DNA from: Candidatus Latescibacterota bacterium
GTDB taxonomy: Bacteria > Latescibacterota > UBA2968
Assembly: GCA_965198115.1 (NCBI GenBank)
Contig: OZ240241.1
Span: 4,096,001-4,160,000 of the forward strand
Direction: 5' to 3'
DNA length: 64,000 bases
Shown here: positions 1-64,000 of the stretch, in pieces
How positions within the stretch are numbered: the first letter of the stretch is position 1
Layout of the letters: each line of letters begins with the position of its first letter
Notes under the pieces: generated by a model
The model's database searches: none
The model's input: the letters and a program-made list of their open reading frames with translations, nothing else
What the model was told of the DNA's origin: nothing
Position numbers and translations under genes: made by a program

Positions 1-119
1 ACCTCGGCCGAGTAACGCTCGATACGGCCTACGACGACGCCCTGGCGGCACCCCTGCCGTCCGCGCTTGACCGTTTCGACTCAACCGGAGAACCAGCGGG
101 AAATGTCCCAAACGACTGA
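1..119 (+). CDS. 3' end of an unidentified CDS entering from the left edge (partial)
   Basis: Frame starting at nt 3 is open (LGRVTLDTAYDDALAAPLP...) to TGA 117-119 and overlaps the next start codon. Too short to identify. Confidence 0.3.
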   Translation, partial: LGRVTLDTAYDDALAAPLPSALDRFDSTGEPAGNVPND

Positions 120-474
120 CACTGCCAGGGCATCGATCGTCGATTTCGCAAAAGTCGCCGGTGTCGACTGCCCCTGCGGCATCGCGCGACGCGCGTTCGA
201 GGAAGCATCGGGTGGCGCCTTCACCCTCCATACGACCACCATCACGACCGAAGCCCAAACCCACTATCACAAGCAGCTGACAGAGGTCTACTACGTCCTC
301 GATGGCGAAGGCCAGATCGAGCTCGACGGAGAACGGCAACCCGTGCATCCTGGCGTGGGGATCCACATTCCACCCGGAATCCGGCACCGCGCGGTCGTCG
401 AAAAAGGCACCGAAATGACCGTTGCCATCTTTGTAACCCCTGCGTTCGATCCGTCGGACGAATGGTTCGACTGA
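103..474 (+). CDS. Cupin-domain protein (Cupin_2 / mannose-6-phosphate isomerase-like)
   Basis: Cupin motifs HYHKQLTEVYYVLDGEG and IPPGIRH; N-terminal CPCG. ATG at 103 preferred over TTG at 67. Confidence 0.85.
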   Translation: MSQTTDTARASIVDFAKVAGVDCPCGIARRAFEEASGGAFTLHTTTITTEAQTHYHKQLTEVYYVLDGEGQIELDGERQPVHPGVGIHIPPGIRHRAVVEKGTEMTVAIFVTPAFDPSDEWFD

Positions 475-487
475 CATCGGAGATTGA

Positions 488-988
488 ATGGACGGCGAAG
501 CGAAAAAGACAGCGTTGAGGATGATTCCCTACGGACTCTACGTCCTCACCTCCGAAAGCGAAGGCGAAATCGGTGCCGCCACCGTCAGTTGGGTCACCCA
601 GGCGAGCTTCGCGCCGCCCCTCCTCGTCGTCGGCGTTAAAGCGGATTCCGCCAGTCACGACATCATCAAAACGAGCGGAACCTTCGCGCTCAATATGCTC
701 GCTCAGGAACAGGACGCCATCGCATCCACGTTCATCAGAGAGACGCAGGTCGAGAACGGAGCGATCAGCGGGGAACCGTATCACAGCGGCTCGACAGGCG
801 TGCCCGTCCTGTCCAATGCCACGGCCGTCCTCGAATGCCGCCTCGTCGACACGGTAGAAAAGGGAGATCATTCCGTATTCGTCGGGGAGGTCGTCGACGC
901 CTCCGTATCGAATGAGCCCGATGGCCGTCCCGACGATTCAACGCTCAGAGTCAAACACCTCGGCGAAAAGGTATTTTACGGAGGCTAA
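488..988 (+). CDS. Flavin reductase family protein (FMN-binding split barrel)
   Basis: IPYGLYVLT, SWVTQASFAPP and GDHSVFVGEV motifs; GGAG RBS upstream. Confidence 0.9.
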   Translation: MDGEAKKTALRMIPYGLYVLTSESEGEIGAATVSWVTQASFAPPLLVVGVKADSASHDIIKTSGTFALNMLAQEQDAIASTFIRETQVENGAISGEPYHSGSTGVPVLSNATAVLECRLVDTVEKGDHSVFVGEVVDASVSNEPDGRPDDSTLRVKHLGEKVFYGG

Positions 989-1020
989 TGATTGAAGCCT
1001 ACCTCGCTTAGGCGTTTACC

Positions 1021-1057
1021 ACCGTCTACCGCCGACCGTCCACCGTCCACCGTCCAC
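1021..1057. repeat. Heptamer tandem array (ACCGTCC-like x5)
   Basis: ACCGTCT ACCGCCG ACCGTCC ACCGTCC ACCGTCC AC. Confidence 0.85.
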
Positions 1058-1072
1058 GAAATTTCTAGCCTA

Positions 1073-2128
1073 ATGATTGACGCAGACGTCCACAACGAGC
1101 TCCCCAAGCTCAAAACACTCCTCCCTTATCTGGGTGAGCAGTGGCAGGTTTACCTGAACGAATCGGCTTTTCGCGGAACCGGAGCGGCCGACTACCCCGA
1201 TAAATCCCCCGTCGCCTCACGGGAGGACGCACGACCCGATTCCGGACCACCCGGGTCCGACATCGACCTCCTTCGCAAACACGTCTTCGACGACGGGGGC
1301 GCCGACCTCGCCATTCTCAACTGCGGCTTCCGTGCGGGAAGCGTCCACAATCAAGATCTGGCGGCAGACCTTGCCACGGCCGTCAACGACTGGCAGGTGG
1401 AGCAGTGGCTGAACACCGACGACAGATTCCGGGCATCCATCATCGTCGCCAATCAGAATCCCGTTCGGGCTGCCGCCGAGATCGACCGAATCGGATCGCA
1501 CCCAGGATTCATCCAGGTCGTCTTGCCCGTCTGCGGCGATGCCCCCTACGGAAACCTGCGATACGATCCCGTTTTCGACGCAGCGACTCGCCACGACCTG
1601 GCTATTCTGATTGCCTTTGGAGGCGCATCAGGCTTTCCTCCAACTGGGATCGGTTGGCCATCGACCTACGTCGAGGAGTATGTCGATGCAGGGGCCACCT
1701 TCCAATCGCAGATAAACAGCCTTATCTTTGAAGGAGCCTTCGATCGGTTTCCGACGCTCCGGATCGTCCTCTCCGAAAGCGGGTGGACGTGGATGCCGTC
1801 GTTGATGTGGCGGATGGACAAGGAATGGAAGGGATTGAGGCGTGACACGCCGTGGGTCAAGCGCCCACCCAGCGACTATATGCGTGAACACATCCACCTC
1901 ACCACGGCCCCGACGGACCGACCGTCGGCCGAACGCTCCAACGAGCTGATCGAAATCATCGACTACCTGAATTCAGACAAGATGCTGCTCTTTGCCTCGG
2001 ACTATCCGCATTGGCACGGCGAAGAGCCTATGGCCTGGTTATCGGATTTACCGGAAGATCTGAAGGAACGCATCCTGCACCTCAACGCCGCCGAATTCTA
2101 CGGTTTGGAAGTCTCAGCCACAGCTTGA
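1073..2128 (+). CDS. Amidohydrolase-fold protein (Amidohydro_2), paralogue 1, with a partly degenerate metal site
   Basis: IDADVH, LSESGWTW and FASDYPHWH motifs. ATG at 1073 chosen because the longer ORF start runs through the heptamer repeat. Confidence 0.85.
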   Translation: MIDADVHNELPKLKTLLPYLGEQWQVYLNESAFRGTGAADYPDKSPVASREDARPDSGPPGSDIDLLRKHVFDDGGADLAILNCGFRAGSVHNQDLAADLATAVNDWQVEQWLNTDDRFRASIIVANQNPVRAAAEIDRIGSHPGFIQVVLPVCGDAPYGNLRYDPVFDAATRHDLAILIAFGGASGFPPTGIGWPSTYVEEYVDAGATFQSQINSLIFEGAFDRFPTLRIVLSESGWTWMPSLMWRMDKEWKGLRRDTPWVKRPPSDYMREHIHLTTAPTDRPSAERSNELIEIIDYLNSDKMLLFASDYPHWHGEEPMAWLSDLPEDLKERILHLNAAEFYGLEVSATA

Positions 2129-2169
2129 GACACCATCCTCGCGTCGAAAGGACCACCCAGGAGCCACCT

Positions 2170-3288
2170 ATGTCTACACTCGCGCCAGCGCCACCCCAAG
2201 TCCAGACTCAGATCCCGGATGCCGGATCCCGGATCACGGATCACGCACGCATCGACTGTGACATCCACAACGCCATCCAGTCCGATGACACGATTCGAAA
2301 GTATCTCGCCCCCCGATGGCGAAAGCATCACGAGATCTACGGCATCCGCAACTTCACGGGGTGCTATTACCCCCGCGCGGTGCCTAACGCGGCACGTCAC
2401 GATAGCTGGCCGCCATCGGGCCTGCCTCCGGGCGGCGATCTTGCTTTTATGCAAGAACAGCTGTTGGATGAGTGGGGTTTCGAATACGGGATTCTCAACT
2501 GCCTAACCGGTAGTGGGGGTGCACGCAACCTCGAGTTCAGCGCAGCTTTTGCCTCGGCCGTGAATGAGTGGCAGATCGCCGAATGGCTCGAACCCGAACC
2601 CAGACTCCGCGCCTCTCTGGTCCTGCCCTACGAGGTCGGGGACCTCGCTGCCGAAGAGATTCATCGAACAGGCGATCACCCGGGTTTCGTCCAGGTCATC
2701 TTCGCCGCCCGAACCAGCGAGCCGATGGGTCGGCGCAAGTACTGGCCCATCTACGAGGCGGCCTGCGAGCACAATCTCCCGATCGGCATCCATTTCGGCG
2801 GCGCCGGCGGCCACCCCATCACCGGAAGCGGCTGGCCGTCGCACTACATCGAAGACCACGGCGGAATGTCCCAGGCGTTCCAGCCGCAGATTACGAGCTT
2901 CGTGATGGAAGGTGTCTTCGAGCGGTTCCCTGAATTGAAGATCGTCCTGATCGAGGGAGGCTTTGCCTGGCTGCCACCGCTGATGTGGCGACTCGACAGA
3001 AGCTGGGAGCTGATGCGTAGCGAAGTCCCCGACGTCAAGCGCCCGCCTTCAGAGTATATTCGCGAACACTTTTGGACAACGACGCAGCCTGTCGAAGAGC
3101 CAGAGCGCCCAGAGCACTTCCATCAGCTCCTGCGTCAAATGGATATGTACGATCGTCTGATGTTCGCGACGGACTACCCTCATTGGGACTTTGACGCGCC
3201 CACGTCGGCCCTCCCGAACGACCTCGACGACGATCTTAGAAAAAGTATCCTCGCCGGCAACGCTAAAAAGCTCTACAGCCTGTCATAA
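2170..3288 (+). CDS. Amidohydrolase-fold protein (Amidohydro_2), paralogue 2, with an apparently complete metal-ligand set
   Basis: IDCDIH, IGIHFGG, LIEGGFAW and FATDYPHWD motifs; AGGAG RBS before ATG 2170. Confidence 0.88.
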   Translation: MSTLAPAPPQVQTQIPDAGSRITDHARIDCDIHNAIQSDDTIRKYLAPRWRKHHEIYGIRNFTGCYYPRAVPNAARHDSWPPSGLPPGGDLAFMQEQLLDEWGFEYGILNCLTGSGGARNLEFSAAFASAVNEWQIAEWLEPEPRLRASLVLPYEVGDLAAEEIHRTGDHPGFVQVIFAARTSEPMGRRKYWPIYEAACEHNLPIGIHFGGAGGHPITGSGWPSHYIEDHGGMSQAFQPQITSFVMEGVFERFPELKIVLIEGGFAWLPPLMWRLDRSWELMRSEVPDVKRPPSEYIREHFWTTTQPVEEPERPEHFHQLLRQMDMYDRLMFATDYPHWDFDAPTSALPNDLDDDLRKSILAGNAKKLYSLS

Positions 3289-3308
3289 CCAGTAAGGTGC
3301 GACCCGCG

Positions 3309-3332
3309 CCTGTCCTGAGCGCAGTCGAAGGG
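3309..3332. repeat. REP-like element, CCTGTCCTGAG...CGAAGGG family
   Basis: CCTGTCCTGAGCGCAGTCGAAGGG; related copies at 7207-7245 (reverse), 10894-10932 and 55331-55350. Confidence 0.75.
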
Positions 3333-3350
3333 TGTCGCACCGACCGCATT

Positions 3351-3800
3351 ATGCCCAAACACATCATCGGGACAGTGAGCGAAATCCCACCGGGCGAGCG
3401 CAAAATCGTCGACATCAGCGGCAGGTCGATCGGCGTCTACAACGTCGCGGGCGAGTTCTTCGCGGTGCGTAACCGGTGTCCCCACCAGGGCGGTCCCCTC
3501 TGCGAAGGTCGCACCGTCGGGTTTCTGAAGTGCGACAAACCCGGGGGTCCTTACGAGTATCTCCGCAAGGGCGAGATGCTACGCTGCCCGTGGCACGGAT
3601 GGGAATACGACATCAAGACCGGTCAATCGTGGGTCGATCCCGCGAGTGTACGGGTCCGAAGCTACAACGTCGGCGTCGAACCCATCGAAGAGGCCGACCT
3701 CGAAATCGACTCCGAAACCGGCTACGCCAAGGGTCCCTTCCTCGCAGAAACGTATCCCGTCAGCATCGAGAAGTTGAACGTCGTCATCGAACTTGCTTGA
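3351..3800 (+). CDS. Rieske [2Fe-2S] ferredoxin
   Basis: CPHQGG ... CPWHGW Rieske boxes; ATG at 3351. Confidence 0.92.
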   Translation: MPKHIIGTVSEIPPGERKIVDISGRSIGVYNVAGEFFAVRNRCPHQGGPLCEGRTVGFLKCDKPGGPYEYLRKGEMLRCPWHGWEYDIKTGQSWVDPASVRVRSYNVGVEPIEEADLEIDSETGYAKGPFLAETYPVSIEKLNVVIELA

Positions 3801-3822
3801 AGACTGGCAGAGCCCTCCTCGC

Positions 3823-3851
3823 TTGACCCTCCTGAACCGCAAGGCTAACTT
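3823..3851 (+). promoter_or_regulatory. Putative sigma70 promoter
   Basis: TTGACC-N17-TAACTT upstream of the cupin/mnmA run. Confidence 0.45.
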
Positions 3852-3933
3852 TTCCATCGACCCAATTCGTGGTTTATTATCTTGCCGGCACACGCGAGGT
3901 GTCGAGCTCTTCCTGGTCACTTGTGAGGTGTGA

Positions 3934-4326
3934 ATGCCCGTCGTCAGAACAACAGAAGGATCGATGAGAACCGGCAACCGTCCTGACTGGTGCGCCGTCA
4001 CGAGCGCTGGGGTCTTTCGCGTGTCGACGGAGGGAGGGCGATTCGACTGTCACTACCACGATTGCGACGAATACTGGCTCATCTTCAAGGGCAAAGCGAA
4101 GGTGATGTCGGAGGGCGTCGAATACTACGCCAAGCCGGGCGACATCGTGTGCACCAAGACGGGTGACGAGCACGATGTGCTCGAAATCTACGAGGACATA
4201 GAAGCCTTCTATTTCGAGGACGCGACCCCCGAAGGCGGCCGCACAGGTCACCTCCACCGCGACGAGACAAAATCAAAGGGTCACCAGGTCCCGCATAGAC
4301 CCTTGCCTCCCGACTTCCCGGCGTGA
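3934..4326 (+). CDS. Small cupin-domain protein
   Basis: HYHDCDEYWLIFKG ... PGDIVCTKTGDEH cupin motifs; GAGGTG RBS. Confidence 0.8.
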   Translation: MPVVRTTEGSMRTGNRPDWCAVTSAGVFRVSTEGGRFDCHYHDCDEYWLIFKGKAKVMSEGVEYYAKPGDIVCTKTGDEHDVLEIYEDIEAFYFEDATPEGGRTGHLHRDETKSKGHQVPHRPLPPDFPA

Positions 4327-4335
4327 CCACGCTCC

Positions 4336-4366
4336 AATCCCCCATTCTCGATTCTCGATTTTCGAT
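4336..4366. repeat. Heptamer tandem array (GATTCTC-like)
   Basis: AATCCCC CATTCTC GATTCTC GATTTTC GAT immediately upstream of mnmA. Confidence 0.7.
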
Positions 4367-4371
4367 CTGAA

Positions 4372-5418
4372 ATGTCCACCGCCGTCCTTCTATCCGGCGG
4401 GGTCGACAGCTCCGTAGCCCTCCATCTCGCAAGACACGAAGATCCCGATACAACGGCGTTCTACCTCAAGATCTGGCTCGAGGACGAGCTTGCTCACATC
4501 GGCGACTGTCCCTGGGAAGAGGACCTCGCATTCGCCCGTGCAGTCTGTGACCAGATCGGTATTCCACTCGAAATCGTCCCGCTGCAAACCGAGTACCTCG
4601 ATCGTGTCGTCACCCTCGCCGTTTCCGAACTCAGGGCGGGCCGCACGCCCAGTCCCGACATTTTTTGTAATCAGCGCATCAAGTTCGGTGCGTTCGTCGA
4701 CGTTGTCGGCCACGCCTTCGACCGCGTCGTGTCGGGTCACTACGCCACCGTCGAGCGTGGGGATTCCTCCGCCCGGCTGAAGCGGTCACCCGACCCGGTC
4801 AAGGACCAGACCTATTTTCTCTGCAACCTCAATCAGGACCAGATCCGAAGAGCCGAATTCCCGATCGGCCACCTCACGAAGGACGCCGTGCGTCGCCAGG
4901 CCGCCGACCTCGACCTTCCCAACCGCGACCGCAAGGACAGCCAGGGTATCTGTTTCCTGGGCAAGATCCGCTATCCCGACTTTGTCCGATTCCACCTCGG
5001 AGAACAACGCGGAGACATCGTAGACATCGACACGCACGAAGTCCTCGGCTCGCACCAAGGATTCTGGTTCCACACCATCGGTCAACGCCAGGGGCTCGGA
5101 CTGGGTGGTGGTCCCTGGTATGTGGTCGAAAAGGATGTCGAAGCCAACGTCGTCTTTGTCTCCCACCAGGAACGACGGGAAAATCGACTGCGCGACACGT
5201 TCACAGTGCAGGAACCCAACTGGATCGCGGAACCCCCGGATGGATCCTCTCTCTCAACGAAATTGCGTCACGGTCCCGAGCTTACGCCCTGCACACTTGA
5301 ACCTGCGGACGGCGACTATCGTGTTACGCTCGCACGGCCAGACGGGGGCATCGCCCCCGGCCAGTGGGCCGTCTTCTACGACGGCGAGTACTGTCTCGGT
5401 GGCGGCATCATCTCGTGA
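4372..5418 (+). CDS. mnmA: tRNA-specific 2-thiouridylase MnmA
   Basis: SGGVDS PP-loop, TPSPDIFCNQRIKFG, KDQTYFL, DSQGICFLG, TIGQRQGL and APGQWAVFY motifs. Confidence 0.97.
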   Translation: MSTAVLLSGGVDSSVALHLARHEDPDTTAFYLKIWLEDELAHIGDCPWEEDLAFARAVCDQIGIPLEIVPLQTEYLDRVVTLAVSELRAGRTPSPDIFCNQRIKFGAFVDVVGHAFDRVVSGHYATVERGDSSARLKRSPDPVKDQTYFLCNLNQDQIRRAEFPIGHLTKDAVRRQAADLDLPNRDRKDSQGICFLGKIRYPDFVRFHLGEQRGDIVDIDTHEVLGSHQGFWFHTIGQRQGLGLGGGPWYVVEKDVEANVVFVSHQERRENRLRDTFTVQEPNWIAEPPDGSSLSTKLRHGPELTPCTLEPADGDYRVTLARPDGGIAPGQWAVFYDGEYCLGGGIIS

Positions 5419-5924
5419 ACGGCTCTCGCTATTGGATAGAAAGTCTCGACCTGCGCCCTCATCCCGAGGGCGGCCACTATCGCGAAACGTATCGCTCCGT
5501 TGAGCGCCTCCATCCGTCCGCTCTGCCTGCCCGCTTCGATGGGGACCGGTCCTTCGCGACGTCGATCTACTTCCTGCTCGAAACCGGGCAGATCTCAGCT
5601 TTCCACCGCATTGCTTCCGACGAGATCTGGTGTTTTCATACCGGGGCGCCGATCAGAATCGAGCAGCTGAACGCGGACGGCTCAAGGACCTCCACATTAC
5701 TCGGTCCCCAAGCCGAGCAAGTGTTCCAGTGCGTGATTCCAGCCGGCACGTGGTTCGGCGCATACGTGGAGGCCGATAGGGGCTACAGCCTGGTCACCTG
5801 TGTCGTCTCTCCCGGATTCGATTTCGCGGATTTCGAACTCGCCGATCGGGAGAAACTGGCCCGTACCTACCCTGACCATTTGGCATTGATCAAGCAACTG
5901 ACGCACGAGACGGGAGCCCAATGA
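5415..5924 (+). CDS. Cupin_5 (DUF985) family protein
   Basis: LRPHPEGGHYRETYRS, TSIYFLL, SDEIWCFHTG and VSPGFDFADFEL motifs; GTG start overlaps the mnmA stop. Confidence 0.9.
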   Translation: MNGSRYWIESLDLRPHPEGGHYRETYRSVERLHPSALPARFDGDRSFATSIYFLLETGQISAFHRIASDEIWCFHTGAPIRIEQLNADGSRTSTLLGPQAEQVFQCVIPAGTWFGAYVEADRGYSLVTCVVSPGFDFADFELADREKLARTYPDHLALIKQLTHETGAQ

Positions 5925-7188
5925 AAGAGGTCAAAGTCACGATCAACGGAACCGGTTTCGCAGGCGACTACACGGCGCAGGTCTACGGAATGATCCCGCA
6001 CAAAAACGGCATCGAAATCGACCTCGCCGGTGTCTGCTCGGGCCATATTGAAAACGCGGAAGCCTTCGCGAAGAAACACGGCATCCGTGACGCCTATGCC
6101 GAACACAACACGATGGTCGAGACCGTCAGACCCGACATCGACAACATCGCCTGTGCCAACTTCACCCACGGTCAATACGCGATGGAAGCGGCTCGGGCGG
6201 GCACGAAAGTCATCGTCCTCGAGAAACCGCCCGTGATCTGGCCGGGCCACGTCGAAGGGCGCGATGCCGACGGGGAAACCAAAAAGCAAGAATCGATGGA
6301 CTATCTTGGGCAGGTTCTCGACGTCGTTCGCGAAGGTGGCAGCAAGCTTCTTTACGCGGAGGACTTCGTCTACTTCGATGGGGTCCGCGGACTCGTCGAA
6401 GTGATGGTTCAGGCAAGCCAGCGGAACAAAGGGAAGGTCCTCTACCAGCGCGGGTTCTGCGCGCACCAGGGATCGCACGCCCCCGCCTACGACACGTCGT
6501 CCAAATCGGGTGGCGGAGCCCTCTTCAACAAGGCCTGTCATCCCCTCGGGCCCGTCCTCTACATCAAACAGGTAGAGGGACTCCTCTCAGGTGGAGCACC
6601 CATTCGGCCCAAGCGAATCTCGGCCGTCGCGCTCCAGGTCCTCAAACACCAGCCCGAATCGGCCGGCGAGCACTTTCGCGTGATGCAGAACGTCGACGAC
6701 TTCGGACGTGTCACCATCGTCTTCGACGACAACACCGTTGCCGAGGTACTTGGCTACGACCTCAGCATCAGCGGAATCAAAAACGAGCTCTCCATTATCG
6801 CCGACTTCGGGCAGTATGACATTCGTGTCAACCCGAACAACGCGAATGAGATCTTCCTGCCTTCTGCCCATCCATCCGGCGACATCCTGTTTCGCGAAAA
6901 GCTACCCACCGCCGAAGGCACGTCCTTCCCGATGCCCAACCAGTTTCACGCGCACGGTTACGTCAACGAAATGAACGACGCCGTCGACTGCGTGATCTCG
7001 GAGGACCGCTATCCTCAATCCGGCGCAATGATGGCCTGGGACACGATGGCCGTCCTGATGGCAGCCTACGAATCGAGCGAAAAGGACGCCGTCTTCATCG
7101 ACATCTCAGACATCACCCAAGCGCGTTCGTTCACGGCTGATGACTGCCGACGCCCCAACATTTTGTCGGCGTCTTCCAGAAGCAGTGA
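5921..7188 (+). CDS. Gfo/Idh/MocA family oxidoreductase (apparent 1-nt frameshift near 7143)
   Basis: GTGFAG, LEKP and SGGGAL motifs. Adding one base near 7143 gives ...DELPTPQHFVGVFQKQ* with TGA at 7186-7188. The track ORF to 7411 reads through repeat DNA. Confidence 0.8.
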
Positions 7189-7206
7189 GGACAAGTGGAC
7201 GGGGGA

Positions 7207-7245
7207 CCCTTCGATACGCCTGCTTCGCAGGCTACTCAGGGCAGG
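7207..7245. repeat. REP-like element with internal hairpin
   Basis: CCCTTCGATAC-GCCTGCTTCGCAGGC-TACTCAGGGCAGG; reverse-orientation relative of 10894-10932. Confidence 0.75.
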
Positions 7246-7418
7246 CGGGGGACGGTGGCTTTGTTTTTGCTCCGGCGTATCTTGCCGACCGGTGATACAG
7301 AGATTCGGCTTCGTCATAATTACAAGATCTGCTCGATCATCTTCCCGAATAGGGTCTCGAACCCCGGACGCACGCCAATCTGTGTGCATCTGTGGTTCCT
7401 GGTATCCTTGATCACTTC

Positions 7419-8363
7419 ATGAAAAAAGTCGCCCTGATCGGGCATCTGGATTTCCAAGAACACGACACCGGATCGGGCCATCCCGAGCGTCCAGCACGGC
7501 TCGCTGCTCTCCACGAAAGGCTCGCGGAGTCGGGTTTGGAAAGCGACCTGACCCGTATCGACCCGATCGCGGTTGACGAAGACTGGCTCCATCGTGGCCA
7601 CGCAGCCGCTCACATCTCAAACGTCCGGAAGCGATGCGAGCAGGGCGCGACGTATATGGAGGATTACGAGACGATGCTCTGTCCCGCCTCCTACGACATC
7701 GCCCGCAAGGCCGTCGGCGCCGCGTTTCAGGGATCGGACGCCATCGTGTCGGGAGCCATAGACCACGCGTTTTGCGCGGTCCGCCCTCCGGGACATCACG
7801 CCGAGTTCGACAGGGCGATGGGGTTCTGTCTGTTCAACACAGTCGTCATCGCCGCACGCTACATCCAGGAAATGCACGGTCTCGAGCGTGTAGCCATCAT
7901 CGACTGGGATGTGCATCACGGAAACGGCACGCAGCACATCTTGGAAACGGACCCATCGGTTTTCTATTTCAGCATTCACCAATACCCGCATTACCCCGGC
8001 ACGGGGGCTGCCGAAGAGCGAGGTCACGGAGCCGGCCAGGGTGCGACACTCAACGTCCCTGTTCCAGCAGGCACGGGCGACGACGACTATTTCAAAGCGT
8101 TCGACGACATTCTGCTCCCCGCAATGGCGGATTTCCAACCTCAGTTCGTCATCGTCTCGGCAGGCTTCGACGCGCACATTCGCGACCCTCTCTCGATGAC
8201 CCGCGTCACCGACGACGGCTTCGCGAAAATGACTGAACAGGTCCTGTCGATAGCCAGAGACCACGCTCAGAATCGGCTTCTCTCCGTCCTCGAAGGCGGC
8301 TACGACCTCGAAGCCCTGGCCTCCAGCGTCGAAACACACCTCAACGTCCTCCTCAGCAGCTGA
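7419..8363 (+). CDS. Histone deacetylase family (Zn-dependent) amidohydrolase
   Basis: HPERPARL, RPPGHHA, GFCLFN, DWDVHHGNGTQ, SAGFDAH and LEGGY motifs. Confidence 0.95.
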   Translation: MKKVALIGHLDFQEHDTGSGHPERPARLAALHERLAESGLESDLTRIDPIAVDEDWLHRGHAAAHISNVRKRCEQGATYMEDYETMLCPASYDIARKAVGAAFQGSDAIVSGAIDHAFCAVRPPGHHAEFDRAMGFCLFNTVVIAARYIQEMHGLERVAIIDWDVHHGNGTQHILETDPSVFYFSIHQYPHYPGTGAAEERGHGAGQGATLNVPVPAGTGDDDYFKAFDDILLPAMADFQPQFVIVSAGFDAHIRDPLSMTRVTDDGFAKMTEQVLSIARDHAQNRLLSVLEGGYDLEALASSVETHLNVLLSS

Positions 8364-8369
8364 GAGACA

Positions 8370-8526
8370 GCCACTGAGGCCGCTGAGGACATTGAGAAGG
8401 CTCACAAGCAATGAAACTGCGCGACCAGATGACGAAGGCTCAGGGGTTTGTCCATTCCCCGAACGCCTCAATCACCACCGGCCGTCGACCGTTCCAACCC
8501 TCAGTGTGCTCCGTGTCCTCAGTGGC
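8370..8526. repeat. MITE-like element bounded by inverted 9-mer arrays
   Basis: Left arm G-CCACTGAGG CCGCTGAGG ACATTGAGA; right arm CCTCAGTGT GCTCCGTGT CCTCAGTGG-C, an imperfect reverse complement of the left arm. Confidence 0.7.
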
Positions 8527-8534
8527 GCCTTTCT

Positions 8535-9401
8535 ATGAGCGCTGAGGACATTATCGTCGCGTTCCAGGGTGAATACGGCGCTTTCAGCGAAATGGCTGCT
8601 CGTTCCTACTTCGGGCAGGACGTCCGGGTCGCGCCACAATCCGACTTCGCCCATCTGTTCCGCGCCGTCGAGGGGAATGAGGCGACGCACGGGATGGTCC
8701 CCATCGAGAACACCCTGATGGGGAGCATTTTCGAGAATTACGATCATCTCTTGAAGCACGATCTCTCCATCATTGGCGAGACCAAGCTCAGGATCGTCCA
8801 CAACCTCATCGTCAACCCCGGCGTGGGGCTCGACGACATCCGGAGAATCCATTCACAGCCGCCTGCGCTCGCCCAATGTCTGGACTTCATCGCCAGCCTG
8901 CCCGATGCCAAAGCCGCCGCCGCACACGACACGGCCGGTGCCGTTCGGGACCTCCGCGATTCCGGCGATCGCAACGCCGCGGCCATCGCCAGCCGTCAAG
9001 CGGCGATCGACTACGACCTCGAGATCTTGAAACAGGGGATCGAAGACAACCACCAGAATTTCACACGATTCGTCGTGGTCGCCCCGGAAGCCACCCAGCC
9101 CGACACACCGGCGAAAACCTCGATCGTTTTCACGCTCCGGCACGAACCCGGATCGCTTTACGCCAGTCTGGGCGCGTTCGCCGACCGAAACATCAATATG
9201 CTCAAAATCGAATCCCGACCGATTGCGGGCAGGCCCTTCGAATACACCTTCTACCTGGATATTTCGGGCGACCAGCGAGACGAACCGTGTCAGCAGGCGC
9301 TGAAAGGACTGGAGTCCCACACCACAACGTTCAAGATCCTAGGATCCTACACGGAAGGGGATATCGTCGAAGGCGAAGTCCGACCGCCCCTGACTTCATA
9401 G
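8535..9401 (+). CDS. pheA: Prephenate dehydratase with C-terminal ACT domain
   Basis: FQGEYGAFS, VPIENTLMGSI, NFTRF and KIESRP motifs; ATG at 8535. Confidence 0.95.
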   Translation: MSAEDIIVAFQGEYGAFSEMAARSYFGQDVRVAPQSDFAHLFRAVEGNEATHGMVPIENTLMGSIFENYDHLLKHDLSIIGETKLRIVHNLIVNPGVGLDDIRRIHSQPPALAQCLDFIASLPDAKAAAAHDTAGAVRDLRDSGDRNAAAIASRQAAIDYDLEILKQGIEDNHQNFTRFVVVAPEATQPDTPAKTSIVFTLRHEPGSLYASLGAFADRNINMLKIESRPIAGRPFEYTFYLDISGDQRDEPCQQALKGLESHTTTFKILGSYTEGDIVEGEVRPPLTS

Positions 9402-9457
9402 CGACCGAGGGAGCGGCTCTTAAAGATCTGCACGATCCGTATCGTTAAAGTGAATAG

Positions 9458-9486
9458 ATTGAGCATTGAGCATTGAGCGATGGAGC
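9458..9486. repeat. Heptamer tandem array (ATTGAGC x3)
   Basis: ATTGAGC ATTGAGC ATTGAGC G ATGGAGC. Confidence 0.8.
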
Positions 9487-9584
9487 GCAGCTTTTGCCAC
9501 GCCTGCTCTCCTGCCCTTAGAGCGGCGGCGCCACGAAGGAGGGCTCGCCTGCTCGGCAGTAGGCAGCGAACTAACAGGTAACCA

Positions 9585-10751
9585 ATGAATCTCTCGCAAA
9601 AGATGTCCCTCCTCGGCACCGAATCCGCCTTCGACGTCCTCGTCAAGGCCCGGGCGCTCGAAGCCCAGGGCAAAGATGTCATCCACCTCGAAATTGGCGA
9701 GCCCGACTTCGAAACACCGGCCCACATCATAGAGGCCGGTAAAAAGGCGCTCGACGATGGGTTCACGCACTACGGCCCTGCGGCTGGACTTCCCGAGCTG
9801 CGAGAAGCAATCGCGGCCGACGTTGCAAAAAGCCGCAACATCGACGTTCATCCCGATCAAGTCGTCGTCACACCGGGTGCGAAGCCGATTATGTTTTTCA
9901 CCATCCTGGCCTACGGTGAGCCCGGGGCCGAAATCATCTACCCCAATCCGGGTTTCCCAATCTACGAATCCGTGATCAAATTCAGTGGAGCGATGCCTGT
10001 CGCCGCCCCGTTACTCGAAGAAAAAGACTTCAGCCTGGACATTGACGAGCTCCAGTCTCTAGTCAACGACAACACCCGGCTCATCATCATCAACTCGCCG
10101 CAGAATCCCACCGGCGGATTCATTCCACCCGAAGACCTCGAGGCTATCGCGGACATCGCCGTCGGTCGCGGCATCCCGATTCTGGCCGACGAGATCTATT
10201 CGCGAATGCTTTATGACGATCCATTCAGCAGTATTTCGGCTTACGAGGGAGTCAACGAGAACCTCATCATTCTCGACGGTTTTTCGAAGACCTACGCAAT
10301 GACCGGCTGGCGAATGGGCTACGGCGTGATGTCGACAGAACTCGCAACCCAAGTCGCACGCTTGATGGTCAACAGCAACTCGTGCACAGCCGCCTTCACA
10401 CAGATGGCCGGCATTGCAGCCCTTACCGGACCACAGGATCAATCCGACGCGATGATGCTCGAGTTCAAAAAACGTCGCGACGTATTTCACGCCGGTATCA
10501 GTCAGATCGAAGGTTTTACCTGCCGTCTCCCACGAGGAGCGTTCTACCTCTTCCCGAACGTCAAAGGCATTGGCAAGCCCGTTCAGGAAATCGAGAACAT
10601 CCTTTTGCAAGACGCCGGTGTCGCCTGCCTGTCCGGGACTGGTTTCGGCACTTACGGCGAAGATTATCTGCGCTTCTCCTACGCCAATTCACTCGAGAAC
10701 CTCGAGGAAGCCGTCGCTCGTATCGCCGCCTGCGAGAAACTCAGAAGCTGA
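9585..10751 (+). CDS. PLP-dependent aminotransferase class I/II (AspC-like)
   Basis: HLEIGEPDF, NSPQNPTG, DEIY, GFSKTYAMTGWRMGY (PLP lysine) and GAFYLFP motifs. Confidence 0.95.
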   Translation: MNLSQKMSLLGTESAFDVLVKARALEAQGKDVIHLEIGEPDFETPAHIIEAGKKALDDGFTHYGPAAGLPELREAIAADVAKSRNIDVHPDQVVVTPGAKPIMFFTILAYGEPGAEIIYPNPGFPIYESVIKFSGAMPVAAPLLEEKDFSLDIDELQSLVNDNTRLIIINSPQNPTGGFIPPEDLEAIADIAVGRGIPILADEIYSRMLYDDPFSSISAYEGVNENLIILDGFSKTYAMTGWRMGYGVMSTELATQVARLMVNSNSCTAAFTQMAGIAALTGPQDQSDAMMLEFKKRRDVFHAGISQIEGFTCRLPRGAFYLFPNVKGIGKPVQEIENILLQDAGVACLSGTGFGTYGEDYLRFSYANSLENLEEAVARIAACEKLRS

Positions 10752-10868
10752 GATTTTCAACGCAGATGACACTCGGATGCAGACGTGGAAGGAGTCGTTC
10801 CTGCATTCACTCTGATTCCGGACGTGCTCTGAACCACGGGCTTCTCCGGTTTTCGACCATTTTGTTTT

Positions 10869-10932
10869 CTCAGTGTGCTCTGTGTGCTCAGTGCCTGTCC
10901 TGAGTAGGCGGCTAAGCAGCCGTACCGAAGGG
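10869..10932. repeat. 9-mer array fused to a REP-like element
   Basis: CTCAGTGTG CTCTGTGTG CTCAGTG followed directly by CCTGTCCTGAGTAGGCGGCTAAGCAGCCGTACCGAAGGG. Confidence 0.75.
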
Positions 10933-10952
10933 GCGCCTTCAGGAGGTTCACG

Positions 10953-12197
10953 ATGAAAGTCACAAACATCGATGTCATTCCGATCACAATCCGGTTGGCC
11001 AAGCGCTACGACAACGAAGCCGGTCGTCTTCGGATGTACGACATCGACCAGCACACAGCCGTCCGGGTCACGACGGATAACGGCATCGTCGGCTACGGGA
11101 GCAATGAGGAGGGGCGGGCAATCGATGACGAACAGATCGAGGCGGTCATCGATCACAGTCCGTTCGACTTTCTGCACAACAATTTCAACACCGCGCTGGG
11201 GATGGCCCTCTACGACGTTATGGGCAAGCACCTCGAAGTCCCAGCCTATAAACTGATGGGCCAGAAGGTGCGCGACTCGGCGCCGGTTGCGGCCTGGACG
11301 AGGCCTTGCCCGCCCGATGTATTCGCGAGCGAGGTCAAACGGGCGGCCGACCAGGGCTATCGCATCTTCAAAATGCACAGCGACCCTCGCTACGACGTCA
11401 TCGAGCAGACCAAAGCCGCGCAGGACGTCGCGCCGGAAGGATTCCGCATCCATTGGGACCTCAACCACAGCCGTACGCCCGGCGTCATCGGTCCGATCAT
11501 CGCAGAGCTTCAGAAGTACCCGATCGTGGGGTTCCTCGAAGACCCGTTGCCCTGGACCGACATCGAGGGCTGGCGTCTCCTGCGAGCCAAATCGCACCTG
11601 CCGCTGATTATGCACAACCCGCAGCTTGGCGGAATGCACGAAGTCATCCACGGCTGCGCCGACATCTATATGGTGGGTGGAGGAATCGGGAACGTCCTTC
11701 AGGCCGGGTTCGCTTACGGTCGTGCGAACGTTCAGGTCCTCATCCAGCAGTCAGGCACAACGCTGATGCGCGCCCTCAGCCTGCACGAGGCAGCCGTGCT
11801 GCCGACCGCCAGCGCCCACCTGATGAACCTCGTCGACCAATTCGACGAAGACATCGTCACCACAGACATACCGGTCACCGGCGGATTCTGTCGCGTGCCC
11901 GAGGAGCCGGGGCTGGGCAGCGATCTCGATGAGAAAAAGCTCGAGGCAGCTGCAAACACAGCGTGCCTAGAACAGATGGAACATATCGGCATTGTCCACC
12001 TGCCCGACGGAAAACGTCTCTACACACTCGACAACTCTCAGAAGTCCGTGGGTGGATCGAAGGGATTTTCGGCCGTCACCGGAATCGAGGAAGGCGACCT
12101 GAAGCAAATGCGCTTCGAAGCCTGGGCGGATGATGGATCGGATGACTACAGGAAGGCAAGGACCCGTCTGGAAACGGAAGGACCTTACGTAGACTGA
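10953..12197 (+). CDS. Enolase superfamily (mandelate racemase / muconate lactonizing-like) protein
   Basis: MALYDVMGK, FKMH, WDLN, FLEDP and VPEEPGLG motifs; AGGAGG RBS. Confidence 0.85.
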   Translation: MKVTNIDVIPITIRLAKRYDNEAGRLRMYDIDQHTAVRVTTDNGIVGYGSNEEGRAIDDEQIEAVIDHSPFDFLHNNFNTALGMALYDVMGKHLEVPAYKLMGQKVRDSAPVAAWTRPCPPDVFASEVKRAADQGYRIFKMHSDPRYDVIEQTKAAQDVAPEGFRIHWDLNHSRTPGVIGPIIAELQKYPIVGFLEDPLPWTDIEGWRLLRAKSHLPLIMHNPQLGGMHEVIHGCADIYMVGGGIGNVLQAGFAYGRANVQVLIQQSGTTLMRALSLHEAAVLPTASAHLMNLVDQFDEDIVTTDIPVTGGFCRVPEEPGLGSDLDEKKLEAAANTACLEQMEHIGIVHLPDGKRLYTLDNSQKSVGGSKGFSAVTGIEEGDLKQMRFEAWADDGSDDYRKARTRLETEGPYVD

Positions 12198-12854
12198 ATG
12201 AAAGAGATCCCACTCGAATTCGGCGAGCAATCCGAGAACGAAATGAAGGACCGCGCAGAGCGGTTCGCGTCCTTCGCCACGCAACGCAGAACGGTCAGAC
12301 AGTTCTCCGATCGACCGATTCCAGCGGGCGTGCTCGAGGCCTGTCTGCGCACAGCGGGTTCCGCGCCCAGCGGCGCCAACCTTCAACCCTGGCACTTCGT
12401 GGTCGTCACCGATCCCGAAACGAAGCGAAGGATTCGCGAAGGGGCCGAACAGGAGGAGGAGGCTTTCTACGACCGTCGCGCGCCACAGGAGTGGCTCGAT
12501 GCGGTGGAACCGTTCAACACGCTACCCGAAAAGCCGTTTCTCGAGCAGGCCCCTTGCCTCATCGCGATCTTTGCCCAAAGGACCGGCGCCGACAAGGATG
12601 GTCGCCGCCCCAAACATTATTATGTGAATGAATCCGTCGGCATCGCAACGGGTCTTCTCATCACTGCCGTCCACCACGCCGGACTCGTCTCGCTCACCCA
12701 CACACCCAGCCCGATGCGGTTCCTGAACGAGATCCTCGACCGCCCGGATCACGAACGGCCCTTTTTGCTCCTCGTCGTGGGCTACCCAGCAGACGATGCC
12801 ACCGTCCCCGATATCCAGCGAAAACCCGTGAACGAGATCTCCACCTTCATTTAA
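12198..12854 (+). CDS. Iodotyrosine deiodinase-like nitroreductase
   Basis: RRTVRQFS, APSGANLQPW, AEQEEEAFY, KPFLEQAP, YYVNESVGIA and LTHTPSPM motifs typical of the IYD subfamily. Confidence 0.88.
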   Translation: MKEIPLEFGEQSENEMKDRAERFASFATQRRTVRQFSDRPIPAGVLEACLRTAGSAPSGANLQPWHFVVVTDPETKRRIREGAEQEEEAFYDRRAPQEWLDAVEPFNTLPEKPFLEQAPCLIAIFAQRTGADKDGRRPKHYYVNESVGIATGLLITAVHHAGLVSLTHTPSPMRFLNEILDRPDHERPFLLLVVGYPADDATVPDIQRKPVNEISTFI

Positions 12855-13021
12855 GCCTCAAATAATTTAAAAACAGATATTTAGGCGCAATATCCGTTTA
12901 GCTGATCGTGTCTCGCTCATAAAAGTGGCCCCGAGGCCACAATTGGCCGCGGCCTGTGGGATAGTTCTGGCTCGCACCCGAACTGACACCACCAAACGTA
13001 CTTCGAATCAAGATTCGACAC

Positions 13022-14043
13022 TCAAATCTCCACCACAACCTTCCCCGACTCCCCCGACGCAAACGTTCGATAAGCCTCATCGATCTCGTCCAGCGGAAAG
13101 CGATGAGTAATCAATGCATCCATCGGTAGTCCTTTGTCGACGACATAGCTAGCCGTCTCGGCCAGTCCGCCGATGCTGAACGTCCACGAGCCATAGACCG
13201 TCAGCTGCCGGTGGATGATCTGGTTGCTGATGTCGAATGTGGTCGTGTTCCCCTCGCCCACGAAACAGACGCGGCCCCACACACGTACGCTGTCCACAGC
13301 CTGCAATCGCACGTCCGGAATCCCCGTCGCGTCCAGCGTCGCGTCGGGCCCGCTTCCTCCCGCAGCCTCCCTCACCATCTCAACCACGTTTTCCGACGAC
13401 GCACTCACTGTTTCTGCCGCACCCAGCTTTCGGGCCAGGTCGAGTCGCGTATCCAGCAGATCGACCGCAATCACCTTTGCCCCCATCGACGACGCGAACA
13501 TCGTCGCACTCAATCCCACCGGACCCTGACCGAAGACCGCCACCGTCTCCCCCGGCTGTGGCGCCAGTCGCTTCACCGCGTGGTGCGCCGTACCCGTGCC
13601 ACAGGCGATCGCGGCGCCCGCAACGAACGGCAGGGCGTTCGGCATTTTCACACACGTGTAATCAGGGACCAGCAGAAACTCCTGATGCCCCCCATCCATC
13701 GTGTATCCATACACCTCTCTACCCTCGAAGCACATCTGCGTGTAGCCGATTTACACATCGCACATCGACGGCACCCCGAGTAATGGTGCATCATCACCCG
13801 ATCGCCGACGACCACGTCCGTCACGCCATCACCCAGCTCGGCGACCACACCGCAGGGCTCGTGGCCTCCCACCTTCAGCACGTCGGGATCCACCTCGGAG
13901 GAAGGTCGTTTGTAAGCTCGAAAGTCACTGCCGCAAATGCCCGATGCCTGCATCGCGAGCAACACCTCGCCGGCTCCCGGCTCGGGTTTCGGAATGTCCA
14001 TCAACACTATCTTCTGATCGCCCAAAAAGTATGCGCCTTGCAT
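13022..14043 (-). CDS. Zn-dependent alcohol dehydrogenase (1-nt frameshift near 13746)
   Basis: GICGSD, GHEPCG and CRRCAMC in ORF 13648-14139; GQGPVG in ORF 13022-13735. One extra G restores CKSGYTQMC. GGAGG RBS before ATG 14043. Confidence 0.85.
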
Positions 14044-14132
14044 CGCCGCCTCCTTCCGTTGACATAGGATGCCTCTCGCCCCCCGTTGCTGCAACCCCAA
14101 AGGCGCCCCGATGTGTTGAGAAGTGGCCACTC

Positions 14133-14167
14133 TGGTCACTGGTCACCTGTCAATGGTCACTGGTCAA
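14133..14167. repeat. Heptamer tandem array (TGGTCAC-like x5)
   Basis: TGGTCAC TGGTCAC CTGTCAA TGGTCAC TGGTCAA. Confidence 0.8.
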
Positions 14168-14293
14168 TAGACCAGGTCCTCCCTGCTCCATTTCCACCGC
14201 ACGGGTGTCCCACCGGCCGATGTCCGATCCTCTGTCTTCACATACTGTTAGATCAAACGATGGGCCGAACGATCAAACAGGAAGGAGATCACG

Positions 14294-15004
14294 ATGGAAA
14301 CCAGAACCGCACTCGTTACCGGCGCATCCCGAGGCCTCGGGCGCGCGCTTGCTGAAGGCCTATCGCTCGAAGGATGGGATCTGATCCTCACCGCTCGGCA
14401 CCAGCACGACCTGGCTGCCACCGCCGAAGACCTCTCGCGATTGACAACGGTTCGATTTCTCGCCGGCGATCTCACGAACCCGAGACATCGGTCCGAAATC
14501 GCACGCGCCGCCGTCGGACTCGACCTCGTCGTCAACAACGCCGGCATCCTCGGCCCCAGTCCGCAGCCCGCCCTCATCGACTATCCGCTCGACGTGCTCG
14601 AGGACGTATTTCGTACGAACGTCATCGCCCCTCTTGGCCTCATACAGGCCGTTCACCGCTCACTCAGCCCGTTCGCCACGCTCATCAACATCACGAGCGA
14701 CGCGGCCGTCGAAGCCTACGAAGGTTGGGGCGGCTACGGGTCGTCCAAAGCGGCCCTGGAGCACCTCTCTGCCATCCTTGCCGTCGGGCGCCCCGACCTC
14801 CGCATCTACTGGGTCGATCCAGGGGATATGCGAACACGAATGCATCAGGAAGCTTTCCCGGGAGAAAACATCGACGATCGCCCGTTGCCCGAAACCAGCG
14901 TTCCGGGCATTCTCGATTTGATCCACAGCGACTTGCCCAGCGGGCGATACCGTGCCTGCGAAGTCGAAATCGACAAGGAGGCTGACTATGCTGCCACACA
15001 CTGA
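14294..15004 (+). CDS. SDR family NAD(P)-dependent oxidoreductase
   Basis: TGASRGLG, NNAG, YGSSK and DPGDMRT motifs; AAGGAG RBS. Confidence 0.93.
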   Translation: METRTALVTGASRGLGRALAEGLSLEGWDLILTARHQHDLAATAEDLSRLTTVRFLAGDLTNPRHRSEIARAAVGLDLVVNNAGILGPSPQPALIDYPLDVLEDVFRTNVIAPLGLIQAVHRSLSPFATLINITSDAAVEAYEGWGGYGSSKAALEHLSAILAVGRPDLRIYWVDPGDMRTRMHQEAFPGENIDDRPLPETSVPGILDLIHSDLPSGRYRACEVEIDKEADYAATH

Positions 15005-16142
15005 CGAAGCGGCGGTGGCCACTATCGAATGTGCGTGCCACGAAGACGACTATGCCGTCATCGAATCCCAGGCCTCAAACGACACCGAAGCCCTCGATTT
15101 CGTCCTCCCTTCGCAACTGGAAGCGTCCGAACCGCCCGAAGCCAGAGGGCTGGAACGGGACACGGTTCGCTTGATGGTCTCGCGTATCGAAACCGATCGC
15201 GTGCTGCATACACGCTTCCGGTGTCTTCCCGACGTGCTGACGGCGGGCGATACGCTCGTCGTCAACACGAGCGGAACGATGCCCGCTTCGGTCCCCGCTA
15301 TCGGGGAGGACAAGCTGCCTTATGCCGTGCATCTATCGACGGAGCTCCCCGCCGGTCTCTGGATTGTCGAGATCCGGAAACCGCGAGGGATCTCCACGGC
15401 CCCGTTCCTCAACGCGCGTGCGGGGATGACCTTCTCACTCGCCGGGGGTGGCAAGGTCACCCTCCTGACACCTCACGACGAACGACTGCGTCACAATCCT
15501 TCGGCCCAAGCGCGTCTGTGGATCGCAACCCTCGACCTGAACGATTCCGTCGACCGCTATCTCGACGCCTACGGCCGAATGATCCGCTACCACTACATCG
15601 ACCGGGCGTGGGGATCCGACCATTACCAGACCGTCTTCGCAAATGAGCCGGGCAGTTCCGAAATGCCGTCAGCCGGCCGCGGGTTCACCTCCGACCTGGT
15701 GACGCGGTTGGCCTCTCGTGGCGTCAGAATCGCTCCGCTCCTTCTCCACACGGGTGTCGCCAGCCTGGAAGCGGGTGAAGCACCCTACGAGGAATACTAT
15801 CACGTCCCGCGCGAAACCGCCGCCCTCATCAACACGGGACGCGCCGAGGGGCACCGTGTGCTTGCCGTCGGAACGACAGCCGTTCGAGCCATCGAAACCG
15901 TCACGGACGAACGCGGTGTCGCGCATCCGGGGTCTGGCTGGACAGACCTCATCATCGCGCCCGACCGTCCACCCAGGGCCGTCGACGGTCTGCTCACCGG
16001 TTTTCACGAGCCTCGGGCATCTCATCTCAGAATGCTCGAAGCCTTCGCAGGCAGAAGCCGTCTGGAGAAGGCCTACCACGAGGCCCTGGATGGTGAGTAT
16101 CTCTGGCACGAATTCGGGGATCTGCATCTTCTGATTCCGTAA
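14988..16142 (+). CDS. QueA-like protein (SAM:tRNA ribosyltransferase-isomerase family, non-canonical)
   Basis: LVVNTS, YQTVFA, LHTGV and AVGTT motifs. Variant motifs EMPSAGRGF, TGFHEP and YLWHEFGD. AAGGAGG RBS before ATG 14988. Confidence 0.85.
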   Translation: MLPHTDEAAVATIECACHEDDYAVIESQASNDTEALDFVLPSQLEASEPPEARGLERDTVRLMVSRIETDRVLHTRFRCLPDVLTAGDTLVVNTSGTMPASVPAIGEDKLPYAVHLSTELPAGLWIVEIRKPRGISTAPFLNARAGMTFSLAGGGKVTLLTPHDERLRHNPSAQARLWIATLDLNDSVDRYLDAYGRMIRYHYIDRAWGSDHYQTVFANEPGSSEMPSAGRGFTSDLVTRLASRGVRIAPLLLHTGVASLEAGEAPYEEYYHVPRETAALINTGRAEGHRVLAVGTTAVRAIETVTDERGVAHPGSGWTDLIIAPDRPPRAVDGLLTGFHEPRASHLRMLEAFAGRSRLEKAYHEALDGEYLWHEFGDLHLLIP

Positions 16143-16155
16143 GGCAGGATCTTTC

Positions 16156-16323
16156 AACGCACGGGACGCAGGGAGCGCAGAGAAAAACTGGTACACGATC
16201 AGATGGCTCAGAAGCCCGAGACGATCCAGGAGCAGTAGCGACACTGCCGACTGCCGACAGGTTCGCGGCCGGGAGGCCGCTCCCACCGGACTGTTCTTCT
16301 TGGAGTCTTGGTGTCTTTGCGTT
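16156..16323. repeat. Composite element: 9-mer and 8-mer arms enclosing a heptamer pair and a GTAG-type REP
   Basis: AACGCACGG GACGCAGGG AGCGCAGAG ... ACTGCCG x2 ... TCGCGGCCGGGAGGCCGCTCCCAC ... CTTGGAGT CTTGGTGT CTTTGCGTT; AACGCA/TGCGTT termini. Confidence 0.7.
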
Positions 16324-16343
16324 TCAGACATAAGGAGCTCGTA

Positions 16344-17476
16344 ATGTCCTACGACCTGGTGATCAAGAACGGCACTCTGATCGATCCCGCGGAAGGGATC
16401 AATACGGAGCGAGATGTGGCGTTTACCGATGGGATTGTCGCTGAAGTATCGGAGAATGTGGACGCAGGCGAGGCGACCGTAATCGACGCGTCCGGGAAGA
16501 TCGTCGCGCCCGGGCTGATCGATCTGCACGTTCACGTGTTTGCTGGCGTGAGTCATTACGGAATTGAGCCGGATCCGACGTGTCTGGCCAAAGGGGCCAC
16601 GACGGTCGTGGATGCGGGTTCTGCGGGTGCCGATACGTTTCCCGGATTTCGGAAGTATGTGATCGATGTGAGCGGGACGCGGATTCTTGCACAGATGAAC
16701 ATCTCGTCGCAGGGAATGCTCTGTCGGGAGATTGGCGAGTTCGAGTTCCTGGAATACGCGGACGTGGACAAAGCGTGCAAGATGATCGAGCAGCATCGCG
16801 ACGTCGTCCTGGGTGTCAAGGTGCGTTTGACGCGCAACTCGATCGTGAGCGAGCGTTCGGGGATGGAACCCCTCCATCGGGCACGAGCTGCGGCCGATGC
16901 GGCCGGATTGCCGATTATGGTTCACCCGCAGGATGCGTGGTGCGATTCGATCGATGACATTCTCGCGGTGATGAAGGGCGGGGACATTATGACCCACTGC
17001 TTCCACGCTTTCCCGTGCGGAATCCTGGAGGATGGCGTGATCGGGGACTCGGTGCGCGATGCGATCGAGCGCGGCGTGATCTTCGACGTCGGCCACGGCC
17101 AGGGTTCGTTCAGCTGGAACGTCGTGGAGGCCGCGATGGCGCAGGACGTGCTTCCGACGACGATCTCTTCCGATCTTCATTTTTACAACGTGAATGGGCC
17201 TGTTTACGACCTGGTGTCGGTGATCTCGAAGTTTCTCCATCTGGGAATGCCGCTCGACGATGCACTTGCCCGAGTGACATCCGTCCCCGTCGGAATCATC
17301 AACCTCCAGGGGAAGGTGGGCACGTTGAAGAAAGGGGCGTGGGGTGACGCCGTGGTTCTCGATTGCATCGAAGGAGACGTCGAGTTCGTGGACGCCCACG
17401 GCGAGACCAGAACCGGCAAAGAACGACTGGCTCCCCCCACGTCGTCAAGGGCGGGAAGGTTTACGCTGAGAATTAG
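16344..17476 (+). CDS. Amidohydrolase/deacetylase family metallohydrolase (dihydroorotase-like), with probable 1-nt slip in the C6 run at 17433-17438
   Basis: PGLIDLHVH, TTVVDAGS, GVKVR, THCF, FDVGHG and ISSDLH motifs. Adding one base gives the usual end HVVKGGKVYAEN* (TAG 17474-17476). Confidence 0.88.
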
Positions 17477-17605
17477 GAATCAGTGGATTACCAACTGAAT
17501 CCTGGAGTCGTTTGTATAATCGGGGATGTGTAGAGACCCTGGCACTCGGTTTGGCTATTAATCAGCAATGGCAATTGCTGTTTACTAGTCAAACGGGGAG
17601 AGTAC

Positions 17606-17715
17606 TGTCATCCCGGCGGTGAGCCAGGATCCATTTTGATCTTCGCGAAAGTCAAAAATGGGCCCTCCCTCACATTCGTTCGGGACAAGCTTCTAAGAAG
17701 CGTTCCGGGGTGACA
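17606..17715. repeat. TGTCA...TGACA-terminated palindromic (MITE-like) element
   Basis: TGTCATCCCGG ... CCGGGGTGACA termini with an internal hairpin; same terminal pentamers as 44310-44492. Confidence 0.65.
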
Positions 17716-17745
17716 ATCCTCTACTTCCGAATCATCCCTTTCCTC

Positions 17746-17771
17746 CTCGCTCCCAAGCTCTGCCTGGGAAT
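17746..17771. repeat. REP-like hairpin
   Basis: CTCGCTCCCAAGCTCTGCCTGGGAAT. Confidence 0.5.
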
Positions 17772-17860
17772 TGACCGACGCCGATGCCTTCCTGAATCAC
17801 TCTTTTCTTGTACACCTTCCCGCCCGATGATGGGATACTATCCGTGGAAGGACTTCCAAA

Positions 17861-17892
17861 TCAGTTGTCAGCTTTCAGTCGTCGGTTGTCAG
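17861..17892. repeat. Heptamer tandem array (TCAGTTG-like)
   Basis: TCAGTTG TCAGCTT TCAGTCG TCGGTTG TCAG. Confidence 0.8.
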
Positions 17893-17914
17893 GAAGACAC
17901 CACACACACAAACG

Positions 17915-19726
17915 ATGAACGAATTGGAAACCACATTTAAGTCGGCCCAGAGAGGATGCATCGAGGCTTACGGCACGCTTGTCGAGCGCTACCAGGATAT
18001 GGCCGTGGGATACGCCTACAGCATCCTCAGGGACTTCCACCTGGCGCAGGACGCGGCACAGGAAGCGTTCATCGAGGCTTTTCCAACGTTGGAAAGAGTT
18101 CACTCACTGGCGGCTTTTCCCAGCTGGATGCGGCGGATCGTCTTCAAACACTGCGACCGTCTGACCCGGAAGGATCGGCGATTCACCTTCCTGTCGGCCG
18201 AAGAAGCGTTGGCACTTCCCGCACGGGAGCCGCTCCCCGACCGGGTTCTGGAGGATCGTGAGATGCACAGCCTGCTGAACGATGCGGTTTCCGACCTGCC
18301 GGAGGGGGAGCGCGAAGTCGTCACGATGTATTACATCTCGGACCAATCACAGAATGACATCGCGACATTTCTGGATGTGCCTGTTTCGACGGTGAAGAAC
18401 AGGCTGAGAAGCGCGCGAACTCGAATGAGAGAGAGGCTGCTTGATATGGTTGAGGACAACTTGAAAGCGAATCGGCCGTCGAAAGACGCGGAATTCGTGA
18501 ACGGCGTGCTGAAGATCGTCGCGCCGGTGAAGGAGAAAGACAGTGACGCGATTTACCGGAGACTGGAGGAAAAGGGCCGTGCAGATATGGCGCGCCAGGC
18601 CCGAAATGGGCGTATCGCGGAGAGTCACTTCGACTGGAAGACCTCCCGTGTCGGGATGGTGGACGGGAAGATCGCGACCCACGTCGGCGTGTATGAACTG
18701 AACTTCCAGATCGGAGATGCGGTCGTCCGTGCGGCCGGCATCAACTGGCTGGACGTGAACAAAGAGACAGCAGACGAAGGGAAGCTGCAGGAGACCATCG
18801 GAGCCGCCGTAGAAGCGATGGAAGCGAATGGCTACGACATCGCCGTGACGAGATCGGAGCGACCGGAATGGCTCGCGCCGCACGGGTTCGTCTACGGGAT
18901 GCCCGTTCAACAATGTTACTACGTTAACGTGGAGGATCTGCCGACTGAGCCGCCTGACGTGATACTCGAGCGGGTTCACGCAAACGAGATCGCGAGTCGC
19001 AAGGACCTCGCGGAGATTTACAACCACGATCACAAGGGTCTGACGGGGTGTTCGATTCGTCCTACTTACCACCGCGGCAAGTGCCCGCCACCCGACGACA
19101 AGGACTTTCCCGCCTACATCTTCAAGGATGATCGTGGGAAGGTCGTCGGCTACCTGTATGACGGACCGTTTCGGGACAAAGAGATGTTCACGTTTTCGGA
19201 TGCTGCCGGTGACCCGGAACAGATTCTTCGAGTGCTTGCGCAGAAGGTGAGGGAGTTCGAGATCGATCGTGTACGGTTCATCAAAATGCCCTATCGCAGC
19301 CCGCTGGCGAAGCGGATCAGGCAGGGCGACTACATTCTCGAGGTCAAGAAGGTTGACAATGATGGGCGCAGCGCGTCGCAGATCAGGCTGATCAACCTTC
19401 GCTCTACCCTGGAGAAGATCGCGCCGGTGCTAGGCGGACGGTTGGCTGCGTCGACGTTGTCAGGATGGGAAGGTACGGTTTCGATCGAAGCCGATGGCCA
19501 GGCTGCGTCACTCGCGATCGGAGGAGCGAAGGTCGATGTGTCGGACGCAGTCGATTCCGATCACTCCGTGCGCGGAGGACAGGAGGTCGCGCAGTTGCTG
19601 ATCAGCACCGAGGTTCCGGACGAGGTCTGCGAAGCCGGTGGCATCACCCTCGCAGGGGATGCGGGCAAGCTGATCGAGGTGCTTTTTCCCGAACAACGCG
19701 GCCAGATGCCCAACGAGGATCTGTAG
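17915..19726 (+). CDS. ECF sigma factor fused to an Eis-like GNAT/SCP2 C-terminal region
   Basis: Sigma2 (LVERYQDM..AQDAAQEAF..WMRRIV) and sigma4 (LPEGEREVV..IATFLDVPVSTVKNRLRSAR), then about 410 aa with Eis-like segments (DGKIATHVGV..IGDAVVRAAGI; RLINL..EVLFP). Confidence 0.8.
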   Translation: MNELETTFKSAQRGCIEAYGTLVERYQDMAVGYAYSILRDFHLAQDAAQEAFIEAFPTLERVHSLAAFPSWMRRIVFKHCDRLTRKDRRFTFLSAEEALALPAREPLPDRVLEDREMHSLLNDAVSDLPEGEREVVTMYYISDQSQNDIATFLDVPVSTVKNRLRSARTRMRERLLDMVEDNLKANRPSKDAEFVNGVLKIVAPVKEKDSDAIYRRLEEKGRADMARQARNGRIAESHFDWKTSRVGMVDGKIATHVGVYELNFQIGDAVVRAAGINWLDVNKETADEGKLQETIGAAVEAMEANGYDIAVTRSERPEWLAPHGFVYGMPVQQCYYVNVEDLPTEPPDVILERVHANEIASRKDLAEIYNHDHKGLTGCSIRPTYHRGKCPPPDDKDFPAYIFKDDRGKVVGYLYDGPFRDKEMFTFSDAAGDPEQILRVLAQKVREFEIDRVRFIKMPYRSPLAKRIRQGDYILEVKKVDNDGRSASQIRLINLRSTLEKIAPVLGGRLAASTLSGWEGTVSIEADGQAASLAIGGAKVDVSDAVDSDHSVRGGQEVAQLLISTEVPDEVCEAGGITLAGDAGKLIEVLFPEQRGQMPNEDL

Positions 19727-19756
19727 GCTGATCCGGGATTCGATGGACAGGTTCTG

Positions 19757-19786
19757 GGTAGGGACGCTTCGCGAAGCGTCCCTACC
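19757..19786. repeat. Perfect 30-bp palindrome with GTAG/CTAC motifs (REP-like; possible terminator role)
   Basis: GGTAGGGACGCTTCGCGAAGCGTCCCTACC is its own reverse complement and lies between convergent genes. Confidence 0.85.
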
Positions 19787-19870
19787 TGCGTACTGATAAC
19801 AAAACGAACGGGCGGCCATCTTATTGATGCGCCGCCCTTCTTGTGCCCTGAAGGTGTAAGCCGTTCTCTT

Positions 19871-19895
19871 CTTGGCGTCTTAGTGTTTTTGCGTT
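19871..19895. repeat. 8-mer tandem array
   Basis: CTTGGCGT CTTAGTGT TTTTGCGTT; same family as 16299-16323. Confidence 0.65.
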
Positions 19896-19971
19896 CACCC
19901 TCCCCGTGTTCGTGCATCCCTCGGTCGCCATCGGCTTTCCTCCGACAATGTCTCAGCACACTCGGATTCGG

Positions 19972-20841
19972 CTATGCCATCTTCAACATCTCCGGCGTGA
20001 TCGTGTCTCCGTCGCACGCGCTGACCGCATCCGCTACGACGTCGGCGAGCTCTGCGCAGTTCCGAGGCCAGGCGTACGCTTTGAGATGATCCAGGGCGGC
20101 TTCGCTGAGGGCGGGAGCCGGGCCGTCGCTGTCCTTGGTACGCGACCGGATGAAGTGATTCGCAATTTCGGACAAGTCTTCGAGACGGTCCCTGAGCGTC
20201 GGACTGAGAATCGAGTTTTTCGCGAGCATCTCGTATAAATCCGATCTGAATCGGCCCTGATCGACGGCATCCTGGAGGCTGTGATGACAGATGCCGACAA
20301 TACGAACATCCGATCGCAGGATGGTCGCGCCACCCATCCGTGAGAACCGCCCGTTGACGCAATAGGCGGCCAGCTTCTGCTGGATGTTCGGTGAGAGCCT
20401 GTCGATAGCCTCGATGCAGACCGTGCCCCGCTTTGCCAGTCTGAGCAGACCCGACACCGGCGATGAACGGCCGCCTGCGGGATCCGCCTCGACGCCGAAC
20501 AGTTCCGTTTCGATCGTTGCATCCGTTGCACTCGCATCGAGGAACAGAATAGGCTGGTCGGCACGAGGACCGTTGAAGTGGACGGCCTTCGTGATCAGCA
20601 TTTTACCCGTCCCGGGTTCCCCCTCAACCAGCACGTGATCGTCGATCCTCGCCACTTCCTCGATGCGTCGGAGCAGCGCCTGATTCAGCTCACTCTCACC
20701 CACGATGCTCGTCGTGATTTTGGCTTTCCCGTCACCTGCAGGCGAGGACGACCGGAGAGCATCGAGCATTTCCTCTGCTTCCTCTTCGCTGACCGTTCCG
20801 GCCGCGAGGAGCGATAGAACTTTCCGTTCTGCTGCATCCAT
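19972..20841 (-). CDS. SHOCT-like domain fused to a degenerate sigma54-interaction AAA+ domain (no GAFTGA, no HTH)
   Basis: N-terminus ERKVLSLLAAGTVSEEEAEEMLDAL; Walker A GEPGTGK; ETELFG, GRFRSDLY, LRDRLED and YAWPRN motifs; AAGGAGG RBS. Confidence 0.85.
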   Translation of the reverse strand: MDAAERKVLSLLAAGTVSEEEAEEMLDALRSSSPAGDGKAKITTSIVGESELNQALLRRIEEVARIDDHVLVEGEPGTGKMLITKAVHFNGPRADQPILFLDASATDATIETELFGVEADPAGGRSSPVSGLLRLAKRGTVCIEAIDRLSPNIQQKLAAYCVNGRFSRMGGATILRSDVRIVGICHHSLQDAVDQGRFRSDLYEMLAKNSILSPTLRDRLEDLSEIANHFIRSRTKDSDGPAPALSEAALDHLKAYAWPRNCAELADVVADAVSACDGDTITPEMLKMA

Positions 20842-20864
20842 TGTTACCTCCTTGATCGACGTTA

Positions 20865-21227
20865 TCAGCCGGGTCTCCGAAGTTGAGCGATCGCATCGCG
20901 TGCGGTCAGCTCTCCATCCACAACCGCGTCCAGAATGCTCAGCTGGGACTCGCGTTCGTTCCGAGATGGGTTACCCAACGCCTGGTTCACCTCCTCCAGG
21001 CGTTTTCGAACGGTGGGGTAGGAGATCCCCAGATCCCGCTCGACTTCCCGGATGTTGCCTCGGGCGCCGATGAATGCGAGGATGAACCGCTGCTGCTCGT
21101 CGGAGAGCAGACCGAGCAGAGAGGTTCGAAATTCGCCCTCGATCGTGGCCGAACAATCGTGACACCCGAGTTTGACCGGACGAAGCCGTCCTCCGCAGAT
21201 CGGACAGGCTGTGAGTGAGTGATTCAT
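20865..21227 (-). CDS. DUF2089 family protein (Zn ribbon + HTH + SHOCT-like tail)
   Basis: CPICGG..CHDC and GNIREVERDLGISYPTVRKRL motifs; tail ILDAVVDGELTARDAI; GGGAGGA RBS before ATG 21227. Confidence 0.92.
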   Translation of the reverse strand: MNHSLTACPICGGRLRPVKLGCHDCSATIEGEFRTSLLGLLSDEQQRFILAFIGARGNIREVERDLGISYPTVRKRLEEVNQALGNPSRNERESQLSILDAVVDGELTARDAIAQLRRPG

Positions 21228-21260
21228 GGTCCTCCCCATTCCAGACCCACCGAAGTATTC

Positions 21261-21355
21261 GATTTAATTTGAAATTATTAATTAATAATATTTAATATAT
21301 CAATTTATACAAGAAAAATAGTTTCAAAAATGAATTATTACTATCCTGTTTATAA
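21261..21355 (-). promoter_or_regulatory. AT-rich promoter/operator region of the DUF2089 operon
   Basis: Almost entirely A/T; perfect palindrome ATTATTAATTAATAAT at 21274-21289; TTGTAT-N16-TATTAT on the minus strand. Confidence 0.55.
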
Positions 21356-21390
21356 AAAGTGCCCACCCTCGCCTGTTCGAGAGTGGGCTT
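21354..21390 (-). terminator. Intrinsic terminator (minus strand)
   Basis: GCCCACCCTCG-loop-CGAGAGTGGGC stem with a T-run on the minus strand. Confidence 0.7.
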
Positions 21391-21397
21391 CAGTTAG

Positions 21398-22967
21398 CCT
21401 GAATTATGCATAAAAAAGGTAGTCTCCTTGTACAAGTGTTTGTTTTTCCCTACATTAGGGCTGACACATCAAAACAACACTTGGAAGGAACTACCGTGAT
21501 AGAACCTAGTCAGATCCGGTTACCATTCGCAAGCATTTCGGGCAAGGTAGTTGAGGCTGATTTTGCCGGTGGCGCCGTCAGGAGTGACGGTGGAGTTCTG
21601 TTGCTTCGCGCCCTTGAGTCTCAGATGGGATTGATCGCCAGAATGGTAGATGCTTTGCGAGATCGTCGTCACCCAAGCTATATCGATCACACGCTTTTGG
21701 ATCTTGTGAAGCAGCGTGTTTTTCAGATCGCTTGCGGCTATGAAGATGCCGTCGATTGTGATGATTTGCGCCACGATCCGGGCGTCAAGGCTGCCTGCGA
21801 TCGGCTTCCTCTTTCCGGTCCTGATCTCGGGAGCCAATCAACGATGACACGACTTGAGAATGATGTGCGACGCTCGGATTTGTATCGGCTCGCACGGGCT
21901 TTTGTAGACGGGTTCATCGCATCGTATGACCAGGCACCCCCAAGCATCATTCTCGATATCGACGACACGGATGACCCAACGCACGGTGCGCAACAATTTT
22001 CACTCTTCAACGCGTATTACAATGAACACTGCTATATGCCGCTACATATCTATGAAGGCCAAAGCGGCAAGCTCATTACGACGATCTTGAGACCCGGGCA
22101 TCCGACGAACGGTAAACAGGTCGTTTCTATTCTCAAGCGCTTGGTGGAACACCTACGCGGATCTTGGCCAAACGTGGAGATCATCGTTCGCGCAGACTCA
22201 AAGTTCAGCTCACCAGAGATGCACGATTTCTGCGAAGACAACGGTATCTACTACGTTCTGGGCCAGGGCGCCAACTCCAGGCTCAAAGCGGCTGGACAAA
22301 ACCTGATGGACCAAGCGCTACGTCTGAGCGAGCATAAGGAGACGATTCGCTTGTTCTCATCCTTCTCATATCAGGCTGGCACCTACCGGCAGCCTCGCCG
22401 GATCATTCACAAGGCTGAAGTCACAAACGGCGAAGCAAATCCAAGATACCGCGTGACCAATTTACAGAGTAATCGAGACGGCTTTATCTATGATCGTATC
22501 CGATCGAACATCGTGCCACAAGTTTGAAGCCAACCAGTTCCGACTCTTTCTACACAGTGCTGCATACGCCTTGCTTCACGCACTCCGATCACAGGGACTC
22601 AAGGGCACCGCGTGGACCAAACCTCAGGTCAACACGATACAGAACCGTTTCCTCAAAATCGGCGCGAGAGTCATTGAAAGCGCACGAAGAATCCGATTCC
22701 ATTTTCCAACATCGTATCCACTCAAAAACGTCTTGGTGTCAATCATCACCAGGCTCGAAACGAACACGCAGTAACAACGCCGATCTATACCGGGGACAGC
22801 TATGTACACGTCGCAAAACAACACCTGTTCCGGACGAAAATCGTGACTCTTGCGACTCGTAGAGACCGCTTACGGGACCTTGGACATCCGAAGAAGCCGA
22901 GAACAAATCCTGTGCGTGATCACATCACTCCAAAACAACCTAAACTCAAATTCATGCATGATTCAGG
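21398..22967 (+). mobile_element. IS1380 family insertion sequence (defective)
   Basis: Terminal inverted repeats CCTGAATTATGCAT / ATGCATGATTCAGG (1 mismatch); flanks TTAG and CTAG; lower GC than its surroundings. Confidence 0.9.
21496..22774 (+). pseudogene. IS1380 family transposase with internal deletion and frameshift near 22500
   Basis: SDGGVLLL, GYEDAVD, LDIDDTDDPTHGAQQ, VRADS and, in another frame, DRTSCHKFEANQFRL. The RG-x-x-EN-x-IKE segment expected between them is absent. Confidence 0.9.
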
Positions 22968-23991
22968 CTAGGGGCGAGGCGACGGCCGCGAAGTGGTTCA
23001 TCGTGACGCCCATCGACAGTGTCGGCTTGAGATCTTCGTCAGGCGCGATTTTGTGCAGATAAGTCGTCAGCGCGATCCCTCCGAAGAAGATCATGTTGTC
23101 GATGCAGTAGAGGACGTAGAGGATGGGGCGACTGTCGATCGTGCCGTAGCCAAAAAAAACGAAGGCCAAAACCACATAGCTGAAACTCAGCATCTTCCGC
23201 TCACCGTATCGGTCCACCAGACGTCCCATCCAGGTCGCCGTCAGGGTGATCAGAAGCTGATTCACGAACACGAGCTTCATCGTCGTCGCGACCGGCATGC
23301 CGTGGACCTTCACGAGGGCAAAAATCGCGAACGTAATGAACATCTGTTTTCTCAATCCCTGAAGAAAGTTCAGGGCATAGTAAAGACCGTAGCGCCGCTT
23401 CAGAACGAAGCTCTTCTCGACCTCCGGCTTGCTTCTGCTGGTGAACAGAATGGCGACGCCACCGAGGATCGTGGCGATCCCTGCGAACAGAAACAGCCCC
23501 CCGTAGCCGATCAGATCGTAGGTCAGGTTACACGTGACGATCGTTGCCAGCCACGCCAGACTGTGGACTGATCGCAGCTGACCGAGCCAGTTTCCCTTGG
23601 TGCCCTCGGGAGAGAACAACAGCGACATGGACTGCTCCAGAGGGAGCCAGCAATGAAAGCCGATACTCCAGACCACGGAGTAGAGGGCGAGCGTTGCGAC
23701 CGACGTCACCCCCGCGTAGGCAATGATTCCGGCTCCCATAATCGCGAGTGAGAGGGCCGCGACGACCGGTGGCGCAAAACGGATCATCACCGCCAGAAAC
23801 AGCACATTCAAGAACCCGGGAACCTCGCGCAGTGCCTCAACCCATCCCAGCTCGTGCGGTTCGATACCGAGTCGATCTACGATGAAGTTGTAAAACAGCG
23901 ACATCTGCACACCGAAGAAAATGCCTTGCGAAGCCACTGCCGCTGCGAGAAGCCGAAAGTCCCGGTTCCATTGTGTGATCGAGAGTTTCAC
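22963..23991 (-). pseudogene. MFS transporter truncated at the C-terminus by IS1380
   Basis: Multi-TM protein (LREVPG, GRLVDRYGER) that ends at NHFAAVASPLA* with the stop inside the IS inverted repeat. Confidence 0.8.
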
Positions 23992-24147
23992 GTTCAGGCC
24001 TGAGAGAGTCGTGTGCTCGTTCGCATTTCAGCCTTCTGCAACACCGTCCGCCCTTCGATACGACGGACACACGCGTCCAGATGAGTGGCAGTCACCCCTC
24101 TTGGCTCGGCCGTCTACTCAGGGTGAACGGTGAGGGTTCCCTGCACG

Positions 24148-24375
24148 TCAGATGCGTGTTAGATCCTCTTCCACTTCTGAGGGTTTGACCCAGAGATCCC
24201 AGTCGTAGTTTTCGTTCTTCCCGTCGGGATCGACGAGGGGGCGGGCGGGGGACAGTGTTTCGTCGACCGTTTCGAGTTGGGACAACCAGATCTGGATCGC
24301 ATCCACACCCGTCTGAAACTCTCCCATCGGACGACCCTTCCCATCGTAAACGCGAATGCTCACGACAGAAAGCAC
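24148..24375 (-). CDS. Small hypothetical protein or gene remnant
   Basis: 75-aa ORF starting 3 nt after the permease stop; no recognisable motif. Confidence 0.3.
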   Translation of the reverse strand: MLSVVSIRVYDGKGRPMGEFQTGVDAIQIWLSQLETVDETLSPARPLVDPDGKNENYDWDLWVKPSEVEEDLTRI

Positions 24376-24378
24376 GGA

Positions 24379-25065
24379 TCAGACCTCGACCCATCGATCG
24401 AACAGGACAATCCCGGATGCTGTATAGACCAATCCGAACGCGAAGGAGAAAGCGACTTGAATCCACGGTGTGCCCAGTTGATCGCCAACCAGATCGTAAA
24501 AGGGGGAAAGGAGCTGAAAGTAGAGCACGAGCGTCACCACCACATAAACGAAGCCGAGCAACCACCAGGGCCCGGCGACCGCCTGCCGGATTCCTACCCA
24601 ATTGGTGGCAATGCCCAGCAGCAGGACGACCGTAGCCAGATACTGCGTGTTGACGTAGGTCAACACCAACCGGGGCGTGGCGCCGAACTGTTGCAGCAGC
24701 AGGCCCGTCACCTCGAATTCGACCCGCAGAAGATGAATGCCCGCGAGGGAGACACCGAAAATGGCGAGACCTACGCTCAGCGGTGCGACCCATTTGGCCA
24801 AGGCGATAAGCGCAGGTCTCACCGGGAGAGCCAGCAGAAGGTAGTGGGTCGACGCCCTCCACTCTCCGGAAAACGAGCGAACGAGGGCAAACGGCAGCAG
24901 TGCCGCGGTCACCCAAACGGGAAAGCCAGCGAGGAAGAGGGCACCGGCTTCTCCCTCGACTCGAGTGAGGATGAACGTATAGAGCAAGATGGCACCCGCC
25001 GACAGCCCTCCGTAGACCCCTCTGTGCTCGCGTAGCTCCTTCAAGTAAAGAGCCAGCCACATCAT
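24379..25065 (-). CDS. ABC-2-type transporter permease
   Basis: LYLKELRE start, EW..YLLLALPV..LAK motif, about 6 TM segments; start overlaps the ATPase stop. Confidence 0.8.
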   Translation of the reverse strand: MMWLALYLKELREHRGVYGGLSAGAILLYTFILTRVEGEAGALFLAGFPVWVTAALLPFALVRSFSGEWRASTHYLLLALPVRPALIALAKWVAPLSVGLAIFGVSLAGIHLLRVEFEVTGLLLQQFGATPRLVLTYVNTQYLATVVLLLGIATNWVGIRQAVAGPWWLLGFVYVVVTLVLYFQLLSPFYDLVGDQLGTPWIQVAFSFAFGLVYTASGIVLFDRWVEV

Positions 25066-25781
25066 CAGATCGCGACCTCCTCGAACAGGTCGCTCAGGTC
25101 GACGCCGCGTTCACGCTTGAGCGCTTCGGCGTCTCCCTGGAGTGTGATCTCGCCATCGCGGAAGAAGATCACGTCCTCCACATACGGCTCCACTTCGTAG
25201 ACGAGATGCGTCGAAATCATGATGGTCTGTTCGGGGCGTCTGACTCGATTGATCAGCTCACTCAGAATTTTCCGCCTCGAAGGTTGATCGATCCCGCTCA
25301 GGGGCTCGTCCATCAACACCAGTCGGCTCGGCCACGCAAAACCTGCCACGATCTTCAGCCGACCTCGCTGACCCCTCGAGAGCGTCTCGATCGTCTGGTC
25401 CTCTTCCAACTCCATCGTGTCGAGCAGGGCGCGTGCACGGTCGGCCTCCCAACCGGGGTGGAATTTTTGTAGGAAATCGAGCATCCCGCCGACAGTCATC
25501 CACCCATAGAACGGGTCGACCTCAGGCAAATAGGATGTGATGCGTCGCGACCGATGAGACGGAGCAACATCATCGAGCGTGACCGTCCCGTTCGTGGGCC
25601 GTGTAAGTCCCGCCAGAATCCTGAAAAAGGTGCTCTTCCCGGACCCGTTCTGTCCCAGAACACCAACAACACGACCGATCGAAACGTGTGTATCGACGCC
25701 GCGCAACGCCCATTTCGATCCGTATCGCTTTTCTAATTTTTCCGTATGAACCATAGGCGCGGAATGTACGTGTTCGAGCAT
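25065..25781 (-). CDS. ABC transporter ATP-binding protein
   Basis: Walker A GQNGSGKST, signature LSRGQ, Walker B LMDEP, H-loop STH. Confidence 0.93.
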   Translation of the reverse strand: MLEHVHSAPMVHTEKLEKRYGSKWALRGVDTHVSIGRVVGVLGQNGSGKSTFFRILAGLTRPTNGTVTLDDVAPSHRSRRITSYLPEVDPFYGWMTVGGMLDFLQKFHPGWEADRARALLDTMELEEDQTIETLSRGQRGRLKIVAGFAWPSRLVLMDEPLSGIDQPSRRKILSELINRVRRPEQTIMISTHLVYEVEPYVEDVIFFRDGEITLQGDAEALKRERGVDLSDLFEEVAI

Positions 25782-25858
25782 GGAATGTCACGGAAACTCA
25801 ACATACACCAACCTGATGAACATATAAACCATTTAATAACAATATGTTAATATATACA

Positions 25859-25932
25859 TTGACAGAACACATCTCCTGTGTATGTTTATGGAACATTCGT
25901 TTAAAGCGAACGTTTAAATCGTACGCTTGAAT
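25859..25932 (+). promoter_or_regulatory. Sigma70 promoter followed by tandem TetR-type operators
   Basis: TTGACA-N16-TATGTT, then 13-bp periodic units ATTCGTTTAAAGC GAACGTTTAAATC GTACGCTTGAATG. Confidence 0.65.
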
Positions 25933-25940
25933 GGACGCCT

Positions 25941-26606
25941 ATGACCGAAACACCCACCACGGACACACGTGTCAAACTTCTCGATGCGGCAGAACGTCTG
26001 TTCGCCAACCAAGGCATCGGCGGCACCTCCCTGCGTGCGATCACGAATGAGGCAGGCGCCAATCTGGCGTCGATCCACTATCACTTCGGGAGCAAGGAGG
26101 CCCTGCTCCAGGCGGTCTTCGCGCGACGAATCGAGCCGATCAACCAGATGCGGCTCGATCAGCTGGCCGCAGCCGAAAACCGGCAGGCCAGCCCCGGTCT
26201 CGAGGAAATTATCAGGGCGTTCGTCCGGCCTGCCCTGAGCCTGCTACGATCGCCCGACCACGGCGGAGAGTGTGTGATGCATCTGATGGGCCGCCTCTAC
26301 TCCGAACCCGGCGATTTCAAGTTTTCGATCCTCAGCCTGTTCGAGGAAGTCGCGCAGCGATTCGGCGCCGCGCTGCATCGGGCGGTTCCCGAACTGCCGG
26401 CCGACGAGCTCTTCTGGCGATTTCACTTCATGATCGGAAGCATGGCGTTCACCCTCGTCGCCGGCGACGTCATCCAACGGCGCTCCGAAGGGCGCATCAA
26501 TCTGGACGACGTCGACGCCAACGTCGAGCGCCTGGTCAGCTTCATAGCTGGCGGGCTTCGCGCTCCACTGCCCGACCATCTTCATCCTGAGAGACGCCCG
26601 GAATGA
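25941..26606 (+). CDS. TetR/AcrR family regulator (PsrA/CerR-like)
   Basis: LLDAAERLFA..TSLRAIT..ANLASIHYHFGSKEAL HTH; WRFHFMIG. Confidence 0.95.
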   Translation: MTETPTTDTRVKLLDAAERLFANQGIGGTSLRAITNEAGANLASIHYHFGSKEALLQAVFARRIEPINQMRLDQLAAAENRQASPGLEEIIRAFVRPALSLLRSPDHGGECVMHLMGRLYSEPGDFKFSILSLFEEVAQRFGAALHRAVPELPADELFWRFHFMIGSMAFTLVAGDVIQRRSEGRINLDDVDANVERLVSFIAGGLRAPLPDHLHPERRPE

Positions 26607-28048
26607 GATGCTCTCGCTTCGCAGTCCTAGCAATCCTCCTCTACGCCTGTGGAACAGCACCTATACAGCGCGTCCCCGACAGCGTTCCGGTTCCCAAGAG
26701 GGACGCCGCGTACGAGACCCAGATGAGATCCGGGCGGTGGTGGACGGACTTCGCGGACCCCGCACTCGAAGACCTCATCGCCGAATCGACCCGCTCGAAC
26801 CACGACCTGATGGCAGCCGCCGCCAGAATGCGTGCAGCTGCTGCCCAGGCCAAGGCGGCCGGTGCCCCGCTGTGGCCCCAGGTCAGTGGCGGATTCAGCG
26901 GCGCACGGCAGCAGCAGGTCTTCGTCGGACTTCCGATCCCTGGTCAGACCGGCCCATTGAAGACCACTTCGACAAGCTACGGCGTCTCTCTCGACGTCAC
27001 CTGGGAGCTCGACGTATGGGGGCGCCTTGGCGCCGCCCGATCGGCCGCCCTCGCCGACCGGCAAGCCGCAGCCGCCACCTACAACGGCGCAAAGCTATCC
27101 CTGCAGGCCCAGACCGCGAAGGCCTGGTTCGCTCTTACGGAAGCCCGACTCCAGCACTCCCTTGCGGTGGCCACGCTCGAGAACTACGACACCTCCCTCC
27201 GGCAGATCGAGGACCGGTATCGACGCGGCATCCGATCGTCGCTCGACCTCCGCCTCACACGCGTCGAGCGTGCAACGGCGCTCGACCGACTTCAGCTGGC
27301 CGAACAAAGACTGACAATTGCCTCACGACAGGTCGAGGTCATCCTGGGTCGCTACCCCTCGGGCAAACTCGCCGCAAGCGTCGCCCTGCCGACTGTTGCC
27401 TCGACCGTTCCAACCGGTTTGCCGGCCGACATCATCTCCCGTCGCCCGGACCTGGTCTCCGCGGAGCGTCGACTCGCGGCCACCGTCGCGCGTGTGAAAG
27501 AAGCCAAGCGAGCAAGATATCCGCGGATCTCCCTGACCGGCTCGACCGGACGCACGAGCGACGCACTGTCCGGTCTGCTCGACGGTGACTTTTCGGTCTG
27601 GCGTGGCATCGGAAACATCGTCGCGCCCCTCTTCCAGGGCGGCCGGATCCAGGCTGGCATCAACCTGAGCGAGGCTCGGAACGAGGAAGCTCTCGCCCTC
27701 TTCGCCGCGCAGGTTCTGAACGCGTTCGCCGAGGTTGAAAACGCACTCGAAGCCGAAGGTTTCCTCGCCAAACGGGAGGCCGCTCTCGCAGAGGCGTCAA
27801 CCGAAGCGGGGGCGGCACGGTCGCTCGCCGAGGATCGGTATCGGAGCGGGCTGACCGATCTGATCACCTTGCTGTCCGCCCAGCGGGCGGCCTACACCGC
27901 CAAAAGCCAACTGCTCGTCGTCAGACGACAACGTCTCGACGCCCGAGTCAACCTGCACCTCGCGCTCGGAGGTGATTTCGTCGATCGAACGGATGTGCTA
28001 TCCACCATCGCAGATGGGCCAACGTCTCACGGAGCCTCAACGGAATGA
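26603..28048 (+). CDS. Outer membrane efflux lipoprotein (NodT/OprM/TolC family)
   Basis: Lipobox LYAC; WWTDFADP, WELDVWGR, RRPDL..AE and LALGG motifs. Confidence 0.93.
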   Translation: MRCSRFAVLAILLYACGTAPIQRVPDSVPVPKRDAAYETQMRSGRWWTDFADPALEDLIAESTRSNHDLMAAAARMRAAAAQAKAAGAPLWPQVSGGFSGARQQQVFVGLPIPGQTGPLKTTSTSYGVSLDVTWELDVWGRLGAARSAALADRQAAAATYNGAKLSLQAQTAKAWFALTEARLQHSLAVATLENYDTSLRQIEDRYRRGIRSSLDLRLTRVERATALDRLQLAEQRLTIASRQVEVILGRYPSGKLAASVALPTVASTVPTGLPADIISRRPDLVSAERRLAATVARVKEAKRARYPRISLTGSTGRTSDALSGLLDGDFSVWRGIGNIVAPLFQGGRIQAGINLSEARNEEALALFAAQVLNAFAEVENALEAEGFLAKREAALAEASTEAGAARSLAEDRYRSGLTDLITLLSAQRAAYTAKSQLLVVRRQRLDARVNLHLALGGDFVDRTDVLSTIADGPTSHGASTE

Positions 28049-29238
28049 CACTCAACCCGAAGATCCTGCTGCCAATCGCGATCATCGTCGGCGGAGGCGT
28101 GGCGGCCGCCGGCCTCATCGCCGCGCGATCGAGCGTCGAGACGCGACCACCTGAAACACCCGCCCCGTTGGTCCGAACGATCGTCGCTCGAACAGAGTCC
28201 GTTCAGCTCAAAGTACCCGCGCAGGGAACCGTGGCTGCCCGAACCGAGAGCGATCTCGTCGCCCAGGTCAGCGGCGAGATCGTCGATGTCTCACCCGCCT
28301 TCGCCGGCGGCGGCTTCTTCCGACGCGGCGACACCCTCGCACGCATCGACCCGCGTGACTACGAACTCGCTCTCGCGACGGCGCGCGTACAGGTCGCCCA
28401 GGCCCGTCTTCAGCTCGCCAGGGAACAGGAAGAGTCCCGGATTGCACGAGATGAATGGGAGCGCGTCGGCGAGGGTGAGCCGACCTCGCTCGTTTTACGG
28501 GAACCGCAGCTCGAGCAGGCCGAGGCAGCTATGGAGGCGGCACTGGCTCAGGTCGAACGCGCACGCCTGAACCTGGAGCGAACACGAATCCGGGCTCCGT
28601 TCGACGGCCGGGTTCGCTCCAAACGCATCGACGTTGGTCAGGTCGTCGGCCCGAATACCCCACTCGGGCGAATCTACGCGGTCGACTACGCCGAAATCGA
28701 GCTCCCCGTGCCGGATCGTCAACTCGCCTATCTCGATCTCGACCTGAGCTTCAGCGAAAGCGGCGAACTCGTCAGCGGCCCACCCGTCGACTTCATCGCC
28801 AGCTTCGCAGGAGAGCGGCGCTCCTGGCGTGGGCGGATCGTGCGTGTCGGTGGAGAAATCAACCCGGCCACGCGTATGGTGCACCTCGTCGCCCGCGTCG
28901 ACGACCCCTATGGCATCGAAGACGCGGATCCCTCGTTCCCCCTGGCTGTCGGTCTGTTCGTCGAGGCCGACATCATCGGAAAACGGGCGGATAACGTGAT
29001 CCTCCTGCCGCGCGCCGCCCTCCGGGGAAACGATCGCGTGCTCGTCGTGGAGGATGGTCGTCTCTACTTCCGACGGATCGAGATCCTGCGCGCCGACGAT
29101 GAGCAGATCGTCGTGACCTCCGGTCTGTCGACCGGAGAGCGGGTGTGCGTGTCTCCCCTCGCGGCCGTTGCCAACGGAATGAAGGTTCGGCTTGCCGACG
29201 ATCGACCGGCCATCACGGATGAGGGAGGCGTGGGATGA
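28045..29238 (+). CDS. RND efflux periplasmic adaptor (MFP)
   Basis: AQVSGEIV, IDPRDYE, IRAPFDGRV and GLFVEA motifs. Confidence 0.93.
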   Translation: MTLNPKILLPIAIIVGGGVAAAGLIAARSSVETRPPETPAPLVRTIVARTESVQLKVPAQGTVAARTESDLVAQVSGEIVDVSPAFAGGGFFRRGDTLARIDPRDYELALATARVQVAQARLQLAREQEESRIARDEWERVGEGEPTSLVLREPQLEQAEAAMEAALAQVERARLNLERTRIRAPFDGRVRSKRIDVGQVVGPNTPLGRIYAVDYAEIELPVPDRQLAYLDLDLSFSESGELVSGPPVDFIASFAGERRSWRGRIVRVGGEINPATRMVHLVARVDDPYGIEDADPSFPLAVGLFVEADIIGKRADNVILLPRAALRGNDRVLVVEDGRLYFRRIEILRADDEQIVVTSGLSTGERVCVSPLAAVANGMKVRLADDRPAITDEGGVG

Positions 29239-32200
29239 AACGCGCCATCGCCTGGTTCGCCGAAAACAGCGTCGCAGCCAACCTCCTGATGGTCCTCATT
29301 CTCGGCAGCGGGATGCTCACGATTTCCCGGCTCCGGATGGAAATCTTCCCCGAGTTCGCCGCAGACATGATCACGGTCTCGGTACCCTACCCGGGCGCCG
29401 CGCCGTCCGAGGTTGAAGAGGCCATCTGTGTTCGCATCGAAGAAGCCGTCCAGGGTCTGGAAGGCATTCGAAAAATCTCATCGACCGCGAACGAGAACAG
29501 CGGCATCGTCACGATCGAAGTCGTGGCCGATTACGACATCCGACGTCTGCTGGATGACGTGAAGTCCCGAATCGACGCGATCGACACCTTCCCCGATGAG
29601 GCGGAAGAACCGGTCGTCAAAGAGGTGGTCCTTAGGCGGCAGGTCATCTACATCGCCGTATCCGGACAGACGGACGAGCGCAGTCTCAAGACGATCGGCG
29701 AGCGCGTGCGGGACGACATTTCCGCCATCCCCGGCATCACTCAGGTCTCGCTCACGAGTGCGCGCCCCTACGAAATCGCGATCGAAGTCTCCGAATCGAC
29801 CCTTCGCCAGTACGGTCTGACATTCGACGAGGTCGCGAATGCCGTCCGACGGTCGTCCATCGATCTCCCCGGTGGATCGATCCGATCCCGGGGGGGCGAG
29901 ATCCTCCTCCGTACGAAGGGGCAGGCCTACATCGGTCAGGAGTTCGGCAACCTCGTACTTCGTGCCCGTCCCGACGGGAGCCACCTTCGGCTCCGGGAAG
30001 TCGCGCGCGTCGTCGACGGGTTCGCCGAGACGGATGAATTCGCCCGCTTCGACGGCGAACCCACGGTTATCGTGCAGGTGGCCAGGGTCAGCGACGAAAA
30101 CGCCCTCCAAATCGCCGAAGACGTCAAGACCTACGTCGCCGACGCACAGATCAGGGTCCCCGAGGGCATCTCGCTCACCGTGTGGGCCGACTTTTCTCGC
30201 GTTCTCCACGGTCGCCTCGACTTGATGCTTCGAAACGGCCGGACAGGCTTCCTCCTCGTCCTCCTGTCACTCACGCTGTTTCTCAAGCTCAGACTCGCCT
30301 TCTGGGTCGCTCTCGGCATCCCAATCTCCTTCCTCGGCGCGATCGGGATGATGCCGTCTATCGACGCGTCCATCAATCTGATCTCCCTCTTCGCGTTCAT
30401 CGTCGTACTCGGTATCGTGGTCGACGACGCCATCATCGTGGGCGAGAACATTTACCGGCATCACCAGATGGGAAAACGCGGTCTGAAGGCAGCGGTCGAC
30501 GGAGCACAGGAGGTGGCCGTGCCCGTCATCTTTGCCGTCCTCACGTCGATCGCCGCGTTTTCTCCCTTGCTGCTGGTCCCGGGGATGATGGGCAAATTCA
30601 TGAAACTCATCCCCGAAATCGTCATCCTCGCCCTCATCTTCTCCCTGCTCGAATCCCTGTTCGTCCTCCCTGCGCACCTCGCCCATTCTCGCTTCCAGGA
30701 CGACGGGGACCAGCCGGAGACACGGTGGCGACGGTTCCAGAGTTTCTTCTCGACCGGTCTGAAGTCTTTCGTCGACACCAGGTACCGGTCCGCGATCGAA
30801 CGGGCGCTCGAATGGCGCTACGCGACCCTGGCCGCGGGTGTTTCGACGCTGTTGATCGTCATTGGAATCGTGGGCGGCGGATGGATCAAGTTCGTTTTCT
30901 TCCCTCAGGTTGACGCTGACAACGTCGTGGCGTTTCTAGAAATGCCTCAGGGAACGCCCGCGGAGGTGACCACCACAGCCGTCAAGAGAATGGAAGCAGC
31001 CGCCATCGAGCTACGCTCCGAAATCGAATCGGAATACGAGGACCCGGTCTTCCGCCATACGCTCGCCTCGGTGGGCGGGCAGCCGACAAAGGCCATTCAG
31101 AACCAGAACAGCGGCGGAACCAGCACCTTCTCCGCCGCGCATCTGGGCGAGGTGAACATCGAGCTGACACCCGCGGAGAACCGACCACTCGGAAGCAACG
31201 AAATCGTCGCCCGCTGGAGGAAAAAGGTCGGCGTGATACCCGACGCGATCTCGCTCACTTACTCGGCCAATCTGTTTTCGTTCGGAGACCCGGTTAACGT
31301 CCAGTTCTCCAGCAACGACTACGACGAGCTCGTGAGTGTCTCCAGGAATGTTCAGGACAAATTGGCGGAATACCCGGGCGTCTTCGACATATCCGATTCC
31401 TTCCGCCCGGGCAAGAAGGAGGTTAAGCTCAGGCTCACACGGGCCGCCGAAACTCTCGGACTGACGCTTTCCGACCTGGGCCGTCAGGTCAGGCAGGCAT
31501 TCTACGGGGAAGAAGCTCAGAGGATCCAACGGGGACGGGACGACATCCGTGTAATGGTCCGCTACCCCGCTGCCGAGCGACGATCGCTCGGCAATCTCGA
31601 AGACATGCGTGTCCGAACCCCATCGGGCGCCGAGGTGCCGTTTTCCATCGCTGCCGAGGCTGAATTCGGCAGAGGTTTCGCCAGCATTCAGCGCACGAAC
31701 CGACGAAACGTCGTGAACGTCACCGCTGACGTTGACCAGACCCAGGCCAATGCCAATGAAATCATTGCCGCGCTCGAAGCCGACGTCATTCCCCAGATCC
31801 TGGCCGACCACCCTCGCGTGCGTTACTCCCTCGAAGGCGAACAGGCCGAACAGGCGGAAACGATGCAGGGGCTCACGGGAAACTTTGTACTAGCCCTGCT
31901 CGTCATCTACATCCTCCTGGCCATTCCGTTCAAATCGTATCTCCAGCCGCTCATCGTCATGAGCGCAATTCCCTTCGGCATCGTCGGAGCCATCTGGGGT
32001 CACCTGATCATGGGAATGGACCTCACCATGCTTTCTGTTTTCGGTCTCGTGGCCTTAACGGGCGTGGTCGTCAACGACAGCCTCGTCATGGTCGACTTCA
32101 TCAACCGATTCCGGCAGGATGGCCAGCCGCTGGGGGCCGCGATTCGGGAGGCGGGCGCTCAACGCTTCCGCCCGATCCTGCTCACCTCGGTCACCACCTT

Positions 32201-32420
32201 CCTCGGTCTGACGCCCATCCTGCTCGAACGCAGTCTGCAAGCTCAGTTCCTGATCCCCATGGCCACCTCGCTCGGTTTCGGCGTCGTGTTTGCCACCTTC
32301 ATCACCCTCGTCCTCGTTCCGGTGCTCTACCACATCCTCGAGGACGTCAAAACACTCTACCGGAACACGTTTCACCGCCCGGACCGAGCCCAAAGCGAAG
32401 GCATCGAACAGGCTGCTTAA
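29235..32420 (+). CDS. RND efflux permease (AcrB/AcrD/AcrF family)
   Basis: N-terminal NSVAANLLM; [23 protein letters not shown] and RFRPILLTS motifs; 1061 aa. Confidence 0.96.
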
Positions 32421-32512
32421 CGTGCTATTTGTCTCGGGGTTGCAGCGGGCATGTCGATCTTATATCTTTGGCGGGAACCACTTGCCGTAACCTGACCGTC
32501 ACGGAGCACGGG

Positions 32513-33559
32513 ATGGCCATCGAAGCCGAAACTGTCGAAGAAACCTACGCGGCCATGGAGAGAAAGCTGAGGGGGATCGTTCCCGACGTGGAACTCCGGT
32601 ACAAGGCCGAGCTCGCCTTCGAAATCAACAGGCTCAAGAAGGAGCGTGGGGCCGTCATCCTGGGTCACAACTACATGGAACCCGCCCTCTTTCACTCGGT
32701 CCCCGATTTTGTCGGAGACTCGTTGGAACTGAGCCGGAAGGCGGCCGAGACCGACGCCGATCCGATCGTCTTCTGCGGCGTTCGGTTCATGGCCGAAACG
32801 GCCAAAATCCTCAATCCTGGTAAAACGGTACTTCTGCCGGCGAAGGTGGCCGGATGCTCCCTTGCCGAATCGATCACCGCGCAAGACGTCCGAGATCTTA
32901 AAGCCCGATTCCCCGGTGTCCCGGTCGTCACTTACATCAACACTTACGCCGACGTCAAAGCAGAAACCGACATCTGTTGTACGTCCAGTAACGCGTCTCG
33001 CGTTGTCGAGTCCCTCGATGCTGACGCCGTCATCTTTCTGCCAGATGAATATCTTGCCGCAAACGTAGCGAAGGAGACGGGGAAGACCCTCATTTTCCCG
33101 ACGCGGGAACCCTCGGTGAACCCCAAACCGGGAATCGACTATCAGATGGTCGGTTGGCACGGGCGCTGCGAAGTCCACGAGCGATTCACTGTCAAAGACA
33201 TCGAGAACGTCCGCGCACAGTTCCCCGAAGTGCTCGTACTCGCCCACCCCGAGTGCAGCCCCGAGGTGGTCGCCGCTTCCGATTTTTCGAGCAGCACCTC
33301 CCAAATGACCAGCTACGTGCGTGAATCTGACGCGCCGAACTACCTGCTCCTCACCGAATGCAGCATGGGCGACAACATCGCCGCCGAGAACCCTAAAAAA
33401 GAGATGGTCAGGCTCTGCAGCATCCGATGTCCCCACATGAACGAAATCACCCTCGAAGACACGCTTCACGCCCTGAAGGCGGACGAGCAGATCATCGAAG
33501 TGCCGGAGGACATCCGCGTCCGAGCGTTGAAGTCCGTCCAGCGAATGCTCGAATTGTAA
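32513..33559 (+). CDS. nadA: Quinolinate synthase
   Basis: LGHNY, GDSLELS, FCGVRFMAETAK, GCSLA, YINT, CEVH, AHPEC and CPHMN motifs. Confidence 0.97.
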   Translation: MAIEAETVEETYAAMERKLRGIVPDVELRYKAELAFEINRLKKERGAVILGHNYMEPALFHSVPDFVGDSLELSRKAAETDADPIVFCGVRFMAETAKILNPGKTVLLPAKVAGCSLAESITAQDVRDLKARFPGVPVVTYINTYADVKAETDICCTSSNASRVVESLDADAVIFLPDEYLAANVAKETGKTLIFPTREPSVNPKPGIDYQMVGWHGRCEVHERFTVKDIENVRAQFPEVLVLAHPECSPEVVAASDFSSSTSQMTSYVRESDAPNYLLLTECSMGDNIAAENPKKEMVRLCSIRCPHMNEITLEDTLHALKADEQIIEVPEDIRVRALKSVQRMLEL

Positions 33560-33594
33560 ACGCGGAAAATCCAGGGCGAGCCAGGATCCGAATG

Positions 33595-33632
33595 AAAAAG
33601 GCCGAGGCGACATCGCCTCGGCCTCTCCTTTT
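33595..33632. terminator. Bidirectional intrinsic terminator
   Basis: AAAA-AGGCCGAGGCGA-CA-TCGCCTCGGCCT...TTTT between convergent genes. Confidence 0.8.
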
Positions 33633-33647
33633 GCCTGATCCGCACCT

Positions 33648-35000
33648 CTACTTCACCTCTGACGTTCCCTCTGCCCCGTCGTAAACCTCCGTTCTGAACA
33701 CGTCGTTCTGAAAGTTCAGGTATTCGTCCTTGGTCATCACAGGGACGTGTGTTTCAAGAACTTCCTTTGCCTTTGCCGCGTCGCCGTGGAGCAGATCGAC
33801 AGCCAGACTCGCCAGTGATTTCGCCGGACTCAGATAGCCCATTTCCTTGTCTGAGATGTGCCACGTCGCGCTGTGACCCGGCCCGGTTGCCCCAGACATG
33901 TAGGGGTGCAGCGACGGCATGATGTGGGACAGGTCTCCCATGTCGGTGCACCCCGTTCGGTGAGGAACCTCGCTGTAGTCGTCTGCCCCGAACAGATCCC
34001 GAGCGTTCGCTTCGAATAAATCGCGAAGCGTCTCATCGTTTCGGAGGGGCATGTAACCCGGCAGTGTTTCGATTTCAACCGTGGCTCCGACCGCAAGGCC
34101 TCCAGCGCGAAGGGCGCGATCCACTTTTTCGCCCGCATCCACAATCGCCTCGTTGGTCCGTCCTCGCACATACGTCTCCATCCGGACGTCTGCGGGGACG
34201 ACGTTAACCAGATCGCCCCCCTTCGTAATGATCGGATGGACGCGGATCGAATCCTGGTCGCGGAACGTCTCTCGCTGTGCGTGAATCGCGTTCAGCGCAA
34301 CCTGTGCGGCGTTCAGCGCGTTGACGCCCAGATGTGGCGCACCGCCCGCGTGTGCGGCTCGTCCGAGAAAACGGATCAGCTTCACCACGCACCCGTTGCA
34401 CGATTCGGCCACAGCCGCCCTCGTCATCGATTCGTCGCTGTGTGTATGAATCATCACCGCCATATCGACATCGTCAAAATGACCGCCGTGCACGAGCTCG
34501 GGTTTCCCGCCCAGGTAGGTCAGCTCTCCTTCCTTCACCAATCCCAGTCGATATTCAACTTCGACATATTCTTCTGCGGGCACCGCGAAAAACACGACAT
34601 CTCCGGCCAGGTCCTGAGCGACCCCGGTGTCGATCATACCCATCATCGCTCCCAGCATCCCCGCGATCTGGGCGTTGTGACCGCACGCGTGCGCTGCACC
34701 CGTTTCCGGATCGGCGTCCGGATGATCCGAGACGAGTAACGAATCCAGCTCACCGATGATGGCCACGCGGGGACCGGGTTTCCCACCCTTCAGGACCGCC
34801 TTGACACCGGTGCGGGCCAGGCCAGTCTCTGGCGAGAGACCGACCTCCTCCATCGTCGACGCCACGAGCTTTGCCGTTTCGAACTCTTTGAACCCCAGTT
34901 CGGGATTCACCATGATGTGATCACCGATCTGCTCGATCTGTCGCGCACGACGATCGACGGATTCCGCGATCCTCTGTTTAATCTCTTCTTTCGTTGCCAC
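33648..35000 (-). CDS. M20/M25/M40 family amidohydrolase
   Basis: PELGFKE, ELDSL, HACGHNAQ, PAEEY, GRAAHAG and TDMGD motifs; GAGGAGG RBS before GTG 35000. Confidence 0.92.
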   Translation of the reverse strand: MATKEEIKQRIAESVDRRARQIEQIGDHIMVNPELGFKEFETAKLVASTMEEVGLSPETGLARTGVKAVLKGGKPGPRVAIIGELDSLLVSDHPDADPETGAAHACGHNAQIAGMLGAMMGMIDTGVAQDLAGDVVFFAVPAEEYVEVEYRLGLVKEGELTYLGGKPELVHGGHFDDVDMAVMIHTHSDESMTRAAVAESCNGCVVKLIRFLGRAAHAGGAPHLGVNALNAAQVALNAIHAQRETFRDQDSIRVHPIITKGGDLVNVVPADVRMETYVRGRTNEAIVDAGEKVDRALRAGGLAVGATVEIETLPGYMPLRNDETLRDLFEANARDLFGADDYSEVPHRTGCTDMGDLSHIMPSLHPYMSGATGPGHSATWHISDKEMGYLSPAKSLASLAVDLLHGDAAKAKEVLETHVPVMTKDEYLNFQNDVFRTEVYDGAEGTSEVK

Positions 35001-35121
35001 GTCACCTCCTCGAATACACATCCTCGTCGCCAACGGAGTCCATGTTCGATATTCGATGCCCAGTTTTCAAATGAAAAACCACTCCCGCGGGGAAGTGGCC
35101 GTCGACGCATCGTTTCTCTGA

Positions 35122-36168
35122 CTATCGAATCTTGAGAAGAAGAACGAGCAGAATGGGAGTCCCAACCGCCTGCAGCAGCATGAATCTAACGAGGACCTGT
35201 GTGCTCGACCATCCCCGGTTGAGACGGAAGTGATCGTGCAGTGGGTAGCGCACCTCCTTGAATATCCAGATTTTGAAGAAACGAAGCAGCGCCACCTTCA
35301 GCAAGCCTGTTGCACCGTTCACCAGAACCACGCCGGCCACCACCACGATCAGCAAAGGGTTCCCGCAGGCCAGCACGAGGATTCCCAGAAGTAGCCCCAT
35401 AGGACGCGAACCCGCATCGCCCATGAGGACCTGGCTGGGATTGGCATTGTACCACAGGTAACCCGCGAGACAGCCGACCATCACGAACGCCTGCACCGCC
35501 CAGCTCGCCCCATCGCCGTAGTGAGGCACGAGCAGGTATCGGGCGATTTCGCGATGCCCCACGATTCCGTAGAGGATGCCGCCCAAATAGATGAACGCCA
35601 GACCGCAAAGACTGGCGGACAGCCCATCGACGCCGTCCGTGCAGTTCGTCGCGTTGATCGCCAGCCAGATCAACACCGCCGCAACCGGGACGAAGATCCA
35701 GGGCGAAACAGTAACCGTTGTCTTGATGAGCGGCAGCCAGAGCTGGTAGGGTTCGAGACCACATACGGCCGTCGCCGCAAGCGCCCCGATCAGCAGATCG
35801 ATCGCACCGAGCGCATACTCGTTCCATCCACCCGCCTGGTCGTCGAAGTAGCCGGCGAGCATGATCATGACGATGCAGCCCAGCCCGCTGAGCAGACGGA
35901 CGTCCAGCGGCCCCGTCAGCACGCAGACGAACACGAAAATCGGAACGAAGATGATTCCCGCGCCCACCGGCTTTCCCTCGCTCTTCTCCGCATCCACCGC
36001 GAAGGCCCGCCCGCGATCCCTCGGGAGAAGCCGCCAGAGGCGCGGCAACAGGATCAGGGTCAGAATCGCCGCCATGGCCGTGCCAAGCCCCGTCAGGAAC
36101 AGGTAGGAGGCGAACAGCCGGAGCGGGCCATAGACGTCAGCCATGTTCTGACCGAGCCAGAAGAGCAT
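35122..36168 (-). CDS. mraY: MraY-like phospho-MurNAc-pentapeptide transferase (orphan, variant motifs)
   Basis: GYFDD, INATNCTDGVDGL, WYNANPSQVLMGDAGS and PLHDHF motifs; about 10 TM segments. Confidence 0.8.
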   Translation of the reverse strand: MLFWLGQNMADVYGPLRLFASYLFLTGLGTAMAAILTLILLPRLWRLLPRDRGRAFAVDAEKSEGKPVGAGIIFVPIFVFVCVLTGPLDVRLLSGLGCIVMIMLAGYFDDQAGGWNEYALGAIDLLIGALAATAVCGLEPYQLWLPLIKTTVTVSPWIFVPVAAVLIWLAINATNCTDGVDGLSASLCGLAFIYLGGILYGIVGHREIARYLLVPHYGDGASWAVQAFVMVGCLAGYLWYNANPSQVLMGDAGSRPMGLLLGILVLACGNPLLIVVVAGVVLVNGATGLLKVALLRFFKIWIFKEVRYPLHDHFRLNRGWSSTQVLVRFMLLQAVGTPILLVLLLKIR

Positions 36169-36339
36169 ACGAGATCCCGATTGGGGTGGACAAATGAAGG
36201 CGAGCCTGCCAAGCTGCCCGCCGCCCACAATTAGGGTCATCACTGCCCACTGGGCAAGAACGCAGTCCCATCAGGCTTTGAGGCCAGGCATCGATCGTCT
36301 ATCTTCACTCCGAGACCGACCACGAACAGGAGAAAGACC

Positions 36340-36744
36340 ATGTCGCTTGAACTCGAAGAGGGAACCTCCCTCACCCTCGACTTCTCGAAGCTGAAAAAGG
36401 GAACACAGGGCGCTGAAGCCCTTTTGCCCGTTGCCGTCCAGGACGTCGAAACTGGCGACGTGCTCCTGATCGGCTATGCCAACCGGCAGGCCCTCGAGCA
36501 CACCCTGTCAGAAGGTGTCGCCACGTTCTGGAGCACCTCGAGACAGGAGCTCTGGATCAAGGGCGCGACCTCGGGCGACGTTCTCGAAATCGTCGACGTG
36601 CGCGTCAACTGCGAGCAGAATTCGCTCCTCTATCGCGTGAAGCTGAAGGGAGCCGGTACCTGTCACACGAAGGGGAGCGATGGCGAATCGCGTCACAGCT
36701 GTTATTACCGACGAATCCGCAATGAGGCGCTCGAATTCGTGTAG
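36340..36744 (+). CDS. hisI: Phosphoribosyl-AMP cyclohydrolase
   Basis: FWSTSRQELWIKGATSG, NCEQNSLL, CHT and SCYYR motifs. Confidence 0.93.
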   Translation: MSLELEEGTSLTLDFSKLKKGTQGAEALLPVAVQDVETGDVLLIGYANRQALEHTLSEGVATFWSTSRQELWIKGATSGDVLEIVDVRVNCEQNSLLYRVKLKGAGTCHTKGSDGESRHSCYYRRIRNEALEFV

Positions 36745-36829
36745 ATGCTCGACCCGCTCTGTTATATCGTCCAGCACCTCGCGCTTCAGGTATCGTGAAA
36801 TCCAACGGGCAACGTCCAGCAACTGAAGC

Positions 36830-36857
36830 TTGACTCGCCCGGTCGCGCCTTTATATT
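36830..36857 (+). promoter_or_regulatory. Putative sigma70 promoter of prs
   Basis: TTGACT-N16-TATATT. Confidence 0.5.
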
Positions 36858-36965
36858 GGCCTCGCCGATCGACGCCCCCACCGCATTCTCCCCCGCTGTC
36901 CAACGATCCGCAACCTGTCCACCGTAGCCTTGGCGAAGGTGGAAGCCCTTCAGGAGGGAACGGCA

Positions 36966-37940
36966 GTGGGTTACGACCTCAAAATTCTCACCGGCAACAC
37001 CAACCGCGCACTCGCTGAGGACATCTGTACCCACCTCGACACTCACCTGGGGCGGGCGTCCGTTCAGATCTTCCCCGGTGGTGAAACGCACGTTCAGATC
37101 GACGAAAACATCCGCGGGACCGACGTTTTCATTGTCCAGCCCGTCTGTGGCAACAAGGACCTCAACCTCTCGCCGAACGACGCGCTCATGGAGTTACTCA
37201 TCCTTATCGACGCAGCGCGTCGCGCGTCGGCGAGACGTATCACCGCGGTTCTTCCCTATTATGGATACGCTCGCCAGGATCGAAAGGACCGACCTCGCGT
37301 ACCGATCACGGCGAAACTCGTCGCCAACATGATTTACACGGCCGGTGCCCGTCGCGCCCTCTCGCTCGATCTTCACTCCAATCAGATTCAGGGTTTTTTC
37401 GACATCCCTTTCGATCACCTCTATTCGATCAACATCTTCACCGACTACTTCGCCTCCAAGCAGATTCCCGATCTGACGGTCGTTTCGCCGGACGTCGGCA
37501 ACATTAAAATGGCACGCGCCTATGCCGAACTCCTCGACGCCGATCTTGCAATCGTGGACAAACGTCGAACGAGCGGAACCGACACCGAGGTCCTGAACCT
37601 GATCGGCGAGGTCGAAGACCGGAACGTCATCATCGTCGACGACCTCATCAGCACCGGAGGGTCGCTCTGCGAGGCTGCGGCGATCCTGAAGGAACGGGGC
37701 GCACTCGACATCTCTGCCTGCATCGTGCACCCCGTGCTGGCGGACCCGGCCATCGAACGCATCGAAAACTCCGTTCTCACGGAGCTGCTCGTCTCGAACT
37801 CCATTCCCGTACCCCAGAACGACCAGAACGGCCGGATCAAGGTCCTATCCGTCGCCTCGATTCTGGGTGAGGCGATCAGACGCATCAACAACGACGAATC
37901 CGTGAGCACGCTCTTCGCCAACGCGAAGGTTGAAGGATAA
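36966..37940 (+). CDS. prs: Ribose-phosphate pyrophosphokinase
   Basis: PYYGYARQDRK, DLHSNQIQGFF, VSPDVG and VDDLISTGGS motifs; AGGAGG RBS before GTG 36966. Confidence 0.97.
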   Translation: MGYDLKILTGNTNRALAEDICTHLDTHLGRASVQIFPGGETHVQIDENIRGTDVFIVQPVCGNKDLNLSPNDALMELLILIDAARRASARRITAVLPYYGYARQDRKDRPRVPITAKLVANMIYTAGARRALSLDLHSNQIQGFFDIPFDHLYSINIFTDYFASKQIPDLTVVSPDVGNIKMARAYAELLDADLAIVDKRRTSGTDTEVLNLIGEVEDRNVIIVDDLISTGGSLCEAAAILKERGALDISACIVHPVLADPAIERIENSVLTELLVSNSIPVPQNDQNGRIKVLSVASILGEAIRRINNDESVSTLFANAKVEG

Positions 37941-37980
37941 GTTCACGGCTGCAACCGCTGTCCACTTCCGTCCCATAGCC

Positions 37981-38028
37981 AAACGCAAAACGCCGCCCTG
38001 GACTCACGAGCTGGCGGCGTTTTCGTTT
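37981..38028. terminator. Bidirectional intrinsic terminator
   Basis: AAAACGCCGCC...GGCGGCGTTTT between convergent genes. Confidence 0.75.
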
Positions 38029-38043
38029 CTATCCTCCCGTTTC

Positions 38044-39186
38044 CTACAACAGAGCCCCCATCACCACGTTCGAAACGCGAGGACGCAGCCACGACGCCGC
38101 GTCGGGATCGTTCGTGAAGATCACACACGTCACATCCGCATCCGGATCGCACCAGGCCTCGGTCCCCGTCGCTCCGCCGTGACCGTAGGTGTTGTCGGAC
38201 GTGAGATCTCCGTAACTCGACGTGTTGCGGCCTCCAAGCCGCCATCCCAACCCCCAGCGTTGGCGGACCCGATCGCGTGGATCCAGATCGGGAAGAGCAG
38301 ACGAGTGATCCGTCACCGTGGCGTGCACGGTTGCTTCGTTCAGACAACGAACTCCGTCGAGCTCACCGCCTGCGCGGAAGAGCAGCATCAGGCGGGTCAT
38401 CTCTTCCACCGTCGTCAGCAGACCACCCCAGGGCGCTCCGAATCCCCGCCAGTAATCCGAATTCCAATCGAAATCGGTTCCTGACCCTCCGTGCGTCAGC
38501 CCCTCGCCCGCCATCACGACATCCGACTCTCGATCCGACCTCGTCTGGATACCCAGACTCGTGTCTTTCAGTCCCAGGGGAGCGAAGAAGATTTCGTTCA
38601 GGTGGTCCGGCAGGCCGGTTCCCGTCACGCGCTCGACGATTTCGCCCAGCATCGCGATTCCGCTGCTTTGATACGACACCTTCGTCCCGGGATCGAACGC
38701 CAGCGGTAGTTCGCACGTCCGGGCAACGAAGTCCGACAACGGGCGATGGGCCTCTCGGTATGCCCGATTCTCGGGGATCTGGTCGGGTAAACCTGACGTG
38801 TGCGTCATCAGGTGCCGAACCCGGACGCCTTCCTTCCCACTTGCCTCGAACCCCGGCACGAGATCGGCCACCCGATCATCCAGACTCACCTCTCCACGCT
38901 CGATCAGCCGGGCAACCGAGGCCGTCACGATGGGCTTCGTAATCGAGGCGACCAGGAAGATGGTATCCCGCTCGACCACCTCGGCTTCGTCAGCCAGCCG
39001 CCGACGCCCCACGCAGATCGGCTCCAGAGCCACGCCGCCGCGCGTCACCTGCATAGCCGCTCCCATGAGATCGTCCGACGCGTGGGCGTTCGTGAGCAGT
39101 TGGCGGACGCCATCAAGACGCTCGCTCGAAAAACCGACGGCTTCAGGATCCTGACTCATCATCTCAACCCTCGTGAGATTCGACAA
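38044..39186 (-). CDS. Serine hydrolase, beta-lactamase (AmpC-like) family
   Basis: ASITK (SxxK), LMTHTSG, YQS and GHGG motifs. Confidence 0.92.
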   Translation of the reverse strand: MSNLTRVEMMSQDPEAVGFSSERLDGVRQLLTNAHASDDLMGAAMQVTRGGVALEPICVGRRRLADEAEVVERDTIFLVASITKPIVTASVARLIERGEVSLDDRVADLVPGFEASGKEGVRVRHLMTHTSGLPDQIPENRAYREAHRPLSDFVARTCELPLAFDPGTKVSYQSSGIAMLGEIVERVTGTGLPDHLNEIFFAPLGLKDTSLGIQTRSDRESDVVMAGEGLTHGGSGTDFDWNSDYWRGFGAPWGGLLTTVEEMTRLMLLFRAGGELDGVRCLNEATVHATVTDHSSALPDLDPRDRVRQRWGLGWRLGGRNTSSYGDLTSDNTYGHGGATGTEAWCDPDADVTCVIFTNDPDAASWLRPRVSNVVMGALL

Positions 39187-40165
39187 CCGAAGCGATCTCG
39201 TTCAGGCACGCGTCTCGCTCGGCGTCGTCCATCATGGCATTCAGAAAGGCGTTGGCCGCGATCTGACCGATCTCCTCGAAGCTGAGCCCCATTTCCGAGT
39301 GCATCCATCGATACTCATCCGACAGGGTCTGGCCGAACGGAGTCGGATCGTCCGTGCTGACCGTCACTCGAACACCCGCGCGGTGTAGATCTGGCAGAGG
39401 ATGTCTGTCCAGACTCTCGGTGACACCCAGCTTGACGTTAGACCACGGACACATATCGAGCGTCACACCGTCATCGAGAAAACGCTGAACCAGGGTAGCG
39501 TCATCCGCCGCTCCGACGCCGTGCTCGATCCGTTTCACCCGGAGCAGATCCAATGCCTCCAGCACGGACGCCGCCCCACCGAATTCTCCTGCGTGAGCCT
39601 TAGTGATCATCCCCCTCGAACGAGCTGCCTGGTAGAGCCCGAGGAAATCGTTTGAGTCTCCGACCCGTTCGTCCCCGTGCAGATCGATCCCATCCACGTT
39701 TTCCGCCCACACGGCTTCCTCCCCGATCTTCAGGATATAGGGGGTGTCTCGGTCGCGGGAAAGACCGGCGATGATTCGCACCGTCAACCTCTCCGGTGCC
39801 CCTGCTTTGAGGGCCGCCACGGTTTCGACGACGGGAAACGTGTAAGCACCGACACCAAAGGACATTTCCGCGTACCTCACGTTCTGGTCCGCGAGACCCC
39901 GCCAGATCTCTGTTGCCGCCTTTTCAATCCGCTCGAGGGTGTTCAGGTTTCCACGCCAGGTCAGGTTGAGGACGTGAATGAACTCGGAAAAGGTCGTGTA
40001 TCGGTGGGCTCGATCGAGCCAATCAGGATAGACCGGGATCGGCTCGTCCGACCACGCCCTCGCAAGATGCAGAGCCACGGCGCCCTCGAGATGGAGATGC
40101 ACCTCGCACTTGGGTAACGCCTGCACGAAGGACGCCAGGCGTTCGCTGTCGGCTCTGCGCGTCAT
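39164..40165 (-). CDS. Adenosine/adenine deaminase family protein
   Basis: LPKCEVHLHLEG, HAGE, RIEHG, CPWSN and STDDP motifs. Confidence 0.92.
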   Translation of the reverse strand: MTRRADSERLASFVQALPKCEVHLHLEGAVALHLARAWSDEPIPVYPDWLDRAHRYTTFSEFIHVLNLTWRGNLNTLERIEKAATEIWRGLADQNVRYAEMSFGVGAYTFPVVETVAALKAGAPERLTVRIIAGLSRDRDTPYILKIGEEAVWAENVDGIDLHGDERVGDSNDFLGLYQAARSRGMITKAHAGEFGGAASVLEALDLLRVKRIEHGVGAADDATLVQRFLDDGVTLDMCPWSNVKLGVTESLDRHPLPDLHRAGVRVTVSTDDPTPFGQTLSDEYRWMHSEMGLSFEEIGQIAANAFLNAMMDDAERDACLNEIASVVESHEG

Positions 40166-40816
40166 GACGGAGCGTCAGCGTCGAATCGATAGTCTCGCTG
40201 GCTTGCGATGGGGCCGTCCTGGTGCCACACGGACCCGAATGGGTGCTCGTTTCGGTTCCGCTTGGGGAGCCTGAGGATGGCCTCTTCGCAACGCACGCGT
40301 TCTCGCCTCATCCCGCATATGAGAATTCCCGTATCCTCGAACACCGAATCCGCAAGCTGATACGCGTCGTCCGCGCAATATTGAAAGACCAACCCGCGAC
40401 GTGGCTGGCCCGTTCGATTCACGTCGGAGGCGTGCAGCGTCAGACAATGGTGGATGCTGATTCCGCCCGCTCGCGGCGTCACGTCGACGATCCGGCGCTC
40501 GTCCGTCCATCGATCGGGCTCCTGGCACGCCCCCGTAAAAGGGCCGTCGACCGTATGGTCGAGTAGTCCCCAACGATGGCTTCCCCGCACGATCTGCATG
40601 CACCCGTTTTCTGGCGTCGAATCGTCGAGCATGACCATCACCGCGAGCAGATCGGAATTCGTGTGCGGGAAGAAGGCGAAGTCCTGGTGCCAATGAAACT
40701 CGCCCTTTCCCTTTGCGGGGGGTTTCGTCGCCAGTTTCGAATGTTCCAGCTGAATATCCTCACCGAGTATGGGGATTATGAGTTCGACGATGCGACGATC
40801 CTTCGCCAGGTCCATG

Positions 40817-42195
40817 GAGGTCGAGTCAAGAGGTGTGTAAATAGATCAGGCGGCCAGCTTCTTCCCGGAGTCGATTGTGGTCATAGTTTGGTTGTGCTGT
40901 GCATAAACAACGTGTAACAGATGGGGTGCATTGAGTCGCCGGAAGCGTTTCTCGGCGACCATCAGTGTTCGCCAGATGAGAGCGCTTGCCGCGACGACCT
41001 TCTTGTAGCGTTTGGCGGCGTTGGTTCGTAACCGCACGGATGCAAAGGGGCTCTCGACGATGTTGGTCGTTCTCAGGTGGCGCCAGTGTTCTTCTGGGAA
41101 ATCGAAGAAGGTGAGCATCCTATCCCAATCCCGTTCGAGTGTTGCCACCGCCTTCGGGAACTCGTTGCGATATCGTGCGACGAACTGCTTGCGCAGCTTC
41201 TCCGCATCCTGACGCGTGCTGGCATAGGGAATCTGGACGAGCAGTGCACGAGCTTGAGGCTGCTGACGTTTGTGGATCTGGTCCGGGACGTTGAGAATCT
41301 TGTGGTTCCAGCACCGCTGCTGACGGGTGTGCGGCCAGACCTGATCGACGGCAGACCAGATGCCCATATTGCCATCGGCCGCCATCAGAATGGGGTGATC
41401 CAAGCCGCGATCCCGTAGGTCTCTAAGGACAGCCAGCCAGGACTCGGTCGACTCGCGATACCCAGGCACCAGGCCCAGAACCTCTTTGCGGCCGTCACTC
41501 ATGGCGCCGATCACGACAAGCAGACACGCCTTATCTTTCTCAAGTCCGGCTTTGACGTAGATCCCATCGGCCCAGGCATACACGAGCTCACGATCGTCCA
41601 GGCGTCGTTCCTGCCAGGTCTGGTAATCAACCTCCCATTGACCGCGGAGGCGAGCAATCGACGAGGGGGAGAGCGGAGCCCCATCACCGAGAAGCCCTCG
41701 CAGGGCCAACTCGAAGTCGCCCTGAGACAGACCGTGGAGATAGAGCTCCGGGAGCAGTTCCCCCACCTCTCTCGTGCGCCGAGCGAACAACGGCAGAATC
41801 CTGCTCTCGAAGCGCTCCTCCAAACCGCGAACACGGGGCCGCTTGATCTGGATCGTGCCGCAAGAGGTCGACAATCGCCGCAGCTTCCCATAGCCGTTGC
41901 GATAACCGGATCCTGCATCTACGGCTTCTTTGCGCTCATACCACCCGCGTCCGAGGAACTGGGTCACTTCCTCCTCAACGATGGACTGAATGCGAACCTC
42001 GATTTCCTTACGCAACCACCCCTCAAGGGTTTCCCACGTCGGCATGGACAACGAGGGGGACTTCGACTTATGTTTTCCCACGGCGATCCTCCTTCCCACC
42101 GGGCCTGTGAACCCGGTATTTCGTGGATATTGTTATCTCACGGGAAGTGTAGGGTCGCCTTTTCTATTTTTCCACACCTATTGATTGTAGCTCTC
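40817..42195 (-). mobile_element. IS256 family insertion sequence
   Basis: Imperfect inverted repeats GAGGTCGAGTCAAGAGGTGTG / CACACCTATTGATTGTAGCTCTC; TCCATG direct repeat at 40811-40816 and 42196-42201. Confidence 0.9.
40846..42099 (-). CDS. IS256 family transposase (apparently intact)
   Basis: YRNGY, WADGIY, ADG, QRCWNHK and RTTNIVES DDE motifs. Confidence 0.95.
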   Translation of the reverse strand: MGRRIAVGKHKSKSPSLSMPTWETLEGWLRKEIEVRIQSIVEEEVTQFLGRGWYERKEAVDAGSGYRNGYGKLRRLSTSCGTIQIKRPRVRGLEERFESRILPLFARRTREVGELLPELYLHGLSQGDFELALRGLLGDGAPLSPSSIARLRGQWEVDYQTWQERRLDDRELVYAWADGIYVKAGLEKDKACLLVVIGAMSDGRKEVLGLVPGYRESTESWLAVLRDLRDRGLDHPILMAADGNMGIWSAVDQVWPHTRQQRCWNHKILNVPDQIHKRQQPQARALLVQIPYASTRQDAEKLRKQFVARYRNEFPKAVATLERDWDRMLTFFDFPEEHWRHLRTTNIVESPFASVRLRTNAAKRYKKVVAASALIWRTLMVAEKRFRRLNAPHLLHVVYAQHNQTMTTIDSGKKLAA

Positions 42196-42407
42196 TCCAT
42201 GAATGCGGCGTGATAGGACGTGATCGACAGTAGGTGTACAGTCTTCTCCTCGTATCCCTTCGCCACCTGTGCTTCGACGACATCCGGATCGGCACACGCT
42301 GATCGCAGCCTCTCGACTTCATCGGGTGGGATCAGGTCGTCAACGACGAGATAACCGTCTTCGCGGAATCGCCTAATCTGCTGGTCCGTCAAGCTCATAG
42401 AAGAGCA

Positions 42408-42430
42408 TCGCGACCAGAGGTCGCTCCTAC
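42408..42430. repeat. GTAG-type REP
   Basis: Reverse complement GTAGGAGCGACCTCTGGTCGCGA; relative of 16263-16286. Confidence 0.7.
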
Positions 42431-42460
42431 CCGGTTTTCATGAACACCGAACACCTCCGG

Positions 42461-43570
42461 TCACCACTCTCGTGAATTCGGAACCTCCATCCACTGGCAA
42501 TCGTTGGCGATCGACGCCTGGCTTACCAGTCCCGGCAGGGTCATGTCCATCGCCTCGTGGATCCCGATGGGACAGGCTGTTCCTTCATCGATGCTCTGAA
42601 CGAAGTCCATCACCTCGAAGTAGTCTCCACCTCCGTGGCCGGCTTTCATCGCCTCTTCCGTCGGATCGCGCCACATATCGGGCAAATACTCGGCTTCGAG
42701 CTCCGTCAGGTCCATCCACGCATTCTTGTCCTCGCAAAGACCCTCGAGCCAGATACGATCGGGCTCTCCCTGGGCCCGCGATGACTCGTAGCATCCCTTC
42801 GTGCCCTGAAGCGAGTAGTTGACCATCGAATGTGGGCGTTCAGAGAGCATGTCGACACGAATCTTGATCAACCCGCCGCGCTCGGTCTTGCACAGCATCA
42901 CGCACGTGTCCTGGTTTTCGTAGGCGTCACCGCGTGGGTCCTCGTAGTGGTGGCCACTCCCCTCGCAACACACTCGGACGACGCGGTCACCGGGCATCCA
43001 TTGGAGGATCGGCCCCAGACTGTGCGTGCCATAGGTGACCCCGTCGATCCCGGTCTGCCATTTTCGGCGCCACGTCGTGATCTCGTTCAGCCCTTTCAGT
43101 TCGTGCAAATACTCCCCTTCAGCGTAATACACATCGCCGAACAAGTCCCTCTCGGACAGCGCCCTGACGAGCACACACGGCTTCCGATAGGTATAGTTCT
43201 CGGCCATCATGTAAACGGCGTCCGAAGCTCTGGCCGCCGCGACAAGATCACGACACTCATCCACGGACACGGCCGCCGTCACCTCGCTCATCGCGTGAAC
43301 GCCCTGCTCGAGCGCCTTGATCGCCATGGGCGCGTGAAACGGCATGGGCGTCCCGATCACGACCGCGTCGACATTCGACTTCTCCAGCATCTCGTCGTAG
43401 TCGGTGTAGGACTCTGACGCACCGAGACGCTCAACCGCTTCGGGCAACTCTTCTTCATTCACGTCGCACACGGCGTGAATCCGCGTCAGCGGATGCGTGT
43501 CGAATGCCGCGCGAAAGCTCTTCCCTCGACCCACGGCGCCGACAATGCCGATGTTCAGCTGTTCGGCCAT
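42461..43570 (-). CDS. Gfo/Idh/MocA family oxidoreductase
   Basis: IGIVGAVGRG, SEV, YMMAENY, YGTHSLGP and GHGGGDY motifs; ATG at 43570. Confidence 0.92.
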   Translation of the reverse strand: MAEQLNIGIVGAVGRGKSFRAAFDTHPLTRIHAVCDVNEEELPEAVERLGASESYTDYDEMLEKSNVDAVVIGTPMPFHAPMAIKALEQGVHAMSEVTAAVSVDECRDLVAAARASDAVYMMAENYTYRKPCVLVRALSERDLFGDVYYAEGEYLHELKGLNEITTWRRKWQTGIDGVTYGTHSLGPILQWMPGDRVVRVCCEGSGHHYEDPRGDAYENQDTCVMLCKTERGGLIKIRVDMLSERPHSMVNYSLQGTKGCYESSRAQGEPDRIWLEGLCEDKNAWMDLTELEAEYLPDMWRDPTEEAMKAGHGGGDYFEVMDFVQSIDEGTACPIGIHEAMDMTLPGLVSQASIANDCQWMEVPNSREW

Positions 43571-44208
43571 TCGTCTCCCCAGTGGTGGCCCGGATCCGCA
43601 ACGAAGCTCATCTCTTCTTTTCGGGTTGGATGCACGATACACATCTCTCGTGCGTGCAGCGCAATGGCGTCGCTGCCGAAGGATCGAACAGACCCATAGC
43701 GTCGATCGCCCACGACGGGATGCCTCCGGTGCGCGAACTGAACGCGAATCTGATGATGTCTGCCCGTTTCGAGTGCGATCTCCACCGCGCTGACATCCTC
43801 GTCGAAATGGGTCCTCACAAAACTCAGCCGCGCTTCCTGACCTTCTCCTTCGTTGCCGACCCTCGACGTGCGTTCGTCCCGAACAAGGTAGTCCGTCCAA
43901 GCTCCGCTGTCCTTCGTTTTCCCTTCGACCCGAGCCCAGTAGAGCTTCCGGGTCCGACGTTCCCTGATCTCTTCGGACAGCCTGGCCGCTGCCTTCGACG
44001 TACGTGCCAGCACCACGACGCCCGACGCAGGCCGATCGAGCCGGTGTACCAGAGCGAGGAAGACGTTACCGGGCTTCCCGTGCTTCGCCCTGATCCAGTC
44101 CTTCCCCTCATCCAGCAGCGTCGACCGCCCTGTCTGGTCGCCCTGTACCAGTTGTCCGGCCGGTTTGTTGACGACGAGCAGGTGATTGTCCTCGTATATG
44201 AGATCCAT
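43555..44208 (-). CDS. RluA family pseudouridine synthase
   Basis: VNKPAG, HRLDRPASG, TGRHHQIRV, PVVGDRRYG and LHA motifs. Confidence 0.95.
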   Translation of the reverse strand: MDLIYEDNHLLVVNKPAGQLVQGDQTGRSTLLDEGKDWIRAKHGKPGNVFLALVHRLDRPASGVVVLARTSKAAARLSEEIRERRTRKLYWARVEGKTKDSGAWTDYLVRDERTSRVGNEGEGQEARLSFVRTHFDEDVSAVEIALETGRHHQIRVQFAHRRHPVVGDRRYGSVRSFGSDAIALHAREMCIVHPTRKEEMSFVADPGHHWGDEWPNS

Positions 44209-44309
44209 CTTTGTCTCTAAGACTCACGAGAAACGCGCGCAACCCGTACTGGATGCACTGGCATCCATTTTCCCTGGCCGGAAAAAAGAGTTCTCAAACA
44301 AAGACAGCC

Positions 44310-44492
44310 TGTCATTTCGACACGGTCTGGGGTCCGGGCCAGACTATCCCCCGCAAGGCGCCGGACGATCCGTGGAGAAATCCCTTCGCGACGAAGCTTC
44401 GCTACACGGACAGTTCCTGCAGCATACGCGCAGGGATCTCTCACCCGTGACGAGGGCCTGCTTCGCTGGCGCGAATCGGGTTCGAGATGACA
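44310..44492. repeat. TGTCA...TGACA-terminated palindromic (MITE-like) element
   Basis: TGTCATTTCGA ... TCGAGATGACA termini; inner arms GAGAAATCCCT / AGGGATCTCTC. Confidence 0.7.
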
Positions 44493-44510
44493 AGCCGCCC
44501 ACTGTCATCC

Positions 44511-45569
44511 TTACGAATCCTTTAGTCGCTCCTTCTGCCAGGTTTTCCTCGTCCCATAGTAGTCGTCGATCGGGCGATGCGGCGACTCATCAGCGTCGGT
44601 CCTCCGCGCATAGAGCAGCACATCCATCCAGCCTTCATCCGTACGAAGCCGATCCGCGAGTCGGGCCTCTTTCCGAAAACCAGCCGTCTCCACGAGTCGG
44701 GTAACGTCGTCATCGCAAGCGGCGATCGAGATCTGGAGCGTACGAATGCGGATCTCGCCGGCCCGTTCGATGGCCATTTGCAGGAGTGCGCCCGTCTCGT
44801 CCTGGTAGGCCGGTGTCACTCGAAAGCTCAACGCAGCCACGTGCTGTTCGTAGAAGGTACCGACCCGTTCGAACGCTGCCGCGCCGACGAGCGCACCGGC
44901 CGGATTCTCCAGCACGACATAGCCACCTCGCCCGTCTTCAATACGTCGCATCAATTTGACGAAATGACTCTCGTATCGCATTCCCGCGTAGGTCTGAGTC
45001 AGCGGGTCTTTCAGCAGCCAGTTCGGTTCAGGATGATTGTAGAGGGCGGACAATCCAGGCAAGTCGCCCCAGTGTGCTGCCCTCACCGTCGCCTGCCCGT
45101 TATGACACCATCGAGTGTCGTCGAAGTCCTCCGCACCGGGGGCCAGATAGCGCATCCCGTCGCCCACGTAGTAGCAGAACCCGTGTCGCTCGTAAAGGTG
45201 ACCGGCGATCGGATTGGTAGTACAGAGATAAAGCGCCTTCCCATCATCCTGTCGAAACCGATCGATTGCAGCTTTCATCAAGCAGGAAGCAATGCCCTTG
45301 TTTCGATGCCGTTCATTCGTAGCGACGAACTCGATGACGCCCACATCTCGTCTGTCGGTTGCCACATAATAGCTCAACGAACCGACGACTTCCCCATCGA
45401 TCTCCCCCACGAAGTAAGGGGTGAACAGCCAATCGACGAATGCACCCCCTAACAGGTCGTCTCGGACGTCGCGCCAACATCCGACCTTGTCCGCATTCGC
45501 GCCGAGCGGTGGTTCGACGGTACAGATCGTCATCTCCTCACCGTTTCTCAGCGTGATGAGCTCAGACAT
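44511..45569 (-). CDS. Tandem GNAT family N-acetyltransferase
   Basis: VATNERHRNKGIA motif A and LYERHGF; second GNAT-like domain ending ETAGFRKEARL. Confidence 0.85.
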   Translation of the reverse strand: MSELITLRNGEEMTICTVEPPLGANADKVGCWRDVRDDLLGGAFVDWLFTPYFVGEIDGEVVGSLSYYVATDRRDVGVIEFVATNERHRNKGIASCLMKAAIDRFRQDDGKALYLCTTNPIAGHLYERHGFCYYVGDGMRYLAPGAEDFDDTRWCHNGQATVRAAHWGDLPGLSALYNHPEPNWLLKDPLTQTYAGMRYESHFVKLMRRIEDGRGGYVVLENPAGALVGAAAFERVGTFYEQHVAALSFRVTPAYQDETGALLQMAIERAGEIRIRTLQISIAACDDDVTRLVETAGFRKEARLADRLRTDEGWMDVLLYARRTDADESPHRPIDDYYGTRKTWQKERLKDS

Positions 45570-45656
45570 GAATGTAGTCCGTTGTGAAGTGAATTTTACC
45601 GATCCCCAAGTTGACCAACGCCCAGTATAGTCTGTCCACTGGGGATAGGCAGCAAC

Positions 45657-45690
45657 AAAACGCCCCCTCCTGTAAAAGGGAGGGGGCATT
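45657..45690 (-). terminator. Intrinsic terminator
   Basis: GCCCCCTCC-loop-GGAGGGGGC stem with a T-run on the minus strand. Confidence 0.7.
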
Positions 45691-45741
45691 GTCATTCGAC
45701 GTGGATCAATCTCGGCCGCCGCAGTCACATTGTCCTGACAC

Positions 45742-47010
45742 TCACTCCTCAGCAATACAGTAGAGGTGTGTGTAAGTCCTTAAGAAGAGTTCGTTATCGA
45801 CAATCACGGGAGATGCCGAGATCCCCTGATCGAGCACGTTGGCGGCCATAATCTCGAACATCGGGCTATTCTTGACCGTAAGGGTGGTGCCATTCCGGCC
45901 AGGAACATAGAAATGATTCTTCGTTCCAGTCAGCGAAGCGTACACGTGACCGACCCCTCTGGGCAGCCGCTCGGGTCCATAAATCTGCTCTCCCGTCTTG
46001 GCATTGTAACTGGACAGGATGCCTTCCCGGCCCTTGACGAAGAACATGCGGTCTCCGTAGAGGATTGGGGATGAAACATACGGAGTATTCCTACTAATCG
46101 ACCAGAGAACGGCATCGGTACCCGTGATGTCGCCTTTCGCCTTGTCCAAAAGAATCGCCTGCATAGCCGACCCGCTGTGGCCACTGGTCACATAAACAAT
46201 TCCATCTGCGTGAATCGGCGTGGGAACCACGAGTGCGCCCAGACCTGCGCATTCCCAGATCAGCTTTCCCGTAGCAAGGTCGTAGCTTCGAGTCTTCCCC
46301 GTCGCGGGAACGACCACGTGATTGACGCCTTTGTGCTCGATCACCGCCGGTGACACCCACGTTGTCTTTTCGTCCCGAGACGTTCGCCAGAGTTCCTTCC
46401 CCGTGCGCTTGTCGAGTGCAACGATGAAAGAGCTTCCCTCGTGGTCCCAATTCACCACCATCCTGTTGCCGTGAATCGTCGGAGTGCTGCCCTCGCCAAA
46501 GTTGTTGTGGGTCTGCATCTCGCCCAGGTCTTTCTCCCACTTGATCTTACCATCGAAATCCAGGCAGTAGAGACCCATCGATCCGAAATTCGCATACAGA
46601 TGCTCGCCATCGGTCAGACCCGAGATGTTGACCTGGGTAGAGGTGTCGTGCTCAACCTGGGCCTGCGTCGCTTCGCGAAGAACCTTTTCCCAGACGGGCT
46701 TCCCGGTCTTGCGGTCGATTGCCAGCAACTTGAATTGGTAAACCGCTGCGCTTTCCTCGCTTTTCGGCCTTACTTCTTCGGCGGTCTGCACGTAGATCCG
46801 ATTGTCCCACATAATAGGTGTAGCGTGACCCGTTCCCGGAATCGCCGTCTTCCACCGGATGTTCTTGCTCTCACTCCACTCGACGGGTGGGTTTCCTTCA
46901 GCGCGACCGTTTCCGTTCGGGCCCCTCCATCGGGGCCACTGCGATGCCTGGAGTGGGGCCACAACCATGAACGTGAAAGCAATCGTCAAAAATGTGCACC
47001 GTAATCGCAT
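45742..47010 (-). CDS. Secreted PQQ-binding-like beta-propeller (BamB-like) protein
   Basis: Signal peptide, WPRWRGPNGNG, repeated (A/C)LD..TGK..W blades, C-terminal LYCI. Confidence 0.9.
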   Translation of the reverse strand: MRLRCTFLTIAFTFMVVAPLQASQWPRWRGPNGNGRAEGNPPVEWSESKNIRWKTAIPGTGHATPIMWDNRIYVQTAEEVRPKSEESAAVYQFKLLAIDRKTGKPVWEKVLREATQAQVEHDTSTQVNISGLTDGEHLYANFGSMGLYCLDFDGKIKWEKDLGEMQTHNNFGEGSTPTIHGNRMVVNWDHEGSSFIVALDKRTGKELWRTSRDEKTTWVSPAVIEHKGVNHVVVPATGKTRSYDLATGKLIWECAGLGALVVPTPIHADGIVYVTSGHSGSAMQAILLDKAKGDITGTDAVLWSISRNTPYVSSPILYGDRMFFVKGREGILSSYNAKTGEQIYGPERLPRGVGHVYASLTGTKNHFYVPGRNGTTLTVKNSPMFEIMAANVLDQGISASPVIVDNELFLRTYTHLYCIAEE

Positions 47011-47350
47011 CTGTTCTCCTAATCTAATTGGTTTCGCAACAGTCAACCGGCTACAGACTCAAGGTACGGAAACCCAACACATACTCAACCCTGCAGTTGA
47101 GAGAGTCTCCGCTTCCAGGTCTCACGCTCCGCAAGATCAACGGGCGTAAACGCCCCATCACGGATCGTGTCGACCATCTTGGGTCTGACATAAAGTGGCA
47201 GCCATATCCGGCTCCGTGATCAATCCGAGTTCGCGCCCATTCGCCAGGTCATCCAGATCCATCACGAAATGTGTGACACCATCCGCCCTGACGATCACGT
47301 CGGCGAAGTGATCGGTAAACACCCAGGCGTCGAGACGTAAACCGTCGATC

Positions 47351-48160
47351 CTATGTGGACATACCAGGGCCAACCGGGTTCTCGATCGTGTGCTCATCAG
47401 TATAGATCAGGTAGCCCTTCTTCCGGTTGGGCACTCGATCTGAATCCATCCAGACATCCCGGCGACTCCCACTTCCCGTCAAGCTGGAGAGCCCGGACAC
47501 TCCTACTACGGAAGTGTGCTGGAGCAGGGCATTTTCGGAGCACATCGTAGGACACGTCAAACCGCTCTACGTTGATCAGGTCTTTCTGGTTAAAGCCCAG
47601 ATCCGTTTCGATCGTGTGATTTACCTGCAGGTAGGACAGCAAGGTGGTCGTGACGAAAATGAATGAGAAAACGAACTGTGTGATGATCAGCGTTTTGCGC
47701 AGTGCGAAGCGTTTGTTTTCCAGGGCCACAGTGCCTTTGATCACTTGAGAGCGTACCGTCGCCGACATTACCAACGCGGGATAAACCCCGGCCAGGAGAC
47801 CAACAAGGACACCGAACACACCGAAAATCGCCCCGAGTTCGACATCCTGCGGCTCCACAACGACTCGCGCCCTCATCGATTGGATCGACCAGAGGTTATT
47901 GAACGCGTCGAGGAGCCAGCCGAACACCATACCGCCGAAAACCAGAGCAGCCAACGACACCACGACCGATTCGGTCAAGAACTGCATTCGAATCTGTCGA
48001 CGCGCTGCGCCAACCACCTGACACACACCGACCTCCCTGGCTCGCTGCATCGAACGCGCAACGGAGAACCCCACGTAATTGAAGCGACGATGCTGATGAC
48101 CGAGAAACTTCGATGACGTGCCAAATTTCGAAGGGCGGTGGTGACGTAGTTCTTGAACAT
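47351..48160 (-). pseudogene. MacB/FtsX-like ABC permease remnant
   Basis: MFKNYVTTALRNL is joined out of frame to FNYV..ARSMQRAREVGV..QFLTES..LLAGVYPA..LRKTLIITQF..DLGFN; a further frameshift and truncation follow. Confidence 0.85.
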
Positions 48161-48228
48161 CAGATTCCTCGATGTCGGGCGTAGAGTCCTCACGACTGAA
48201 AACGTCTCAGATCTGCTACCTACCGCTT

Positions 48229-48244
48229 TGCGATCCCCGTGCCA
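48229..48244 (-). promoter_or_regulatory. Sigma54 (-24/-12) promoter
   Basis: Minus strand TGGCACGGGGATCGCA versus consensus TGGCACG-N4-TTGCA (1 mismatch), about 70 bp upstream of the permease ATG. Confidence 0.7.
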
Positions 48245-48295
48245 GCGAGGAATGGGCCTCCTGATGCGCATTCCGCCTCCCGGAACGTCGATCGA

Positions 48296-48333
48296 CCGTC
48301 CGAACCTGAACACTGCTGTCCCATTTCCGAACA
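48296..48333. promoter_or_regulatory. Tandem enhancer-like sites for a sigma54 activator
   Basis: CCGTCCGAACCTGAACA and TGTCCCATTTCCGAACA (TGT-N11-ACA), 21 bp apart, upstream of the -24 element. Confidence 0.55.
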
Positions 48334-48340
48334 GTACGCG

Positions 48341-48367
48341 AAAAGGCCCACCGCTATGGGTGGGCCT
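48341..48367 (-). terminator. Intrinsic terminator
   Basis: AGGCCCACC-loop-GGTGGGCCT stem with a T-run on the minus strand after the ABC ATPase. Confidence 0.7.
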
Positions 48368-48397
48368 ATCTGCTAATCGGGCGATCGTCTTCCGAGC

Positions 48398-49075
48398 TCA
48401 GCCCGTTGCTTCGTCTCGGTCAACCCAGCCGTCGAGAAGGTGTATGATCCGCCTCCCATAACCCGCGTTCTTCTCCGAGTGCGTGCACTGAATGATCGTG
48501 ACACCCTCTTTGTTCAGCTCCGTGAACCGCTCCATGATCTCCGTGCCCTGCTCGGAGTTGAGGTTACCCGTCGGTTCGTCCGCCAGGATGAGCTTAGGTT
48601 TGATGATCAGCGCCCTCGCGACACCCACGAGCTGTTGCTGTCCGCCGGAGAGCTGGTTGGGGAAGAGGTCTTTCTTGGCCACGATCCCGAATCGATCCAG
48701 CATCTCCGCGACACGTCCTCGTCGTTTGCTCCCCTTGACCTTCTGGTAGAGAAGGGGCGTTTCGAGATTTTCGGCGATCGTCAATTCGTCGATCAGATGA
48801 TAGCTCTGGAACACGAATCCAATATGATCGCGATGGAGCTCCGTTCGTTTCCGTTCGTTCATCTTCTGGACAGGTTGATCGTAGAAAGTGTATGTCCCGT
48901 TGGAGGGTGTATCGAGCATACCCAGAATGTGGAGCAGCGTCGACTTGCCCGCGCCCGACGGCCCCATAATCGACACGAACTCGCCTTCATCGATCTCCAG
49001 ATTGATCTCCCGAAGCACGAACGTCTTGATGAACTTGTTCGAGTAGTGCTTTTCGATTCCATCCAGCTTGATCAT
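48398..49075 (-). CDS. ABC transporter ATP-binding protein (MacB/LolD-like)
   Basis: [16 protein letters not shown] and ADEPTGNL motifs. Confidence 0.95.
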
Positions 49076-49341
49076 CGCGCGACCTCCTGAACCTGTTGGA
49101 ACATCACGGGGATCTCACGCTCCGTCGGCGCCCCGATCTGGACTAGCCGCCAGCCCTCTTCGTACCCCTCGATCATCCTCTTCAGAACCAGCGCACGCTC
49201 CTCCCCCGGATGTGCTTCGCGCTGCCAGTCGAAGATGTCGATTCGGTAGGTCATGGTCCGCTTCTCACCATTGACCGTCAATTCGACTTCGATCGTGTCA
49301 TCTGCATCCACAGCCGGCAATTCGATCTTAACCTTTGGCAT
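49072..49341 (-). CDS. Small hypothetical protein between two ABC ATPases
   Basis: 89 aa, globular composition, stop overlaps the next start. Confidence 0.75.
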   Translation of the reverse strand: MPKVKIELPAVDADDTIEVELTVNGEKRTMTYRIDIFDWQREAHPGEERALVLKRMIEGYEEGWRLVQIGAPTEREIPVMFQQVQEVAR

Positions 49342-49354
49342 ATGGCCCCCGCGA

Positions 49355-49408
49355 TCCGTTTATCGTTGTCCGTCTTCCGGTTCCCGGATAACGGATAACG
49401 GTTCTCGT
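49355..49408. repeat. Convergent heptamer arrays
   Basis: TCCGTTT ATCGTTG TCCGTCT TCCGGTT ... ATAACGG ATAACGG. Confidence 0.55.
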
Positions 49409-49467
49409 TCCACCAGCTCTCAACGTGACCACAACAGACGTCATCCCCACGACGCCCGGTAGCTATG

Positions 49468-50157
49468 CTAGACGTGGAACTCTTCTTGCGCCCCTTCTGT
49501 AACCACCCGACCGTCGAACAAGTGGATCACGCGGTGGGCATAGCCCGAATCGTGTGTCGAGTGCGTGACCATCACGATCGTCGTCCCGTTCTTGTTCAGC
49601 TCGGTCAGAAGATCCATCACTTCGGTACCGTGCGCGGAATCCAGGTTACCCGTCGGCTCGTCAGCCAGAATCAGCTTCGGTCGCGAAACAACGGCGCGGG
49701 CAACGGCCACACGCTGCTGCTGACCGCCCGAGAGCTGTTGCGGGAAGTGCTTTTGACGATGTGCGATCGCCATGTACTCGAGCACGTCGTTCACTCGCTC
49801 TTTCCGTTCCGAAGAGGATACGCCTTGGTACAACAGAGGCAACTCGACGTTCTCGTAGACGGTTAGCTCGTCGATCAGGTTGAAGCTCTGGAAAACGAAC
49901 CCGATGTTGTGCTTACGGAGATTCGCCCTCTGCCGTTCGTTGTAGCCCGACACTTCCTCCTCGTTGAAGAAGTATTCTCCCCCGCTCGGCTTATCCAGCA
50001 GGCCTAAAACGTTCAACAAAGTCGACTTTCCACATCCGGAGGGGCCCATGATGGCCACAAACTCTTCCTCATTGATATCGACACTTACGTTGTTGAGCGC
50101 TGCGGTCTCGACCTCCTCTGTGGTGTAGACCTTAGCGAGCTCCTTCGTCTGAATCAT
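49468..50157 (-). CDS. ABC transporter ATP-binding protein (MacB/LolD-like)
   Basis: GPSGCGKST, LSGGQQQRVA and [10 protein letters not shown] motifs. Confidence 0.96.
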   Translation of the reverse strand: MIQTKELAKVYTTEEVETAALNNVSVDINEEEFVAIMGPSGCGKSTLLNVLGLLDKPSGGEYFFNEEEVSGYNERQRANLRKHNIGFVFQSFNLIDELTVYENVELPLLYQGVSSSERKERVNDVLEYMAIAHRQKHFPQQLSGGQQQRVAVARAVVSRPKLILADEPTGNLDSAHGTEVMDLLTELNKNGTTIVMVTHSTHDSGYAHRVIHLFDGRVVTEGAQEEFHV

Positions 50158-50224
50158 CAGCTAAGCCTCCGTTTCCGTTGAATACCGGCCGTCAGTTGAC
50201 GACCGGACCGATCTCCTCCGCACT

Positions 50225-51628
50225 TCACTTCAATACGAGTTTTTCAATTTCCTCGTAGTTTTCGTACGAAGACGTCACGACACGCTCTCCAGGTCTCAGC
50301 CCATCCAGAACCTCGAAAAACTCCGGGTTCTGACGGCCGATTCGAACGTCGCGGCGGACGGCTTCGCCTTCGGTTTCGATCACGAAGACCCAGTTTCCGC
50401 CCGTGGTCTGGTAGAATCCGCCACGCTCGAGCAGGAGGGCCTCTTCGAGATCCCCCAGCGCGAGCCGTATCTGTAGGGTTTGACCCCGCCGGATGTCGTC
50501 AGGTGTCGCCGAAGTAAAGGTCATGTCGACGACGAATCGTCCTTCGAGCACTTCGGGAAATACGCGGCGAATAGTAAGCTCGAAGGGTTTTCCAGCCAGA
50601 TCGAATGTACCGGTCTGCCCCGCGTTGATCCGAGTAATGTAGAATTCATCGATCTGGGCGCGAACTCGAAACCCGTCCAGCACGTCCACCTGCCCGAACC
50701 TCACCCCCTTGATTTTCTGCTCCCCGATCTCCGCGTTCAGCGACGTCAGCTGACCCGTCACGGGAGCGCGAAGGGTGAGATTGTTCAGGCTCCTCTTGGC
50801 CGCTTCCAAATTGAAGGTCAACCGGGTTTGTGCATTCTCTAATTGCGCGAGTTGGGTCTTGCGCGAAAGGGAATCCTGGCGCACAGTCTCACGCATGAAC
50901 TCCAGTCGCCGCTCCCAGTAGTTGAAATCATCCTTTTCCGATTGGAAGGCCCGATCGGATAGAATAAGCCGCTTGTGCAACTCCTCATCCACCTGGAAAT
51001 CCCGCTTTCGCCTCAGAACGGTCTGTTCCAATTCGAGAAGCTGCTGCTGCCGCGAAATAGTTTGCTGAGCCAGGGTGATGCGTGTGTTTTCGAAATTGTT
51101 GACCTGCTCGTAGAAGAGCGCCTCCTGGTCCATCACCTTGAGCTCGAGTTCCGGGTTCGTGAGCTTCAGGATCGGGTCCCCCTTCTGAACCATCGCGCCG
51201 GCCTCCAGGTAAACCGCCTCGACGCGACCATTCTCCTGCGCGTCGAGAAAGATGGTCTGGATCGGCAGGACCTCGCCGCGAACGGGAATGAATTCCTGGA
51301 ACGGACCCCGCTCGACCGTCGAAATCGTGATACGCTCCGTCTGGACGTTGAGACGCGTACTGTGGTCCCCGAAAATCAGCTGGTAGACGACGGCACCCCC
51401 GAACAAGGCACCTGCCCCTACCGTCGCAATCCTGCGAGGCGGCCACTTCCGCCTGGCAACAATCCGATCCATCCCCTGACGAGGGGCATTTTCCTTCGTC
51501 GGAAGCGGGATCTCCTTGCCACGATCCGCATCCTCGTTCGTTGATGTGCCGGCAACCCGAGCCGCCAGCGACTGGCGACGTTTGGATTCGTCCTGTGAGT
51601 CGGTGTCTTTGGGTCCACCGTCCAGCAT
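50225..51628 (-). CDS. Efflux periplasmic adaptor (MacA-like)
   Basis: N-terminal TM segment, GPFQEFIPVRG, LRAPVTGQL, IDEFYITR and GRQNP motifs; alternative start at 51472. Confidence 0.92.
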   Translation of the reverse strand: MLDGGPKDTDSQDESKRRQSLAARVAGTSTNEDADRGKEIPLPTKENAPRQGMDRIVARRKWPPRRIATVGAGALFGGAVVYQLIFGDHSTRLNVQTERITISTVERGPFQEFIPVRGEVLPIQTIFLDAQENGRVEAVYLEAGAMVQKGDPILKLTNPELELKVMDQEALFYEQVNNFENTRITLAQQTISRQQQLLELEQTVLRRKRDFQVDEELHKRLILSDRAFQSEKDDFNYWERRLEFMRETVRQDSLSRKTQLAQLENAQTRLTFNLEAAKRSLNNLTLRAPVTGQLTSLNAEIGEQKIKGVRFGQVDVLDGFRVRAQIDEFYITRINAGQTGTFDLAGKPFELTIRRVFPEVLEGRFVVDMTFTSATPDDIRRGQTLQIRLALGDLEEALLLERGGFYQTTGGNWVFVIETEGEAVRRDVRIGRQNPEFFEVLDGLRPGERVVTSSYENYEEIEKLVLK

Positions 51629-52176
51629 CAGATGACAAGATCCTCTTCCAAATGTGCAAGATCCGTGCGAAGTCGCTTCCGACCCCGTTGCAACCAGATC
51701 TTCAACGTTCCGATCGGCACGTCCAGCGATCGCGTAATTTCCTCATACGACCATTCACGAATGTAATGTAACCATAAAGCCCGCCGGTAGTTGGTGGGAA
51801 GATGTAGAACCTTCGCGCGTAGCCTGCGCCGGCTATCCCGGCGCGAAAGATCGTGGCCGGGGTTGGGCGTCCCTGGCATCACGTCCAGGATCGGCTCGCG
51901 CTCCAAACGTTCCTGGTTCGCTTCTCTCGTTTTGCGTTGCCGCAAATGAGACGCGCTCACGTTGATGGCGATCCGCGTCAACCAGGTCGAAAACGTCGCA
52001 TCCTGGCGAAACCTGGGCAATGCCCGAAAGGCCTTGATGAACGTCATCTGGACAAGGTCCTCGACATCGTCGTGGTCCCGAACGGCGCGGGAAACCTGGG
52101 CCAGCACTCTGTGGCAATTAACGCGGTAGAGTTCAAAGAAGGCCGACTGATCTCTCCTGAGAGCATCGTGAATCAA
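51628..52176 (-). CDS. ECF sigma factor (sigma70 group 4)
   Basis: EDLVQMTFIKAF..FSTWLTRIAIN and SYEEI..DVPIGTLKIWLQRG motifs. The true start may be TTG 52204 (GGAGG RBS) with a 1-nt slip in GGGG 52180-52183. Confidence 0.88.
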   Translation of the reverse strand: MIHDALRRDQSAFFELYRVNCHRVLAQVSRAVRDHDDVEDLVQMTFIKAFRALPRFRQDATFSTWLTRIAINVSASHLRQRKTREANQERLEREPILDVMPGTPNPGHDLSRRDSRRRLRAKVLHLPTNYRRALWLHYIREWSYEEITRSLDVPIGTLKIWLQRGRKRLRTDLAHLEEDLVI

Positions 52177-52254
52177 GGTGGGGCTCAGAAGCTTCGGAAT
52201 TCAAGGGCGTCCTCCGGTCGCGGATAGGGTCTTTGTCTGCGTCGAAACCGAGCT

Positions 52255-52770
52255 GTGCGACTGGCGGCCAACCCGGAGATTCGGCCAGAACAGGGGAACA
52301 TTCTGGTCGTGGACGATGACGAAGACGTCCTGCTCGCTACGCGTCTTCTGTTGAAACCACGCGTCGAGCAGATCCATACAGAACCGGAAAACATCTCCGC
52401 CAGACTCGAAGCAACGACGTATGACGTCATCCTGCTCGACATGAACTTTTCGCAGGATGCCACCTCCGGACGCGAGGGGTTCACCTGGCTGGGACGCATT
52501 CTGGAGCAGGATCCGTCAGCCGTCGTCGTGCTCATCACGGCCTTCGGTGGAGTCGAGACCGCGGTCGAGGCCATCGACAGAGAGCAACAGACTTCGTGCT
52601 CAAACCCTGGCAGAACGAAAAGCTCCTGGCCACGCTGTCGGCCGCGGCGAGGCTGAGGGCATCGCGACAGGAGGTTTCGGACCTTCGCTCTCGCCAGAAA
52701 GGCCTGACCCACACCCTCGATCGAACGGGAAACGGCCTGCTCGGCCACACCCGGCGGAGGCTCCAGCTGG
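52255..52770 (+). pseudogene. Truncated NtrC-type response regulator (receiver and linker only)
   Basis: ILVVDDDEDVL, LLDMNF and ITAFG, frameshift near 52580, then TDFVLKPWQNEKLLATL. No AAA+ or HTH domain follows. Confidence 0.82.
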
Positions 52771-52815
52771 TCCCCCCATCTCTCTCATCTGACCTTCGTG
52801 CCCACGGGTTGGTTT

Positions 52816-53190
52816 TCACACGCTGGAGCGCCACACGTGCCACGCCAGATACACCCACCCCGCTAGGAAGGCCACCCCTCCCAACGGCGTCACCGCACCC
52901 AACCACCGAACACCCGTAAGAGCGAGCACGTAAAGACTCCCCGAAAAGACCACGATCCCCGCGACGAACAGCCATCCCGCGATCGTCAGACCACTCCCCG
53001 GCCACTGCGTCGCCGCCCAGGCGACCGCCAATAGCGCCAGCGCGTGATACATCTGGTATCGCACTCCGACTTCGAAGACATCGAACAGATCAGTTGGCAG
53101 TCTTTGCTTCAAAGCGTGTGCGCCGAAAGCTCCGAGCGCCACGCCAAGGAACGCGAGCAGTGCTCCCATCGTGAAAAAGGTGCGTACCAT
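52816..53190 (-). CDS. DUF423 (YgdD/TMEM256) membrane protein
   Basis: GAFGAHAL, YQMYHAL, FSGSLY and GAVTPLGG motifs. Confidence 0.95.
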   Translation of the reverse strand: MVRTFFTMGALLAFLGVALGAFGAHALKQRLPTDLFDVFEVGVRYQMYHALALLAVAWAATQWPGSGLTIAGWLFVAGIVVFSGSLYVLALTGVRWLGAVTPLGGVAFLAGWVYLAWHVWRSSV

Positions 53191-53232
53191 ACTGTTCCCC
53201 TTGGGTGTTCGGTGTATTGTCGATTCTCAGTG

Positions 53233-55190
53233 TCAAAAATAATGGCTATGGCCATAGCCCGGAAACCAGATCACATCGACGGCGAAGGAAAGCCCCGCGG
53301 CGACAAAGTGCCCGAGCGCAAGCCCGATGAAGAAAGGTTTTGCCCGATCGTAGTGCATCAGTCCTCCGATTCGGATCAGGATCGTCTTGATGGTCCAGGC
53401 CGCAAACAATGTGAGTACCGTCCACTGGACCTGGCCGACGGATGCGATCGAAAACCCGATCGGATGCAGCCTCCACCACGTGAAACGATGGCGCAGTCGC
53501 GTCAACAGGAACGTTGCTATGACGCCGATCGCGAAGAAGACGACGTACCAGGGCTCAGGACCTTGTCCCGCCGTCATCTTGCCGACGATGGTGTTGAATG
53601 GAACCTGCCCGCCTCTGCGGAAGACCCATTCCCCAAAGTTGTAACCGCCGCTTTCATAGGCCAGACGCAACGAAAACCAGAAGGAGATGACCAGACTCAA
53701 TCCCAACCGAGGGCCATTGCCTTCACCAACGCACCTCGGGACGCCCGATGTTCAGTATGGATGCGGGCCGCGTGGGCACCGAAGGGCATGAAGTTGGCGA
53801 TCGGGTCGCACGCCCACGCGTAGGACAGCGCCAGTCCGGTCATCGTCGACGATGACAGCAGACCGGGCCCCACCACGTGCATCGCGAACGCCTGCGGCAA
53901 CAACGGGCCGCGGACGAAAACCAATCCCCCTTCGATCACGATACGCGTCAGACCCAGGTAGAGAGTCGCCACCGCATAAAACAGGAGGAGCGCGATCGGC
54001 AACGAGATTCCGATAGCGTGCAGCCACAGCAGAATGTAAAGCGATGAAACAAGGACCGTCACGCACGCCGCCCGATACCCCATCATCTCTGCCGAATCGT
54101 CGACAGCCGGATCGCGTCGAACAGCCCGTCGCCAGACCTTGGCCAGATGGTCGCGCGCGACCCAGATCCCTCCGCCCACGAGTGCGGAAAACGCTCCGAA
54201 GCCTTGCCACGCGAGCGACGCCGGACTGACGGAATAGATCTCCGCCGTGCCGATCGTGAAACCCGTGCGGTTGAAGAGCGAGATCTCGGCCAGGTTCCAC
54301 AGGTTGAAGACCCACACGCTCATCAACACGTCCGTATGAACGAAGTAGGCGATGCCGAGCAGCGGGAGCGTCAGCGTCGACGAAATACCGGGAAAGACCT
54401 TTCCCCGTCGGATGGAAAGCCGTATGCGACCGAGCCTCGGCCACTGGGGATAGAAATAAGCGGGGATCTCCCACAGAATCTTTAGGAACGAAATGGCGAA
54501 CCCCGACCAGAACAGCCGTGAGGTCACCACCGAGGGAAAAATCACACACGACGCATTCATCACCGACAGGGGAATATCAGCCAACGGGAATCCCAAACGT
54601 TCCGAATCCACCCACTGGGCCCGGAAGACGACGATCAGCGCGATACTCAGTGCCAGCGTCGCCGCCACCAGACTCCCCCACCATCCCAACGGCACGACCC
54701 AGGCATCCCACGGAATATCCGCACCCGGCGGTCGTCCCTCGAAGAACCAGGCCGTCGCGGGTCCATCTGGAGGCACCGCCCAGACCGGCACGGCATCGTG
54801 GAGATACTCGGCCCAGCCGTTCTCGGGTGTCGCGAAGTAGTATGTCGACGCGGTGATCGACAGGATGTATCCCGTGATCCCGTAGGTCGGCACCGAAGCT
54901 GCCGCCAGCAGCATCACATAAATCACGCCCAGATCAGCTTCGGACAGACCGGCCGATGTTCGAATGGATTTAACCAGGGGGTTCAGCAGGAGGGTGACGA
55001 CAACGAAGGAGGACGCAAGCCCGAGCGGGAAGTAATTCGTCGTCATCAACGTCGAGTGAACGATCCACTCGGAGTAGGGCGCGATGACGTTCAATGCCCC
55101 CACGCAAGCGCACCCGACAACGAGGGCACGGCCGGTCAGGCCGTTTCGGGTGGGGCTCGCAGCTTCTTCAGTCCTAGGTTCCATCGCCAA
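53233..55190 (-). CDS. DUF6785/DUF6784-like polytopic membrane protein, copy 2 (1-nt frameshift near 53705)
   Basis: YFATPENGW, RAQWVDSERLGFPL, TRIVIEGG, WWRLHPIGF and PFFIGLALG motifs. Adding one T joins the two ORFs; collinear with copy 1. Confidence 0.78.
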
Positions 55191-55196
55191 GTCTCA

Positions 55197-55291
55197 CGCT
55201 CGACATTCGGCGTTGGTCATTCGATGTTGGACATTTTCAGAACCATAGGCGAAATGTCCAACACCGAACATCCAATGTCGAACGCTGAACG
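55197..55291. repeat. Inverted 7/14-mer arrays forming an approximately 40-bp imperfect hairpin
   Basis: CGCTCGACATTCGGCGTTGGTCATTCGATGTTGGACATTT versus AAATGTCCAACACCGAACATCCAATGTCGAACGCTGAACG. Confidence 0.8.
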
Positions 55292-55403
55292 CGTTGATCG
55301 TCCAGTGTCTGTTCGCAGCCGGGAGGTACATCCTGAGCGGAGTCGAAGGGCTGCTCCCACCAAAGAAATTCACATCTCCTCAGCCCCCTTCTCCCCTGCT
55401 GTC

Positions 55404-57374
55404 TTACCAAGAATGGACACCGTGACCATCCCCGAAGAACCACAGGTAATCGCCGAGGAACGATAGACCCACGCCAAGCGCATATCCAGCGATCAACCCC
55501 AGGCAAAGCGGTCGCGTACGGTTGTAGAGCGCGGCGCCCCCGATTCGCATCACCACGAACTTGGCCATCCAGGCGAGGAACACGGCGAACACCGAATTGA
55601 GCGTCGCGTAGGTCAGTGGAATCGTAAAACCCACGGGATGGATCGGCCACCAGGGAAGTCGGGCCCGAGCGAACAGAATCCCGGCCATCACGACCGCGCC
55701 GATGCCGTAGAACAGGAGCCGTTCGAGGTCGATGCTCCTCGTGTCCTGCATCTTCTTGATCGTCACGGTAAAGGCGTGCTTGCTGCCCGACGAAAAGGGA
55801 TAGTCGCTGAAATTGTAGGCGCCGCGTTCGTAGCCCCAGTTAAACGTCACAACCGTGCAGACCACGATGCCCACGACGATGGCGACCGAGACCGCAAGGG
55901 TCATCCGTCGACGGCGCCCCGACACCAGCTCGCCCAGCCGAGCAGCCTGAATCAACGGGGTCGCAAAGAGCCCCTTGCCCTGGGAGAAGAAGACGTACGT
56001 AAACGCACTCATCGTCATCGACGCGGGAGACAGATTGCCCGGTCCCAGCGCATAGATCGAAAAAACCTGTGGGGTGAGCGGCGCCCGCACATAAACCAGG
56101 CCCGATTCTGCCACGATGCGACCGATGCCCACGAACACGATGAACGTAGCGAACACGATCAGCGCGATCATCGACGGGGACATCCCCGCCGCCAGAAGCC
56201 AGAAGAAAATCAGAGCCACAGAGGCCGCCAGCCCCCAGACCGCCGCCCGGTATGAAAGAATCTCGTCGGAATCGTCAACCGTCTGTTTACCGAGCGCCGT
56301 TCGCCACACCTGCAACAGATGCTCGCGAGCAACGAACAGCCCCCACAAGACGAAAACGGTCAGCCCTCCAAAGCTTTGCCAGCCCGACGCAGCGTGGGGC
56401 TGGCTCCACGAGTCCTCCGTCCCGGTGATCTTGAACCCCAGACGATTGAACCCATAGACTTCCGTCCCGACGATCAGATAAAAGATCCAGAGACTCAGGA
56501 GGACTTCCAGGTTCGCCAGGTAGGCGAACCCCAGGGTGAAGGTGTTGACCCGCGTGCGGAATCGGGGAAACCCCCTGAGCGGTGTCATCCAACGTCCCGC
56601 ATAGTTGATGTAGGGCAGAAGCGGCGAGAAGAAGGTCGCAAAGTTCCAAACCATCACACCCAGCGGCATCACCAGCCCGACCCAGAACAGCCGTTCCCCC
56701 CAGAACAGACGTCGCTCTCCCCGGCCGCTATCCGCGACCCGGATCAGGTCCTCGGACGCCGCGACGAGGGGGTAGACCAGCCGCTCGTGCTGGCTCCAGG
56801 ATTTCCGCAGGATCACCGCAATCGCCAACGTCGCATAGACCACGGCCGCGGTCAGGGCGAGCCACCACGCGATCGGCATCGCCCACACACCCCACGGAAT
56901 CGGCACTTCTCCCGGCGGACCGTCGAAGAAATACGTCAGCGCCTGACCGGTGTCCCTGGGGGCGACCCAGTCGGGTATGTGGGGGTGGAAATACTCGCCC
57001 CACCGATTCTCCGCGTTCGCGAAGTAAAAAGGGGTAGCAATGATGCCGAGCAGGAACCCCATCAACCCCGACGTCGGGACCATCGCCCCGACGAATCCCA
57101 TCGCCAGGATCACAGCGAGATCGGCAGATGTGAGCACCAGCCACGACCCCACGCGACGGAGGAAGGGAACGGAAACGGCCAGCAGGAAGTAGGAAACGAA
57201 AAGCGCCACCGGGTAGTGGCTGATGTTCATCCGGGAGGCGTGGACCACATACTCAGCGTAGGTGATCCAGAAGTTGATCCACGCGACAAGCAGACCCCCG
57301 ATCCAGATGGCTCTGGGTCGAACGCCCTCACCGCCAGTCGCGCAAGCACCGACAGCTTCGGCACTCACGCCCAC
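55404..57374 (-). CDS. DUF6785/DUF6784-like polytopic membrane protein, copy 1
   Basis: FYFANAENRW, RKSWSQHERLVYPL, GRIVAESG and WWPIHPVGF motifs; many TM segments; 656 aa. Confidence 0.8.
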   Translation of the reverse strand: MGVSAEAVGACATGGEGVRPRAIWIGGLLVAWINFWITYAEYVVHASRMNISHYPVALFVSYFLLAVSVPFLRRVGSWLVLTSADLAVILAMGFVGAMVPTSGLMGFLLGIIATPFYFANAENRWGEYFHPHIPDWVAPRDTGQALTYFFDGPPGEVPIPWGVWAMPIAWWLALTAAVVYATLAIAVILRKSWSQHERLVYPLVAASEDLIRVADSGRGERRLFWGERLFWVGLVMPLGVMVWNFATFFSPLLPYINYAGRWMTPLRGFPRFRTRVNTFTLGFAYLANLEVLLSLWIFYLIVGTEVYGFNRLGFKITGTEDSWSQPHAASGWQSFGGLTVFVLWGLFVAREHLLQVWRTALGKQTVDDSDEILSYRAAVWGLAASVALIFFWLLAAGMSPSMIALIVFATFIVFVGIGRIVAESGLVYVRAPLTPQVFSIYALGPGNLSPASMTMSAFTYVFFSQGKGLFATPLIQAARLGELVSGRRRRMTLAVSVAIVVGIVVCTVVTFNWGYERGAYNFSDYPFSSGSKHAFTVTIKKMQDTRSIDLERLLFYGIGAVVMAGILFARARLPWWPIHPVGFTIPLTYATLNSVFAVFLAWMAKFVVMRIGGAALYNRTRPLCLGLIAGYALGVGLSFLGDYLWFFGDGHGVHSW

Positions 57375-57489
57375 CGAGTCTGCCTGAGGTCAGACGTCGG
57401 GATCGAGGGCGGGCGGGCCCACACCCACATCGTTCTCCCGTCTACCGGGGCGTTTGCTGCGAAGCTTCTCCCCGACTGCCCCGCCCGTG

Positions 57490-58320
57490 TTATTCGAACC
57501 ACAACCGGGTCGGTGTTTCTTCGAGGATCGCCGTTTGGACGGTTTCCGAAAGCCCCAGGGCCTGTCTGAACAGGTCCAGATGCTCGGCGTAGCTCGCTTT
57601 CTTCAACCAGTGTTCGCACGGAAAGTCCGAACCCCAAACACACCGATCGGGTCCAAAGGCCTCGATCAGCGTATGCAGGATCGCGTGCGTATCCGAAAAC
57701 GGGTACGTCTCGTCCGATCCCGTCACGCCGAACGTCAGCTTCACGTGAAGGTGCTGGAACCGTGCGAGCCCGACGACTTCCCTCACCGTTTCAGAGTCGA
57801 CACCCTCGGCAGCCGACGGATAGGCCGCGTGATCCAGCACGACCGGAACGTCCGTGTAGCGTGAGAGAAGATCGGCCAGTTGCGGCAGGTGATTCGTGCG
57901 GAGGTGCGCACAGATCACGACATTCAGATCTCGCGCCGCTTCCCAGAGCCGGACCGCGCCGTGGTGGTAGTAGAGGGGATGCGTGTCCCTCGTCGCCTCC
58001 ATCCGCAACCCGCGCACGTTGTGATTCTGAGATAGATCGGTCAGCCTACACACACTCTCATCCGACCGTGGGTCGAGTGTGCACACGCCGACGGCCCAGG
58101 CGCTGTTCTCACGCGAGCAGTCCGCGAGCAACCGATTGTCCCATCGGTAGGCCGACCCCGTCTGAATCAGGACGGCCTGGGCGACACCGGCGTCGGCCAT
58201 ATTGCGTGCAAGATGGTCGACGGTTCCCGTACCCTCGGGCGGTCGGCTCGGCTCCTCGATCATCGGATAGATCGATTCATCCGGATGGTAGACGTGTGCG
58301 TGCGTGTCGACGATACCCAT
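57490..58320 (-). CDS. Amidohydrolase_2 family protein (lactonase-like)
   Basis: VDTHAHV, VVLDH, VKL and FGPDRCVWGSDFP motifs; start overlaps the upstream stop. Confidence 0.9.
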   Translation of the reverse strand: MGIVDTHAHVYHPDESIYPMIEEPSRPPEGTGTVDHLARNMADAGVAQAVLIQTGSAYRWDNRLLADCSRENSAWAVGVCTLDPRSDESVCRLTDLSQNHNVRGLRMEATRDTHPLYYHHGAVRLWEAARDLNVVICAHLRTNHLPQLADLLSRYTDVPVVLDHAAYPSAAEGVDSETVREVVGLARFQHLHVKLTFGVTGSDETYPFSDTHAILHTLIEAFGPDRCVWGSDFPCEHWLKKASYAEHLDLFRQALGLSETVQTAILEETPTRLWFE

Positions 58321-60596
58321 CAGCTTGCTCCGTTCACGGCCTCGCCTCGTTGGACGAGGTCGCCGTTGCGCTTCAGTCCCGAACCATCGACTTCCAGAAC
58401 TCGATCGATCGTGCCGCTCCTGCTCTCTACGATCGCGAACGCTTCACCGTCGGAGTGAAAATCATCGAGCATCAGATCATCGCTCCCGGGCAGACGGACC
58501 GCGTAGTGGACGGTCCGACCATCCTTGAGCGAAATCCGACCGACCGAGACACCCGCTTCCCCGTCGAGTCGCTCTGCGTAGCTGATGGGCGACATCTCGC
58601 CACGAGCGATCGGAACAAGCACGTAGCTCATCGCCGTCGTCCCACTGCCCTCGGTCGCGTAGACCGCCGTCGGAAGGGGATGACATTCATAGGGCTTGCC
58701 GCGTGGGATCCAGCCCTGCACCACCGGGTCCTCCTGCCCGGAAACCACATCGAGTTCGGTCCCCTCCGGCACGATGCCGTAGATGCCCAGGTTACCCGCG
58801 TCCCGGTTGCACGTTTCGACGCTCTTCCCGTTCCCCACGACGTCCACCTTGATCGAATCGAGGTGAAATAGAGTCTCGTACCGATGGGAAGCGCCATCCA
58901 TCGCCTGCAGGAAGTCCGTGACGATCCACACGTCCGGCTTCACGAACAGAACGGCACGCGTGTGCGTCACCGTCTTCAGCTTCTGAGTGCCGTAGCCGTC
59001 GTCGTAGCTCGCGGACGCATAGTCGAACGACGAGTTGCTCACCCAGGTGTGGGGCAGTGGCGCGCTCACCAGGTAATCTTCCCGAGGCCTCCCCTGTTGG
59101 TTCTGCTCCAGGCCGTCGACCAGAACCGTGTTGTGAGCCCGCGTGGAAAGAACGTATCTGCGCCATTGGGACCCGTCGTAGGGATAATTGCCGGGATCCG
59201 TCAGGTGCACGCGCCCCTCTGCGTAAACGACGATGTTCAGCTTGTCTTCGTGCTGGTGGCCGTAGCCGAACGGCCCGCCATCGAACAGCAGATACGCATC
59301 ATCCTGGTCCCATCCGGAGCGCATCACAAAGTGCCCGGCGTAGGGAAAGGCGGTGGACAGCGTCGTCGGTCGTTCCCCCTGGCTTCCTCCACTTGCCGCC
59401 CATTGGAAGTCCTTTCGCTCGGGGAAGAACTCCAGCGCGTTCTTCATCCACGGGCGAATGTCGGTCCAATCCCCGTCGTTGAGCGCCGGCATCCTCAAGT
59501 CTGGCATCGCGAGGTAGAGATCGTAGTCGTAGAGTCGCTCGAGTTTCGCCACGTAATCCGGCGGGATGGGCTGGCCGTTCAGACAGCCCAGGTTGTAGGC
59601 CATCACGAAGTTCCGCAAGCTCACCTGATGATATGACGAAGACAGCTCGACCTGGGCGCCGTCCAGGTAAACCTGGTTGTCGAGCTCCCGGTAGAGCCGC
59701 TCCATCGCGACCCTCCGCCACTCAGCCGACTCCTTGAACTCGGGAAACAGCACCCCGAGGTGATACAGCCCGTTTCCCTCCATCGTCAGCCAGTTGCCGG
59801 TCTGCGGCCACCTGAGCAGGTGGCGGGCGTGCTCGACCATACTCCGCAGCATCAAACAAATCGCTTCGTCCGAAAAAGCCACCGACGGCAAGAAGTAGAA
59901 AAACGCGTAAGGCCACGTCTGTCCAGCCCGGATGCCGCACTCGATCGTCCGCCAGCAGTTGGTGTTGGGCGATCCCATCCTTGCGCCGTGCTTCCACGTG
60001 TTGCCATCTTCTCCGACCGGTACGAGGACGTTCAACACCCAGTGCCTCATCTGCCGTACGAACGCCCGCGCAAATTTCTCATCCCCCGTCTTCCAATAGG
60101 CCTGGCCCAGCGTCACCCAGTAAGGATGACGGGACAGCTGCCAGGTCCATTCCCGGTAGTCGATCGGGTTGAGCTCCCAGTTGATCGTTTGACCGAAGAC
60201 GTGCTCCACGTCGCAGCTCGTCAGTGTGTTAGCGACCGCCTTGTCCGCTATTTTCAGGTCCACGTGGCTGATGGCATCGTCCCCCACACGGACCAGCTCC
60301 ACCTCGTGCCGGTAGTGGGGGTCGCGGCGATCGCGCCAGTTGGAGAACCAGAAGGGACGCTCCCGCGACTTCAGGTATCGGACAAACTCGGAGCGTGCCG
60401 CAGGCCAGTCCGCACGCAGCACTGCGCTCCGCACGCCCTCGAGCCCCAATCGGTCCAGATCGAGCGCGTTGAAGAAAGCCATATCCCCCAGTCGAGGGCC
60501 GTTCATAACAACTCCTGGTTCGAGGGTCTCCGAGTCTGCAACCCACGGATTTCTCGTGACATCTGCTTCAGTCAAACGTGACGACAATGATACCAA
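58320..60596 (-). CDS. Heparinase II/III family / alginate-lyase-like protein
   Basis: EWTWQLSRH, NWLTME, DGAQVELSSSYH, MRSGW, GHQHEDKL and STRAHNTVLVDG motifs. Confidence 0.9.
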   Translation of the reverse strand: MVSLSSRLTEADVTRNPWVADSETLEPGVVMNGPRLGDMAFFNALDLDRLGLEGVRSAVLRADWPAARSEFVRYLKSRERPFWFSNWRDRRDPHYRHEVELVRVGDDAISHVDLKIADKAVANTLTSCDVEHVFGQTINWELNPIDYREWTWQLSRHPYWVTLGQAYWKTGDEKFARAFVRQMRHWVLNVLVPVGEDGNTWKHGARMGSPNTNCWRTIECGIRAGQTWPYAFFYFLPSVAFSDEAICLMLRSMVEHARHLLRWPQTGNWLTMEGNGLYHLGVLFPEFKESAEWRRVAMERLYRELDNQVYLDGAQVELSSSYHQVSLRNFVMAYNLGCLNGQPIPPDYVAKLERLYDYDLYLAMPDLRMPALNDGDWTDIRPWMKNALEFFPERKDFQWAASGGSQGERPTTLSTAFPYAGHFVMRSGWDQDDAYLLFDGGPFGYGHQHEDKLNIVVYAEGRVHLTDPGNYPYDGSQWRRYVLSTRAHNTVLVDGLEQNQQGRPREDYLVSAPLPHTWVSNSSFDYASASYDDGYGTQKLKTVTHTRAVLFVKPDVWIVTDFLQAMDGASHRYETLFHLDSIKVDVVGNGKSVETCNRDAGNLGIYGIVPEGTELDVVSGQEDPVVQGWIPRGKPYECHPLPTAVYATEGSGTTAMSYVLVPIARGEMSPISYAERLDGEAGVSVGRISLKDGRTVHYAVRLPGSDDLMLDDFHSDGEAFAIVESRSGTIDRVLEVDGSGLKRNGDLVQRGEAVNGAS

Positions 60597-60628
60597 CGGC
60601 CTGCGACCTTGTAAAGCGCACCCACGGC

Positions 60629-60678
60629 TTGACAGGGATCGACCCCCGACTATATTAGCCTTAACCCATTGGTATAAT
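60629..60678 (+). promoter_or_regulatory. Sigma70 promoter(s) for the YbiB-like/polB pair
   Basis: TTGACA-N16-TATATT at 60629-60656, and an extended -10 TGGTATAAT ending 7 nt before the ATG (possibly leaderless). Confidence 0.6.
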
Positions 60679-60685
60679 TGATTTT

Positions 60686-62122
60686 ATGATCACGACCATC
60701 ACTCACAGACAGCCGAACACGCTCTTGCTGGAGGCGCAGAGCAGAGTATGCACGGGTCCACACCAGACCCGACCGCTGACGGAGCGCGACGGGCCGGATC
60801 CGGACCAGATCCTCGACATCGTCATCGCGTCCGCATCCGACCCGGACACCTACCCGGACCCAGCATCCGCTGCCCAACTCGGGTCCTTTCTGACGGCAAT
60901 GACGGTTCGCCGAAACTTCCCCGAGGCTACGGCCTGGAGCGTCGACGAGTTGGCAGCGCTCTCCCGCCACGACACGGGGCTGGCCTCGCTACCGTCCCCC
61001 TTCGACTTTCTCGTCGATCCGGCGCGCGTTCCGGGAACGAACTCACCAGCCGACACGGTCCTCGTCAGCGCCCTGATTCCCATCCTTGCGGGCAACAACC
61101 TGACCTACGATCAGACCCGTCGTGCGGCAGACGCCGCCCTTGACCCGGACGCCCACCCCGCACTGACGGCCGCCTTCCTGATCGGCCAACGGATGAATCG
61201 CGAGACCTACGAAGAGTTTTGCGGACATCTCGACGCCGTCTTCGACCGGACCGATCGACACGTGGTCAACGTAGATGCACTGACGCACATCGGCGAACCC
61301 TACACCGGGGCGACGCGATTCTTCAAACCGACCGTGTTCGTCACGGCAGTGCGTGCCGCGCAGGGCCACACCACCCTCCTCCACGGCGTCGACCGACTCC
61401 CACCCAAGTTCGGCGTCACCGACGAGCAGATTCTTCGATTTCTCGGAGCCGACGTCGACCTCGACCTCGATCGAGTTGCCCGTTTGGTCGAGGATCCCAA
61501 CGTCCGGTTCGGCTACGTCAGCCAGCGGGTGTTCGCACCGAACGCCTACGCCCTCCGCGACCTCCGGCACCACATCGGAAAGCGTCCTCCCTGGGCCGCG
61601 ACGGAAAAGGCCCAACGACTCCTGCGTGCCAGCGGCTCCAACGCAGCCGTCATCGGCTACTACCATCCTGGTTACGAGAACCTTCATCTCAGGCTGATGC
61701 GCGACGAGGACCTCGATACCGGCTTCCTGATCAAGGGCGAAGAAGGGACTGCCCAATTCTCGTTGCGGCCGCGCGAACCAGATCCTGCAGGTCGCCAACG
61801 CGTCAACCACGTCGAAGGGTTCAGGGGGGACCGGCAGACGGTAGACGCTCTCGATCCCCAGACCTACGGGTTTTCCTACGCCCACAGCCCAAGTGCCCGA
61901 ACCGTCACAGCCGAGGCCTTCGCCACGGAAGGTCGCGCCGCACTCTCGGGTCAGCTAGGTTCGTCATTCGACCGCATCCTCTTGAATGCGGCCGCCCTCA
62001 ACGTCCTCCTCGCCTGCGACCCCGATCCCGAAAGCGCCGTCGCCCACGCCCGCGAAACGATCGGTCGCGGCGACGCGCTCCGGTACCTCGACACCTACAT
62101 CGAACGCTCCAACTCGGTCTGA
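60686..62122 (+). CDS. Anthranilate phosphoribosyltransferase-like (glycosyl transferase family 3, YbiB-like) protein
   Basis: AQLGSFL, FLIGQRMNRET, HGVDRLPPKFGVT, IGKRPPWAATEK, KGEEG and LNAA motifs. GEPYTG replaces the TrpD GTGGD loop. Confidence 0.82.
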   Translation: MITTITHRQPNTLLLEAQSRVCTGPHQTRPLTERDGPDPDQILDIVIASASDPDTYPDPASAAQLGSFLTAMTVRRNFPEATAWSVDELAALSRHDTGLASLPSPFDFLVDPARVPGTNSPADTVLVSALIPILAGNNLTYDQTRRAADAALDPDAHPALTAAFLIGQRMNRETYEEFCGHLDAVFDRTDRHVVNVDALTHIGEPYTGATRFFKPTVFVTAVRAAQGHTTLLHGVDRLPPKFGVTDEQILRFLGADVDLDLDRVARLVEDPNVRFGYVSQRVFAPNAYALRDLRHHIGKRPPWAATEKAQRLLRASGSNAAVIGYYHPGYENLHLRLMRDEDLDTGFLIKGEEGTAQFSLRPREPDPAGRQRVNHVEGFRGDRQTVDALDPQTYGFSYAHSPSARTVTAEAFATEGRAALSGQLGSSFDRILLNAAALNVLLACDPDPESAVAHARETIGRGDALRYLDTYIERSNSV

Positions 62123-62124
62123 CC

Positions 62125-64000
62125 GTGTCCACACCCGATACATCCCTGCGTGGCTTTCTCATCCACGTGTTCCACCAGCAGCGTGACGATCGATTCCTCA
62201 TCCTGGGCATCGGGCGCGACGAAAACGGAGGAACCTTCGGCTTCGTCGACGATCGGTTCCGTCCTGGCTTCTTCATTCGGCGTTCCGAATTCGAACGCGC
62301 CCGTCCCTATCTACTCGACCCATCGATCCAAACGGTCGAAGACACCCACCACACGATGGACGGCGAGCCGGTTATCGAAGTTCTCTCTCACCGCCTCAGC
62401 GCCCTCAGACGCACGTCCGAGGCGCTCTCGAAAAACGAAATACGAACCTACGAAGCGGATCTGTCCCCCATCCGCCGTTATCTGATAGATCGAACGATTC
62501 GGCAGAGTGTCAAGATCTCGGGCCCGTCCCGGAAGGGTGACGGCGTCGATCGCGTCTTCACGAATCCCTCCCTCGTCCCGGCGGAGGTTCTGGTCGACCT
62601 CAAAGTGCTGGCCCTCGACATCGAGACGCTCCCCGATGCTTCGCGTGTCCTCGCCTTTTCGCTCGTCGGCTGCGGCGACACCGACATCGAAGAGACCCAC
62701 CTCCTCGGCCAGCCCGCCCCCACCGACGATCACTCGACATTCGCGCACCTGGACGAAGGGGCCCTGCTCGATGCGCTGTCCGAACGGATCGAAGCTCTCG
62801 ATCCCGACATCATCACCGGGTGGAACGTCGTCGACTTCGACCTCCACGTCCTGCAACAGCGCTACCGTGCCCTTGGAAAGACCTTTCAACTCGGACGCAC
62901 GCGGGACACGGCCTGGCGCAGACAGAGCCAGAACTGGGGCGGCAGTCGTGTCATCATCCCCGGTCGTCAGGCCGTCGACGCGATGCGACTCGTTCGTGCG
63001 ATTCCACGGCGGTTCGACGACTACCGTCTCAGCACCGTCGCGCAAGAGCTCCTGGGTCGCGGCAAGACCCTCGAGCCCGAAGACGACGCATCGATACCGG
63101 AAGCTATTCTCGACGCCTACGAGCACGATCGCCCGGCCTTTTGCGAGTACTGTCTCGAAGACAGTCGGCTGGTCCGCGATATCCTCGAAGCCGAGGGACT
63201 CATCCCCCTGACGATCCAACGCAGCAAGCTGACGGGCTTGTCGCTCGACAACGCGTGGGGCAGCATCGGCGCCTTCGAGTTCCTCTACACGACCGAACTC
63301 CACGCCCGCGGAATCGTCGCCCCCACGCTCGGCACCGACGCCGCGAACCGAGGCGGTGCGCCCGGTGGGCTGATCGTCGCCCCTCAACCAGGTGTCCACG
63401 ACCACGTCTTCGTGTTCGACTTCAAGAGCCTGTATCCGTCGATCATCTGCACCTTCAACATCGATCCGCTGTCCAGGCTTCGTGCAGGAGACAATGCCAT
63501 CGAGGCGCCCAACGGCGCCTGCTTCGATCGAGCCCCGGGTATCCTGCCGCAGTTGCTCGACCAGTTCTTCACCTCCCGTGACGAAGCCAGGACCCGTGGC
63601 AACGAGCTCGCGTCCTACACCTACAAAATCGTGATGAACTCGTTCTACGGTGTGCTCGCGACCACCGCCTGTCGTTTCGCCGCACCCGAACTCGCCGGCG
63701 CGATCACCGGATTCGGTCACCAGATCCTTCGATGGACGCAGCGCTGGCTCGAAGAGGCCGGTGCGACGGTTCTTTACGGGGACACGGACTCCGTCTTCGT
63801 CCAGCCCGGTCTACCGACGGACGCCACGGAAATGGACGCCCGCTCGGTCGGACGGGATCTCTGTCAACGGGTCAACGAAGCCCTCGGTGCGCACCTTCGC
63901 AAAACCTATGACGTCGACCCCAAGCTGGAGCTGGAGTTCGAAAAGTATTACCGTCTCCTACTCTTGCCGCCAATGCGGGGTGACGTCGATCGCGGCCGGG
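62125..64000 (+). CDS. polB: DNA polymerase II (family B), partial; absent from the ORF track because it has no stop in the window
   Basis: Frame 1 from GTG 62125: YEADL, LDIET (ExoI), ITGWNVVDFD (ExoII), DFKSLYPS, KIVMNSFYG and YGDTDS motifs. Confidence 0.95.
   Translation, partial: MSTPDTSLRGFLIHVFHQQRDDRFLILGIGRDENGGTFGFVDDRFRPGFFIRRSEFERARPYLLDPSIQTVEDTHHTMDGEPVIEVLSHRLSALRRTSEALSKNEIRTYEADLSPIRRYLIDRTIRQSVKISGPSRKGDGVDRVFTNPSLVPAEVLVDLKVLALDIETLPDASRVLAFSLVGCGDTDIEETHLLGQPAPTDDHSTFAHLDEGALLDALSERIEALDPDIITGWNVVDFDLHVLQQRYRALGKTFQLGRTRDTAWRRQSQNWGGSRVIIPGRQAVDAMRLVRAIPRRFDDYRLSTVAQELLGRGKTLEPEDDASIPEAILDAYEHDRPAFCEYCLEDSRLVRDILEAEGLIPLTIQRSKLTGLSLDNAWGSIGAFEFLYTTELHARGIVAPTLGTDAANRGGAPGGLIVAPQPGVHDHVFVFDFKSLYPSIICTFNIDPLSRLRAGDNAIEAPNGACFDRAPGILPQLLDQFFTSRDEARTRGNELASYTYKIVMNSFYGVLATTACRFAAPELAGAITGFGHQILRWTQRWLEEAGATVLYGDTDSVFVQPGLPTDATEMDARSVGRDLCQRVNEALGAHLRKTYDVDPKLELEFEKYYRLLLLPPMRGDVDRGR

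Follow-up and report, generated by a model that had tools for sequence, protein, structure and literature searches.

Amidohydrolase-related dinuclear oxygenases (AROs), a family of C-H hydroxylases that is still young, have about 17,000 predicted members, 1,315 of them Mn-dependent (PMC13154177). In the literature that we searched, the only heteromeric ARO found to be characterised is AibH1H2 (PMC13154177, PMC7782822), part of AibH1H2-AibG-AibF, the monooxygenase of Rhodococcus wratislaviensis that hydroxylates 2-aminoisobutyrate to alpha-methyl-D-serine (PDB 6M1W, 6M2I, 8FUL-8FUO; PMC7782822, PMC10401708). AibH1H2 is a stable alpha2-alpha'2 complex, and AibF is an FMN/[2Fe-2S] ferredoxin reductase. 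A second solved group comprises SfbO, a homotetramer without an AibH1-type partner, and the other low-potential AROs D3EI84, W7L2Y2 and B6JH23 (PDB 8SM6-8SM9; PMC10811679, PMC13154177). AROs are recognised by an N-terminal D-x-H and a C-terminal D-x-P-H-x-D/E motif, the latter preceded by at least about 200 residues (PMC13154177), and the Mn-dependent, low-potential ones by a hydrophobic gamma1, a hydrophilic gamma2 and an aromatic gamma4 residue (PMC13154177 Table 1). The Mn-dependent members are further marked by a low midpoint potential and, once exposed to air, by a Mn(III)Fe(III) EPR signal. The high-potential diiron AROs PtmU3 and DitZ share the TIM barrel, the two metals and the DxH and DxPHxD/E motifs, but their gamma1 is hydrophilic and they usually lack a Rieske partner. 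ACMSD, LigW and the gamma-resorcylate decarboxylases share the fold and the Pfam family (PF04909), but are non-redox and mononuclear and lack the ARO motifs.

The window analysed here, 64,000 nucleotides from a Candidatus Latescibacterota bacterium, opens with five genes on the + strand, present in the order and at the places given by the original prediction:

Positions 103-474, + strand: cupin (123 aa, Cupin_2).
Positions 488-988, + strand: flavin reductase (166 aa, PF01613 split-barrel).
Positions 1073-2128, + strand: A, an AibH1-type, likely non-catalytic amidohydrolase-fold subunit (351 aa, PF04909).
Positions 1613-1615, + strand: GCC codon for Ala181 of A, aligning with the Site 0 ligand His201 of AibH1.
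Positions 2170-3288, + strand: B, an AibH2-type ARO subunit, predicted catalytic (372 aa, PF04909).
Positions 3351-3800, + strand: AibG-like Rieske [2Fe-2S] ferredoxin (149 aa, PF00355).

We consider it probable (roughly 0.8) that an AibH1H2/AibG-type monooxygenase is assembled from A, B and the Rieske protein, with the Mn/Fe centre in B and with A as a non-catalytic partner. Such a system is not 'hidden', as had been proposed: publications already describe the family along with its motif and its link to Rieske proteins (PMC7782822, PMC10401708, PMC10811679, PMC13154177), and the locus is likely an uncharacterised member of this two-metal oxygenase family that leaves the ARO concept where it was.

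The gene order H1-H2-Rieske is that of the Rhodococcus system, and the intergenic gaps from cupin to Rieske are, in turn, 13, 84, 41 and 62 nt. A may in fact start at a TTG at 992, preceded by GGAGG, instead of at the ATG at 1073. Directly upstream of the cupin, beyond the start of the window, lie genes for a TauD protein and an RmlD-like protein on the + strand, the second of them overlapping the cupin gene; the flanks as a whole hold TauD, RmlD-like, cupin and mnmA genes. A and B are 41% identical across 346 residues. The Rieske protein carries the cluster ligands C43-x-H45 and C79-x2-H82 and is 48% identical to the Rieske protein of the AibH1H2-like cluster in L086. Because the A-B-Rieske order recurs in several phyla, the arrangement is not due to chance.

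AibH2 was the best PDB sequence match of B (E 1.7e-102), followed by four other AROs (1e-84 to 1e-51), compared with E-values of 6.5e-10 for LigW, 2e-9 for ACMSD, and 3.4e-13 and 1.1e-13 for the distant PtmU3 and DitZ. B matches PF04909 (E 9.9e-47), in keeping with the TIM-barrel fold of the ARO superfamily. Its predicted structure (pLDDT 87) retrieved AibH2 chains at the top of a Foldseek search (TM 0.87, 44% identity), while ACMSD, LigW and the gamma-resorcylate decarboxylases reached TM 0.65-0.70 at about 20% identity. The motifs D31-I-H33, IGIH208FGG, LIE262GG and D335YPH338WD340 are all in the translation, as the original prediction had them, so that B carries the N-terminal D-x-H and the C-terminal D-x-P-H-x-D/E of an ARO. 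The seven residues D31, H33, H208, E262, D335, H338 and D340 correspond to the full set of six AibH2 ligands and to its second-sphere Asp (ligand list from PMC7782822), with H208 and E262 aligning with AibH2 His211 and Glu265. B also has the residues of the Mn-dependent rule, namely I32 (gamma1), N110 (gamma2, mapped by alignment with the Thr that ends beta2 in SfbO) and W339 (gamma4), together with an aromatic gamma5, F341. B thus resembles the SfbO group in fold, motifs, gamma pattern, gamma5 and an adjacent Rieske ferredoxin, and is the opposite of PtmU3 and DitZ in gamma1 and Rieske partner. These residues argue for B as an AibH2-type ARO subunit and predict that it is catalytic, whereas its metal content, O2 chemistry and Rieske docking are inferred from published homologues. 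A true SfbO-like gene occurs elsewhere in this genome.

A, in contrast, reads ILIA181FGG and D310YPH313WH315, and with neither the beta5 His (Ala181) nor the terminal Asp (His315) it falls outside the motifs of a catalytic ARO. The wording of the original prediction implied a wider asymmetry between the paralogues, in which DxH and the Glu were also peculiar to B; the His-to-Ala and Asp-to-His changes are there, but since A also keeps DxH and the Glu (D5, H7 and E235, besides D310, H313 and K250), the asymmetry is limited to two positions. Loss of the terminal Asp is a published mark of the mononuclear AibH1, whose own motif is DYPHKH, compared with DYPHWH in A. The His-to-Ala change is not the reason for A being non-catalytic: most A-type proteins (55 of 71) retain the beta5 His, and their family-wide mark is the missing terminal Asp. 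Judged by its residues, A is likely a non-catalytic, AibH1-type subunit.

The Site 0 metal of AibH1 has five ligands, Asp24, His26, His201, Glu255 and Asp328 (PMC7782822), four of which are retained in A, with Ala181 in place of His201. Ala181 is common to genome G001 and three close metagenome loci. The beta5 His looks like a dispensable Site 0 ligand, going by the alignment, because it varies in 16 of the 71 A-type proteins, whereas AibH1 positions Glu267, Asp36 and Asp340 are invariant in all 71; the AibH1 variants reported as insoluble have Glu267 changed, alone or with Asp36, Asp340 and other positions. A differs from AibH1 further in lacking the stacking Tyr (Leu255), and resembles it in keeping the interface Lys.

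In a quick-search tree of 100 proteins, those lacking the terminal Asp fell on one side of a single branch (one change, SH-aLRT 91), among them the A protein of L086, a close AibH1 proxy (E 6e-177 to AibH1). B fell in a group of 44 (support 99) with the AibH2 proxy, the L086 B protein (E 2.6e-139). Neither A nor B clusters with mononuclear ACMSD/LigW-like enzymes. The predicted A:B complex scored 0.93, compared with 0.01 for the best of three non-homodimer controls; the mark used for complexes is reached by 116 of 157 solved pairs and two of 215 mismatched pairs. The model runs agreed in at least 97% of contacts, with partner pLDDT of at least 92, and the modelled interface, which overlaps the solved one, takes in B339-340 and A250/A255, which correspond to the contacts of AibH2 D342/F341 with AibH1 K282/Y287. 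With AibH1H2 already solved, the score is possibly owed to memory of that structure, and against non-homodimer controls it does not show a preference for the heteromer. Of the proposed heteromer with a catalytic B and a structural A, the two subunit types thus stand by sequence, and the complex stands as a model. Across 79 surveyed loci, an A-type gene adjoins B in 61 (18 were scored without an adjacent A), and a Rieske gene lies within 2.7 kb in 61, bearing out the claimed Rieske linkage.

How else could A and B be read? That both are mononuclear amidohydrolase-2 enzymes, decarboxylases or hydrolases of the ACMSD/LigW type with the Rieske protein as a bystander, would suit PF04909 as their sole label and the reduced ligand set of A, which fits one metal. 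We give this almost no credence, given ARO E-values that beat those for decarboxylases by over 40 orders of magnitude, DxH and DxPHxD motifs reported to be absent from characterised decarboxylases and hydrolases (PMC13154177), and a Rieske gene near 61 of the 79 loci. It is very unlikely, too, that B is a homo-oligomeric, SfbO-like ARO served by the Rieske protein, with A a degenerating paralogue or a protein with a separate role. SfbO-type AROs are homotetramers, solo B-type genes with a Rieske gene and no A are common in relatives (family f2, SfbO type), A has lost a metal ligand, and the complex score had non-homodimer controls only. Yet A-type proteins form one old group with the AibH1 proxy, AibH1 is necessary for activity in Rhodococcus (PMC7782822), and A is under purifying selection relative to G001 (dN 0.12, dS approximately 1.4). 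An intact A-type gene persists alone, apart from its B, in all 15 genomes of genus g4 examined, the stand-alone gene being the only A-type gene found in G004, G020 and G022, and 68 of 71 A-type proteins retain the Lys (K250 in A) that touches the catalytic Asp.

Highly improbable, in turn, is a true 2-aminoisobutyrate hydroxylase orthologous to AibH1H2G. Its attractions are the identical order H1-H2-G and AibH2 as the closest solved relative of B at 44% identity. However, none of aibD1, aibE, aibC, aibT, aibA or aibF lies in the flanks of the cluster, the SHMT matches of the genome lie over 1.6 Mb from it, there are far closer Aib-like clusters (L086), with B remote from the L086 proxy in the tree, and the pocket differs from that of AibH2 by Gln to Arg69 and His236 to Met233. 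The substrate is thus probably not 2-aminoisobutyrate. The SfbO sulfate-binding residues Asn67, Arg232 and Arg235 correspond to Arg69, His230 and Met233 in B, and 111 of 121 B-type proteins have Arg or Lys at the position of Arg69. On this alignment to one ligand-bound structure, a small anion is suggested, weakly, as the likely substrate.

The electron donor is a separate matter. The original prediction had offered the adjacent split-barrel flavin reductase as a possible supplier, and a version compatible with the oxygenase reading, differing in donor only, would make it the cognate donor in this genus, with reduced flavin feeding the Rieske protein in place of AibF. In its favour, the gene runs in the same direction as A at a distance of 84 nt (21 nt in G001), is conserved in G001 and three close metagenome loci and is under purifying selection (dN 0.15, dS approximately 1.6). 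TTHA0420, its closest solved relative (1WGB/1YOA), has been described as a ping-pong flavin reductase and is thought to use single-electron steps. Moreover, tblastn with the AibF-like protein of L086 gave no AibF-type match in this genome (G000) at E 1e-3, no PF14759 reductase was found there, and its one PF00175 gene has no Fer2 match in Pfam. The electron chain is therefore incomplete in cis. AibF itself is shown by only one of the 79 surveyed loci. Against such a donor, a homologue occurs at none of the 79 oxygenase loci and PF01613 at none of 118 flanking ORFs; among the 80 metagenome loci with the closest homologues, 50 of which extend at least 600 nt downstream, 77 showed no ARO gene and the other three are close kin. 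The gene is also missing from the syntenic clusters of sister-genus genomes G007 and G010 and from beside the two further ARO-Rieske loci of this genome. The link is thus not a general one and, because the reductase adjoins the oxygenase only in this genus, it is accessory or unrelated; we regard it as an unlikely donor. Quite unlikely is the larger proposal of a rewired heteromeric ARO without AibF, with an operon-recruited flavin reductase as donor (of a type for which the literature searched held no ARO example), an H1 that has lost a Site 0 ligand and is perhaps metal-free, and a new small-anion substrate class.

Most likely, the reductase is encoded elsewhere in the genome. The best candidate, weakly inferred, is a distant stand-alone FNR-like gene (G000:C1:1464127-1465056), which four related genomes and one informative negative support, although no copy turned up in the remaining 37 of the 41 genomes, which mostly carry AROs. 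The adjacent PF01613 protein is a weaker candidate, and a TrxB-like protein encoded at C1:803313-804242 is a further conceivable donor. Nor is the cupin a conserved part of the system: it lies upstream of A in G000, G001 and G010, is absent there in G007 and unlinked in G009. Its place next to the oxygenase is confined to this genus and a sister genus.

For the A-B-Rieske monooxygenase that we favour, NAD(P)H would reduce a flavoprotein reductase, which would pass electrons to the Rieske [2Fe-2S] cluster; the Rieske protein would dock on B at Phe341 and reduce the Mn/Fe site. O2 would bind at the reduced site, one oxygen atom going into a C-H bond of a small metabolite, probably an anion, as a hydroxyl and the other leaving as water. 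A would pack against the B loop bearing Trp339 and Asp340 and may hold at most one structural metal, with four of the five AibH1 ligands.

As it stands, the locus lends itself to testing what part the H1 subunit and its Site 0 metal play, and which donor supplies electrons at the many ARO-Rieske loci without AibF; the rewired system, if true, would offer a natural experiment on the purpose of AibH1 and its metal. With the annotation corrected, the 'amidohydrolases' of this cluster point to O2-dependent small-molecule catabolism in poorly cultured bacteria.

Five open reading frames occupy positions 103–3800, all on the plus strand and in the order originally noted:

103–474, plus strand, cupin (Pfam Cupin_2)
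488–988, plus strand, flavin reductase (Pfam PF01613)
1073–2128, plus strand, A, AibH1-type subunit (Pfam PF04909)
2170–3288, plus strand, B, AibH2-type protein (Pfam PF04909)
3351–3800, plus strand, Rieske protein (Pfam PF00355)

The window (C1:4096001–4160000) belongs to a single-contig genome of 8.4 Mb and 59% G+C, in which genes for TauD and an RmlD-like protein lie upstream of the cupin on the same strand, and a second cupin and mnmA lie downstream of the Rieske gene. No NCBIfam family matched A or B. The spacer at 985–1080 contains short CCGTCCA-like repeats, found again elsewhere in the genome, and is bracketed by two copies of an 11-bp direct repeat, which start the flanks at 985 and 1070. 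As the ATG of A at 1073 has no clear ribosome site and an in-frame TTG at 992 is preceded by GGAGG, A may carry a 27-residue N-terminal extension.

By every sequence test, B is an amidohydrolase-related dinuclear oxygenase (ARO), a family defined in PMC13154177 by D-x-H plus D-x-P-H-x-D/E, with three positions predicting Mn dependence. In the PDB, AibH2 ranks first (E 1.7e-102); next come 8SM7, 8SM9, SfbO, AibH1 and 8SM8 (1e-84 to 1e-51) and, more weakly, PtmU3 (3.4e-13), LigW (6.5e-10) and ACMSD (2e-9). B does not cluster with ACMSD/LigW-like decarboxylases. In Foldseek, its AlphaFold2 model (pLDDT 87) ranks AibH2 chains first (TM 0.87, 44% identity), with decarboxylases at TM 0.65–0.70. The AibH2 ligands Asp25, His27, His211, Glu265, Asp337 and His340 (PMC7782822) all have counterparts in B (D31, H33, H208, E262, D335, H338), as has the second-sphere residue Asp342 (PMC10401708; D340 in B). 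At the Mn-predicting positions, Ile32, Asn110 (gamma2, mapped by us from the B/SfbO alignment) and Trp339 agree with the Mn-dependent class, and Phe341 occupies the position proposed for Rieske protein docking.

The asymmetry claimed for the two paralogues stood in part: every motif quoted is right, but D5-x-H7 is retained in A too, as are Glu235, Asp310 and His313, and two cofactor positions differ (Ala181 for His208, His315 for Asp340). Several AROs match A almost equally (1e-75 to 1e-66; decarboxylases at best 8e-16), so one search alone cannot place it. AibH1 has DYPHKH where A has DYPHWH, and in the literature it is the loss of the terminal Asp that sets mononuclear AibH1 apart from dinuclear AibH2. 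Of 195 aligned full-length homologues from the retrieved loci, 192 were tallied (one fused ORF and two duplicates of the window's genes were dropped). The terminal Asp is present in 121, all of which keep the beta5 His (the position of Ala181 in A), and absent from 71, all of which have the two ligands near the N-terminus, the Glu and, in the C-terminal motif, the Asp and His; in 16 of these 71 the beta5 His is replaced (Gln 5, Asn 5, Ala 2, Ser 2, Tyr 2). In trees from a quick search with IQ-TREE (101 rows, then 100 with the fused ORF removed), where proteins of the Microbacterium locus L086 stood in for the absent AibH1 and AibH2, the no-Asp proteins form one side of a branch (one change, support 91) that includes A and L086 A (E 6e-177 to AibH1), and B groups with L086 B (E 2.6e-139 to AibH2) among 44 rows.

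Among the loci seen, Ala at the beta5 position occurs only in this genus (this genome, its congener G001 and three metagenome contigs), and the sister-genus genomes G007 and G010 retain the His. Between A and its G001 counterpart dN is 0.12 and dS roughly 1.4, near saturation. AibH1 mutants at Site 0, its metal site, are described as insoluble; the natural Ala181 is not at odds with this, since the AibH1 variants listed in the supplement affect E267 (E267A, plus combinations with D36N and D340G), and no beta5 His change was noticed among them.

A model of the proposed A:B complex scored 0.93, where the highest of three controls gave 0.01; among pairs of solved structure 116 of 157 attain the pass mark, and among mismatched pairs two of 215. 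As the AibH1H2 structure is already solved, the predictor may simply have reproduced it. At least 97% of contacts were common to the runs, and partner pLDDT was at least 92. The modelled interface contains B339–340 and A250/A255, by our count along the A alignment the counterparts of the reported contacts AibH2 D342–AibH1 K282 and F341–Y287 (PMC12141560); of 71 A-type proteins, 68 retain the interface Lys.

Linkage to the Rieske gene is conserved, as anticipated. The best 80 of 604 candidates gave 79 loci from other genomes, which are not independent (by record title Poribacteria, Latescibacterota, Chloroflexota, Acidobacteriota, Gemmatimonadota, Actinomycetota and Alphaproteobacteria); A adjoins B in 61 of them, and a Rieske gene lies within 2.7 kb in 61. 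B homologues occur in 40 of 41 genomes (this one and 40 relatives). Solo B plus Rieske loci in one family of relatives count against the A–B association. In one genus the cassette is split, with B at one site, mostly beside its Rieske, and an intact A-type gene alone, far from B–Rieske, in all 15 genomes examined (L226–L239, L123); the split is a single event, yet it shows A retained without its neighbour.

Cassette architecture varies further. At L110:5933–8107 the A-type and B-type genes read as one 724-aa ORF, which may be a genuine fusion or an error of assembly; in its relative L106 the two genes overlap by 4 nt, a spacing one base different. Locus L067 stacks five ARO and three Rieske genes, and L116/L040 have A-B-A-B-Rieske. 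In one Chloroflexia locus an Nramp (MntH-like) fragment lies directly 5' of the A gene (L103:5429–5911), a single occurrence that would suit Mn use.

The flavin reductase and cupin, by contrast with A, B and the Rieske protein, found no support as parts of the system. The former (closest solved proteins 1WGB/1YOA, E 8e-32) adjoins the oxygenase only in this genome and G001 among the genomes compared; homologues were found at none of the 79 survey loci at E 1e-5, nor PF01613 in any of 118 flanking ORFs at E 1e-8. Among the best 80 of 306 confirmed metagenome loci of flavin reductase homologues (50 with at least 600 nt of downstream sequence), three had an ARO gene, those with the 77–83% identical homologues. 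G007 has RmlD-A-B with neither cupin nor flavin reductase, and G010 has RmlD-cupin-A at one contig end and B-Rieske at another.

A full AibH1H2GF system was rejected because AibF, the reductase, is missing: this genome gave no tblastn match to the AibF-like protein of L086 and no PF14759 match, and the AibF type occurs in one of 79 survey loci (L086). The sole PF00175 gene here encodes a stand-alone FNR-like flavoprotein (C1:1464127–1465056; L140:1009–1941), present in four of 41 genomes, namely the four with the syntenic cluster (this one, G001, G007, G010), and not in the other 37; G002, another relative, lacks it together with the oxygenase and this Rieske type. Its own neighbourhood has no link to the cluster, and it is a lead only, as a candidate reductase acting in trans.

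Membership of the Aib pathway was also rejected, no aib catabolic genes lying next to the cluster in the flanks examined; the SHMT matches lie over 1.6 Mb from it. Where SfbO contacts sulfate through residues including Asn67, Arg232, Arg235 and Trp341, B has, in our reading of the alignment, Arg69, His230, Met233 and Trp339, and AibH2 Gln, His, His and Phe. Of 121 B-type proteins, 111 carry Arg or Lys at position 69. Tentatively, and at somewhat worse than even odds, the substrate might be a small anion, neither 2-aminoisobutyrate nor SfbO's sulfonate. Neighbour clustering across 96 loci returned only families greatly expanded in these genomes. This genome has at least 152 PhyH-family matches (150 of 341 candidates scored), a very large 2-oxoglutarate dioxygenase expansion.

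Other ARO genes were also seen. In this genome, a protein closely related to SfbO (E 1.9e-177 to 8SM6; C1:804505–805960; L003:8506–9961, minus strand) retains the sulfate-binding Asn and both Arg and is accompanied by a Rieske gene; the TrxB-like pyridine nucleotide-disulphide oxidoreductase gene directly after them could point to the reductase of SfbO or to its native context. A third, solo ARO with DYPHWD (C1:5361546–5362961; L002:9547–10962) has a Rieske gene, then a gene for a TPP enzyme and IS elements. One more ARO-like gene (C1:7431361–7431980; L004:5362–5981, minus strand) is broken across two frames, matches the N-terminal half only and has no adjoining Rieske gene. The L086 cluster (5708–11126) combines close AibH1/AibH2 homologues with Rieske, AibF-type reductase and aldehyde dehydrogenase-like genes; unlike the aib cluster it has an acyl-CoA ligase-like gene upstream, not aib genes, and possibly serves another substrate.

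The ARO family, its linkage to Rieske genes (90% of 555 homologues) and its misannotation as amidohydrolases are already published; the literature covered, largely without subscription papers, had nothing on this subgroup's substrate or a flavin-reductase donor. The original prediction proved correct as regards A, B and the Rieske protein, which we predict work like AibH1H2 with its Rieske ferredoxin AibG.

Follow-up and report, generated by a model that had tools for sequence, protein, structure and literature searches.

The window analysed here is a 64,000-nucleotide stretch of a Candidatus Latescibacterota bacterium genome (contig OZ240241.1). The gene under study, P0001, is a single stop-free open reading frame of 603 codons at positions 17915-19726 of the forward strand, preceded by a predicted promoter and a short palindrome. 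The features of the locus, in window coordinates, are as follows.

17810..17818 (+), predicted -35 box, GTACACCTT, a variant of the clade consensus gtAACCTTt
17831..17840 (+), predicted -10 box, TGGGATACTA (clade consensus TGGGnCTtt), scoring highest within 300 nt upstream
17845..17858 (+), palindrome TGGAAG-GA-CTTCCA close to where transcription is inferred to begin (clade consensus GAAG-NN-CTTC)
17915..19726 (+), whole gene P0001, ECF sigma factor, linker and Eis-fold tail, 603 aa
17978..18178 (+), Sigma-70 region 2, residues 22-88 (PF04542, 35.9 bits, cut-off 24)
18275..18433 (+), Sigma-70 region 4, residues 121-173 (PF08281, 44.1 bits; PF04545, 39.5 bits)
18473..18496 (+), clade linker RPSKDAEF, residues 187-194, the junction beyond which tails diverge
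18506..19723 (+), predicted Eis-fold tail (two GNAT domains and a C-terminal domain), residues 198-603, aligned end-to-end with Eis
18749..18781 (+), degenerate GNAT motif A/CoA P-loop LDVNKETADEG, residues 279-289, net acidic
18872..18874 (+), Leu320, in the sequence-alignment column where standalone homologs have the Tyr matching the Eis general acid
19709..19723 (+), C-terminal PNEDL, in register with Phe402 of Eis (603 aligned to 402)

Pfam searches of P0001 detected sigma regions 2 and 4, both above cut-off, with regions 1 and 3 unmatched, which is the architecture of ECF (group IV) sigma factors, and the TIGR02937 score of 82.3 bits is well above the cut-off of 42.9. The original prediction, made from the sequence alone, had named complete sigma2 and sigma4 domains, an RPSKDAEF linker followed by about 410 residues, and no transmembrane segment or adjacent anti-sigma gene. 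All of this is borne out: 409 residues follow the linker, P0001 contains 0 transmembrane segments (maximum 19-residue hydropathy 0.95), and the adjoining genes encode an amidohydrolase (upstream) and an AAA protein (downstream, opposite strand) rather than an anti-sigma factor. Two linker residues, P188 and F194, are invariant in an alignment of 16 proteins with mixed tails. An artefact in which two genes were joined or a frameshift was missed is ruled out by the stop-free frame, by 18 aligned fused homologs, which provide independent support for the integrity of the fusion, and by gap-free contigs. The interval 17658-19900 is covered by one contig in X1 and one in X2 with 0 differences, 0 gaps and no stop or frameshift, an agreement that is not independent, X1 and X2 being one sample and possibly the source of the window. 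The ECF-Eis fusion is thus confirmed as real and conserved.

The immediate surroundings contain several other elements. Between the amidohydrolase gene and the promoter lies a small repeated element (17549-17720) with nested inverted repeats, where contig depth is raised and loose ends occur. The region 19972-21239 (-), which converges on the sigma gene, carries a DUF2089 gene and then a SHOCT-like plus sigma54-type AAA protein, the latter with no GAFTGA loop and with CIEAID as its Walker B; measured against the canonical motifs, this protein is possibly another disarmed regulator. Farther downstream, a DDE_Tnp_1_4 transposase (21406-22862, +) that matches only positions 3-324 of the 435 in the model and is followed by short ORFs looks like a broken insertion sequence.

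Conventional sequence searches with the tail gave a sub-threshold GNAT match in Pfam (residues 244-311, E = 0.0013), no match in a PDB sequence search seeded with the single tail sequence, no NCBIfam model for either the tail or the standalone protein P0016, and only generic ECF clusters in the ESM Atlas. Family profiles of the tail matched Eis-family chains (3n7z, E = 5.5e-14; 1e-23 for a later profile), and the same relationship emerged from structure comparison of the AlphaFold model of P0001, which has a mean pLDDT of 85.6, with most of the tail above 90 and the linker region 185-197 below 50. Foldseek matched the tail to Eis-family chains with E-values from 3.7e-18 to 1e-12, and VIA superimposed the model on 2ozg with Z = 31.6 (rmsd 3.1, 370 residues aligned) and residues 199-603 on residues 3-402 of the Mycobacterium tuberculosis Eis chain with Z = 28.4; across 23 Eis-family entries Z ranged from 27 to 31.6, with the next family at 16.6. 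The last residue, 603, pairs with residue 402 of Eis, a register judged from the aligned range and not from side-chain geometry. The Eis-like layout proposed for the tail is thereby confirmed in the predicted structure as a complete Eis fold (GNAT-GNAT-SCP2-like). P0001 shares this whole fold and the register of the C-terminus with the Eis enzymes of M. tuberculosis, Anabaena (2ozg) and Bacillus anthracis (3n7z), from which it differs in being sigma-fused, only 12-15% identical, and devoid of the P-loop and the Tyr general acid.

According to the accessible text of PMC8556138, Eis is a hexamer and requires a P-loop R/Q-x-x-G that binds the CoA pyrophosphate, Tyr126 as general acid, and the C-terminal carboxylate, that of Phe402, which sits in the active site as a remote base. 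Motif A of P0001 was found at residues 279-289 exactly as the original prediction had read it, with ADEG at the P-loop positions 286-289. To place these changes in the family, we counted them in two sets of homologs. In the first, where a strict P-loop was one with no acidic x and one standalone fragment was dropped, the strict P-loop occurred in 0 of 36 fused and 28 of 31 standalone proteins, and the Tyr in 9 of 36 and 27 of 31, respectively; R-x-x-G persisted as RDEG in 9 of the 36 fused proteins. The second set consisted of 50%-identity representatives with 15 fused and 3 standalone rows added (two fused rows being fragments and one lacking the loop, and five rows of unclear status kept apart); the P-loop was intact in 0/31 fused versus 93/110 standalone proteins, the loop was net positive in 1/31 versus 108/110, and the catalytic Tyr was present in 8/31 versus 104/110, counts that in both sets describe kin and not independent events because the AU test (p = 0.072) does not reject that the main fused group arose once. 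Among the fused copies of the second set, the loop varies in both length and sequence.

The decay is selective, with motif A/B residues lost in the fused copies, and it tracks the fusion. Twelve of the 21 positions that are conserved in the 110 standalone proteins and lost in 27 fused ones fall within residues 279-328, that is, 50 of the 409 tail residues, a few of the 21 varying in the nearest standalones too. Other motifs (GRIxxSHxDW, TGxxxRPTY and the C-terminal FPxQxPQMxN) are 80-100% conserved in the fused rows, and R233, N277, K389 and N600 are among the residues most conserved in the fused copies. In six pairs of relatives, which exclude the window gene for want of a close enough partner, dN/dS was 0.17-0.26 for the tail and 0.15-0.36 for the sigma part, so the tails of the relatives are under purifying selection. 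Judging from its residues, the tail of P0001 is likely a dead enzyme domain without acetyltransferase activity; counting against a dead tail are the fused copies, noted above, that retain RDEG or the Tyr. One fused protein, P0144, retains R-G-H and the Tyr and lies near intact standalones in the trees, possibly as an early stage of decay. A second, very divergent group of Eis-like tails (P0067, P0074, P0082, P0126 and L091) is attached to the same sigma core and has VP(D/S)P in place of the P-loop.

Searches with the tail identified 36 homologs, 18 fused and 15 standalone ones of which were aligned. Among 60 related genomes, the full fusion was present in eight, all from one genus; in named records, Eis-tailed copies occur in Ca. 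Latescibacterota (the best matches), Chloroflexota, Nitrospinota, Gammaproteobacteria and Verrucomicrobiota, among others, and the tail is full length across several phyla. The trees, in which intact standalones are nested among the fused proteins, need 3-4 gains or losses of the fusion but, given the result of the AU test, we do not claim multiple independent fusions for the main group. No neighbour gene is conserved in 15 Eis-fused loci. The genome G000 also encodes an intact standalone Eis homolog (L002), 23% identical and located elsewhere in the genome. In genus g7 (L027-L034), the fused gene is found among ANT(2'')-like, APH, GNAT, methyltransferase and standalone Eis genes, with the ANT(2'')-like gene directly downstream in 7 of 8 loci; a general link with aminoglycoside islands was rejected, this context being confined to the one genus and absent in G000 and the other Eis-fused loci. 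A match on a Paenibacillus plasmid (H1) proved to be a distant ECF factor with a different tail.

A wider picture, absent from the original prediction, is that of a constant sigma core, linker and promoter with a swapped tail. A search with the sigma core yielded 842 long homologs (the best 120 of the 842 listed), and grouping of the tails gave 18 clusters for 124 proteins and 31 for 200 once genome loci were added, a single-linkage count with some redundancy. The strict linker pattern RPSxDxxF is present in 141 of the 200 clade proteins, and G000 encodes three further linker-bearing paralogs, two with ankyrin and one with an APH-like tail. Besides Eis, the tails include ankyrin, TPR and LRR repeats, the PheRS core, FliG, FliM, histidine kinase, citrate synthase, APH, the Lon N-domain, BFN, T2SS E/F, SecA, SAICAR synthetase (PurC), the Rho RNA-binding domain, nucleotidyltransferase and a RimL-type GNAT. 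Catalytic residues were audited in four of these types: the phosphorylated His of the histidine kinase tails is replaced by Lys in 4/4, HxD is missing in both APH-like tails, motifs 2 and 3 of the PheRS tails are mostly kept with a variable FPF loop, and the catalytic His/His/Asp is kept in both full-length citrate synthase copies. The intact citrate synthase set contradicts the notion that all tails are dead and, together with the PheRS motifs, argues against a dead-enzyme rule for the clade. Collectively, these observations show a multi-phylum clade that shares sigma core, linker and upstream motif while the tail is swapped, and the tails likely act as built-in control modules.

Several members of the clade deserve separate mention. 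P0285, with 1395 residues, matches PF00211 (cyclase), PF00931 (NB-ARC) and AAA and TPR families in Pfam, which suggests a sigma factor fused to a STAND-type protein. The loci L092, L106, L084, L144 and L128 encode clade cores fused to SecA, SAICAR synthetase, the Rho RNA-binding domain, and nucleotidyltransferase plus UvrA. The APH/kinase-like tail of the paralog L003 (G000:C1:4716140-4717687, -) lacks HxD, and the end of this gene seems to run on in another frame (ORF 4715967-4716371), so that it may be frameshifted. Finally, a tail-less ECF of the same larger branch (G000:C1:3228629-3229303, +), with promoter-like sites at 3228612 and 3228488 though outside the training set, is a candidate constitutive or differently regulated member.

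The upstream motif was recovered without a seed: a Gibbs search of 22 upstream regions (28 minus 6 near-duplicates) reached a score of 426, compared to 299-311 for three shuffled sets. The model built from 18 Gibbs sites exceeded 15 bits in 28 of 69 held-out loci (11 of 80 having been removed as possibly overlapping or too short) versus 2 of 1380 shuffles. Retraining on 56 of the 69 sites produced the consensus gtAACCTTt/TGGGnCTtt with one spacing shared by 54 of them, a result that is not fully independent, the spacing having been limited to three values and the sites first found by a model that contained the window. The two boxes of the window are a weak match on their own (8.4 bits, equalled by 4 of 100 shuffles); boxes and palindrome together score 18.8 bits, a value reached by 0 of 100 shuffles. 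The GTACAC..TGGGA variant is also found upstream of the Eis-tailed relatives L038, L042, L045 and L046. When 52 sites were selected by their left arm alone, the base opposite the outer G of the palindrome was C in 29 of them and T in 15, and the base opposite A was T in 41; such pairing is compatible with a weak 5' hairpin or with an operator. A consensus scan revealed no sigma-70-type promoter. Because ECF factors often autoregulate, as stated in the accessible part of PMC7776599, we infer that the motif is the sigma factor's own promoter. The fragment 17790-17850 originally proposed for a reporter assay includes both predicted boxes and cuts the palindrome (17845-17858).

Searches of G000 for a regulon yielded none: the top four matches of the three-part motif were the model's own training genes, the two-box scan above 13 bits gave 157 matches against about 286 expected and showed no enrichment over shuffled sequence, the palindrome was not enriched outside ORFs (3 of 18 exact copies), and pattern searches for the window's box variant gave no credible target. 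A strong orphan -10 box with palindrome (28.1 bits) is present at G000:C1:74624 (-) with no downstream ORF, and the adjoining sequence on the opposite strand appears to resemble a transposase.

None of the described ECF groups covered here matched the architecture of P0001, and a literature search, with most subscription papers outside its coverage, found neither an ECF-Eis fusion nor this clade described. In the 2021 ECF classification, the words 'acetyltransferase' and 'GNAT' are absent from the main text (PMC7826278); in the accessible part of its supplement they occur six and five times, respectively, in passages that, as far as covered, concern neighbouring genes, and none of the covered passages on C-terminal extensions describes an Eis-like one (PMC7826278). 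The closest described group is ECF264, which, in the accessible description, is restricted to Firmicutes and has a DUF1835 tail of about 350 aa, no anti-sigma factor and the promoter GTAACCTT (-35)/GGCACATT (-10) (PMC7826278; Casas-Pastor et al. 2021). As far as that description goes, ECF264 and the P0001 clade share the long soluble tail and the lack of an anti-sigma factor, and the ECF264 promoter is close to the clade consensus, of which the window site is a weakly scoring variant. The tail of ECF264, however, is fixed as DUF1835, for which Pfam found no match in P0001 (nor was one found in G000, where controls went unmatched too). In the sigma-core tree, nine sigma-DUF1835 proteins, designated ECF264-like by tail and promoter and not by group HMM, constitute a separate branch (SH 95) whose sister is the 42-row P0001 clade (SH 84), the two being joined by a branch at SH-aLRT 99. 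They are 32-39% identical to the P0001 core, compared to 43-58% for clade members, and they carry the ECF264 promoter without the RPSxDxxF linker and palindrome of the P0001 clade. By tail and sigma-core tree, P0001 is not a member of ECF264, and the ECF264-like proteins are its sister group. A second sigma-DUF1835 family (L179, L189, L203, L228 and others) is placed outside the ECF264-like branch, whose promoter it does not have.

Fused soluble domains in place of an anti-sigma factor are likewise found in ECF41/56/294/295 (SnoaL-like, also an enzyme-type fold) and ECF42 (TPR), but these tails are 120-200 aa long, fixed per group and accompanied by other promoters, whereas the tail of P0001 is a three-domain unit of 409 aa and one of 31 clusters. 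P0001 has neither the SnoaL-like tail of 120-150 aa of ECF41/56/205/294/295, residues 198-603 being filled by the Eis fold, nor the TPR tail of about 200 aa of ECF42 (no TPR match in Pfam), nor the tail transmembrane helices of ECF57, ECF48, ECF52, ECF53 and ECF263. In mode, with a fused soluble regulator and no anti-sigma factor, it resembles ECF41 and ECF264 and is a member of neither. An enzyme-type fold that senses for a sigma factor is also known from RsgI of Clostridium thermocellum, described in the accessible sources as a separate membrane anti-sigma factor with an extracellular sensor and proteolysis, unlike the single cytoplasmic chain of P0001. The RsgI6 sensor includes a GH10 domain. 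Planctomycetes ECF factors, including ECF57, also combine one core with many unrelated tails, which the accessible text of PMC7671368 (Pinto et al.) explains by fortuitous capture of downstream genes; compared by description, ECF57 tails have about two transmembrane helices, whereas the P0001 tail is soluble, cross-phylum, under purifying selection and selectively inactivated.

Modes of action listed for ECF tails in the accessible text of PMC8999054 are conformational, protein-interaction and proteolytic. We consider it probable (roughly 0.6), by analogy with ECF41, that the likely dead Eis domain controls its sigma factor in cis by binding a ligand and acting through the conserved linker. 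Truncation data for ECF41, in the accessible part of PMC3426412, show that activity depends on the proximal extension and that the distal part is inhibitory. By the same logic, the tail of P0001 would bind a small molecule or peptide in the retained acceptor pocket, the proximal linker would support activity, and the distal domain would damp the sigma factor until the ligand shifts it, upon which RNA polymerase would transcribe the P0001 gene and a few other targets. The ligand might be whatever acceptor substrate the ancestral Eis subfamily used; aminoglycosides are not favoured, since Arg, Lys and Asn, and not a strongly acidic set, are what the fused copies have kept. In favour of control in cis are the Eis fold, the selective loss of P-loop and Tyr, selection on the tail, the lack of a transmembrane segment and of a conserved neighbour, the other dead tails and the upstream motif; against it, the 31 tail clusters are unrelated, which makes it difficult to envisage a specific interface between sigma factor and tail. 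Thus, of the original idea that an enzyme fold was reused as a ligand-sensing cis anti-sigma domain, the reuse of the fold without its CoA-binding and catalytic features, under selection and with no conserved anti-sigma partner, holds, and the ligand and the inhibition are proposals by analogy.

Other readings of the same observations have to be weighed. The tail might mimic a working cellular protein and sense a protein rather than a metabolite: it would join the intact Eis oligomer, or catch its attackers or binders, and so release the sigma factor. The resemblance of many tails to housekeeping machines (SecA, Rho, PheRS, PurC, citrate synthase, FliG, FliM, Lon, T2SS E/F, histidine kinase), the ankyrin, TPR and LRR interaction repeats in many others, the intact standalone Eis in G000 and the hexameric state reported for Eis in the accessible text of PMC8556138 are all in line with such mimicry. 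We nevertheless regard this reading as doubtful, given that the standalone Eis of G000 is only 23% identical and encoded elsewhere, no partner gene is conserved, and conservation concentrates on motifs around the catalytic region rather than on a demonstrated oligomer surface. In an unlikely scenario, a mobile minimal sigma gene with promoter and linker was inserted in frame before an Eis gene, and the tail is ballast or a proteolysis handle that senses nothing. Capture of this kind has been proposed for Planctomycetes (accessible text of PMC7671368), and the huge tail variety, junctions located exactly at domain starts, the ORF-less promoter copy at 74624 and the tail-less relative at 3228629 of G000 would suit it; yet the Eis tail is full length in several phyla with dN/dS of about 0.2, and neutral decay would not focus loss on the CoA site and leave other motifs near invariant. 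Quite improbable, finally, is a tail that is still an acyltransferase, with weak CoA use or a different acyl donor, perhaps modifying the sigma factor or RNA polymerase: the C-terminal carboxylate is in register, some fused copies retain RDEG or the Tyr, and P0144 retains R-G-H plus Tyr, but P0001 itself lacks the Arg, Thr and Tyr, the loop varies among the fused copies, and its acidity would be expected to repel CoA, ACP and tRNA donors.

Apart from the preferred reading of a ligand-controlled sigma factor, we tentatively entertain a broader possibility for the clade as a whole, that it is a plug-and-play chassis of core, linker and self-promoter into which the cell's own core machines are slotted, often disarmed. 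If this were true, each tail copy would keep RNA polymerase directly informed about its working original, be it the state, the substrate or the attackers of that protein, and the clade would be a bacterial counterpart of integrated decoy domains.

ECF factors with fused tails are already known, each described group having essentially one tail type. Here a single core with a predicted promoter accommodates no fewer than 31 tail clusters, among them several enzymes that have been selectively disarmed. Poorly cultured phyla, in which the clade is common, are under-sampled by the ECF classification, which is based mostly on reference genomes. The finding is of value chiefly for this clade of swappable tails and the promoter predicted for it, which make it possible to ask in the laboratory how an enzyme fold that is dead can turn into a sensor and in what way a short linker couples arbitrary domains to transcription; if this coupling is general, the clade would offer a ready modular scaffold for biosensors.

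Follow-up and report, generated by a model that had tools for sequence, protein, structure and literature searches.

A conserved DUF2089 gene pair with a SHOCT-tagged, sigma54-type AAA+ partner that lacks motor and sigma54-contact residues in Candidatus Latescibacterota

The stretch of Candidatus Latescibacterota DNA analysed here (the window, 64,000 nucleotides) carries on its minus strand a two-gene cassette, in which a DUF2089 gene precedes a gene for a sigma54-type AAA+ protein with an N-terminal SHOCT-like hairpin. The place and strand of this unit were as given in a preliminary description of the same DNA; both open reading frames are uninterrupted and separated by 23 nt, and the ribosome-binding site reported ahead of the second gene was recovered. 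We took the ATG at 21227 as the start of the DUF2089 gene (an alternative ATG lies at 21239). The main features are as follows.

20865 to 21227, minus strand: DUF2089 gene (120 aa; PF22747, PF09862), zinc ribbon, GerE-like HTH and a SHOCT-like hairpin at the C-terminus
19972 to 20841, minus strand: gene for the SHOCT-like and sigma54-type AAA+ protein (289 aa), without HTH
20846 to 20853, minus strand: ribosome-binding site AAGGAGGT of the AAA+ gene, 4 nt 5' of the ATG
21361 to 21388, minus strand: terminator-like hairpin, predicted from sequence, which would insulate the cassette upstream

Contig pieces from a second sample were identical to the window over the loop, Walker B and arginine-finger codons (26 of 30 bins were covered, the sensor II codon lying outside). 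Since they show no differences wherever they cover, an assembly error is unlikely; a further sequencing run used in the comparison may be the source of the present assembly.

An IS1380-type element (PF13701) occupies 21395 to 22970; its inverted ends are 20 nt long, and the genome contains dozens of nearly identical copies. In this copy, as in about six others, approximately 57 nt found in many copies are missing, which splits the transposase ORF. The element cuts an MFS transporter gene (22963 to 23991, minus strand; 342 aa, versus frames of 402-444 aa in three relatives). Convergent with the cassette is a gene (17915 to 19726, plus strand) whose product joins an ECF sigma factor to a long GNAT-like region at the C-terminus; a perfect 30-nt palindrome (19757 to 19786) lies 3' of it. 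Among the genes flanking the cassette we found none that is conserved, membrane genes included; they are common to close relatives only. Another genome of the same genus (G070) has neither the cassette nor synteny.

In Pfam searches, the 120-aa protein matched DUF2089-HTH at E 1e-21 and, at E 3e-9, the zinc ribbon of DUF2089. Its structure model has two C-terminal helices; by fold it matched GerE, VpsT and sigma region 4 weakly (none at E≤0.001). The 289-aa protein matched Sigma54_activat (E 9e-32) and AAA_lid_14 (E 6e-14) but not HTH_8, the chain stopping after the lid. None of the NCBIfam models reached its cut-off. The AlphaFold model of the AAA+ protein (pLDDT 94, 52 sequences) comprises a hairpin of helices joined by a flexible linker to a complete AAA+ fold of bacterial enhancer-binding proteins (bEBPs), with NtrC1, FlrC, LuxO, NifA and PspF as the best fold matches. 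Similar SHOCT-like helix pairs had been proposed at the end of DUF2089 and at the start of its partner. Profile-profile comparison of the two termini supported the resemblance (hhalign probability 95.6), though the match of the 289-aa protein to the SHOCT-like family PF22746 stays below the cut-off (18.7 vs 27 bits); in the homologues L130, P0260 and P0263 the cut-off is exceeded.

Alignment of the AAA+ protein placed the key residues at the following positions, the hairpin being located by PF22746, hhalign and the model.

20746 to 20841, minus strand: N-terminal SHOCT-like helical hairpin, aa 1-32 (PF22746 sub-threshold; helices 3-13 and 19-32 in the model)
20602 to 20622, minus strand: intact Walker A, GEPGTGK, aa 74-80; the next, normally acidic residue is M81
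20467 to 20484, minus strand: L1 loop, DPAGGR replacing GAFTGA, aa 120-125
20407 to 20412, minus strand: Walker B, EA replacing DE, aa 144-145
20227 to 20229, minus strand: M205, replacing the trans-acting arginine finger (PspF R168 / NtrC1 R299; role as given in the available text of PMC7175178)
20053 to 20055, minus strand: A263, replacing the sensor II arginine

According to the same source, GAFTGA contacts sigma54, and the Walker B Glu and the arginine finger drive hydrolysis (PMC7175178). Alignment to NifA, ZraR and NtrC1, together with Pfam, agreed with the preliminary description in every motif: an intact Walker A, DPAGGR, EA, DLYEML and WPRNCAEL, and no HTH. Within the Walker A pattern GxxGxGK[ED] the Lys is kept and the acidic position is Met; the switch Asn is missing as well. 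The clade 6 AAA+ fold (Sigma54_activat plus lid) is present, and GAFTGA, the Walker B DE, the arginine finger and the sensor II Arg are absent. Judged from its sequence, the AAA+ protein has lost the motor and sigma54-contact residues.

A single-sequence search with the AAA+ protein returned two full-length relatives (69% and 41% identity). DUF2089 itself matched in 108 of the 168 genomes of the phylum. Of the 30 best DUF2089 loci, the top 8 carry a SHOCT-AAA gene next to DUF2089, two of them broken (L007 and L008), and most of the others have SHOCT-Toastrack-like partners. Employing a profile of the N-terminal 120 residues of SHOCT-AAA proteins, we found matches at E≤1e-30 in 7 of the 168 genomes, six of which had contributed to the profile; all seven lie beside a DUF2089 match. 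A metagenome scan with a DUF2089 motif gave 42 loci, 25 of them with an AAA gene next, and profile searches added 12 further family proteins. SHOCT plus Sigma54_activat beside DUF2089, for which a search had been suggested, is thus a conserved pair. SHOCT-led members numbered 19 among the best 150 matches in 1.84 billion representatives, indicating that the family is small; in a named genome collection scanned with the family alignment, ordinary bEBPs dominated and the 80 loci included no family member. One SHOCT-AAA paralogue is labelled Candidatus Latescibacteria in its database.

Several loci depart from the simple pair. Two tandem, diverged SHOCT-AAA paralogues follow one DUF2089 gene in L126/L148 and in L143, and at L130:2010-3260 the SHOCT-AAA protein carries a biotin-carrier domain (PF00364) as a C-terminal fusion. 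A small HTH-like gene lies directly 3' of the AAA gene in two separate lineages that have lost the loop (L006:2797-2982 and L119 from 2835); that of L006 encodes about 60 aa, with weak Xre-like/RWP-RK Pfam matches and no homologue in the window's genome. We rejected this gene as a general split-off DNA-binding domain, as it is absent from the other loci and from the window's genome. One broken cassette (L008, G066:C251:18320-22041) is situated, in one genome only, some 1.4 kb downstream of rpoN.

From 53 distinct family sequences, 9 partial ones were left out, and the 44 full-length sequences were compared with 44 canonical controls. The Walker A Lys (44/44 in both sets), the PLR Arg (44/44 family, 43/44 controls) and the lid Asn (44/44 in both) are retained. 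GAFTGA is present in 22 family members versus 41 controls; the Walker B Asp, the arginine finger and the sensor II Arg, all found in 44/44 controls, remain in 30, 20 and 22 members, respectively. The Walker B Glu (44/44 controls) is kept in 13 members and in none of the 22 that have lost the loop. All activator motifs persist in five of the 44 (L151, P0127, P0260, P0263 and P0290), four of which branch near the base. Length is 267-299 aa in 41 of the 44, an HTH occurs in one (L121, Fis type), L130 has the biotin-carrier tail and P0290 an unassigned one. Invariant across all 19 non-redundant loop-less members are the Walker A glycines, Thr and Lys, G48/S50, R217 and N261 (G74 in 18/19); apart from three modest cases, we found among them no new conserved residues that would mark a gained function.

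In trees of the AAA+ core, 38 members lay on one side of a branch opposite 44 canonical bEBPs (SH-aLRT 92), and 44 members were separated from 12 canonical ones with branch support of 100/95. Apparently, the SHOCT-AAA family is monophyletic, as far as core alignments can tell. GAFTGA changes twice on the tree; as the test does not reject one loss only (p-AU 0.20), we do not claim several independent losses firmly. The Walker B, arginine-finger and sensor II residues change 4-8 times each. P0002, P0135 and P0278 share a long branch with the window protein, which is one of the most stripped members.

The preliminary description regarded the losses as selective and raised the question of whether the exact substitutions are conserved. 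They are not: the closest orthologue (69% identical) has DPANGQ, DS, DLYDIL and WPRNCREL, and the replacement residues vary from lineage to lineage, so that the signal is loss of function rather than a new motif. What stands of the claim is that the catalytic and sigma54-contact residues are gone while the nucleotide pocket is kept, and that dN/dS is about 0.11 in the loop-less sister clade. By the Nei-Gojobori method, dN/dS in that clade, which is not the window's own lineage, was 0.11-0.12 at dS 0.13-0.15 (three pairs). Three very close pairs that differ by few changes gave 0.19-0.31, and GAFTGA-bearing pairs, many of them near saturation, 0.10-0.36. On these alignments and rates, the window clade appears as a case of loss of function under continued purifying selection. 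Recent decay of the window copy, suspected in the event that homologues keep GAFTGA and an HTH, was rejected: half of the family does keep GAFTGA (22/44) and one member has an HTH, but the 69% orthologue shares the losses, 22 members are loop-less, and the window copy belongs to an old loop-less clade. Nor was GAFTGA lost because sigma54 was lost, since rpoN was found in all six cassette-bearing genomes tested. There are 18 other bEBP-like matches in the window's genome (29-35% identity to the AAA+ protein). A canonical bEBP gene at G000:C1:8153775-8154595 is apparently frameshifted into two pieces, and several further bEBP matches are partial.

Upstream of the DUF2089 gene we delimited a candidate operator and promoter.

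21269 to 21281, no strand: proximal operator box (type TTGA-N5-TCAA) with one mismatch, which overlaps the predicted -10
21291 to 21303, no strand: distal operator box with one mismatch, spaced 22 bp from the proximal box, which overlaps the predicted -35
21274 to 21303, minus strand: sigma70-type promoter candidate TTGATA-18-AATAAT, 10/12 matches by consensus comparison

By eye, TTGA-N5-TCAA boxes 21-22 bp apart were recognised upstream of DUF2089 genes, the proximal box often on TTGACA; relatives have TTGACA-N17-TATAAT-like elements at the corresponding place. Scored on the same regions from which the motif had been derived, the tandem box beat dinucleotide shuffles (p≤0.05) in 15 of the 24 regions linked to AAA genes and in 12 of the 32 remaining DUF2089 regions. 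The window's tandem box has 2 mismatches of 16, and none of 200 shuffles reached its score. With a matrix built from 44 boxes without the window, 21269-21303 ranked first in the 8.4-Mb genome (24.6 vs 17.0 bits for the next match); the region 21261-21355, earlier proposed for EMSA, therefore holds a likely operator. The matrix scan detected no second strong operator in this genome and no target outside the cassette, and the genome's second DUF2089 gene scored near 0. Employing a fixed pattern, we found the cassette's own promoter to be the best genome match in three of five genomes (G000, G039 and G157); in G080 and G158 the cassette was not matched. The second-best tandem box (L166, G000:C1:4394488-4394522) has one weak half; a sigma70-family gene precedes it, and a short ORF without annotation follows. 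Three loci (L114, L122 and L153) have a DUF2089 of the AAA-linked type without SHOCT tail or SHOCT partner and keep the operator.

Because the boxes overlap the -35 and -10 of the sigma70-type candidate, they lie where a repressor would bind. DUF2089 is likely an autorepressor that acts through this candidate tandem operator, newly seen for DUF2089; binding of the protein to the DNA and the repression itself are deduced from the position and score of the boxes.

Contact between the two proteins through their SHOCT-like hairpins would agree with the resemblance of the hairpins and is indirectly suggested by two patterns. At 60 DUF2089 loci, SHOCT was found on both proteins in 56, on neither in 4 and on one alone in none, with profiles that had been trained on 44 of those 60 loci; of the four loci without SHOCT, three form one clade and the other has a borderline score. 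In 23 AAA pairs, the mean charge of SHOCT helix 1 is -2.9 (acidic) in DUF2089 and +2.6 (basic) in the AAA partner, compared to -0.2 and +0.7 in 21 other DUF2089 pairs, a contrast that stems from one clade. As each pattern rests largely on one clade, the joint loss and the charge contrast are not independent replication. One DUF2089-Toastrack fusion (P0394) with no detected SHOCT points indirectly in the same direction; most other long 'fusions' of this kind have garbled linkers, look like frameshift artefacts and were discarded. A weak search (8 longer matches) showed no DUF2089-AAA fusion. A mirror-tree correlation between DUF2089 and its partner (rho 0.77, 19 pairs) was set aside as a sign of contact, because it shows co-inheritance only. 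Against contact, a classical SHOCT showed no self-oligomerisation in the single published test (PMC3581485), and membrane anchoring has been predicted instead (PMC11237479).

We tentatively prefer, with not quite even confidence, the reading that DUF2089 is an autorepressor and the AAA+ protein a non-hydrolysing, nucleotide-binding co-regulator docked on it via the SHOCT hairpins. DUF2089 dimers would sit on both boxes, which are spaced by two helical turns, and repress the cassette; the AAA+ relic would dock through the paired hairpins and, by binding nucleotide without hydrolysis, shift the occupancy of DUF2089 and tune repression. Nucleotide binding is presumed from the residues of the AAA+ protein. 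Evidence against this reading comes from the AAA-linked regions, in which the operator is significant in 15 of 24, from G080 and G158, and from the two broken copies among the 8 in the phylum. As neither a second strong operator nor a conserved gene in the flanks was detected, no output of the loop can be seen, and the lack of a target beyond the cassette leaves room for two other explanations, both of which we consider unlikely and to a similar degree. In one, DUF2089 sets the amount of the AAA+ protein, which enters or blocks true enhancer-binding hexamers and damps sigma54-dependent transcription. The AAA+ protein is the only visible product of the cassette, its fold is complete in the model, rpoN and many other bEBP-like genes coexist with it, and two lineages have tandem paralogues, as hetero-oligomers would have; on the other hand, it has no genomic link to any single canonical bEBP, is merely 29-35% identical to those of its genome and has lost both the trans-acting arginine finger and the Walker A acidic residue. 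In the other, the SHOCT tag alone matters, the AAA+ domain is an inert folded scaffold and the cassette is slowly being lost. This would fit substitutions that differ in every lineage, the repeated changes of Walker B, arginine finger and sensor II and the patchy spread (7/168) with broken copies, but not the fixed nucleotide-pocket residues of the non-redundant loop-less members, the uniform length of 41/44 members or a dN/dS in the loop-less clade that is not above that of GAFTGA-bearing pairs.

Less probable still is that both hairpins anchor to the inner membrane as a sensing dyad, in which the proteins need not touch. The sections of PMC11237479 on SHOCT-like domains do predict that these anchor other domains at the inner leaflet of the inner membrane; the opposite hairpin charges and the joint SHOCT loss suit a pair better, and no conserved membrane gene is nearby. 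For the window copy, a working split sigma54 activator with DUF2089 as its DNA-binding head is very improbable. The five members that keep GAFTGA, DE, the arginine finger and sensor II without an HTH make it plausible for basal members, but the loss of these residues from the window protein contradicts it for this copy. The operator moreover overlaps a sigma70-type promoter; a -24/-12 sigma54 consensus was found in none of 28 cassette loci (within about 1.5 kb), a weak negative with about one chance match expected, and that no DUF2089-AAA fusion turned up is a further, weak point against it.

Under the preferred reading of an autorepressor with a docked AAA+ co-regulator, an ordinary enhancer-binding protein may have gained a SHOCT tag and taken the place of the usual Toastrack partner in a DUF2089 dyad. 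At first it would have worked as a sigma54 activator that lacked an HTH and was held by DUF2089, and the window clade would then have become a sigma54-independent pseudo-ATPase, VpsR- or NtrX-like but in two pieces. A broader idea, possible though rather doubtful, is that the SHOCT-like hairpins are a plug-and-socket code by which the DUF2089 head recruits any partner domain. If a sigma54 activator was captured in this way, basal members would form natural enhancer-binding proteins made of two chains, and the window clade would have a nucleotide sensor that does not hydrolyse, or an anti-activator; the family would record the whole path from motor to pseudo-enzyme.

Dyads of DUF2089 with a SHOCT-bearing partner have already been described (PMC11237479, available text). 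The window's cassette resembles them in its first gene (zinc ribbon, HTH and SHOCT-like), in gene order and in matching hairpins on both proteins, and the tandem box also precedes 12 of 32 other DUF2089 genes; it differs in that the partner domain is a bEBP AAA+ domain instead of Toastrack or membrane helices, so that the kind of partner that ties such dyads to envelope stress is absent. The text and supplement rows of PMC11237479 name no AAA+ partner or operator; its fuller tables may bear on novelty. CtcC (PMC7482065) and FleT (PMC7175178) are likewise bEBP AAA+ domains without a DNA-binding domain, but neither is described in the sections available with a SHOCT tag or a DUF2089 partner, and CtcC keeps the catalytic Glu and the sigma54 site and hydrolyses ATP (PMC7482065). 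Basal SHOCT-AAA members resemble these two proteins, whereas the window protein does not. VpsR, TyrR, HupR and NtrX, which work with sigma70, have lost GAFTGA like the window protein, and VpsR has an altered Walker B and no detected ATPase activity; in contrast to the cassette, where an HTH of another type resides on DUF2089, they have HTH and input domain within a single chain (PMC6158489, accessible text). PspF is also a bEBP without a classical input domain that is controlled by a neighbouring protein, PspA (in part from PMC11237479); however, it is catalytically intact and has a Fis HTH, and its partner is not a DNA-binding protein. Full-text literature searches for SHOCT with sigma54 gave no match, and those for DUF2089 with or without SHOCT gave, among the matches listed, no description of the DUF2089-SHOCT-AAA+ combination; in the literature so covered we found no functional study of DUF2089. 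The SHOCT-AAA+/DUF2089 architecture is real and conserved, and it is apparently undescribed.

DUF2089 is widespread in the phylum, and the candidate tandem operator offers a directly testable target for it. SHOCT-like domains may serve in oligomerisation, as a membrane anchor or in partner binding, and the oppositely charged pair is a simple test case. The family as a whole provides a natural gradation that starts with intact sigma54 activators lacking an HTH and ends with pseudo-ATPases.
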